38,612 nt of DNA from Planctomycetota bacterium (GTDB lineage: Bacteria; Planctomycetota; B15-G4), in assembly GCA_038212275.1 (NCBI GenBank), contig JBBQUR010000031.1, positions 1-38,612 of the forward strand. The letters run 5' to 3'. Each line of letters begins with the position of its first letter. Position 1 is the first letter of the stretch. Under the pieces are notes generated by a model. It was given only the letters and a program-made list of their open reading frames with translations. It had not been told where the DNA came from and did no database searches. The position numbers and the translations under genes were made by a program. Shown here one piece after another: positions 1 through 38,612 of this stretch.

Positions 1-108
1 CACGGGCGCAGCGCCGGACAATCCTCCCGCCCCGCGCACTCCCCGTGCCACGCGACTCCCGCCCGTCTCGACCAAGGGGCAGCTCTCGGCCAAGCGAAGC
101 CGCGCCCC
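1..108 (-). repeat. Partial inverted copy of the long palindromic non-coding element at 38181-38424, truncated by the window edge
   Basis: 1-108 aligns by eye with the reverse complement of 38178-38286 with about 7 differences; it lies 22 nt downstream of the stop codon of the last GT4 gene. Confidence 0.93.
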
Positions 109-130
109 AAGCGCGACCGCCCCAAGTGTC

Positions 131-1588
131 TTATCCCCTCCGCAAACCGGCGTTCTCCGCACGCAGCGCGGCAACGACATCCTCCCAGCCTTCGCTGCGC
201 AGCAACTCGTGCAGACCCGCTTCGCGCAGCGCGAACAGGCGCTCGCGCTGCGACAGCGACAACTCTTCGGCGGCTCGCGCGTCGCCGGAGGGCTCGCGCC
301 AGGCGCTGCGTGCGGCGAGGTCCGCGTAGAGCGGCATGAGCCGGGCGAGGTGCTCTCCGGCATCGAGGCGCGCTGCGGCCGGCGCGGCGGTCATCGCGGC
401 GCGGGCTGCGGGATCCGTCGCGAGGCGTTGCAGGGCGCGGGCGAGCGCGGCCGCATCGCCTCGCGGGAAGAGCTCGAGGCGGCCGGTGGCCCGGTCGGCC
501 AGCGCGCCGAGGTCGCTGGCGAGCACGGGCACGTTCAGCGCGCAGGCTTCGTCGAGGGCGAAGGAGTAGCTCTCCGCGCAGAGCGTCGGCAGGACGACGG
601 CGTCGATGGCCGCGCGCGAAAGCTCCGCGGGACGGTAGGCCCCGTGCCAGACGACGGCCGGCGATGCGGTGACGGCATCGCCGGAGCGGCCGACGCGCCG
701 CGCGTCGACGACCCGCTGGCGCAGGGCGGCCTCGCCTGCAGCATCGGGAGCCGCGCCCCACACGTGCAGTTCGACGAGCGCGGGGTCTGGCAGCGCGGCG
801 TGCGCATCGAGCAGCACCTCCACGCCCTTGAGCGGATGCAGGTGGCCGAAGGTCCCCACGCGCAGCGGATCGCCGCGGCGCGCCACGCGAGCGGCGAGCG
901 GCGCGGTGGCGGGCTGCAGGTTCACGTCGCTTGCCGGCGCAAGCACGGTGATCGAGCGCTGCAGACCCAGCCACCGGAGCACGCGGGCGCCGTGGCCGGC
1001 GGTCGGCGCAAGCAGCGCGTCGGCCGCCGCGACCTCCGCGCGCAGCTCCGCGGCGAAGGCCTCCACCGAAGCGTCGATCTCGGCATCGCCCTGGAAGCGC
1101 CAGCGCGGCGCGCAATGCCGGCACGCCTCGGGCGAGGGCGGCACCTCGCAGAAGGAGAGATCGGCCTTCACGCGGTGATAGCGCGGGCAGCTCGAGAACA
1201 GGTCGTGCAACGACAGCGCCACCGGCACGCCGCGCAGCCGGCAGCAGCCCACGAGCGTCGTGGTCAGCCGCGCCCAGTGGTGCACGTGCACGACCTCCGG
1301 TCGGAAGTCGTCGAGCCAGGCGAGGAAGGCGCGTTCCACGAACGGGTCGTGCAGCTTGTCCCAGCGCTCGAAGAAGAGGTCGCTGCGATGCACGCGCACC
1401 ACACCGACACCCGGCGCGCGCTGGCTGCGCACCACCTCGAAGCGCGGGCGCCACTCGATGCTGCCCGTGAAGATCTCGATCCGGTGGCCGGCGCCGGCCA
1501 GCGCATCGGCCAGCGCGGCGACGAGGCTCTCGGTGCCGCCGACCAGCTCCGGCGGCTGGCCGTGCACCACGAGGCCGATGCGGGTCAC
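131..1588 (-). CDS. Glycosyltransferase family 4 (GT-B fold)
   Basis: N-terminal PPELVGGTE, VVHVHH, GHLHPLKG, ESYSFALDEA and ASDLGAL motifs; GTG start overlaps the upstream stop (GTGA). Confidence 0.9.
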   Translation of the reverse strand: MTRIGLVVHGQPPELVGGTESLVAALADALAGAGHRIEIFTGSIEWRPRFEVVRSQRAPGVGVVRVHRSDLFFERWDKLHDPFVERAFLAWLDDFRPEVVHVHHWARLTTTLVGCCRLRGVPVALSLHDLFSSCPRYHRVKADLSFCEVPPSPEACRHCAPRWRFQGDAEIDASVEAFAAELRAEVAAADALLAPTAGHGARVLRWLGLQRSITVLAPASDVNLQPATAPLAARVARRGDPLRVGTFGHLHPLKGVEVLLDAHAALPDPALVELHVWGAAPDAAGEAALRQRVVDARRVGRSGDAVTASPAVVWHGAYRPAELSRAAIDAVVLPTLCAESYSFALDEACALNVPVLASDLGALADRATGRLELFPRGDAAALARALQRLATDPAARAAMTAAPAAARLDAGEHLARLMPLYADLAARSAWREPSGDARAAEELSLSQRERLFALREAGLHELLRSEGWEDVVAALRAENAGLRRG

Positions 1589-3195
1589 GGCTTCTTCGGC
1601 CCCTTGGGCGTCGGCGTCGGCCGGGCGTCGGCGGGCCGCGCGTCGGCGGGCCGCGCGTCGGAGGCCTTGGCGTCCGGGGTCCTGGCTGTCGGGGACTTCG
1701 CGGGCGGCGACTTCGACGCGGCGGGCTTTGCCGCAGGAGACGGCGACGGCGCCGCCTTGCCGGAGGCCCCCTTGCCGGCCTGCTTGCCGACGGCGACCCG
1801 GACCGGCGGCGTGAGCAGCTCCTGGTAGAGCGCCTCCATCGCGGCTGCGTCGTCCTCGATGGTGCGCGGCGGATCCATCGCCACGCTCCAGGTGCGCAGC
1901 GTGGTCGGGTTCTTCAGCACCGCGCCCATGTGCGCGGCCAGCGCGGCGACGTCACCCGCCGGGAAGAGCCGCCCGGAGCGTCCGTCCGCGATGAGCTCGG
2001 CCATGCCGCCCTGACCCGACGCGATGACGGGCACGCCCGCGGCGAAGGCCTCCTGGATGACCACCGGCGAGTTTTCCAGCCACAGCGACGGCATGACGAG
2101 ACAGTCGATCTGCGCAAAGGCCTGCCCGATCTGCGTGCGATCCATCGGGCCGCAGAAGGTGACGTCGAAACCGTCCGCGAGGTCGCGCAGCGTGCGGCCG
2201 TAGTCGGCGTAGTGCGCGTCGCTGCCGAAGATGAGCAGCCGGCAGCGCTCGCGCGGCAGCTGGCGCAGCGCGTCGACGAGCACGTGGACTCCCTTGTGCG
2301 GAGCCAGCGTGCCGATGAAACCGAAGGTGATCTTGGCGTCCTCGCGCTGGGGCCGCACGGCACCCACGAAGGGCCGCGTGTCGATGCCGTAGCGCGAAAT
2401 GCGCAGCTTCGTGCGCGGGATGCCCCACTCGGTCACGCGCTCGGCCACGGTGGCGGAGGGCGAGAGGAACATGTCCACCTGCTCCACCAGCTGCTTCACC
2501 TTGCGGATGCGGTGCTGCAGTTCGTCGCGCAGGTTCTCGTCCGCGCCGGCCTTGGCGCTGCTGCTGGGCGTGGACTGCTTGCGCTTGCGCAGCAGGCTGC
2601 TGCGGTCCTGCGCCCAGTAGACCAGCGGCGCGAGGTCCACGCCCGACAGCTCGCGCGTGACCTGAAGCAGCCTGATCACGAGCTTTTCGGGCTTGCCCTG
2701 GCTGAACACGAAGTCCTTCAGGCACGACTGGCAGTCCGGAAGGTTGGGGCCGTCGCACAGGTGGCCGTTGGGCAGCAGCAGCTGGCCGAAGCGCACGCAA
2801 TAGAGCCAGAAGTCGTTCAGCGTCATGACCACGCGCGCGCCGCCCGAGCGCGCCACCTGCGGCAGACCGAGCGACAGCAGCATGAGGTGCTGCACGTGGA
2901 CGATGTCCGGCTTGAAGGCCGCCTGCACGCGCTGGAACGCGGCCTCGACGCGCTGGTTGGCGAACGTCTCCGAAAACTGCTCGTGATCCAGGTTGTTGAT
3001 CAGCACGTGGCAGCGGAGGCCGTCCACGTCGCGCTCGATCATCGTGTAGCTGCGCAGCGAGAGTTCCTTCTCGCTGCAGAAGATCTCCACCTCGTGGCCG
3101 CGGGCCTGCAGGGCGCGCGCCAGGTTGTAGGTGTAGACCTCGGTGCCCGCCGAGTGCTGCGGCAGGAAGAAGTGCACCGGCATGAGGATCTTCAT
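1585..3195 (-). CDS. Glycosyltransferase family 4 with a Lys/Ala/Pro-rich low-complexity C-terminal tail
   Basis: MKIL...PQHSAGTE, GTLAPHKG, ENSPVVIQEA and GVPVIASGQGG motifs. Confidence 0.92.
   Translation of the reverse strand: MKILMPVHFFLPQHSAGTEVYTYNLARALQARGHEVEIFCSEKELSLRSYTMIERDVDGLRCHVLINNLDHEQFSETFANQRVEAAFQRVQAAFKPDIVHVQHLMLLSLGLPQVARSGGARVVMTLNDFWLYCVRFGQLLLPNGHLCDGPNLPDCQSCLKDFVFSQGKPEKLVIRLLQVTRELSGVDLAPLVYWAQDRSSLLRKRKQSTPSSSAKAGADENLRDELQHRIRKVKQLVEQVDMFLSPSATVAERVTEWGIPRTKLRISRYGIDTRPFVGAVRPQREDAKITFGFIGTLAPHKGVHVLVDALRQLPRERCRLLIFGSDAHYADYGRTLRDLADGFDVTFCGPMDRTQIGQAFAQIDCLVMPSLWLENSPVVIQEAFAAGVPVIASGQGGMAELIADGRSGRLFPAGDVAALAAHMGAVLKNPTTLRTWSVAMDPPRTIEDDAAAMEALYQELLTPPVRVAVGKQAGKGASGKAAPSPSPAAKPAASKSPPAKSPTARTPDAKASDARPADARPADARPTPTPKGPKKP
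1619..1663. repeat. 15-bp tandem repeat x3 (encodes DARPA-type units)
   Basis: ggccgggcgtcggcg / ggccgcgcgtcggcg / ggccgcgcgtcggag. Confidence 0.85.
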
Positions 3196-3288
3196 CGCGG
3201 GCTCGTCGGCATCGTGTTCGGGGTCATCGTCGTCAGCCTGGTCATCGGGGGCGGGTTGGCGGGACGGCTCGTCATCATCGGCAGTCGG

Positions 3289-4248
3289 TCACCGGGGCCT
3301 GCGCGCGAATCGGGCGGCCACCGCCGCATCGACGCGGGCGCCGCGCAGTCCGTCGAACACGCCGCGCAGCTTGGCCAGCGCCGCACGGCCGTGCCCGCGG
3401 ACGAGGCCCCGCAGGAAGGCCAGCGGCCACAGCAGCACGTCGAACACGATCAGGGCGGTCCACCCCGACAGGCTGCCGTGCTTGCGCAGGAAATGCACGG
3501 AGTTCACGCCGGTCATGTATTTGCGGCCGGCCGAGTAGCCGCCGCCCGTGCTGGACGACAGCGCGTGATACGCGATCGCGCCCGGCACCGCGACGACGCG
3601 CAGCCCGGCCTCCCGGATGCGGACGCACCAGTCGGCGTCCTCGAGGTAGCAGAAGAAGGCCTCGTCGAGCAGGCCGGCCGCGTCGCAGGCGGCGCGGCTC
3701 ACCATGAGGCAGGCGCCCGGCAGGTAGTCCACGTCGAAGGGCGAGCCGTTGCGTCGCGCGCCCCCGTGGCCGAGCAGCTGCGTCACGTTGAGCTGCGGAC
3801 CGATGCGCCCCCCGCAGGCCCAGACCACGTCCGGCCGGTCACTGTAGAGCAGGCACGGGCCGGCCGCGCCGACGGGGCTCGCGCCGTCGCCCGCATCCTC
3901 CTCGGCTTCCAGCACGCCCGAGAGCAGCGCGCCGAAGGTCTCGGGCGCGACGACCACATCGCTGTTGAGCAGGCAGACCCAGTCGGCGGCCAGGACATCG
4001 AAGGCGTGGCGCAACGCGCGGTTGTTGCCGCCCGCATAACCCAGGTTGCTCCCGAGGCGCAGCACGCAGAGTCCGGGGAACTCCGCGATGGCGCGGTCCA
4101 CCGAGTCATCCACGCTGCCGTTGTCCGCCAGCAGCATGGCGGGCCGCACGGTCGTCACGGCGGCCAGCGAGCGCAGGCATTCCAGCGTCTCGTCGCCTCC
4201 GTTCCAGTTCAGGACGACAGCCACGATGCGGGCCTGCGGAGTCAGCAC
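3289..4248 (-). CDS. Glycosyltransferase family 2 (GT2-like, rhamnosyltransferase-like); start uncertain
   Basis: VVLNWNG, ADNGSVD, NLGYAGGNN, LLNSD, GACLMV and FFCYLEDADW motifs; GTG at 4248 is the most plausible start. Confidence 0.85.
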   Translation of the reverse strand: MLTPQARIVAVVLNWNGGDETLECLRSLAAVTTVRPAMLLADNGSVDDSVDRAIAEFPGLCVLRLGSNLGYAGGNNRALRHAFDVLAADWVCLLNSDVVVAPETFGALLSGVLEAEEDAGDGASPVGAAGPCLLYSDRPDVVWACGGRIGPQLNVTQLLGHGGARRNGSPFDVDYLPGACLMVSRAACDAAGLLDEAFFCYLEDADWCVRIREAGLRVVAVPGAIAYHALSSSTGGGYSAGRKYMTGVNSVHFLRKHGSLSGWTALIVFDVLLWPLAFLRGLVRGHGRAALAKLRGVFDGLRGARVDAAVAARFARRPR

Positions 4249-4282
4249 GGCCGCATCGATCGGAGTGGGCTGTCCGTGCAGG

Positions 4283-5401
4283 TCATCTTGCCTCGGGGAG
4301 CATCCAGCGCACGGCCCGCCACCAGGCGCGCAGCACGACATTGAATGCCTTTTCGAGCCGCGCTTCCAGACGCGAGCGCACGATCACCGACGAGAGCGTC
4401 AGATCGTCGCTGCCCAGCAGCACGGCATCGCCGAGCACCCGCCGGCCGCCGAGCAGGCGGCGCTGGGCCATCGCCCTGGGCACCAGAGCGAGCAGGTCCC
4501 GATGGCCGCGCAGGGCGCTGCCCAGCATGCCGCGGCTGGCGGAAAAGCCGAGATAGACCAGGGCATAGAGCCCGCGCCCCGGAAGCGTGAGCACCAGCGT
4601 GCTCCACGAAAAATTCTTCAGGCAGAGGTAGCCGCGGTTGCGTGCGTGAAGGTAGGCCCGGCGCGACGGGTAGGCCGGTGCGCCCGGCCGGAACGAGATG
4701 CCGGCCGTGCCCTCGCGGTGCAGGACGATCGCCGCGGGCACGCGCCGCAGCCGCAGCCCGCGCGCGCGCAGCCGGTAGGACAGGTCGGCGTCCTCGAAGA
4801 GGATGAAGAAGGCGTCGTCGTAGCCGCCCGCGTCCAGCACGGGCTGCCGCGCGAGCAGCAGCGCCATGCTGATGACGGCGTCCACGTCCTCCGGCTGCGT
4901 GGGCGCGCCGGCGACGCTGCCCATGAGCCGGTCCAGGCAGAGCATGCCGGTGTAGTGCATGCGGCCGCCGTCGTAATGGATGACGGACGGGTCCGACGCG
5001 AGCACGGCGCGCGGCTGCACCGCGACGACGCCCGGCAGCTCCGCCTGCGCCGCGAGGAGCTCCAGCGTGTCGGGCCGCACGAGCACGTCGCTGTCGAGCT
5101 GCAGCACCCATGCGGTGCGTGCGCGCGACAGCGCGGCATTGCGCGCGGGACACGGGCCGGCGTTGGTCGGCAGCTCGAGCAGCTCCAGCGCGCCGCGGCC
5201 TTCGCGGGCGCGCGCGACCCACGCGGGCGCAGCCGCCACGGCGCGCCACCGCGCCACCGAGTCGTCGGTGGAGGCATTGTCCACGACGAGCACCTCGGCG
5301 ACCTCGCCGCGCAGCTGCAGCAGCGCGTCCAGGCAGGCCTCGAGAAACGCGGCGCCGTTGTAGTTGGTGACGCAGACCGTCACCGGGCCGAGGCCCGTCA
5401 C
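4283..5401 (-). CDS. Glycosyltransferase family 2
   Basis: VTNYNG, VVDNASTD, ARNAAL, LDSD and FFILFEDADL motifs; GTGA overlap at 5398-5401. Confidence 0.9.
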   Translation of the reverse strand: MTGLGPVTVCVTNYNGAAFLEACLDALLQLRGEVAEVLVVDNASTDDSVARWRAVAAAPAWVARAREGRGALELLELPTNAGPCPARNAALSRARTAWVLQLDSDVLVRPDTLELLAAQAELPGVVAVQPRAVLASDPSVIHYDGGRMHYTGMLCLDRLMGSVAGAPTQPEDVDAVISMALLLARQPVLDAGGYDDAFFILFEDADLSYRLRARGLRLRRVPAAIVLHREGTAGISFRPGAPAYPSRRAYLHARNRGYLCLKNFSWSTLVLTLPGRGLYALVYLGFSASRGMLGSALRGHRDLLALVPRAMAQRRLLGGRRVLGDAVLLGSDDLTLSSVIVRSRLEARLEKAFNVVLRAWWRAVRWMLPEAR

Positions 5402-6351
5402 AGTCCGGGCAGCCGGAAGTCGGGCGCGCGCACGACGGCGCGGCGCGCCAGGCAGTAGGGCAGGTTGGCCAGCGCATTGAGCGTGGCCTTCACGACGATC
5501 CACCACGCGCCGGGCGTCTCGCGCATGGCCTGAGCGAGGCCCATCGTGCCCGTGGCCTCCAGCTCGCGCTCGTGTGCCGCGGCCGTCGCGTCGGGGCGCA
5601 CGGCGCCGCGCTCCGGCGCGGGCTTCGAACCGCCCAGCGCCTTGCGCGCCATGCCCCACGCCGCGCGGAACACGTCGCTCCATGCGCAGTTCTTGAAGGC
5701 GTACAGCCAGAAGTTGCGCACGTGATAGTAGAGCGAGCGCTTGCCGGCCTTCATGCCGAAGGGCGTGGCATGGTGGATGACGGCATCGGGCAGCTGCACG
5801 ATGCGGAAGCCGCGCGCCAGCACGCGCGCCGCGAGGTCGCGCTCGTTGCCGTAGATGAAGAAGCGCTCGTCGTAGCCGCCGCAGTCGCGCAGCACGGCGC
5901 TGCGCACCAGCGTGCCGCAGCCGCGAAACGTGGAGGCGTAGTAGCGGCCGCGCGCAACCTCGGCGCGCTGGTAGTCCTCGGGCATGCCCGGCTCGATGAT
6001 GCGGCTGCTGATCATCGCGGTGGTCGCAGGCTCGGCCTCCAGTGCGGACTCCAGCGTGGCCAGCCAGTCGCCGGTCGCGACGACGTCGTCGTCCATGATC
6101 GCGACGGCGTCGCCGCTCGCCTTCCAGAAGCCGATGTTGAAGGTCTCGCAGGCGCCGAGGCGGTCGTGCGGCAGTTCCACCAGCACGACCTCCGGATGCT
6201 GCTCGCGGATGGCGGCCGCGGTGCCGTCGCGGCTCGCGTTGTCCACCACGACGATTTCGTCGGGCACGCGCCGGCCGGCGCGCAGCGCCGCGAGATTCGC
6301 CAGCACGGCCTCGCGCTTGTTCCAGGTGGAGATGACGGCCGTGATCTTCAT
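5398..6351 (-). CDS. Glycosyltransferase family 2
   Basis: MKITAVISTWNK, VVDNASRD, MDDD and GGYDERFFIYGNERDL motifs; ATGA overlap at 6348-6351. Confidence 0.9.
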   Translation of the reverse strand: MKITAVISTWNKREAVLANLAALRAGRRVPDEIVVVDNASRDGTAAAIREQHPEVVLVELPHDRLGACETFNIGFWKASGDAVAIMDDDVVATGDWLATLESALEAEPATTAMISSRIIEPGMPEDYQRAEVARGRYYASTFRGCGTLVRSAVLRDCGGYDERFFIYGNERDLAARVLARGFRIVQLPDAVIHHATPFGMKAGKRSLYYHVRNFWLYAFKNCAWSDVFRAAWGMARKALGGSKPAPERGAVRPDATAAAHERELEATGTMGLAQAMRETPGAWWIVVKATLNALANLPYCLARRAVVRAPDFRLPGL

Positions 6352-7184
6352 GCGGGGCGCGGGAGGCGACCTCCTGGTGCCACACCCGGGAACAGTCCCA
6401 GCTCCTGCGCCAGCGCGGCCAGCGAGCGCCGCGCCGACGCGACGCGCGCCGCGGGAAGCTCCAGGAAGGCCTCGGCGTGCGTGACGGCCGGAAGGTCCAC
6501 GTTCACGGTGCGGGCGCGACTGCGCGCATCGGCCTTGGCGACGAGGTCGATGACCCCGAGCTGGCTCGCGAACGCCGCCAGCGCCGCGCCCTTCGCCGCT
6601 GCCACCGTCGTGATGTCGAGCAGGAAGCTGGCCATGCACTCCGTGTTGACCTCGTACAGCAGCAGCAGCGGCCCGTTGGCGGTCGGCATCGAGGCGCCGG
6701 CCGTGACCGACGCGGTCGGAGGCGCGGCCGGCGTGACGGGCACGCCCTGCGCGGCGCACAGCGCGCGGCTCACCGCGTCCAGCGTCGCGACATGGTCGGG
6801 ATGCATCTCGAAAGGCGACGGCGCGTAGACCACGACCGGCTGCACCCGAGCCAGCAGCACACCGAGACGCGCCTCCAGCGTGGCGTCGGAGGCCACGCAC
6901 CCGTCGGCGGCCCCGAGGCAGCTGACCTGCGTGCGCCCCAGCGCCGCGGCAGCCGCACGCGACTCGGCGAGCCGCGCCGTGCCGTCGCCGCCCCCCTCGC
7001 CCGCGGTGACCAGCGCGACGTGCACGGCGTCGCCGCGGCGCACGTGCAGCGCGATCGCGCCGCCGCAGCCGAGGATCTCGTCGTCCGGGTGCGGCGCCAC
7101 GACGAGCACCGCGCCGCGCGGCACGCGCGACAGGTCGTGCAGCGGCGGAAAGCCCTGCGCGGGGCCGGCGGACGGAGCGGTCAT
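6348..7184 (-). CDS. PIG-L/LmbE-family N-acetylglucosaminyl deacetylase
   Basis: APHPDDE and HPDH Zn-binding motifs, YEV and FASQL; GGGAG RBS and ATGA overlap. Confidence 0.9.
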   Translation of the reverse strand: MTAPSAGPAQGFPPLHDLSRVPRGAVLVVAPHPDDEILGCGGAIALHVRRGDAVHVALVTAGEGGGDGTARLAESRAAAAALGRTQVSCLGAADGCVASDATLEARLGVLLARVQPVVVYAPSPFEMHPDHVATLDAVSRALCAAQGVPVTPAAPPTASVTAGASMPTANGPLLLLYEVNTECMASFLLDITTVAAAKGAALAAFASQLGVIDLVAKADARSRARTVNVDLPAVTHAEAFLELPAARVASARRSLAALAQELGLFPGVAPGGRLPRPA

Positions 7185-8434
7185 CGTCGTCTCCCGGAAA
7201 GCGCCCGAGCATAGAGTGCCGCCACGGCATCCGCATGCGCGGCGGGCGTGAGCTGTTCGTCGCGCGCGGCGCCGGCCCACTCCAGCAGCGGCCGGCCATC
7301 GCGCAGCAGCGCGGCCAGGAGATGCGCCAGCGCCACGGGGTCGGCGGCAGGCACCACGGCACCCGCCGCGCCGACACCCTCGGGCAGCGCGCCCCGGTCG
7401 CTGGCGATCACCGGCAGACCCAGCGCACGCGCTTCGGCAACCACGAGCCCGAAGGTCTCTTCCGCGCGGCTCGGGAACACGGCCACATCCGCCTCCGCGC
7501 GCAGCGAGGGCAGGTCGTCGGCCGTGAAGCGCCCGCGAAACGTGACGTCCAGGCCCTCGGCCGCGTCGAGCAGGGCCTCGGCGTGCACGGCGTCCGTCGG
7601 CTCGCCGAGCACGAGCAGCGCGAGGCGCTCGTCGCGCACCAGGCGCATGGCGGCCAGCAGATCCAGCACGCCCTTCGCCGGCGCGAGGTGCCCCCACGTG
7701 GCCAGCACGAGGCGGCCATCGCCCCGGTCGCGCGGCGGCATGGGCGCACGGTCCGCGAGCGCCACCGCGTGCGGCAGCGTGACGAGTCGCTCGGGCGCGA
7801 ACAGGCCGCTGCGCAACCAGCGCGCGCGGATCGTCTCGCGCGGCACGATGGCCAGCGCATACGCGTCCGCCTCCGCGGCGGCGCCGTGCTGCCGCGCGTG
7901 CAGCTCATGCTCCAGCGCCACGCGCCCCGCCGGGAAGTCGGGCAGCACGCAGTCCACGCAGCGCGCCGACGGCAGCGGAAAGCTCCGCTCGCAGCTCTGG
8001 CCGTCCGGGCGCACCAGGAAGAAACGCGCGCAGACCAGCGTGAAGTCGTGCAGCGTCGCCACGACGGCCTGGCCGCGCTCGGCGAGCCGCGCCCCGAGAT
8101 CCGCCGAGAGGTTCAGCGTGTGGTGCACGTGCACGACGTCCGGCGCGGCCTGCCCGACCAGACCGACGACCTGCTCCGCGACGCGCGGCAGGCGATAGTC
8201 CATCGAGTAGTTCTCGCCCGTGCGGCGCAGCACGCGCAGCACCTCGATGCCGTCCACGCGATCGGCGCGCACCTCGCCCTCCACCTGCCGCGGGTCGCAG
8301 CGCAGGCCGCTGCCGGCGATGACGAGCACCTCGTCGCCCCGCGCGCGCTGCGCGGCCGCGAGGCTCTGCACGCAGCTCTCCGTGCCGCCGCGGAACTCCG
8401 GCGGATACTGATGCACGACATGAACGACCTTCAC
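7181..8434 (-). CDS. Glycosyltransferase family 4
   Basis: YPPEFRGGTE, GHLAPAKG, ETFGLVVAEA and ASDRGALPE motifs; GTGA overlap. Confidence 0.9.
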   Translation of the reverse strand: MKVVHVVHQYPPEFRGGTESCVQSLAAAQRARGDEVLVIAGSGLRCDPRQVEGEVRADRVDGIEVLRVLRRTGENYSMDYRLPRVAEQVVGLVGQAAPDVVHVHHTLNLSADLGARLAERGQAVVATLHDFTLVCARFFLVRPDGQSCERSFPLPSARCVDCVLPDFPAGRVALEHELHARQHGAAAEADAYALAIVPRETIRARWLRSGLFAPERLVTLPHAVALADRAPMPPRDRGDGRLVLATWGHLAPAKGVLDLLAAMRLVRDERLALLVLGEPTDAVHAEALLDAAEGLDVTFRGRFTADDLPSLRAEADVAVFPSRAEETFGLVVAEARALGLPVIASDRGALPEGVGAAGAVVPAADPVALAHLLAALLRDGRPLLEWAGAARDEQLTPAAHADAVAALYARALSGRRR

Positions 8435-9204
8435 GCGCCGTTCCCGGACCGCCGGGAAGGCGCCGCGCCGGAGGATGCATCGGGCGCAGTGCCCGCCCAC
8501 GCCACGAAAACCTCGGCGTGCTGGCCGCCGGGCGGCAGCAGCACCGCGCGATAGCGGTTCAGGCCGTCCACCGCGCGCGGGATGTCATTCTGCTCGAGCT
8601 GGCTGGCGTAGCAGCGGATGGCCTCCAGCTTGCGCGGGTAGACCGCGCCGACGTCCACGGCGAGGTCCGCGTCGAGCGGCGACCAGACCTCGTAGCCGAA
8701 GAGCGCGGCGGCGCTGCGCGCGTCGCGGTGCGCGGCCTGCACGGCGAGCGCGACGAAGTGGTGGTCGCTGTGCGACTCGAGCAGGTGCGGCGCGTAGATC
8801 ACGTCGGGCCGCGTGCGCGCGAACAGGTCCGCGAGGCGCGCCGTCACCGCCGCCAGGTCCGCGGCCGTGACGACCATGCCGTCCGGGTAGGCCCAGAACT
8901 CCGTGCGCCCGATGCCGAGCACCGCCGCCGCCGCGCGCGCCTCGGCCTGACGGGTCGCGACGTATGCCGCCGGATCGTGCGCGTGGCGATGGTCGCCGTG
9001 GACGCCCGAGGTCACGAAGAGCGCGTCCACCGGGTCGCCCAGCGCTCGGTGCAGCAGCAGCGTGGCGCCGGGGCCGATGGCCTCGTCGTCCGGGTGCGGC
9101 GCGACGACGAGAACGCGTCCGCGCGCCGGCGGCGCCGTGAGCGGTCGCGCCACTTTGGGGGCGGGCAGCGCGAAGGGCTGCTCGTGGCTGGCCTGGCTGG
9201 TCAT
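8431..9204 (-). CDS. PIG-L/LmbE-family deacetylase
   Basis: APHPDDE, HSDH, YEVW and YASQL motifs. Confidence 0.92.
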   Translation of the reverse strand: MTSQASHEQPFALPAPKVARPLTAPPARGRVLVVAPHPDDEAIGPGATLLLHRALGDPVDALFVTSGVHGDHRHAHDPAAYVATRQAEARAAAAVLGIGRTEFWAYPDGMVVTAADLAAVTARLADLFARTRPDVIYAPHLLESHSDHHFVALAVQAAHRDARSAAALFGYEVWSPLDADLAVDVGAVYPRKLEAIRCYASQLEQNDIPRAVDGLNRYRAVLLPPGGQHAEVFVAWAGTAPDASSGAAPSRRSGNGA

Positions 9205-9212
9205 GCCGCGCG

Positions 9213-9218
9213 AGTCTA
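9213..9218 (-). promoter_or_regulatory. Putative -10 hexamer TAGACT, 8 nt before ATG 9204 (leaderless-type start)
   Basis: TANNNT with no Shine-Dalgarno; the same geometry recurs at six other genes. Confidence 0.55.
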
Positions 9219-9259
9219 GCAGCAGCGCGCCTGCAAACCTCCCCGCGACGGCCGCACGC

Positions 9260-10294
9260 TCAGAAGATGTCGGTGTCGCCCATCGTGAGGAACCAGTGCG
9301 CCTTCGCCCACTCCAGCTCGAGCACGGAGCCGAAGGTCATGATGCACAGGTTGAAGGCGGTGGGCACCGACTGCAAACCGAGCGCGGAGAGCGTCGCGTG
9401 GTGCGAGGTGTTCGGCGTGATCCAGGTCTCCATGCGGCGCGCGCCGGCATCCAGCGCGATCCGGCCGACGCGACCGAGCAGCGCGGCCAGCGCGGCCCGG
9501 TCCGAACCGGGACCGATCCAGTCGACGAGCGGGACGAGCGGCTGCCCCATCCAGCCCATGCGGAACACGACGAGGCCGGTCAGCTGCCCGCCGCGCGAGG
9601 CGAGCAGCGCGCGGTACTGGCAGTCGGGCCGCGGGCGATAACGCCACGTGAGGTAGGGCGCGTCGCGCCACAGGCCGAGCGGCACGTCGGCGAGGTGACG
9701 CTCGAAGAGCGCGGCCGCCGGACCGACGTCGGTGCCCGTGAACTCCTCGACGCGCACGCCGTCGGCGGCGCCCGCGGCCATCAGTCCGTCCAGCCAGCCG
9801 GCGCTGGCGGGCGTGACGTCGTGCACCAACGCGTGCAGCGGCACGAGCACCGGCTTGTAGCCGATGATGCGCGTGCCGATGGGAAAGGCCTGCTCGTTGG
9901 GCAGGCCGTACATGAAGTCGTCGAAGGGCTGCCGCCCCTCGGTGCTGTGGTGGCGGATGAACTCCGTGGCGATGGTCACGAAGAGGCTCTGCTTGCGGAG
10001 GCTGCCGCGCCAGGCGCGATCCACGCAGGAGTCCACGGCCTGTGTGCACATCCGGCGTTCCCCGCGCACCACGGAGGCCGCGGGAATGCTGCTGTAGTTG
10101 GCGATGACGTGGCCGTCGGCATCGAGCCCGACGAAGGTCTGCATGCCCGCCGGATTGTCCAGGTAGATGCCGCGCCAGCTGTCCATGCTGCGCGGCACGA
10201 AGGCCGGGTTGCCTTCCGAGAAGACGCGGTTGAAGAGGGCGAGCAGGCCTTCTTCGTCACCGGGCTCGTAGGGGCGCACATGGAAGCTGCTCAT
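9260..10294 (-). CDS. GNAT-family N-acyltransferase, probably two GNAT folds
   Basis: Starts VRPYEPGDEEGLLALFNRVF; has a DSCVDRAWRG acyl-CoA-binding-like motif, YGLPN and YLTWRY; 344 aa. Confidence 0.75.
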   Translation of the reverse strand: MSSFHVRPYEPGDEEGLLALFNRVFSEGNPAFVPRSMDSWRGIYLDNPAGMQTFVGLDADGHVIANYSSIPAASVVRGERRMCTQAVDSCVDRAWRGSLRKQSLFVTIATEFIRHHSTEGRQPFDDFMYGLPNEQAFPIGTRIIGYKPVLVPLHALVHDVTPASAGWLDGLMAAGAADGVRVEEFTGTDVGPAAALFERHLADVPLGLWRDAPYLTWRYRPRPDCQYRALLASRGGQLTGLVVFRMGWMGQPLVPLVDWIGPGSDRAALAALLGRVGRIALDAGARRMETWITPNTSHHATLSALGLQSVPTAFNLCIMTFGSVLELEWAKAHWFLTMGDTDIF

Positions 10295-10308
10295 GCAGCG
10301 GGATTGTG

Positions 10309-11157
10309 TCAGCCGGCGAGGCGGCTTTCATCTGCGGACTCCCGTCCGGCGCGGCGCAGCGCAGCGAGCGCCCGCGCCTGCAGCTGGCGCACGCGTTCGC
10401 GCGTGATGTTCAGCATGGCCCCCACTTCCACCAGGGTCAGCGCGCGTTCCAGGCCGAGGCCGTAGCGCAGCTTGAGGACGGTACGACTGCGATCATCAAG
10501 CGTCGCCAGCAGCCGGATGATCCGCTCGCGCTCCATCGCGGCGTTCGCGGCCTCCCACGGACTGTCGCCGAGGTCGGGAAGCCCGTCGCCGGGTCGGCCG
10601 CCCTCGTCCTCCACCGGCGCGTCGATGGGCACGTGATGCCGCGCCGCCGTCTCCACTGCCCGGACGACACCCTCCACGAGGCCCGCGTCCAGCTTCACGC
10701 GCGCCGCGACCTCGGCCGACAGCGGCGCGCGCCCCAGGCTGCGCGCCAGTTCCGTCGTCGCCGCGCGCCACGCGGCGGTCCGCGTCAGCATGTGCGCCGG
10801 CAGGCGGATCGGCCGGGAGCGCTGCAGGGCGCGCCGGATGGACTGCTGGATCCACCACACGGCATACGTGGAGAAGCGACAGCCCATTTCGGGATCGAAT
10901 TTCGCGACGGCACGAATCAGGCCGATGTTGCCCTCGGCGATGAGATCCGCGAGGTCGAGGCCGCGCTTGCGGAAGCGGCCGGCCACCATGACCACGAGGC
11001 GCAGATTGGCCGTGATGAGCGCCTGGTGCGCCTCGGGACAGCCGGCCCGTGCGCGCCGGGCAAGGTCGCGCTCCTCCAGCGCGCCCAGCAGCTTGTAGCG
11101 CCCGATGACGGGCAGCCAGGCCTCGACGTCGGGGTGATTCTCGCGCGGGTTGTGCAT
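10309..11157 (-). CDS. RNA polymerase sigma-70 factor, RpoD/RpoS-like group 2 (regions 1.2-4, no 1.1)
   Basis: LITANLRLVV, DLIAEGNIGLIRAV, KFDP..GCRFSTYAVWWI and LTLVEVG...TRERVRQLQ; AGGAG/GAGG RBS before ATG 11157. Confidence 0.92.
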   Translation of the reverse strand: MHNPRENHPDVEAWLPVIGRYKLLGALEERDLARRARAGCPEAHQALITANLRLVVMVAGRFRKRGLDLADLIAEGNIGLIRAVAKFDPEMGCRFSTYAVWWIQQSIRRALQRSRPIRLPAHMLTRTAAWRAATTELARSLGRAPLSAEVAARVKLDAGLVEGVVRAVETAARHHVPIDAPVEDEGGRPGDGLPDLGDSPWEAANAAMERERIIRLLATLDDRSRTVLKLRYGLGLERALTLVEVGAMLNITRERVRQLQARALAALRRAGRESADESRLAG

Positions 11158-11285
11158 CCTCGGCTCCTGGGGCGGCCAGCTCCCGGCGGTCTTGCCGGAG
11201 CCGGCCGGAGAGGAACGCGTCGACGGCCGGCGGACTCCGCAACCCCACCGTCCGCGGCCCCCTCCGGCGAGGCCCCGGGCTCGGC

Positions 11286-11302
11286 TAGACTGGGCGCGGA
11301 GG
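11286..11302 (+). promoter_or_regulatory. Putative -10 hexamer (TAGACT) and GGAGG RBS of the ECF sigma gene
   Basis: TAGACT at 11286-11291, GGAGG at 11298-11302, ATG at 11312. Confidence 0.5.
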
Positions 11303-11311
11303 ACCGCGGCC

Positions 11312-11890
11312 ATGACTGCTCATTCCGCCGACGACGCCACGCAGCTTCTGGCAGGCGCAGAATCTGGACGGCGCGAGGAAGCCGACCGGCTCATGCTGCT
11401 CATCTACGACGAGCTGCACTCGCTGGCGCATCGCCGCATGGGACGCGAGAACGTCGGGCACACGCTGGAAACCACGGCGCTCGTGCACGAGGTCTACATG
11501 CGCCTCATCGACCAAACGCGCGTGGACTGGCAGGGCCGCACGCATTTCTTCGCGATCGCAGCGCAGGCGCTGCGCCGCGCGCTCGTGGACCATGCGCGTT
11601 CGCGCGGTCGCGACAAGCGTGGCGGCGGTCTGGTGCGCCTGGAATTGCGCGAGGACATCGCGCTCTCGCCCGGCCGCTCGGAGGATGTGCTCGCCGTCGA
11701 TGAGGCGTTGAAGACCCTCGAGGCGCTGGACAGCCGTCAGGCGCGCGTGGTCGAGCTGCGCTTCTTCGCGCAGATGAACATGGACGAGGTCGCGCTCGCC
11801 CTCGGCGTCTCGAAGCGCACGGTCGAATCGGACTGGACCGCGGCCAAGGCCTGGTTGCGCAGGGAACTGGCCAACACCACCGACGCCTGA
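11312..11890 (+). CDS. ECF sigma factor, TIGR02999/ECF43-like (kinase-associated)
   Basis: IYDELHSLA, HTLETTALVHEVY, HFFAIAAQALRRALVDHAR, VELRFF and TVESDW..AKAWL motifs. Confidence 0.93.
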   Translation: MTAHSADDATQLLAGAESGRREEADRLMLLIYDELHSLAHRRMGRENVGHTLETTALVHEVYMRLIDQTRVDWQGRTHFFAIAAQALRRALVDHARSRGRDKRGGGLVRLELREDIALSPGRSEDVLAVDEALKTLEALDSRQARVVELRFFAQMNMDEVALALGVSKRTVESDWTAAKAWLRRELANTTDA

Positions 11891-12082
11891 CGTCGGTCGC
11901 GAGCGCGCCCCCGGGGCGGGTCACGCGCCTCTCGCCGCCCGGTCAGTGAGCCCTGCGCCGGGACGGCTCGGGATCCCGAGGGAGGAACGGGAAAAGAAGG
12001 ACCCGCGACGACGCCCCGACGCAGGAGCTCGGAAGGCAACGCGCCGTGCGGGCCGGCACTCCGCAGCGGTAGCATGGCCGCC

Positions 12083-14524
12083 ATGTCCGCAGCGGAGTCG
12101 ACGGGTCACGACGGCAGGGACACCCGCACGCGCACCGTGGACGCGGCCCTGCACGCGCGGGCCAAGGCCCTGTTCAGCGAGGCCGTGGAGCTGGACCGCG
12201 GGGCGCGCGACGCGCTCCTCGCGCGCGTCGGCGGCAGCGACCCCGCCCTGCGGACCGAGGTCGAGTCTCTGCTGGAACACCACGTGCCGGCCACGCTCAT
12301 GGTGAGTCGCGACGAGCTGCCCGCTCCGGCTGCTTCGCGGCCGCCCGCGGCAGCCGACGGCCCGCTGCCGGTGCTGCACAAACGCGCCCGGACGATCGTG
12401 CCGATGAGGCGCCGTGTGCGCCTCGCGGCCCTGCTGCTGCTCGTGGCGCTGCCGCTCGCCGTCGTGCTCTGGGTGGCGCACGACGTGCAGGTGTCGCTCA
12501 CCGAGCAACTGGCCAGCCAGCTCGTCGCGCGGCGCGACGGCAGCGTGCGCGCGCTCACCGTGTGGATGTCCGGCGAGGAGTCGCTCGTGCGCGAGTGGGC
12601 CGAGGATCCGCGCGTGACGGCACTGTCGGAGTCGCTTGCCGGCATCGCGCAGCAGGCCGTCACGCAGCAGGCCGTCACGCAGCAAGCCGTCACGCAGCAG
12701 GGCGAGGACGCGCAGGCGGCGCTCGGCGCCGCGCCGGAGGGCGCCGCCCTGCGCGAGCTGCTCGCCCCCGTCGCGCGCCGCGGTGGCCATCGCGCCTTCG
12801 CCCTGCTCGACCCGGACGGCATGCTGCTCGCCCGCAGCCCCGTCGAGCAGGGAGTGTCCACGCTCACGGTCGGCATGAAGGTAAGGGAGGGTGCGCGCAA
12901 CGAGCTGGCGCGCCTGTTCGACGGCCGCACGTGGATGCGGCAGCCTTTCCGGCTTGGCGCATTTCACGATGCGTACACGGGCCCGGATCGCGAGGCCATC
13001 ATGGCGTCGATCGCGCCGGTGACGGCCGGCGACGGAACGGTGGTCGCCGCGCTCGCCTTCCTGCTGGAGGCCAATGCAGACTTCGGAAGTCTGCTGGCCA
13101 GCGCTCAGGTCGGCCGCACCGGCGAGACCTATGTTTTCGACCGCGAAGGAAACCTGCTCTCGGAGAGTCGCTTCACCGACCAGCTTGCCGCGGCGGGCCT
13201 GCTTCCGGATGCGTCGGGCGCCACGCCGTCGCTGCACCTTCCGCTGCGCGATCCGGGCGCCGACCTCACGGCCGGCGGCCGCGCCGTCGGGCCGCGCGAG
13301 AGCTGGCCGCTGACGGTCATGGCCGCATCCGCCGTCGCCGGCCACGACGGCGTGAACGTCGATGGCTACCGCGACTATCGCGGCGTGAAGGTCGTCGGCG
13401 CCTGGGCCTGGCTGGAGGAGGCCGGCTTCGGCGTCGCCACGGAAGAGGACTACGCCGTGGCGTACGCGGCGCTGGACAGCGCCCGCGTGGCGCCGCTCGT
13501 GCTGGCCGGTCTCTTTGCGCTGACCTTCGTCGCCCTGGCGCTCGCGCTGCGCCTCGTGCTGCGGCTGCAACGGGACGTGACGGCCGCGCGCGAGCTCGGC
13601 CAGTACACGCTCGTGGAGCTGCTCGGCGAGGGCGGCACCGGACAGGTCTGGCGCGCGCGTCACGCGCTGCTGGCGCGCCCGGCGGCCGTGAAGGTCCTGC
13701 GCCCCGACGCGCTTGGCCGCCACGCACTGGAGCGCTTCGAGCTGGAAATGCAGGTCACCGCGCGCCTCGACCACCCCAACACCGTGGAGATCTACGACTC
13801 GGGCCGCACCGAGGACGGGCAGTTCTACTACGCGATGGAGTGCCTCGACGGGCTGTCGCTGCAGCGCTTCGCGAGGGCGCACGGCGCGCAGAGCCCGGCG
13901 CGCGTCGTGCATCTGCTGCGCCAGGTCTGCGCGTCGCTGGCCGAGGCGCATGCGGCCGGACTCGTGCATCGCGACGTCAAGCCCGGGAACATCATGCTGT
14001 GCCGCCGCGCCGGCGAACTCGACGTGATCAAGGTGCTCGACTTCGGGCTCGTGAAGGATCTCGCCGCGCCGGCGGCGGAAGCCACCGCGATGAACGGCCT
14101 GGCCGGCACGCCGGGCTACATGTCCCCCGAGCGGCTGAAGCCTGGCGCCGAGGTGAATGCGCGCTGCGACGTGTGGGCCGTGGGCGCGGTGGCCTTCCGC
14201 CTGCTCACGGGACGCGACCTGTGGAGCGGCAGCCTCGCGGAGATTCTCGCGCAGATCGTGACGCAGGAGCCGCCGCGCGTGTCCGCGTTCGCGCCGGGCC
14301 CGCTGCCCGCGGGCCTCGACGAGCTGGTGGCCGACTGCCTGCAACGGGACCCCGCGCTGCGCCCGGCCGACGCCGTGGTCCTCGGCGCGCGCCTCGCTGC
14401 ACTGGACATCGCGTCCTGGACGCAGGACGACGCGCGCGCGTGGTGGGCACAGCACGATCCCTCGACGCGCGGGGCGACACCGCGCGGCGGCACGGCGCGC
14501 GGCGGTACGGCGCGCGGCGGCTGA
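12083..14524 (+). CDS. Membrane Ser/Thr (Hanks) kinase with N-terminal helical segment, TM, extracytoplasmic Cache-like sensor, TM and C-terminal kinase domain
   Basis: LGEGGTGQV, AVKVL, HRDVKPGN, DFG and GTPGYMSPE are intact; GRTGETY...LSESRF and YRDYRG..VVGAW are dCache-like; two hydrophobic helices; alternative start at 12074. Confidence 0.9.
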   Translation: MSAAESTGHDGRDTRTRTVDAALHARAKALFSEAVELDRGARDALLARVGGSDPALRTEVESLLEHHVPATLMVSRDELPAPAASRPPAAADGPLPVLHKRARTIVPMRRRVRLAALLLLVALPLAVVLWVAHDVQVSLTEQLASQLVARRDGSVRALTVWMSGEESLVREWAEDPRVTALSESLAGIAQQAVTQQAVTQQAVTQQGEDAQAALGAAPEGAALRELLAPVARRGGHRAFALLDPDGMLLARSPVEQGVSTLTVGMKVREGARNELARLFDGRTWMRQPFRLGAFHDAYTGPDREAIMASIAPVTAGDGTVVAALAFLLEANADFGSLLASAQVGRTGETYVFDREGNLLSESRFTDQLAAAGLLPDASGATPSLHLPLRDPGADLTAGGRAVGPRESWPLTVMAASAVAGHDGVNVDGYRDYRGVKVVGAWAWLEEAGFGVATEEDYAVAYAALDSARVAPLVLAGLFALTFVALALALRLVLRLQRDVTAARELGQYTLVELLGEGGTGQVWRARHALLARPAAVKVLRPDALGRHALERFELEMQVTARLDHPNTVEIYDSGRTEDGQFYYAMECLDGLSLQRFARAHGAQSPARVVHLLRQVCASLAEAHAAGLVHRDVKPGNIMLCRRAGELDVIKVLDFGLVKDLAAPAAEATAMNGLAGTPGYMSPERLKPGAEVNARCDVWAVGAVAFRLLTGRDLWSGSLAEILAQIVTQEPPRVSAFAPGPLPAGLDELVADCLQRDPALRPADAVVLGARLAALDIASWTQDDARAWWAQHDPSTRGATPRGGTARGGTARGG
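12650..12700. repeat. 15-bp tandem repeat x3.4 (QQAVT units)
   Basis: cagcaggccgtcacg repeated in frame within the sensor domain. Confidence 0.9.
14466..14521. repeat. 15-bp tandem repeat, about 4 copies (RGGTA-like units) at the kinase C-terminus
   Basis: cgcgcggcggcacgg-like units ending at the stop codon. Confidence 0.8.
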
Positions 14525-14579
14525 CGTCGTTCGGCGTGCGCGCAGCCGCAGGCGCGCAGGCGCTCACTCCGCGTTCAGC

Positions 14580-15545
14580 TCACGCTTTCCACACGGAGCG
14601 CACGGCGGCCCACACGGCGGATCGTGCCTCCGGCGGCGCCCCGTTGCGACGCAGCGTGCGCACCTCCTCCATGCCGCGCACGGTGGACATGACACGCGCG
14701 ATGATCGTCCCGCGCCAGCCGAAAGCCTTGCGATAGTAGGCGAGCCGGTTCCTGTGCCACAGCGCACCCATCGACGGGAACTGCGACGTGCTCCGGCCCT
14801 CGTGATGCAGGATGGTCACCTCGGCGACGTAGGCGACGGAGTGGCCCGCGGCACGCAGGCGCCGGCACAGGTCCACGTCGTTGAAGAACAGCCACAGTTC
14901 GGGATCGAAGCCGTGAAGCTGCTCCCACAGCGCGCGCCGGATGAGGAAGGCGGCGCCCGGAGGCTGGTCCACGTCGCGCGACGAGAGGTGGTCGAAGTCC
15001 GCCATGAAGTAGCGCGGGATGACGCGGTTGGACGGGAAGCGGCGGTCCATGAACGTGTCGAAGTACACCGCCGTGCCCAGCGTGGGGAAGGTCTTGCACG
15101 ACAGCTGCGGCGTGCCGTCCGGGTTCACGAGGCGCGGCGCGCAGGCCCCGTGACGCGGATGGCCGTCCAGGAAGGCGAGCAGCGCGGGCAGCGTGCCGGG
15201 GCGCACTTCGGTGTCCGAGTTGAGCAGCAGCAGGTACTCGCCGCGGGCGAGCGCCGCGCCGAGGTTGTTGCCGATCGCGTAGCCGTCGTTGGTCGGGTTG
15301 CGCAGCAGCAGCGCCTCGGGGAAACGCTCTGCCACCATGTCGGCGCTGCCGTCGGCGCTGTCGTTGTCCACGACGATGAGCTGCACGGCGAGCTCGTGCG
15401 CCACGGCGCGCAGCGACGACAGGCATGCGGCGAGGAGCTCGCGCGTGTTCCAGCTCAACACGACGACGGAGAGTCGCGGCGTCGCAGCGGGCGTGTCCGC
15501 GGCGGCGGCGGCGCGGAGTCCGCCCCCCGCCGGGCCGTCGGTCAT
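14580..15545 (-). CDS. Glycosyltransferase family 2
   Basis: LSVVVLSWNT, VVDNDSADGS, GYAIGNN, LLNSD and LFFNDVDLC motifs; ATGA overlap. Confidence 0.9.
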   Translation of the reverse strand: MTDGPAGGGLRAAAAADTPAATPRLSVVVLSWNTRELLAACLSSLRAVAHELAVQLIVVDNDSADGSADMVAERFPEALLLRNPTNDGYAIGNNLGAALARGEYLLLLNSDTEVRPGTLPALLAFLDGHPRHGACAPRLVNPDGTPQLSCKTFPTLGTAVYFDTFMDRRFPSNRVIPRYFMADFDHLSSRDVDQPPGAAFLIRRALWEQLHGFDPELWLFFNDVDLCRRLRAAGHSVAYVAEVTILHHEGRSTSQFPSMGALWHRNRLAYYRKAFGWRGTIIARVMSTVRGMEEVRTLRRNGAPPEARSAVWAAVRSVWKA

Positions 15546-16723
15546 GCGCCGTGCGCTCCGGCGGCGGCCAGCTCCGCGGTGATCGGCACCGAGGCGCCGG
15601 TCTTCGTCAGCGACACGGTGCGCAGGATCTCGCCGCCCGCGCGCGACAGGAAGCGCACGTAGTACGTGGCCGGCACGAGGCCGTCCCACACCGCGTCGGG
15701 GATGGCGAACTGGCGCGAGACGTCCAGCCGTCCGGCCGCGAACATGAAGCCGGGGTCGGCGGAGACCTCGGCAAGGTAGGCACCGTGACCCGGCACCGTG
15801 ATCTCCGGGACGCGCGCGCACACGCCGAGGTCCTCGATGTGCGTGAAGTGGTGCCCCTCGCCGTGGCCGGAGGACAGCGCGCCGAGCGCGCCGTACATGA
15901 GCCGCCCGGGCAGGCCGTAGCGCTTGCCGTAGAAGCGGCGACGCGACACGGCGTAGCGCGACAGCGAGGCCTCCTGAGCCTGGCCCGCGCTGCGGTTGAA
16001 GAAGTGCACCATCTGCGCGCGCGGCACCAGGTCGGTGGTGAAGCCGCGCTTGTGCAGCTGGTGGCAGAGGTCCGCGTCCTCGTAATAGAAGGGGAACTGC
16101 GGGTCGAAGGGCCCCAGCTCGCGCGCAAGCGCCGTCGGCATGAGGAAGCAGAAGCCGCTGATCTGCGAGAGCGACACGGGGCCGGTGGCGGTCCAGGCCG
16201 CCAGCGCGCGGCGCGAGCGGCCGTCGGCGTGCATGCGTCCTGCCGTCGTGCAGCCGCGCGCCAGGGTTTCCGAGAACAGCCCGCAGAGAGTCGGCAGGTC
16301 CACCGGAGGGAGCTGGAAGAAGCGCTCCGCGTCGAGGTAGCCCTTGGGACCGGCGAGGCCGCAGCCCTCCGTGCCGCGCAGGTGCTCCACGAGCGCCGCC
16401 AGCGCGCCGCGGAAGGCCATGACGTCGGGATTGCTGACCAGCACGAACTCGCCCTGCGCGCGCTCGCATGCCAGGTTCATGCCCACGGCGTAGCCGCTGT
16501 TCTGCGCCGAGCGCACCAGCGTGACGCCCGGGAGCTTCTCCAGCGCGGCGAGGTGCGGCTCCTCGGCAGGTCCCGACGCGTTGTCGGTGACGATGAACTC
16601 CACCGTCCCGGCGCCGCCGTCGGCGGCGGCGAAGCGCTGCCGGCGCAGGTTCTCGATGAGCGCGCGGGTCATGGCGCCGCTGCGCCAGTTGACGATCAGT
16701 ACGGAGACGTCGGGTCGGGTCAT
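15542..16723 (-). CDS. Glycosyltransferase family 2 with C-terminal extension
   Basis: VSVLIVNW, TDNAS, NSGYAVGMN, NPD and FPFYYEDADLC motifs. Confidence 0.9.
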   Translation of the reverse strand: MTRPDVSVLIVNWRSGAMTRALIENLRRQRFAAADGGAGTVEFIVTDNASGPAEEPHLAALEKLPGVTLVRSAQNSGYAVGMNLACERAQGEFVLVSNPDVMAFRGALAALVEHLRGTEGCGLAGPKGYLDAERFFQLPPVDLPTLCGLFSETLARGCTTAGRMHADGRSRRALAAWTATGPVSLSQISGFCFLMPTALARELGPFDPQFPFYYEDADLCHQLHKRGFTTDLVPRAQMVHFFNRSAGQAQEASLSRYAVSRRRFYGKRYGLPGRLMYGALGALSSGHGEGHHFTHIEDLGVCARVPEITVPGHGAYLAEVSADPGFMFAAGRLDVSRQFAIPDAVWDGLVPATYYVRFLSRAGGEILRTVSLTKTGASVPITAELAAAGAHGA

Positions 16724-17940
16724 GCCGGTCCTTGAATCGGGACGGTCTCGAAACGGTGGTGCAGCCGCACCATGCCGGGGTGATTCTGCTTCAGCGCCAC
16801 GAGCAGGTTCTTGAGGGTCTGCTTGTGATCGTACATGTGCACGCCGTGCTCGTCGAAGAGGTATCCGACGACGCTGTACTCGCCCTCGGAGAGGCGCAGG
16901 TCCGGCAGCGAGAGCCGGCAGCGGTAATGACCCGGCTCGCTCACCGAGGGGACGCCCTCGAGCATGCTGTTGAAGGTGGCCGCGAGCACGTTGTCCGTGC
17001 GGAAGATCGCCGCTCCGACGTTGACCGGCTGCCGGTGCGAGCGCACCTGGAAGTCGATTTCGAAGCGCAGGTCGGCCCCGGTGCGCACCACGTCGGGAAG
17101 GGGCTGGCCCTCGGCGCCGTCCTCGAGCAGCAGGCGCACGGCCTCGATGTGCGGCAGATCCTGGCCCTCCGCCTTGAGGTGCCCGGCCGTGAGGAGCTCC
17201 GGATTGTGGTCGAGGCTGCGCTCGTAGTTGGCGTAGGCCAGCGTGACGTCCTGCGGCAGCCCCTGCATCTCGATCCGGCCGCCCTTGATCCAGATCACGT
17301 CGTCGCAGATCTGGCGCACGTCATAGAGCGAGTGGCTGCAGAACAGGATGGATTTGCCGCGCTTGCGGAAATCGAAGATGCGGTCGATGCACTTCTTCTG
17401 GAAGTACAGGTCGCCCACCGCGAGGATCTCGTCGATGATGAGCACGTCGGGGTCGATGGCCGTGGCCACGGCGAATCCCAGGCGCATGATCATGCCCGAG
17501 CTGTAGGTGCGCACCGGCTGGTCGATGTACTTGCCGAGCTCGGCGAAATCGATGATGCCGTCCACCTTGGACTCGATGTCGCGTCGCGAGAAGCCGGAGA
17601 CCTGCCCGGCCAGGAAGATGTTCGCGCGGCCCGTGAATTCCGCGTGAAAACCCGTGCCCAGCTCGAGCAGGCTGGAGACCGAGCCGTGGATCGTGAAGCT
17701 CCCCGACGTGGCCTGCGTCGTGCCGGCCACGATCTTGAGCAGCGTGGACTTTCCGGCGCCGTTCTCGCCGATGATGCCCAGCGCGCGGCCGCTCGGCACG
17801 GTGAAGCTCACGTCGTGCAGCGCGCTGTGCGTCGTGTGGAAGCGCTTGCGCCCGAGCGTGAGCGCTTCCTTGAGGCGCGCGATGGAGCCCGAGTAGAGCC
17901 GATACTCCTTGCCGACGTTGTTGACAGTGACTGCGTCCAC
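16720..17940 (-). CDS. wzt: Polysaccharide ABC exporter ATP-binding subunit with C-terminal carbohydrate-binding (Wzt_C-like) domain
   Basis: GENGAGKST, YSSGM, IIDEILAVGD..FQKKC and SH switch; GAGGT RBS before GTG 17940. Confidence 0.92.
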   Translation of the reverse strand: MDAVTVNNVGKEYRLYSGSIARLKEALTLGRKRFHTTHSALHDVSFTVPSGRALGIIGENGAGKSTLLKIVAGTTQATSGSFTIHGSVSSLLELGTGFHAEFTGRANIFLAGQVSGFSRRDIESKVDGIIDFAELGKYIDQPVRTYSSGMIMRLGFAVATAIDPDVLIIDEILAVGDLYFQKKCIDRIFDFRKRGKSILFCSHSLYDVRQICDDVIWIKGGRIEMQGLPQDVTLAYANYERSLDHNPELLTAGHLKAEGQDLPHIEAVRLLLEDGAEGQPLPDVVRTGADLRFEIDFQVRSHRQPVNVGAAIFRTDNVLAATFNSMLEGVPSVSEPGHYRCRLSLPDLRLSEGEYSVVGYLFDEHGVHMYDHKQTLKNLLVALKQNHPGMVRLHHRFETVPIQGPA

Positions 17941-17941
17941 G

Positions 17942-18823
17942 TCAGACCTCGTCCGCAAAGCGGCCCTTGCTGCGGAGGAAGTAGGCGTATCCGCCCCACA
18001 GCACGAGCGCGGACACGAGCGTCAGCTTCAGAAAGCCGACCACCGGAAAGGGCACGGCGCCGAAGCTGAACATCGAGCGATAGAGCCCGAGCAGGATGGC
18101 CATCGGGTTGTAGTGCATGGCCGTGCCCGCGAATGAGGCCCAGTCGAACTCGCCGGGTGCGCCGGAGAGCGCGCCGGCCTGCATGATCGCGTTGAGGTCG
18201 TAGAAGACCGGCGTCGTGAACATCCAGAAGGTCAGCAGCATCGGCACGGCCTGCATGATGTCGCGCACGAAGACGTTGGCGGCCGAGAGCAGCATCGCCA
18301 GGCCCGTGATGAACATCATCTGCACGAGCAGCACCGCGGGAAACCAGATCAGCGCCATCGGCAGGCCGCCGTTCACGGCCAGCTCCAGCACCAGCAGGAT
18401 CACGAAGCCCACCAGGAAGTAGACGTGGTAGACGATGACCTGGTAGATCGGCAGCAGTTCGCTGGGAAAGGCGATCTTCTTGATGAGGTTGGCGTTCTCG
18501 AGCACGACGCCTGTGCCGCGCGCCAGGCTCTCGGCCAGCGCGCTCCACGGCAGGATGCCGCAGATCAGGAAGAAGGTGGTGCGCCAGCCGGTGCCCGCGT
18601 CGCCGAAGGGCGGCATGGTGTCCGCGAAGCGCTGCTTCATGAGCTTGCTGAAGATCACGAAGTAGATGGCGAACAGGATCGCCGGCTGCACGATCGGCCA
18701 GATCCGCCCGAGAATCGAACCCTCGATGCGGGCCTTGAGGTCGCGCCGCACGAAGGCGGAGAGCAACTCGCGGTAGCGCAGCACCACGAACGGGAGGCGC
18801 AGGGCGTCGGTGAGCGGTTTCAT
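17942..18823 (-). CDS. wzm: Polysaccharide ABC exporter permease
   Basis: YRELL...RDLKAR..GSILG.IW, NANLIKKIAFP, TPVFY, NPM and RFADEV motifs; multiple TM helices. Confidence 0.92.
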   Translation of the reverse strand: MKPLTDALRLPFVVLRYRELLSAFVRRDLKARIEGSILGRIWPIVQPAILFAIYFVIFSKLMKQRFADTMPPFGDAGTGWRTTFFLICGILPWSALAESLARGTGVVLENANLIKKIAFPSELLPIYQVIVYHVYFLVGFVILLVLELAVNGGLPMALIWFPAVLLVQMMFITGLAMLLSAANVFVRDIMQAVPMLLTFWMFTTPVFYDLNAIMQAGALSGAPGEFDWASFAGTAMHYNPMAILLGLYRSMFSFGAVPFPVVGFLKLTLVSALVLWGGYAYFLRSKGRFADEV

Positions 18824-18890
18824 GGGGACGGTAGCGCGTGGTTCTGCGGTGTCGGGTTGGGCGGACCGGTCGTGGCGCGTGGCGGACGCA

Positions 18891-19802
18891 TCATGAATCG
18901 CGCGGGAGCATACCTTCGGCTGCGGCCGCATGCGCCAGCCATGCGGCGCCCATGAGCCCCGCGCGGTCTCCCAGCGCCGCAGGCAGCACGGTCACGGCGC
19001 CCGCATCCGCGGACAAGGGGTGAGGATCGACCGCCGCACGCGCCGCCTGAAGCAATTCCGGCGTGCGCAGGGCGACTCCGCCTGCGATGACGATGCGCTC
19101 GGGGTCCATGAGCGTGACGAGCAGCCGGCACAGGCTGGCGATGGCGTCCTGAGCGTCGCGCATGATCTCCGCGGCCCCGCGATGTCCCTCGCGCCAGGCC
19201 TTCATCAGCGCCGCGGCGTCGGCGCCGAGGCCTGCGTCGCGCGCGCGCTCTCCCAGCGCGCTGCCGCCGAGGTAAGCCTGGTAGCAGCCGGCATGTCCCG
19301 CCGGACAGGCAAGACCGCCCTCGCGCCAGATCGCATGGCCGCCCTCGGCGGCCATGCCGTGGTGTCCTTCGATCAGCGTGCCGCTCGAGACGAAGCCCGT
19401 GCCCACGCCCGTGCCCACGAGCAGGGCGACGAGATTCGAGCTGCCGGCGTGGCGCGCCTCGCCCCACGCCGCGGCGTTCACGTCGTTGACGAGGCGCACG
19501 GGCAGGCCGAGCGCCTCCATGAGGGGCGGGCCCACGAGCGCATCGCGCAAACCGAGCGAGGGCGAGGCGTAGACCATGCCGGTGTGCGTGTCGGTGTAGC
19601 CCGCCATGGCGATGCCGATGGCGACCGGCCGCTCGTCCGCTTCGGACAGGTGCGCCCTGGACTCGCTCAGGATGGCGGCCGTGAGCGACGCGACGCTGTC
19701 CACGGGTGTCGGGCGGTCGCGTCGCGCGCCGAGCCGGCCGTGCCCGTCCACCAGCGCGCTCCGGAGATTCGTGCCGCCGATGTCGAACGCGAGGACGTTC
19801 AT
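18891..19802 (-). CDS. ROK-family sugar kinase (glucokinase-like)
   Basis: DIGGT, NDVNAAAWGE, GTGVGTG and EGGH motifs; ATGA overlap and GGAGG RBS. Confidence 0.88.
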   Translation of the reverse strand: MNVLAFDIGGTNLRSALVDGHGRLGARRDRPTPVDSVASLTAAILSESRAHLSEADERPVAIGIAMAGYTDTHTGMVYASPSLGLRDALVGPPLMEALGLPVRLVNDVNAAAWGEARHAGSSNLVALLVGTGVGTGFVSSGTLIEGHHGMAAEGGHAIWREGGLACPAGHAGCYQAYLGGSALGERARDAGLGADAAALMKAWREGHRGAAEIMRDAQDAIASLCRLLVTLMDPERIVIAGGVALRTPELLQAARAAVDPHPLSADAGAVTVLPAALGDRAGLMGAAWLAHAAAAEGMLPRDS

Positions 19803-22123
19803 CGCGGCGCCTCCGGTGCCACGTCCGGCGCGATGTCCGGCGCGATGTCCGGCGCGATGTCCGGCGCAAGTACGGACGAGAGCTGCGCAGAGCGGAGGAA
19901 GGGCTGGCAAGGCGCCGTGAGCAGGCATGCGCGCCACCAGTCGGAGAAGGCCGAGTCGAGCGAGCGCACCTGCACCCCCAGCGCCTTGTCGACGCTGCCC
20001 GCGAGCACGTCGTGCTGTGCGGCCGGGTCCGTGCGCCGATCGAAGAGCGTGACGACCTCGTTGCCGTCGTCGGTGATGGCGAGCCAGTCGCGCGACCGGC
20101 TTGCGTGCATGGCGCGCGTCGTCACGTCCGGAAACGGCACGAGCACCGAGTGCGAGACGGGATCGGGAAGCCTCGGCCCGAACGGCGGCGGCAGTCGCCC
20201 CTGCAGCGTGGACATCGAACTGAGATGACCGAGACTGCCGAGGATGCGCGTGACGTCGAGCAGCTCGATCGGCTCGCTCTCGACGAAGGCGCCGCCCGAA
20301 GCGCCGCGCACGCCCCGCCCGGCGAGCACCAGCGGCACCGCCACGACCTCGTCGTGCAGCGTCTGCCCGAAGAGCCGCCCGCCGTGCTCGAAGTGCTCTT
20401 CGCCCATGCTGCCGATGACGACCACCAGCGTGTCGTCGAGCAGCCCCTTGCGCTCGAGCGCGGCGAGCAGCATGCCCACCGCGCGATCCACGCCCGCGAC
20501 CTCCGCGTCGTAGAGCGGGCCGAGTTCCACGGCGAGCGCCTCGGCCGCACCGGGCCGGCTGTCCAGCTTCCGCAGCGAGTCCACGAGCGCCTGATCGGGC
20601 GGCCCCGACACGGCAGCGAGGTCGGTCAGCGAGGCCGAGTACGGATAGGCGGGATCCGAGAAGTGCAGGGCGAGGAACCACTGGAATTGCCCGGCCTGCT
20701 CGAGCCAGTCCAGCGCCTGCTCGACGAGGATCGGGGCGGGCAGTCCATCCAGCACGAAGGTCTCGAAGCCCTGGTCCAGGCCATGGCTGCCCGAGATCCA
20801 CGGACTGTTGCTGAACATGGCGGTGCTCATGCCGCTCCAGCTCGCCGATTGCGCCAGCGTCACGAGCCGCGGCGAAAGCACGCGGCCGGGCCACATGCCG
20901 AGCCCGTGGCTCACGGGCGAGACTCCGGTGAGCAGGCTGGCGACATTGGGCAGGTTCCAGCTGGAGGGAGCGAGGACTCGCTCGTAGCGGCCGCCGCGCG
21001 CAGCCAGCCCGTCGATGGCCGGCGTGGCGGCGTGGTTGTAGCCGTAGCAGCCGAGCCGATCGGCGCGCAGGCAGTCCACGCTGATGAGCAGCACATTGGG
21101 CTCCTTGCCCGGCTCGTGGACGGCGCGCGCCACCGTCGCCGGTGCGCTGACCGACAGCTCGCGCAGGCCGACGAAGAGCTCGGTCCCGCCCTCGCGGCGC
21201 AGCGCGAGATTCACCGACCGCCCGGCCCACGCGGACAGATCCACGCGGAAGAGCAGGTCCGCCGCGAGCGGATCGCCCTCCGGCGGAAGCGCGACGGGGA
21301 GCGCAGCAAGCGGCAGGTCGTCGGCAAGCAGCGCGACCGTCGCCGGCTCGGGGGGCGGCCCGTTGGCCCACTTCCGCCCGACGTGCAGCACGATGTCGAG
21401 GCGGGCCTCGCGCGGCAGGTGTTCCGCCGTGACGAAGAAGGGATCGCGATCGATGAGCGGCACGCACGGCGGGCCGTCCATGGAAATGCGTGCGCTGTCG
21501 GTCGTCGGCGGCGAGAGCACGGCCTGATCGCCGTGGCGCGCGGCCAGGTCCGCGGCCAACGCCCGCGTGCGGATCGGGATCTCGCCCTCATCCACGCCAC
21601 GGCCCTCGGACTCCAGCACCATGTCGGCGAAGTAAGCCGAGGCGATGCCCGGCTTGCTGCGGCCGTCGAGCACGGCGAACTCCAGCGTCACCTCGTCGCC
21701 GGCGGACACGGGAAGTTCGATCGAGCGGACCTGCCACGCCTGCGCGGTGGTCTCGTGGCGCTCGATCTCGTCGCGCCTGCCGTCGGGCCAGAGCACGGAC
21801 ACGGCGACCTCGGGATGCGCCCGCAGGTGCCCGTCGTGGAAGCGCAGCGTCGCGCCGTCGCCGGGAATCGTGACCGGTATGGACAGGCTGCGACCCGCCG
21901 GCACGAACACGGCATCGCGCATGTCGCCCCCGAGCACGAGCGACGGCACGGCCTCGAGCGGCGGGAGCAGCACGCCGGGCTGGAGGCGCACGCGGAGATC
22001 CACGCGGAAATCGGGCAGTTTCTGGCGGGCCCACCACGCACCGAAGAGCACCAGCACGGCGAGGACCGCGGCGAGGCGGCCGGCAGCCCACCACGCCGAG
22101 GCAGCCGGACGATTCACGCGCAC
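19799..22123 (-). CDS. Membrane-anchored sulfatase/alkaline-phosphatase-superfamily protein with degenerate active site
   Basis: N-terminal TM; PNVLLISVDCLRAD.LG.YG, TPAID.LA, GLDQGF, YDAEV..VD and GEE..EHG scaffold motifs. Confidence 0.85.
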   Translation of the reverse strand: MRVNRPAASAWWAAGRLAAVLAVLVLFGAWWARQKLPDFRVDLRVRLQPGVLLPPLEAVPSLVLGGDMRDAVFVPAGRSLSIPVTIPGDGATLRFHDGHLRAHPEVAVSVLWPDGRRDEIERHETTAQAWQVRSIELPVSAGDEVTLEFAVLDGRSKPGIASAYFADMVLESEGRGVDEGEIPIRTRALAADLAARHGDQAVLSPPTTDSARISMDGPPCVPLIDRDPFFVTAEHLPREARLDIVLHVGRKWANGPPPEPATVALLADDLPLAALPVALPPEGDPLAADLLFRVDLSAWAGRSVNLALRREGGTELFVGLRELSVSAPATVARAVHEPGKEPNVLLISVDCLRADRLGCYGYNHAATPAIDGLAARGGRYERVLAPSSWNLPNVASLLTGVSPVSHGLGMWPGRVLSPRLVTLAQSASWSGMSTAMFSNSPWISGSHGLDQGFETFVLDGLPAPILVEQALDWLEQAGQFQWFLALHFSDPAYPYSASLTDLAAVSGPPDQALVDSLRKLDSRPGAAEALAVELGPLYDAEVAGVDRAVGMLLAALERKGLLDDTLVVVIGSMGEEHFEHGGRLFGQTLHDEVVAVPLVLAGRGVRGASGGAFVESEPIELLDVTRILGSLGHLSSMSTLQGRLPPPFGPRLPDPVSHSVLVPFPDVTTRAMHASRSRDWLAITDDGNEVVTLFDRRTDPAAQHDVLAGSVDKALGVQVRSLDSAFSDWWRACLLTAPCQPFLRSAQLSSVLAPDIAPDIAPDIAPDVAPEAPR
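19812..19867. repeat. 12-bp tandem repeat, about 4.5 copies (APDI units)
   Basis: tccggcgcgatg repeated at the 3' end of the sulfatase-like gene. Confidence 0.9.
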
Positions 22124-22166
22124 GACTCCATCGCTGCGGCGACCACGACTCCCGTCCTCGGCAGGC

Positions 22167-22676
22167 TCACGGCGACGGCGTCCGGTCCCCGGTCAGTCCC
22201 CAGCGCTCCTCGAACTCCCGCGAGACGCGATTTTCCGCGAGCAGCGCGGCGATCTTGGCCATCAGGTATTCCGCGGTGTCGAAGTTGTCCTCGAAGCTCT
22301 CCCAGTCGTCCGTCTCGCGCGGGTTCATCGCCAGCAGTCCGCCGCGCGGAATGACTTCCTCCGCGACGCGCAGGCGCACGCGGTAACCGGGCACCTCGTT
22401 GTCCAGCGGCTCGATGTGCGCGAAGACCTTGCGGCGCGCCGGCCCGCGCACGATCGCGTTGCTGTTGCCGTAGACCCAGTCGCTCTCGATGCGGCCCTTC
22501 TGGACATCGCGCACCCGGGCCGGGTAGCCCTCGGCGTCGATCGTGGTCTGCACGATGGCGTACAGGTTCTGGTAGCTGATCTTCTGGTAGGAGGCCTCGG
22601 CCCAGCGCTCCTTGGACGACGCGCAGCTGCCGCACAGCAGCAGCAGGGGAAGGACCAGCAGCAGGAGGCGATGCAT
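22167..22676 (-). CDS. Predicted lipoprotein, function unknown (possibly BamC-like helix-grip fold)
   Basis: Signal peptide MHRLLLLVLPLLLLCGSC with lipobox-like Cys; coding-like codon usage. Confidence 0.75.
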   Translation of the reverse strand: MHRLLLLVLPLLLLCGSCASSKERWAEASYQKISYQNLYAIVQTTIDAEGYPARVRDVQKGRIESDWVYGNSNAIVRGPARRKVFAHIEPLDNEVPGYRVRLRVAEEVIPRGGLLAMNPRETDDWESFEDNFDTAEYLMAKIAALLAENRVSREFEERWGLTGDRTPSP

Positions 22677-22714
22677 GGCCGGAGTCTAACAGTCCGGGCA
22701 GCCGTCCGGACCAC

Positions 22715-24052
22715 TCACTCCTTCGTGTCGGATTTCCGCGCCTGATACTGCACGCGCACGGGGACCTCCGAGTACGGAAGCTCGGCCTGCAGCTCATGCA
22801 GCAGGTAACGGCGCCAGTTGTCATCGAAGAGGCCCGGCTCGTTGACGAAGAGCACGAGCGTCGGCGGGTGCGTGGCCACCTGCGAGCCGTAGTAGACGCG
22901 CCCCACGCGTCCGCCCTTGACCTTGGGCGAGTGCTTCTCGAGTGCACGCTTGAGCACGCGATTGAGTTCGCCCGTGCTGACGCGGACGCCGGCCTGGTCG
23001 TGGAGCTGCGCGGCCAGCGCCAGCAGCGGCATCAGGTTCTCGCCCTGCAGCGCGGAGATGAAGGCGATGGGCGCCCACGGCAGGCCCGACAGCGTCTTGC
23101 GCAGGTAGGACTCGTAGTCGCCGGTGCTGGCCCGGTCGCGCGCCAGGTCCCACTTGGTGACGACGAGCGCCGTCGGCACGCACAGCTCCTGCACCTGTCC
23201 GGCGAGCTGCTTGTCGATGCGCCCGACGTCGGCGGTCGCGTCGATGAGCAGCAGCACGACGTTGGCGCGGCGCAGGGCGCGGATCGTGCGCGACTGGCTG
23301 TAGAACTCCACCGAGTCCGAGACGGTCTTGTCCTTGCGCAGGCCGGCCGTGTCGATGGCGACGAACTGGCGACCCTCGGCAAAGAAGCCCACGTCCACGG
23401 CGTCGCGCGTGGTGCCGGGAATGTCCGACACGATGAGGCGCGGCTCGCCGACGAGCGCGTTCACGAGCGTGGACTTGCCGACGTTCACGCGGCCGACGAT
23501 GGCGAGGTGCACCACGTCCGACGGCACCTGCGGCGCCAGCGCCTCCTCGCCCGCGCGCTCGACGATCAGCTCGAGCAGGTCGGCGATGCCCATGCGCTCC
23601 TTGGCCGACACCGCGATGGGAGCGCCGAAGCCCAGCGCGTGCGCCTCGCCGATGCCGGAAATGGCCGCGCGTCCTTCGTTCTTGTTCGCGATGACGAGCA
23701 CCGGCAGGTCGAGGCGGCGCAGGCGCTCGGCGATCTGCCGGTCCCACGAGGTGACACCTTCCTTCGCGTCGATCACGAACAGGATCTGGTCCGCCACCGC
23801 GAGTGCGAAGCGGATCTGCTCGTCGACCTCCTCGGCCAGCGCCGTCTCGTCCACGAGGCCGATGCCGCCCGTGTCCACGAGCTCGAGCTCGCGATCGCCG
23901 ACGCCGAGCAGGAAGCTCACGCGATCGCGCGTGACACCCGCCATCGGATCCTCGATCGAGATGCGCCGCCCCGCAAGCGCATTGAAGAGCGTGCTCTTGC
24001 CCACGTTGGGGCGCCCGACGATGACGACGCGTGGCGGACCTCCGACCCTCAT
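22715..24052 (-). CDS. der: Ribosome biogenesis GTPase Der (EngA)
   Basis: Two GTPase domains (GRPNVGKS/DTGG/NK and GRVNVGKS/GTTRD/DTAG/TKWD) plus KH-like C-terminus (HPPT..LFVN). Confidence 0.97.
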   Translation of the reverse strand: MRVGGPPRVVIVGRPNVGKSTLFNALAGRRISIEDPMAGVTRDRVSFLLGVGDRELELVDTGGIGLVDETALAEEVDEQIRFALAVADQILFVIDAKEGVTSWDRQIAERLRRLDLPVLVIANKNEGRAAISGIGEAHALGFGAPIAVSAKERMGIADLLELIVERAGEEALAPQVPSDVVHLAIVGRVNVGKSTLVNALVGEPRLIVSDIPGTTRDAVDVGFFAEGRQFVAIDTAGLRKDKTVSDSVEFYSQSRTIRALRRANVVLLLIDATADVGRIDKQLAGQVQELCVPTALVVTKWDLARDRASTGDYESYLRKTLSGLPWAPIAFISALQGENLMPLLALAAQLHDQAGVRVSTGELNRVLKRALEKHSPKVKGGRVGRVYYGSQVATHPPTLVLFVNEPGLFDDNWRRYLLHELQAELPYSEVPVRVQYQARKSDTKE

Positions 24053-24834
24053 CGAACCCCCAGCAGCTTGTGCACCTGCGGCACGACACGCACGTCGAGG
24101 CCTGCCGCGAACAGCAGATCCGCCAGCGCATCGAGGCGCTCGCGCGGCAGGGCCGGGCTGCCGCCGAGCGGCGTGACCGGCTGCAGGAAGACCGGCGCCG
24201 ACGGCATCCAGCGCGCGAGCAGCGCGGCGGCCGCATCGACCTCCGCATCGGTCGTGTCGCCATCGGCCACGAGTTTGAAGAAGGTCCGCTCGGGCGGAAG
24301 CGCTCCGCTCGCGAAGACCTCCGCGTGGCGCGACAGCACGTCGGGCAGGCCCGTGGCCGACGGCAGCTTCAGATCCGCCGCGATCCAGCGGCAGCGCGGA
24401 GCCAGCAGCGCCAGCGCGGCGCGATGCAGGCCCGAGGTCTCGAGCATGATCTCGCGTCGGCCGGCGGGCGCGGAGGCGTGCAGCGCGTCGATCAGCGCCG
24501 CCGTGAACTCGGGCTGTTCGCAGGGCTCGCCGCCCGTGATCGTCACGGCCGCCGGTCCGCCCGGAGCGTCAGCCGGGTCGGCCGCCTCCACGAGCCGCAG
24601 CACCGCCTGCGCGTCGAGCGGGTTGTCGTGTCGCGCGCCGGGCCGTCCCGGTTCCGCGACGGAGGCGGGCGCATCGAAGGCCCACGCGGTGTCGCAGTAG
24701 CGGCAGCCGACGCGGCATCCCGCCAGGCGCACGAAGACCATGCGCCTCCCGAGCAGCAGGCCTTCGCCCTGCCAGCTTCGGAACACCTCGGCGACGGAGC
24801 CACGCGCAGCCAGCGACATCGGAGCGGACATCAT
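24049..24834 (-). CDS. queE: 7-carboxy-7-deazaguanine synthase (radical SAM)
   Basis: EVF.S.QGEG, FVRLAGCRVGCRYCDT, TGGEP, FLQPVT and VPQVHK motifs; ATGA overlap with der. Confidence 0.9.
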   Translation of the reverse strand: MMSAPMSLAARGSVAEVFRSWQGEGLLLGRRMVFVRLAGCRVGCRYCDTAWAFDAPASVAEPGRPGARHDNPLDAQAVLRLVEAADPADAPGGPAAVTITGGEPCEQPEFTAALIDALHASAPAGRREIMLETSGLHRAALALLAPRCRWIAADLKLPSATGLPDVLSRHAEVFASGALPPERTFFKLVADGDTTDAEVDAAAALLARWMPSAPVFLQPVTPLGGSPALPRERLDALADLLFAAGLDVRVVPQVHKLLGVR

Positions 24835-24920
24835 GGCAGGTTCCTGCGACCCGGATGGAACCGGGCCGCGGCGGGAAGGCGTGCGCACATCGCGCGCCAC
24901 GACTCCCGGTGGATCGGCGC

Positions 24921-25250
24921 TTACTTCTTGCCCGCCGGCTTGGCGGCAGCGGCGCCCTTGGCACCCGCCGCAGGAGCAGCGGCCTTGGCGCCGGCGGCTG
25001 CCGCAGCGGGCTTGCCGGCGGCACCGGGCTTGGCGGCCGCACCGGGCTTGCCGGCCGGAGCCTTGGCAGGCTTGTCGCTCTTGACCTTCTTGCTCTTGAA
25101 GGTCGTGCGCACCTTGGGCAAGCCGTACACGGACGCGGAAGGTCCGATCTTGCCGGCCTTCTTCAGCGCTTCGATGCGCTCGAGGCGGCCCCAGACGTTG
25201 CGGGCGCGCAGCAGCCCTTCCTTGACCTTCAGGCTCCTGTGGACGGACAT
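24921..25250 (-). CDS. PVC-superphylum small basic protein (signature protein) with Lys/Ala/Pro-rich tail
   Basis: MSVHRSLK...RNV..R.ERIE.LK...SVYGLPKVR matches the remembered family pattern; GGGAG RBS. Confidence 0.85.
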   Translation of the reverse strand: MSVHRSLKVKEGLLRARNVWGRLERIEALKKAGKIGPSASVYGLPKVRTTFKSKKVKSDKPAKAPAGKPGAAAKPGAAGKPAAAAAGAKAAAPAAGAKGAAAAKPAGKK

Positions 25251-25405
25251 CGCGCGGGCTCCCTGTCCCCGGGCGCCGGATTTGGCGCATGCGGGACGCC
25301 ATATCCTCCGGATCCGCGCGTCTCCGTCAAGCGCCGACCCGGCCCGGCATCCCTCACGCGGCGCCGCGCTGCCCCCCGCTCGTGGCCACGGCATACTCCG
25401 CCCTC

Positions 25406-27343
25406 ATGGCCTCCCTGCCGAAACCCGCCCGCCGGATGCCCCGCGCCTTCTGGCTGGCGGTGGTGCTGGCGGTGGTGCTGGCCGCCGTGCTGCCCTACCT
25501 CAGTGCCTTCGGCAACGCCTACGTCCGGGACGACGAGGTCATCATCCGCGACAACCCCGCCTTCGCCTCGTGGCCGGCGCTGCTTCACGGCCTGACGCGC
25601 AACTACTGGGGCGACGCTCAGCCCGACTGCGGTCTGTGGCGCCCGGTCGTGCTGGCCAGCTTCGCCGTGGACCGCTGGCTGGGCGGGCCCGGCACCACGC
25701 TCTCGACAGCCATCGACCTGGCGATCCACGCCGGAGTGTGCCTTGCCCTGCTGGCGCTCATGCTGCGCCTGAGAGTCGCCTGGCAAGGCGCGCTGGCGGC
25801 AACCCTGCTCTTTGCGGTGCATCCCGTGCACACCGAGGCCGTCACCGGGTTCGTCGGGCGAGCCGACACGCTCTCCACGCTTTTCGTGCTGCTCGCGCTG
25901 CTGTGCCACCGCGCCATCCCGGTGGCCGGGGCGCGCGCACGCCTCGGCGCCTGCGCCGCGCTGCTGCTCGCGCTCCTTACCAAGGAGAACGCCCTCGTCG
26001 TCCTCGCGCTGCTGCCCATGATGGACTGGTGGCTTCCCTCGCCCGACCGCGACGGTCGCCCCGTGACGCTGCGCTCACGCTGGCGGCGGGACTACCTGCC
26101 CTACCTGTTGCTGGCGTGCCTCGTGCTCGCCGCGCGCTGGCAAGTGCTCGGGGAACTCGGTCCGCGCACCGAGACGATCGCGCCGCTCTTCAACCCGCTC
26201 GTGCCCGCCGTGCAGACGCCGCTGGGCGACGTGCGCGGCGCCAGCCCGAGCCAGGCGCTCTGGACACCCTTCGTGCTCGTCGCGCACGCGGCGCGGCTGC
26301 TGGTGTGGCCCGCCACCCTCTCCATGGACTACAGCTACGACCAGATCCCGCTGGCCGACTCGCCCTTCGATCCCCGGGTGCTCGCGGGCCTGGCCATCGC
26401 CGCCGGACTGCTGCTGCTGTGCGTGCGGCTCGCGCGGCGCGCACCGGCAGCGGCGTTCGGCCTGGCCTTCCTCGCCGTGGCGTGGGTGCCGGTCTCCAAC
26501 CTGCTGGTCCCGATCGGAACCTTCTTCGGCGAGCGCCTGCTCTACCTGCCCAGCGCCGGCTTCCTCATCGCGATCGGCGTGCTCTGCGCGGCGCTGCTGG
26601 CGCCCGGAGAACGTGCACCGCGCCAACAGGTCGCTCCGCAGCGCGCGCGCTGGCGTGGCGTGACGCAGGTGCTGCTCGTCGTGGCGTTGCTCGCGGGCGC
26701 CGCGCACACATGGGCCCGCAACCCGGTCTGGCGCGACACGGGCACGGTCACGGCGGACATGGTCGCCACCGCGCCGCGCAGCGTCTTCGCGCAGTATGCG
26801 CGCGGCATGTACCTGTCGGAGAGCGCGGACAAAGCGCAGCAGGACGGGCAGCCCGAACGGGCGCGTGCGCTGCTCGACGAGGCCGACGCCCACCTGCGCC
26901 GCGCCCTGGCGCTCGCGCCCGAGCACGATCCCGCCCACCGCGCGGCCATCTCCGTGGCGCGCGCCCGCAATGACCTGCTCGGGTCGCTGCCGCTCTATGC
27001 GCGCCTCGCGCAGCTCGCGCCGGGGGATCCGCTCGTGCTGGGCGGCTGGGCTTCCGCGCTCATCACGCTGTCGCACGCCCAGGGCGGCGAGGCGGGTGCG
27101 GCATCCGCGCGGGAGGCCCTCGAGCACCTCGATGCGGCGCTGGCGCTCGACACGCACTACGTCGACGCGCTGGTGACGCGCGCCCTGCTGCTGCGCGATG
27201 CCTTCGACCGTCCTGCCGACGCGGCCGCCAACCTGCGCCGCGCGCTCGGCCTGCGGCCGAACCACCCGGAGGCCGCGGCGATGGCCACCGAAGCGACCCG
27301 GTTGGAAAATGCGGCCGCGGCGCGCGATCCGGCCCCGCGCTGA
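25406..27343 (+). CDS. TMTC-like GT-C membrane glycosyltransferase (putative protein O-mannosyltransferase) with C-terminal TPRs
   Basis: DD loop motif, WRPV, HPVHTEAV..GRAD, KE, LSMDYS, ERLLYLPS and RNPVW, followed by TPR-like helices. Confidence 0.85.
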   Translation: MASLPKPARRMPRAFWLAVVLAVVLAAVLPYLSAFGNAYVRDDEVIIRDNPAFASWPALLHGLTRNYWGDAQPDCGLWRPVVLASFAVDRWLGGPGTTLSTAIDLAIHAGVCLALLALMLRLRVAWQGALAATLLFAVHPVHTEAVTGFVGRADTLSTLFVLLALLCHRAIPVAGARARLGACAALLLALLTKENALVVLALLPMMDWWLPSPDRDGRPVTLRSRWRRDYLPYLLLACLVLAARWQVLGELGPRTETIAPLFNPLVPAVQTPLGDVRGASPSQALWTPFVLVAHAARLLVWPATLSMDYSYDQIPLADSPFDPRVLAGLAIAAGLLLLCVRLARRAPAAAFGLAFLAVAWVPVSNLLVPIGTFFGERLLYLPSAGFLIAIGVLCAALLAPGERAPRQQVAPQRARWRGVTQVLLVVALLAGAAHTWARNPVWRDTGTVTADMVATAPRSVFAQYARGMYLSESADKAQQDGQPERARALLDEADAHLRRALALAPEHDPAHRAAISVARARNDLLGSLPLYARLAQLAPGDPLVLGGWASALITLSHAQGGEAGAASAREALEHLDAALALDTHYVDALVTRALLLRDAFDRPADAAANLRRALGLRPNHPEAAAMATEATRLENAAAARDPAPR

Positions 27344-27367
27344 CCCGCGCACCCGACACTCCGCACG

Positions 27368-27415
27368 CTTACCACGCCGCGTACTTACCACGCCGCGTAC
27401 TTACCACGCCGCGCA
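27368..27415. repeat. 16-bp tandem repeat x3 between convergent genes
   Basis: cttaccacgccgcgta x2 plus cttaccacgccgcgca. Confidence 0.92.
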
Positions 27416-27444
27416 CTCGCCAGCGCGCTCCACACGCCACGCAC

Positions 27445-29526
27445 TCAGCTCCCCGGAGGCGGCGGGTCCGGCAGCAGCTCCACCGGCGGCCCCCACAACG
27501 CAGCCTCCACGTCCGCGTCGGACAGCTCCCACACCAGGATGGAGTGGCCGATCTGCGCGTCGGGCGTCCGCCGTCGCAGGCTCGCGCAGAGCCTCGCGAA
27601 GCGCAGTTGCTTGAAGTCCTCCACGCGCGAGTTCCAGAAGCCGGCGCCGCGCTCTGCGACGAAGGCGTCGAAGCGCGCGCGATCGGTGCGCGCCGCATCG
27701 AGCGCCGCCATGTCCTGCTGCGCCGCCTGCCATTGCCGCTCGTCTTCGGGCGACCACGGCGCGGGCAGCGGCGTGTACAGCCCGCAGAGCATCGTGGCGC
27801 TGATGCAGTAGACGCCGCCGGTGAGCGCCGCGAGTGGCGCGTCGGACGCGCGCTCCGGCACGCACGGGAGCAGCGTGACGCCCGGACCCGCTGCCGCGGC
27901 GGGGTCGTCCTGCCCGAAGTACGAGAGATGGACCTCGGGGCGGGGCGCCGGGCCGCTCTCTCGCGCCGCGAGCCAGCGCGAGAGCCCCGGCAGGTCCTGG
28001 CCCCAGTCGAGCGAGCTGTCCACCAGGTGCCGCCAGCCGTTGGACGGGCCGCCGGCCGCCGCGTTGAAGAAGGCGAGGTCGTCGGGCCAGTTGGACAGCG
28101 ACTCCACGGCGAAGAGCAGCAGCACGGCGACCAGCAGCGCGCGGCCGACGGTGCGCGCGAGCCAGTGAGCCGCCGCGCCGCAGAGCACGAGCAGCGGCAT
28201 GAGCGCCGGCAGCAGGTGACGGTCACCGATGTTGAGGCGCGTGGACAGCGCGGCGACCCAGACGACGGCAATGAGCACGAACAGCGGCATGCACGCGACG
28301 AGCAGCGCGTGCTCACGGCGAGCGTACAGCGCCGCGGCCGCGGCGAGGGCGAGCAGCGCGAGACCGATCGGCAGCTTGAAGGCGAAAGCGCGCGGGAAGA
28401 AGTCGGGAAAGCCGCCGTAGCGCACCTCGCCATCGAGGTAGCTGGCGCGATCCGTCGAGTGCACCAGCACGAAGCAGAAACCGTAGAGCCAGGCCTCGGG
28501 CAGCACGCCGTGCGCGCGCAGGAACAGCGCGGTGGACAGCACGGTCCCGCGATGCACGTCGGCCTCGATGTGCTCCCAGCCGCCGGAATAGAAGCTGGCG
28601 GCAGTCCGCGACGGCGGCAGCGCTGGCGCCTGTGACGACGTCGGCGCCCGTGCAGGCGCCTGAGTCGGCGCCTGAGTCGGCGCCTGAGTCGACGCCTGCG
28701 TCGACGGCGCGAAGGCCGACTCCCGGAAGCCGTAGGCGCCCCACAGCACCAGCGCCGCCACGGCCACGTGTGCGAGGCCGACGACCAGCAGCACGCCGGC
28801 GCGCGCGAGCCGCGGGCCGACGCTCGTCGCGCGCCGCAGGACCTGCACCGGCAGGCCCTCGCGCGAGACCAGCCGCTGCACGACGAGCACGCCGGCCACC
28901 GGCAGCAGCAGCAGGCCGCTGTGCTTGGCGAGCAGCGCCAGCCCGACCGCTGCGCCGGACAGCAGCACGCGCCCCGGCGTCACGCGCCGCAACACGCGCG
29001 CACACAGCGCCGTTCCGAGGAGCAGGGCTGCCGCCGCGGCGACATCCGACGTCGCCAGCGCGCCGTGGCCTCGCACGGCGGGCGCCAGCGCGAAGGCGAG
29101 CACCGACATCAGTCCTCCCGTCGGACCGAAGAGGGCGCGCGACCACGCATACACGCCGAGGCCGAGAGCCATGGCGAGCAGCACGAACACCGCGCGTGCG
29201 TCGTAGAGCAGCGCGGCCGGATCATTGCCGAGCTCGAAGAAGAACTGCCGGCCGAGCGTCCACACGTCGGAGTCCGCCCACGCCTGCTGGTCAAGCGACG
29301 GAAAGCGCGCGCCGCTCAGGGACGAGGGCAGTCCCGCGAGTCGCTCGGGCAGCAGGCCGTTCTCGGGTTGCAGGCGAAGGTCGCCGGTGCGCCAGGCCGC
29401 CGCACCCGCGGTGATGTGGCCCAACTCGTCGTAGGTGAGACCCTTGGTCGCCGCGCCCCCGAGCGAGAGCGCACCGAAGCACAGCACGACGAGCAGCGCC
29501 GCCCACGCGCCGTTCCACCAGGTCAC
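27445..29526 (-). CDS. GT-C membrane glycosyltransferase (PMT_2/ArnT-like, GT39-related)
   Basis: TYDE..HI.AG, HGALATSD, AKHSG, NIGDRHLLP and DSSLDWGQDL motifs; many TM helices. Confidence 0.85.
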   Translation of the reverse strand: MTWWNGAWAALLVVLCFGALSLGGAATKGLTYDELGHITAGAAAWRTGDLRLQPENGLLPERLAGLPSSLSGARFPSLDQQAWADSDVWTLGRQFFFELGNDPAALLYDARAVFVLLAMALGLGVYAWSRALFGPTGGLMSVLAFALAPAVRGHGALATSDVAAAAALLLGTALCARVLRRVTPGRVLLSGAAVGLALLAKHSGLLLLPVAGVLVVQRLVSREGLPVQVLRRATSVGPRLARAGVLLVVGLAHVAVAALVLWGAYGFRESAFAPSTQASTQAPTQAPTQAPARAPTSSQAPALPPSRTAASFYSGGWEHIEADVHRGTVLSTALFLRAHGVLPEAWLYGFCFVLVHSTDRASYLDGEVRYGGFPDFFPRAFAFKLPIGLALLALAAAAALYARREHALLVACMPLFVLIAVVWVAALSTRLNIGDRHLLPALMPLLVLCGAAAHWLARTVGRALLVAVLLLFAVESLSNWPDDLAFFNAAAGGPSNGWRHLVDSSLDWGQDLPGLSRWLAARESGPAPRPEVHLSYFGQDDPAAAAGPGVTLLPCVPERASDAPLAALTGGVYCISATMLCGLYTPLPAPWSPEDERQWQAAQQDMAALDAARTDRARFDAFVAERGAGFWNSRVEDFKQLRFARLCASLRRRTPDAQIGHSILVWELSDADVEAALWGPPVELLPDPPPPGS
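28655..28702. repeat. 12-bp tandem repeat x4 (TQAP/TQAS units)
   Basis: ggcgcctgagtc x3 plus gacgcctgcgtc, in frame. Confidence 0.88.
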
Positions 29527-29554
29527 GGCGCGGCTCAGGACGGACCTGCCCGGC

Positions 29555-29594
29555 GCGTCGCCGCCCGGTTCAGTGCGTCGCCGCCCGGTTCAGC
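29555..29594. repeat. 20-bp tandem duplication spanning a stop codon
   Basis: gcgtcgccgcccggttcagt / gcgtcgccgcccggttcagc. Confidence 0.88.
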
Positions 29595-30390
29595 GCGGCG
29601 CGACGGTCGGCGCCGGCGCAATGCGCGGTGCCGCGAAGGCCGCCTCGCCCTTGCTGTTCTTCAGCGCGCCCAGCTGCGCGAGCAGCCTGTTCAGATCGGC
29701 CTTGTCGCCCGCCGTGCCCACGAGCAGGTCGTAGCTCTTGAACTCGCCGGCCTTGGCGGACGGGTAGCCCAGCACGCGCACCTCCGGAAAGCCGGCCTTG
29801 CGCAGCACGTCGCCGCAGGCGGTCGCGGCGGTCTTGCCGGCGGCGCTGCCGTCCCACGTGGCGGCGACGACGGCGTAGTGGCCACCCACGCTTGCGGAGG
29901 ACTTCAGCGCGGCACCGCCGCTGCTGTTGACGCCCACGAGGTAGATGCCGAAGCCGGCCACGATGACCAGCGCAGAGTAGAGCAGGACGCGATTGACCGA
30001 GCCCGAGAGGCCGGCGCCGCGCGACGACGCGCCCGAGGCGGCGCGCTTCGAGGCGGGTTTCGAGGCGGGCTTGCCGGCAGCCGGCGCCGGACCGCGCGTC
30101 GGCATCGCCGCGATGGCCGCCGAACTGTGGACGCGGGCCGAATCGGCGCGCTCCTGAGCGCGGGCTGCGGCGGCGGCCCGCGCCGCCGAGATCAGCGGCG
30201 CACCGCGCTCGAGCTGCGCGCGACCGGGCGCGGCGGAGTGATCCGAACGGGCCGCGGCGTCCGCGGCTCCGGCGCCGGGCCGCGGCGTGCTGGCCACGAC
30301 CTTGCCAGGAAGCGTGCGCCGGTCGCGCGAGGCGGAGTCGAAGCCCGTCGGAGTCGTACGGAAGATGTCGAGTGGATGCTTCTTGCCCAT
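29590..30390 (-). CDS. Bitopic membrane protein with possible SPOR-like C-terminal domain
   Basis: Basic disordered N-terminus, one TM (VLLYSALVIVAGFGIYLVGV), then a YAVVAATW...A....LRKAGF...YDLLVG...L..L beta-alpha-beta-beta-alpha pattern. Confidence 0.65.
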   Translation of the reverse strand: MGKKHPLDIFRTTPTGFDSASRDRRTLPGKVVASTPRPGAGAADAAARSDHSAAPGRAQLERGAPLISAARAAAAARAQERADSARVHSSAAIAAMPTRGPAPAAGKPASKPASKRAASGASSRGAGLSGSVNRVLLYSALVIVAGFGIYLVGVNSSGGAALKSSASVGGHYAVVAATWDGSAAGKTAATACGDVLRKAGFPEVRVLGYPSAKAGEFKSYDLLVGTAGDKADLNRLLAQLGALKNSKGEAAFAAPRIAPAPTVAPR

Positions 30391-30537
30391 GACCGCCTGA
30401 CCCAGAACCCGGGAAGTGACACTGCACTCGCGAAGCTAGGACAGGCGGAGGCCTGTTTCCATCACGGGTTCAGGCAAAAATCGCGGGCGCGGCCCGTGCG
30501 GGTGGCGAGTGGGACGAGGTCGGCGCCGGAGCCGTCG

Positions 30538-31782
30538 TCAGCGCTGCGTGCGGACCAGCTCGCGGAAGCGCGCCTCTTCGCTCTCGAACGTGCGACCGGT
30601 GGCGGCCTTGTAGGCCTCCGGCAGCGGCTTGCTGGCCAGTTCCCGCACCCACGCCATCGCGGCACCGGCGCCATACAGCGAGATGACGTGGTCCATGAAG
30701 GCGTAACTGAGCAGGTAGGCCAGCGCGACGGTGTCGCGGTCGGCGATGTCCACGAAGGAGGCGGGCAGGTCGCCGATGGCCTGCAGTCCGGCGCGACCGC
30801 CCGGGCGCGCGTCGAGGTAGTCCGCCAGGCGCTTCATGCCGTTGCCGCGACCGAACTCCATGACCTGCGCGAGGCCCTCGTTCACGAGGGTCGGGCAGCC
30901 GGGCGTGATCTCGGACACGATGAGGTGCGTGAACTCGTGCCGGAAGGCCGCCTCGATCTGCAGGCGGTCGCGCTCCACATCGGCGATGGGCAGGCGGATC
31001 TTGCGGTCGAACAGGCCGCCCACCCATTCGTGCGTGCCGGTCACCGCGCGGAACTCTTCGGGCGGGTACAGCACGACGATCGTGTTGCGGTGCTCGGGAG
31101 AGACGGCCAGCGCGCTGCAGACCTCGGTGCGGGCGCGTTCCAGCACGCCGGCCAGTTTGCTGCCGAAGGCCGCACTGGTGTTCGGGCCGCGGATCGTGAA
31201 GAAAGTCGTGAGGTCCGTGCGGTAGTTCTTCTCGACGGCATACTGGCGCTCGGTGCGCTCCTTGCTGGTGCGCGCGATGGCGGCCACCTGAGCGTCGTCG
31301 CCGCCAAGAGCCTTGTCGTAGGCCGCCAGCGCCTCGGGCAGGCGGTCCTGCAGGCCGAGGGTGTCGCCCAGCAGCAGCCAGCAATCCCAGCTCGTCGGCG
31401 CGTCCTTCACCGCGGCGGCCAGCACGTCTTCCGCCTCGTCGAGGCGGTAGTTGCGCATGAGCAGCTGGCCGAGGTTCACGCGGTAGCCGATTTCTTCGGC
31501 GTTCAGCTTGACGGCCTGGCGGTAGTCGCCGATGGCCTCGTCGAAGCGGAAGTCGGCGGCCCAGCCCTGGCCGCGTTGATAGTAGGCCCAAGCGAGGTTC
31601 CGGGAGAGGACCGGCTCGTCGGGCGAGAGCTTGAGCGCCTTCTGCAGCAGCAGCACGGCCTCTGCCGGCTTGCCTTCGTCCAGCGCCTTGCGCGCGCGGT
31701 CGTTGAGGTCGTTCACCTCGTCGACGGCCGGTGCCGCCGCGAACGCGAGAACGGCCAGCAGCGTGAGCGCAACGCGGATCAT
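30538..31782 (-). CDS. Exported TPR protein with C-terminal gluzincin (peptidase MA-like) domain
   Basis: Signal peptide, TPR-like repeats, W.GGLFD.KIRLP, HEFTH and NEGLAQ motifs. Confidence 0.85.
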   Translation of the reverse strand: MIRVALTLLAVLAFAAAPAVDEVNDLNDRARKALDEGKPAEAVLLLQKALKLSPDEPVLSRNLAWAYYQRGQGWAADFRFDEAIGDYRQAVKLNAEEIGYRVNLGQLLMRNYRLDEAEDVLAAAVKDAPTSWDCWLLLGDTLGLQDRLPEALAAYDKALGGDDAQVAAIARTSKERTERQYAVEKNYRTDLTTFFTIRGPNTSAAFGSKLAGVLERARTEVCSALAVSPEHRNTIVVLYPPEEFRAVTGTHEWVGGLFDRKIRLPIADVERDRLQIEAAFRHEFTHLIVSEITPGCPTLVNEGLAQVMEFGRGNGMKRLADYLDARPGGRAGLQAIGDLPASFVDIADRDTVALAYLLSYAFMDHVISLYGAGAAMAWVRELASKPLPEAYKAATGRTFESEEARFRELVRTQR

Positions 31783-32234
31783 GGACGCACGGCCTCCACG
31801 AAGGGACGGTACTCGTACGCGATGCCGAACTCGTCGTGCAGTGCGCGCACTTCGGCATGGTAGCGCTCGTACACGGCTGGCATCTCGTCGGCAAAGCCCG
31901 GATCGCAGAAATACACGCGGCAACCGAGCGGGCGGCCCTGCCGCTGGGTGCAGCGTCCTTCGACATGCCACGGGCACAGACCTGAGGGCGCGTCGGGCAC
32001 CCCGGCCGAGGCCGTCGCCACCGCGAAGGCGCTCTCCAGGCTGCTCGCGTAGAGGCGGTGGCCGCTGGTCGGGAAGTCGCAGCAGCGGCCGGACAGCTCG
32101 CAGCGCGGGTTGCGCGCGGAGATCTCGGCATCGACGCGCCCGTACAGCGCGGCCAGCGCGGCGAAGGCGGCCGTCGTCGCTTCGTCGGGCGTGTCGCCCG
32201 GCCGAGGCTCCCGCCCTGCGTCGCGCGCGCTCAC
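31779..32234 (-). CDS. YkgJ-like (CxxCxxCC-type) metal-chelating cysteine-cluster protein
   Basis: CELSGRCC...CPW....C.....RPLGCRVYFC; GTGA and ATGA overlaps with both neighbours. Confidence 0.8.
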   Translation of the reverse strand: MSARDAGREPRPGDTPDEATTAAFAALAALYGRVDAEISARNPRCELSGRCCDFPTSGHRLYASSLESAFAVATASAGVPDAPSGLCPWHVEGRCTQRQGRPLGCRVYFCDPGFADEMPAVYERYHAEVRALHDEFGIAYEYRPFVEAVRP

Positions 32235-33385
32235 CGGTCGCGCCGCTCGCGCTTGCGGCGCAGGCGCGACAGGCGGCGGCGCTGCAGCTCGCCTTCGTCC
32301 ACGCCCTCGACGGCCGGCGCTTCCTCGAGCGTCTTCTTGCCGCTGACCTGGTTCTCGATGTCGGCCATGAGCTCCTGCGGGTCCTGGTAGCGGATGTCGC
32401 GGTCCTTGGCCATCATCTTCTCGATGAAGTAGTGCATGAGCGCCGAGATGCGGCCGCCCTTGGTGGCCTCGGCCGACAGGCCCTCGAGCACCGCCTTCTG
32501 CACGAGTTCGGCGTCGTCGCCCGCAAAGGGCAGCTCGCCGAGCACCATCTGGTAGAGCGTTGCACCCAGCGAGTAGATGTCGCTGCGCACGTCGAGGTCC
32601 GCGCGCCCCATGGCCTGCTCGGGGGAGAGAAAGGCGGCGGTGCCGCTGGTCGTCGCCGCCGGGGCCGCGGGCTCGGCGCCCACGACGCCGGATCCAGCGG
32701 AGTGCGCGGTGCCCTGCGCGGCCGCGAAGCCGAGGTCGATGACCTTCACCGTGTTGTCCGCGGTCACGAGGATGTTGCCCGGCTTGATGTCGCGGTGCAC
32801 CAGGCCCTCGCCGCGCAGGTATTCCAGCGCGCGCGCCACCTGCAGGATGACGCGCAGCGCGCCGTCCTCGTCGAAGGCTCCACCCGCGGCGATCTTCTCC
32901 TGCAGCGTGACGCCATCCACGTCCTCCAGGAAGAAGAGGTAGCGGCCGGCGAAGCGGCCGGCGCGATATCCCTTCACCACGTTGGGGTGCGACAGGCGCT
33001 TGAGCAGCGTGGCCTCCGCCAGGAAGGTCTTCACCGTCTCCGGCTGACCGGCGAGCGACTCGTGCAGCACCTTGACGGCCTCCGTGCCACCGTCGGCGCG
33101 GCGCACGCGGTACACACAGGCCGTGCCACCCTCTCCCAGCTTGGTCACCCACGAGTAGCCGGGGAGTTCGGGCACGTCGTCGCCGTCGGTCTGGAAGTAG
33201 CGCAGCAGGCGGTCCTTCTCGATGAGGCCCGCACGAATCGCAGCGGCGGAGAGGCCGACCGTGCTGCCCTGCGCGCGCGCCGCGGCCACCTCGGCGAAGA
33301 GACGCGAGACGGCTTCGGCGGGAAGCACGCCGCGCAATGCCAGCTTCCCGAAAAGCCTGGCTTCGGTGGCGGGATCGGGACGCAT
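32231..33385 (-). CDS. Soluble Ser/Thr protein kinase
   Basis: LGEGGT, AVKVL, HRDIKPGN, DLG, SPEQ and SDIYSLG motifs; no TM segment. Confidence 0.92.
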   Translation of the reverse strand: MRPDPATEARLFGKLALRGVLPAEAVSRLFAEVAAARAQGSTVGLSAAAIRAGLIEKDRLLRYFQTDGDDVPELPGYSWVTKLGEGGTACVYRVRRADGGTEAVKVLHESLAGQPETVKTFLAEATLLKRLSHPNVVKGYRAGRFAGRYLFFLEDVDGVTLQEKIAAGGAFDEDGALRVILQVARALEYLRGEGLVHRDIKPGNILVTADNTVKVIDLGFAAAQGTAHSAGSGVVGAEPAAPAATTSGTAAFLSPEQAMGRADLDVRSDIYSLGATLYQMVLGELPFAGDDAELVQKAVLEGLSAEATKGGRISALMHYFIEKMMAKDRDIRYQDPQELMADIENQVSGKKTLEEAPAVEGVDEGELQRRRLSRLRRKRERRDR

Positions 33386-33578
33386 GGGGCGCGATCCTAC
33401 TTCTGTCTCAAGGTCGCTGCCACCGTGCTGAATTCCAGCGCGCAGCGCAAAGAATTCACGGATCGCGCGGGGTGCGCCGGGCGCCGTCGCGCGCGTCCCG
33501 GAACAGCGCGCTCAAGGCCGGTGCGACGCGCGACCGAAAGGCACCGGACCAGCTCGTGAGGCTTGCAGGGAGACCGTC

Positions 33579-34985
33579 GTGGCGTCAGCGGAAGAGAACA
33601 TCGTGCTGAAGTACTGCGAGATCCTCGACGAGTTCATCCGCGTTCGCGCGACGAACGAGGACGACGCCCCGCGCCTGCTCAAGGGCGCGGACGTGAAGAG
33701 CCGCGCCGCCTATCACCAGCTGGTGGTGAAGCTGTGCGTCGTGGACTTCGAGCGCCAGGTGCTGCCGCTCTTCGAGCGCCACAACAAGGTCTACCAGGCC
33801 GAGGCGCTGGTGGAGCTCCTCTATCAGGTCTGCATCGAGGTGAACCCGCACCTCGAGATCCACAGCGTGACCCTGCCCACCGGCACGGTCGGCAGCGCGC
33901 CTCCCGCCGGCTCGGCCGCGCCCGAGGACGACGGCCAGCGCTCCGAGGAGGAGCGTCGCGCGCTGCAGCGCCGCGTGCTCAACATCGAGTCGGCCCTGGC
34001 CGCCGCCGTCGTCGGCCAGCCGCCCGCGGTGCGCGCCATCAGCCAGGCGGTCAAGAAGGCGGCGGTCGGACTCAAGGACCCGCGCAAGCCCGTCGGCGTC
34101 TTCCTGATGGTCGGGCCCACCGGCACCGGCAAGACCGAGATGGCCAAGGCGCTGACGCGTCACCTCTATGGCAGCCTCGCGCACCTCGTGCGCATCGACT
34201 GCAGCGAGTATGCGCTGCCGCACGAGTACGCCAAGCTCATCGGGGCGCCGCCCGGCTACATCGGGCACAACGAGGGCGGCCAGCTCACCGAGGCCGTCAA
34301 GCAGAAAAAGACCTGCGTCGTGCTCTTCGACGAGATCGAGAAGGCGCACGAGAAGGTGCACAACCTGCTGCTGCAGCTCATGGACGAGGGCCAGCTCACC
34401 GACAGCAAGGGCGAGCACGTCTCCTTCCAGCGCTGCATCGTGCTGATGACCAGCAACATCGGCGTCGACGAGCTCAAGCGCATCAGCGGCCGCATGGGCT
34501 TCGACAAGCGCGATCGCGGCGAGGTCGGCGGCGAGCTGCGCGGCGCGGCGATGTCCGGCGCCGTGAAGAAGAACTTCAAGCCCGAGTTCGTGAATCGCAT
34601 CGACGAGGTCATCGAGTTCCGGCCGCTGTCGGTGGCCGACTGCCAGTCCATCGCCCGCCTGCAGCTGGCCGAGATGGCCGGCTACCTCGAGCGCACCGGC
34701 ATCAAGCTGCGCTTCACCTCCGCGCTCGAGCGCTGGCTGGGCGAGCTGGGCTGGTCGGCCGAGTACGGCGCGCGCGAACTGCGCCGCCACATCCGTGACC
34801 AGGTCGAGCACCCGCTCACGGAGCACCTCATCGACGGCCGCTTCAAGCGCGGCGACACGATCGCCATCGGCGTGCGCGGCAAGGGCCGCGTGCTCATGTC
34901 GCGCGCCCGCTCCCGCGGCGGCCTGCGCAGCACGCGCTCGCGGCCGCAGCATCCGGCGCCGAACAGCGAGCGCGGCGCGGCCTGA
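33579..34985 (+). CDS. ClpB/ClpC-type AAA+ ATPase containing only the second (D2) module, with an unrecognised N-terminal domain
   Basis: VVGQ..AV, GPTGTGKTE, IDCSEY, LIGAPPGYIG, FDEIEKAH, MTSN, PEFVNRID and YGARELRR motifs; GGGAG RBS. Confidence 0.88.
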   Translation: MASAEENIVLKYCEILDEFIRVRATNEDDAPRLLKGADVKSRAAYHQLVVKLCVVDFERQVLPLFERHNKVYQAEALVELLYQVCIEVNPHLEIHSVTLPTGTVGSAPPAGSAAPEDDGQRSEEERRALQRRVLNIESALAAAVVGQPPAVRAISQAVKKAAVGLKDPRKPVGVFLMVGPTGTGKTEMAKALTRHLYGSLAHLVRIDCSEYALPHEYAKLIGAPPGYIGHNEGGQLTEAVKQKKTCVVLFDEIEKAHEKVHNLLLQLMDEGQLTDSKGEHVSFQRCIVLMTSNIGVDELKRISGRMGFDKRDRGEVGGELRGAAMSGAVKKNFKPEFVNRIDEVIEFRPLSVADCQSIARLQLAEMAGYLERTGIKLRFTSALERWLGELGWSAEYGARELRRHIRDQVEHPLTEHLIDGRFKRGDTIAIGVRGKGRVLMSRARSRGGLRSTRSRPQHPAPNSERGAA

Positions 34986-35096
34986 GGGCTGGCAACGCCG
35001 TCGCGGCACGCGGCGCGGCCGGAGGCCGGGTTTCAGAGGGAACCACACCTCACGGGCGCCATGACATTCGGCCAGGCGGCGTTATCCTCTCGCCCC

Positions 35097-36281
35097 ATGA
35101 ACCACGACACGCCGCAGCGCTTTGAAGCCCGTCGCATCCAGGGACTCGCGCAGTCCGACATCCGGAAAATGTCGCGGCGCTGCATGGAGGTCGGCGGCGT
35201 CAACCTCGGCCAGGGCATCTGCGACCAGCCGACGCCCGATGTCGTGAAGGCCGCGGCCAGGGCGGCGATCGACGCCGACCAGTCCATCTACAGCAAGTAC
35301 GAGGGCATCGATCCACTGCGCGCCGCGATCGCGCGCAAGATGGGCGCCTACAACGGCCTGCCCTGCGACCCCGACACGGAGGTCATGGTGACGGCCGGCA
35401 GCACCGGCGGCTTCGTCGCGGCCACGCTCTCGTTCATCGAGGAGGGCGACGAGGTCATCCTCTTCTCTCCATTCTACGGCTACCACCTCAATGTGCTGCG
35501 CATGGCGCGACCCACCGTGCGCAGCGTGACGCTGCGCGGCGCCGACTGGTCCTTCGATCGCGACGAGCTGGCGCGCACCTTCAACGCGAAGACCAAGGCC
35601 ATCGTCGTGAACACGCCGTGCAACCCGTGCGGCAAGGTGTTCACGCGCGAGGAGCTGCAGTTCATCGCCGACTTGTGCGTGCAGCACGACTGCCTCGCGA
35701 TCACGGACGAGATCTACGAATACATCCTCTACGACGGCCGCAGGCACGTCTCGCTGGCCACGCTGTCCGGCATGCGCGAGCGCACGATCACGCTCTCCGG
35801 CTTCAGCAAGACCTACAACATGACGGGCTGGCGGCTCGGCTACGCGGTGGCGCCGGCCGCGCTCACCGCACGCATGGGCGTCGTCGCCGACCTGCTCTAC
35901 ATCTGCGCGCCGACGCCGCTGCAGCACGGCGTGCTCGCGGCCTTCGACCTCCCCGCCGACTACTACGTGCAAATGTCCGCCGACTACGAGCACAAGCGCC
36001 GGGTCACGATGGAGGCCTGCGACGCGGCGGGCCTCACCTCGCTCGCACCGCAGGGCAGCTACTACCTCATGGTGGACGTGCGCGGCGCGGGCTTCGCCTC
36101 CGACCGCGAGGCAGCCGACGCGCTGCTCTCGCGCTGCGGCGTGGCCACGATTCCCGGCAGTTCCTTCTACAGCAACCCGGACGACGGCCGCTTCCAGCTG
36201 CGCCTCTGCTTCGCGAAGCAGGACAAGGACCTCGCGCGCGCCTGCGAAGGCCTTGCGCGGTTGCCGCGCGTCCACGCCTGA
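35097..36281 (+). CDS. PLP-dependent aminotransferase class I/II
   Basis: NLGQG, NTPCNPCG, DEIY, SKTYNMTGWRLGY and RLCFAK motifs. Confidence 0.93.
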   Translation: MNHDTPQRFEARRIQGLAQSDIRKMSRRCMEVGGVNLGQGICDQPTPDVVKAAARAAIDADQSIYSKYEGIDPLRAAIARKMGAYNGLPCDPDTEVMVTAGSTGGFVAATLSFIEEGDEVILFSPFYGYHLNVLRMARPTVRSVTLRGADWSFDRDELARTFNAKTKAIVVNTPCNPCGKVFTREELQFIADLCVQHDCLAITDEIYEYILYDGRRHVSLATLSGMRERTITLSGFSKTYNMTGWRLGYAVAPAALTARMGVVADLLYICAPTPLQHGVLAAFDLPADYYVQMSADYEHKRRVTMEACDAAGLTSLAPQGSYYLMVDVRGAGFASDREAADALLSRCGVATIPGSSFYSNPDDGRFQLRLCFAKQDKDLARACEGLARLPRVHA

Positions 36282-36328
36282 CCCGCTGCGAGTCGACACG
36301 CGCACCGGCCGACGCGGCGCACGCCGCC

Positions 36329-38143
36329 TCAGCGCTCGGCGTAGACCGGCAGCTCCGCGCCGGCGCCGGCGGCGATGACATCGTCGAAGGCATTCCACAC
36401 GAGCAGCCCGTCGTCGGCCTGCGGGTCCAGGATCTGGAAGGCGAGGCGCGCCAGCGGCTGATCGAGGCCGATGCGCAGGCTGCCCGCGGGAAACCGGCGC
36501 TCCTCGCGACGCGTGACCCACTGCACACCGCGCGCGCGGTGCCCCTGGAACTCCTCGGACGCGAGCGACGTCTCCGCGACGCGGCACACGTCCACCGACA
36601 CGGTGAGCGCTGCGGTCAGCGTGTCGACGCGCAGGCCGTGGACCTCGAGCCTGTGCCGCAGCGCGGCCTGCTCCGGCGGCAGCAGATACGCGCGCGGCGC
36701 CTGCTGCTGCTCCGTGGCGCGGAAGCCCACGAAGCACGGCACCTCCAGCGTCGTGCGCGGACCTGAGGCGACCTTGGTGGTCGCTCCCGTGTCGGGGTCG
36801 GTGCGCAGTTCGCTGCCGCGCAGCAGCAGCGGCTCGATGCCGCGGCTCACCAGTTCCGCGCCGGTCGCCTGGAGCAGCGCGCCGTCGCGGCCGGCGGCCG
36901 CGGTGCGCGCGTCGGCCGCCGCGCAGATCTCCTGCAGTTCCTCGCCGCGCTCGGCGGCAAGCTGGAGGATTTCCGTCACGAACGCAGCCGTGGCGTCGAT
37001 GCGCACGCGGAAGTCCGCATAGCTGTAGGCCTCGCTGAGGATCGCGAAGCGGTTGCGCAGGCCGACGTAGTTGTTCCCGAAGCGCGGCCGGTGATCGAAG
37101 GTGCGCCAGCCCGTCACGGTGTCCGGCACGTCCACCTCGTCCTCGTTGAAGGCGTTGATGAAGTTGCCGTAGTCGAAGAACTCGAAGCCGTAGTCCGTGC
37201 GCGCGCGCCGCCGCAACTCGGGCAGCCATTCCTGCTCCAGCGTGTGGCGCACGACGAGATCGGCGCTGGGCGACAGCGGACCCGCGTAGGTCAGCTCGTA
37301 GCCGTGCGCGCTGCCGTTCGTGGTGTGCAGGTCCACGACGACGTGCGGATCCCAGGCCGCGAGCAGCGCCACGAGCGCGCGCGCCTCCGCCGTCTCCAGC
37401 TTCAGATAGTCGCGATTGAGATCCTTGCCGTCGGCCGTCGCGCGCGTTCCGGTGAGCGCCGGCCCGTTCTGCAGCGGCCGGTTGGTCGGGCCGAAGCGAT
37501 CGTTGCCGTCCGCGTTGTAGATGGGCGCGACGAGCAGGACCACGTCACGCACCGGATACGGCTCGCCGCGCACGACGTCGCGCACGACGCCGCTCGCCGC
37601 GCCCCGCCCCGACGCGCCACCGTCGCCTCGCGGCGTGCTGCCGTCGCCTCGCGGCGTGCTGCCGTCACCGCGCGGCGTGCTGCCGTCGCCACGCGGCGTG
37701 TCACCGACGCCTCGCGGCGTGCAGGTGCCGAAGACCACGTCGCGCAGCAATTCCAGGCAGGCCTCCTTGCCCTCCACTTCGCCGGCATGGATGTTCGCCA
37801 TGACGAAGACGCACGGCTTGCCGCTGGCGCGCGCCTCCGACGGATTCGCCACGGGCGGGTCGGCCACGATGAGCAGCGGCAGAACGCGTCCCTCAGGCGT
37901 CGTGCCGAAACTCGTGCGCACGAGGCGCGGATCGCCGGCAGCCTCCAGCACGTCGAGAAAGGCCATGACCTCCGCATGCGTGGACGTGCGCCGGTTGCCC
38001 GTCAGCTCGGGAACGGTGGACGGAGCCGCCACGCGGACGGACGGTGACGGTGAACGCGAAACGGTCATGGTCTGCTGGCAACCCGGGGCGAAGAGCGACG
38101 ACAGGACGACGAGCAGCACGAGTCGGCGAGGTGCTGTCGACAT
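36329..38143 (-). CDS. M14-family zinc carboxypeptidase-like lipoprotein
   Basis: Lipobox-like FAPGC; NIHAGEVEGKE, YNADG, DLNRD and DLHTTNGS motifs. Confidence 0.88.
   Translation of the reverse strand: MSTAPRRLVLLVVLSSLFAPGCQQTMTVSRSPSPSVRVAAPSTVPELTGNRRTSTHAEVMAFLDVLEAAGDPRLVRTSFGTTPEGRVLPLLIVADPPVANPSEARASGKPCVFVMANIHAGEVEGKEACLELLRDVVFGTCTPRGVGDTPRGDGSTPRGDGSTPRGDGSTPRGDGGASGRGAASGVVRDVVRGEPYPVRDVVLLVAPIYNADGNDRFGPTNRPLQNGPALTGTRATADGKDLNRDYLKLETAEARALVALLAAWDPHVVVDLHTTNGSAHGYELTYAGPLSPSADLVVRHTLEQEWLPELRRRARTDYGFEFFDYGNFINAFNEDEVDVPDTVTGWRTFDHRPRFGNNYVGLRNRFAILSEAYSYADFRVRIDATAAFVTEILQLAAERGEELQEICAAADARTAAAGRDGALLQATGAELVSRGIEPLLLRGSELRTDPDTGATTKVASGPRTTLEVPCFVGFRATEQQQAPRAYLLPPEQAALRHRLEVHGLRVDTLTAALTVSVDVCRVAETSLASEEFQGHRARGVQWVTRREERRFPAGSLRIGLDQPLARLAFQILDPQADDGLLVWNAFDDVIAAGAGAELPVYAER
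37620..37721. repeat. 21-bp tandem repeat, about 5 copies (TPRGDGS units)
   Basis: ccgtcgcctcgcggcgtgctg and variants, in frame. Confidence 0.92.
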
Positions 38144-38180
38144 GCGGGGCGAGGTTAGCAAAGGGAGCGCGCGCCGGGGG

Positions 38181-38424
38181 GCGCGGCTTCGCTTGGCCGG
38201 GAGCTGCCCCTGCGGGCGAGATGCGCGGGAGTCGCGTGGCACGGGGTGTGCGCGGGGCGGGAGGATTGTCCGGCGCTGCGCCCGTGGGGCAACAGGACAC
38301 GGAGCAATTCCGGGAGCGGCGCCCTTCGCGCCGGACAAACCTCCCGTCCCGCGCACGCACGCCGAGGCACGGGCTTCCGTGCCATGCGGGGGTGGGGCAG
38401 GTCCCGGCGGGCGCTTCGCTGCGC
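38181..38424 (+). repeat. Long imperfect palindromic non-coding element (structured RNA-like or MITE/REP-like)
   Basis: Nested stems 38181-87/38418-24, 38196-210/38394-408, 38232-44/38377-89 and 38248-76/38328-56; second copy at 1-108. Confidence 0.85.
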
Positions 38425-38612
38425 CTCACGCGTGGGCTTTTTGGGGAACGCATTTTCCGCACTGAGATGGAGATGGACTCGGCATGCGGTCAGGCATCGC
38501 TTGAGCGGGGATGGGGAGATTGCGGTGCTCGGCGCGTGATGCTCAGGTGCGGAATGCTCAGCACTCAATGATCAGAACGCAATCCTCAAGCGGGCAATGT
38601 TCGGCGTGCACG

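Follow-up and report, generated by a model that had tools for sequence, protein, structure and literature searches.

Near one end of a contig from a Planctomycetota bacterium lies a long palindromic sequence (positions 38181-38424), which an earlier note, made from the letters alone, had described as a rod-shaped element of ~245 nt. The locus raises the question of whether this hairpin is a structured RNA, a mobile piece of DNA, or a feature that serves the ends of neighboring genes. The window considered here, i.e., the whole stretch of 38,612 nucleotides that was analyzed, is the entire contig C31 of a 4.65-Mb assembly (40 contigs), which is 91% complete.

The window hairpin and the repeat to which it belongs

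The four nested stems that had been proposed were each confirmed base by base. The outermost stem (38181-87/38418-24) is paired at 7/7 positions, one of the pairs being G-T, the next (38196-210/38394-408) at 14/15 positions and the third (38232-44/38377-89) at 13/13 positions including two G-T pairs, while the innermost stem (38248-76/38328-56) is composed of 27 Watson-Crick pairs, one G-T pair and one mismatch. The apex of 51 nt harbors the sequence GCAA at 38289 and 38304; a reading of these two sites as GNRA-like loops was dropped because the apex is variable between copies of the hairpin and GCAA is not conserved. For the + strand of segment 38171-38434, the RNA minimum free energy is -185.6 kcal/mol, compared to a mean of -150.3 (sd 5.1) for 200 dinucleotide shuffles, none of which folds as well (z -6.9). 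The - strand yields -154.8 kcal/mol (z -4.5), and DNA parameters give -102.9 for the + strand and -91.8 for the - strand. The claim that one strand folds better is thus borne out, where ~19 of the 31 kcal/mol that separate the RNA folds are attributed to base composition because the shuffles of the + strand also fold better.

As had been noted, there is no credible open reading frame over the hairpin. The listed ORF 36329..38356(-) is a gene of an M14 zinc carboxypeptidase that was over-extended upstream to a GTG; the true start codon is ATG 38143, and the product has a signal of the lipoprotein type. The hairpin does not belong to a known RNA family either: an Rfam search with the window end and a full copy returned hairpin noise only, the best matches being miRNA-precursor models at 24-31 bits (gathering scores 70-94). 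A search for intrinsic terminators, i.e., a U-tract straight after the hairpin, gave a single weak candidate behind the arm in the window (0.3 expected) and none in the copy on contig C6.

The true unit is larger than the stand-alone element of ~245 nt that had been envisaged. A non-coding composite repeat of 0.65-1.03 kb (Table 1) has the hairpin at 38181-38424 as its left arm. An alignment of 10 complete units revealed the order left hairpin, inner left module, middle, inner right module and inverted right hairpin, where the middle has lost varying lengths while both inner modules remain conserved. The hairpin arms are ~250 nt each and are also found singly. Left and right arms of one copy give an inverted match of 84-89% over ~160 nt, and a core of 161 positions is common to left, right and solitary arms; the sequence of the outer stem differs between the right and left hairpins, and the arm tips share GGGNCGG and CGGCTT. 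The window copy consists of the first 438 bp of the unit, stopped by the contig end: positions 38175-38612 align at 97% to positions 301-736 of C6:200455-202014, a full copy with 300-bp flanks. No open frame is conserved across 12 copies, including their middle part, in agreement with the non-coding nature of the unit.

Table 1. Features of the window that belong to, or adjoin, the composite repeat
Feature	Positions	Strand	Remarks
Left hairpin arm (L arm)	38159..38430	+	Rod fold ~38175-38430; 97% identical to C6:200755-201012
Probable L arm tip, GGGAGCGCGCGCC	starts near 38159	+	Compared with other L arms
Conserved 161-position arm core	38228..38392	+	Model R1, 163.1 bits; alignment A2, 87% mean column identity
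Unpaired 3' bulge motif CACGCCGAGGCACG and neighbors	38358..38376	+	Near-invariant columns in A2
Inner left module, start of the middle part; ends with the contig	38431..38612	+	Conserved in 10/10 complete copies
Second partial copy, outer half of an L arm, truncated by the contig start	1..125	-	blastn 1-108(-) at 94%
Lipoprotein-type M14 zinc carboxypeptidase gene	36329..38143	-	Pfam PF00246, E 3.1e-12
Native M14 leader between arm tip and ATG 38143	38144..38158	-	Common to L078
GT4 glycosyltransferase ORF	131..1588	-	Pfam Glyco_transf_4; reads into the partial arm 1..125

The suspicion that the element is multicopy proved correct. A blastn search with the hairpin gave 43 matches in the assembly, of which 32 are untruncated and many face each other in pairs at a distance of 400-650 bp. 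A covariance model of the arm core (R1; 161 positions, 48 pairs) gave 40 sense matches at 70-177 bits, one of which is a contig overlap (C12 end/C21 start, same flank), as well as antisense overlaps at the same places at 34-54 bits. In a self-megablast of the genome, the composite repeat is the only high-copy repeat, and, as counted from the blastn matches, ~21 of the 80 contig ends stop inside it, the window end included. Sequencing run X1, which is the probable source of the assembly, covers the flanks at a depth of 27-44 and the repeat at 228-746, i.e., roughly 8-25x higher, and the multiplicity is therefore no assembly artefact. Loose contig ends in the same run place the ends of the unit at C6:200758 and 201774-201779.

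Individual arms were also inspected. C12:158568-158829 and C21:1-246 share a flank, and the "right arm" on C12 is mixed, with an outer 5' half of the left type joined to a 3' half of the right type; it arose either by chimeric assembly or by recombination. On C24, a gene of a PD40-repeat lipoprotein is enclosed by two diverged solitary arms (C24:18456-18715 and 19946-20212), which are 75-78% identical to that of the window; this gene is flanked in turn by ORFs which we take, by eye, to be ffh and murA. A transposase between the two solitary arms was considered and rejected on account of this lipoprotein gene.

Pairing, strand polarity and drift of the arms

In the alignment of the arm core, 94.5% of 1556 cells are standard pairs, compared to 38-53% when the partners are slid. 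Changes on both sides are seen in 7 of 51 pairs, where the shuffle mean is 3.4 and 1 of 500 shuffles reaches 7, and the covariation score is 0.058 compared to 0.043 in shuffles (0/500). This excess offers modest support for a selected structure, because related sequences can exceed shuffles without selection. The outer stems, which are unlike in sequence in left and right arms, are paired in both, and this pairing despite differing sequence is stronger evidence than the covariation scores.

The polarity of the G-T pairs, which had been noted for the window hairpin, is found throughout the family. In 31 of 32 complete arms the strand in the sense of the query folds better, and on the inward-reading strand of both arms there are 251 G-T and 53 A-C appositions, counted for each arm against its own reverse complement in cells that are not independent. 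Because the left and right arms are inverted relative to each other, the better-folding strand of each arm reads from the flank into the element. Neither a single transcript of the whole element nor a genome-wide skew therefore explains the polarity. A different result was obtained for minority variants in pair columns with a Watson-Crick majority, where G-U and A-C variants are about equally frequent (13 vs 12 in left arms, 15 vs 12 in right arms). The polarity therefore belongs to the family consensus, and the individual copies appear to drift neutrally.

Position at gene ends, neighboring genes and distribution

The outer flanks of the 36 full-length model matches, minus two without a flank and one duplicate, leave 33 arms. 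In 24 of these, an inward-reading ORF, called by a GC3 heuristic rather than a gene finder, has its stop 51-81 nt before the core, i.e., 0-30 nt from the arm tip. The remaining nine include the window arm, the left arm on C14, the right arm on C4 and C24a, alongside which a gene starts and reads away. Anchors of the R type lie at most 4 nt after TGA, TAG or TAA in 9 of 16 cases (0.06 at random genome positions) and those of the L type within 25 nt after a stop-like triplet in 14 of 15 (0.27 by chance), in a table where the anchors at C14:121941, C11 and C2:55733 were misplaced by the search patterns. The commonest junction is a stop followed by GGGACGGCTTTG. Because GG follows the stop in just 11.7% of 1875 long ORFs, the G-rich tip is part of the repeat. 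Two genes were set against their orthologues, and both retain the native C-terminus and stop, with the right tip placed directly behind.

No target-site duplication or direct repeat was found at the ends of the 10 complete copies, the flanks of which are inverted stop triplets (TGA...TCA). In the copies on C13 and C3, both tips abut stop codons and almost no native spacer remains; simple insertion does not explain this loss of spacer. Stop-like triplets are thus strongly enriched just before the tips, where selection for gene ends and a DNA target are inseparable, and the stop-triplet rule could reflect such selection instead of a target sequence. The arms that bear on the triplet as a DNA target are the three without an inward gene, i.e., the window arm, the left arm on C14 and the right arm on C4.

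The surroundings of the window copy are atypical for the repeat in that the M14 gene starts beside the arm and reads away from it. The closest M14 orthologue in the metagenome contigs (L078, 73% identity) is free of the repeat and has a 348-nt spacer upstream. The 17 nt just ahead of the M14 ATG, CCCTTTGCTAACCTCGC, which include the TAG before the arm tip, are common to L078; because the TAG is present in both the window and the repeat-free locus, this triplet is native and was not brought by the repeat. In L078, the M14 orthologue is adjacent to and co-directional with an orthologue of C13:108881-111370, at a distance of 348 nt. Here, that gene is found on a different contig from the M14 gene and ends, with its stop codon, directly at the right arm of the C13 copy. 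The separation of the L078 neighbors at arms suggests either a rearrangement at the repeat or that both contigs share one locus through an unresolved join. At the other end of the window, ~7 nt separate the tip of the partial arm from the TAA stop codon (131-133) with which the GT4 gene ends. Across the C6 copy, synteny is not kept in the 7 family loci compared and no native spacer was recovered from them. Within the M14 gene itself, a 21-nt unit (+ strand, gccgtcgcctcgcggcgtgct) is repeated in tandem about five times at positions 37590-37725 and encodes a recurring PRGDGST-like stretch.

Outside the source genome, a blastn search with the full unit gave no match in 40 relatives, and a 31-mer core pattern gave nothing in the genome_contigs and metagenome_contigs collections. 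A split 24-base pattern returned 14 single matches in unrelated G+C-rich genomes of public collections, none of which fits the model. In 15 family genomes, R1 gave one weak match (38.8 bits) in G014, a member of another genus, and among 17 occurrences of a 14-mer of the bulge in 41 relatives (4 for the reversed control) the site in G014 alone fits the model. This match (G014:C2:3002450-3002720, corresponding to L176:1501-1771, - strand) is a single-copy rod hairpin of 270 nt (-164 kcal/mol, z -6.2), which starts within the final codons of bioD and has a convergent sulfatase gene on its other side. The bulge motif GCACGCCGAGACACG is common to this hairpin and the repeat, the 15-mer region of the motif also matching there, and the hairpin may be a distant relative of the repeat. 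An orthologous relation to one of the copies was considered and rejected, as the bioD-like gene of the source genome (G000) has no arm.

In the activated-sludge runs X3 and X4, contigs match the flanks at 90-95% identity, where depth is low, and the repeat, where it is raised; a related population in a second habitat therefore carries the repeat too. Contigs of runs X1-X4 compared with a full copy gave no reliable joint that skips the element, where the joints seen were short-sided (20-35 nt) and rare variants are invisible to contigs. The repeat is so far confined to one species-level lineage.

Origin and consequences of the repeat

The earlier note had suggested an HUH/RAYT-type enzyme encoded elsewhere, for which the searches speak against a Y1 enzyme. 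None of 16 family genomes, i.e., the source and 15 relatives, gave a match to Y1_Tnp (PF01797; IS200/RAYT), while 6 of 14 control genomes were positive; TnpB (PF07282) gave no match in the source genome, and the lone HUH gene found is unlinked to the repeat. The latter is a Y2/IS91-like transposase gene (C5:267525-268658, E 3.8e-17) which runs off the contig end and has fragments at 70-90% identity in C2, C3, C6, C15 and C16; it was rejected as a partner because neither the gene nor the fragments adjoin an arm or share sequence with one. Also rejected, as a parent, was an IS630-like element at C27:59262-60389 (DDE_3, E 1.4e-36), 480 nt from a solitary arm with a small ORF between: it occurs in at least two copies and has unrelated ends of its own (TA|CTGAGTC...GACTCAG|TA, with TA duplication). 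This element is collapsed in the assembly, with 141-nt overlaps with the C7 start and the C36 end and a 139-nt overlap with the C34 start. None of the matches to DDE_Tnp_1, rve or IS110 adjoins a copy, and no insertion sequence that shares ends with the arms was found in the 91% complete assembly; because this assembly breaks in repeats, an autonomous copy could be unassembled. The breaks fall at about positions 340-445 of the element, which is where a copy with a gene in its middle would be expected to branch off.

Several classes of hairpin-forming repeats invite comparison. Di Nocera et al. (2013) treat REP, BIME and REPIN sequences, which go with RAYT genes, and families with longer terminal inverted repeats beside TIRYT genes, with Planctomycetes among the organisms included; a REP is a palindromic unit of 20-40 nt with a GTAG or CGTC tag (PMC3733652). 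Like these sequences, the present repeat is dispersed, extragenic, palindromic, hairpin-forming, often arranged in head-to-head pairs and restricted to a lineage, and is found at gene 3' ends, where transcription of REP-type sequences into RNA hairpins has been proposed (PMC3733652). Unlike a tagged REP of 20-40 nt, the arm spans ~250 nt and is part of a 1-kb unit with a unique middle; by eye, the arm tips carry neither GTAG nor CGTC, and in contrast to RAYT- and TIRYT-linked repeats there is no Y1_Tnp gene in the genome or its 15 relatives.

A second comparison is with PATEs, which are described in Haloquadratum walsbyi as gene-less derivatives of IS605-type elements (PMC3119063). The common features are a transposase-free body of up to ~1 kb, near-terminal palindromes, lack of target duplication, core deletions and a number that exceeds that of autonomous elements. 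PATEs insert beside a short targeting oligonucleotide, and the stop-like triplets before the arm tips may or may not be such a target. Unlike PATEs, the palindromes of which are described there as ~20 nt without terminal inverted repeats (PMC3119063), the repeat ends in inverted copies of a 250-nt hairpin. Moreover, the source genome has no IS200/IS605 TnpA or TnpB.

Folding bacterial MITEs such as Correia, ERIC/IRU, BOX, RUP and SPRITE are non-autonomous and intergenic, have terminal inverted repeats and can serve neighboring genes as RNA hairpins or terminators; their length is typically 100-200 bp, and for most of them the parent IS family is known and the target is duplicated. The repeat is MITE-like in having terminal inverted repeats and no conserved ORF, and in being too short for a transposase. 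It differs from typical MITEs by its length of 0.65-1.03 kb, the absence of target duplication and parent IS, and tips that abut stop codons. From this comparison, it becomes apparent that the repeat resembles all three classes, i.e., REP/BIME/REPIN sequences, PATEs and folding MITEs, yet fails the defining features of each (size and tag, Y1 transposase, non-inverted ends, target duplication).

The reading preferred here, with a probability of roughly 0.55, is that of a lineage-restricted, non-autonomous mobile repeat of ~1 kb, i.e., the mobile one of the two proposals made at the outset, where hairpin 3' tails on the transcripts of neighboring genes are a predicted side effect. The repeat would spread as DNA by means of an enzyme encoded elsewhere, which would act on the hairpin ends, probably in single-stranded form, and attach them immediately 3' of T-G-A or T-A-G, leaving the target unduplicated. 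In a genome of 70% G+C, insertions at stop codons would spare the gene, and such copies would survive. An arm in place would be transcribed as the tail of the inward-reading gene and would fold into a very stable rod, which probably blocks read-through and 3' exonucleases; this effect would not be the repeat's reason to exist, and the copies would drift neutrally once inserted.

The main rival, which we consider unlikely, is a REP/BIME-like host feature, the arms of which are kept for ending or stabilizing convergent transcripts, and which spreads not by transposition but at a slow pace, through recombination or gene conversion from one gene end to another. The location of 24 of 33 arms at gene 3' ends, reading inward, and the polarity of both arms for the inward-reading strand are as expected for such a role, but the arms of the window, C14 (left) and C4 (right) lie upstream of genes, and there is no consistent U-tract terminator. 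Selection for the fold would be in line with a core that is 94.5% paired, with seven double-sided pair changes compared to 3.4 in shuffles, and with outer stems that are unlike on the left and right yet paired; recent variants, however, are unbiased for sense pairs (13 vs 12, 15 vs 12). Arm chimeras and common apex variants suggest exchange between arms, but what is copied is a whole 1-kb unit with a non-palindromic middle, which terminators do not need. Finally, the single long hairpin of G014 stands right after the bioD stop, as a host feature would, while nearly all relatives manage without the repeat.

Two further explanations start from the hairpins themselves. It is improbable that an HUH tyrosine transposase (RAYT, IS200-type or IS91-type) whose gene lies elsewhere in the genome uses the arms, in single-stranded DNA, as hairpin substrates, given that Y1_Tnp is absent from all 16 family genomes and TnpB is absent, and that the Y2 gene and its fragments are unlinked to the arms and have no sequence in common with them. 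The one Y2_Tnp (IS91-like) gene at the end of C5, the ends in the form of long, imperfect, strand-polarised palindromes, and the tips directly 3' of a short fixed triplet without target duplication would all be in keeping with this mechanism, the last being a resemblance and not a link; in Haloquadratum, IS605-type elements and gene-less PATEs behave in this manner (PMC3119063). However, the inversion of the arms puts the strands that fold well on opposite DNA strands, whereas IS200/IS605 ends act on one strand. Very improbable is a family of structured ncRNA genes with a cellular function, one gene per arm, which was the other proposal of the earlier note as a free-standing RNA. The rod is indeed very stable and conserved, its strand polarity is consistent and its unpaired 3' bulge motif is conserved, but the arms start 0-30 nt after the stops of unrelated, inward-reading genes, no promoter-like site was found, and the ~40 copies are present in one lineage only. 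Rfam matches are hairpin noise at less than one-third of the gathering scores, and the pairs decay neutrally, variants breaking them as often as they keep them.

A more far-reaching version of the preferred mobile repeat, which we regard as speculative and rather doubtful, is an undescribed mode of movement in which a gene-less, hairpin-ended element attaches precisely at the 3' side of stop triplets, without duplication or a Y1 transposase, and replaces the intergenic spacer with a 1-kb two-hairpin insulator.

For annotation, the data call for caution: arms should not be called ncRNA genes, and neighboring ORFs should not be extended into them. If the preferred reading is true, the lineage bears ~20-25 kb of one selfish repeat, which reshapes gene ends, breaks short-read assemblies (about one-quarter of the contig ends) and may drive rearrangements. 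Docking at stop triplets without duplication, by 250-nt rods and with no Y1 transposase, makes this repeat a good case for how gene-less hairpin repeats pick gene ends, a question that REP-like elements also pose.
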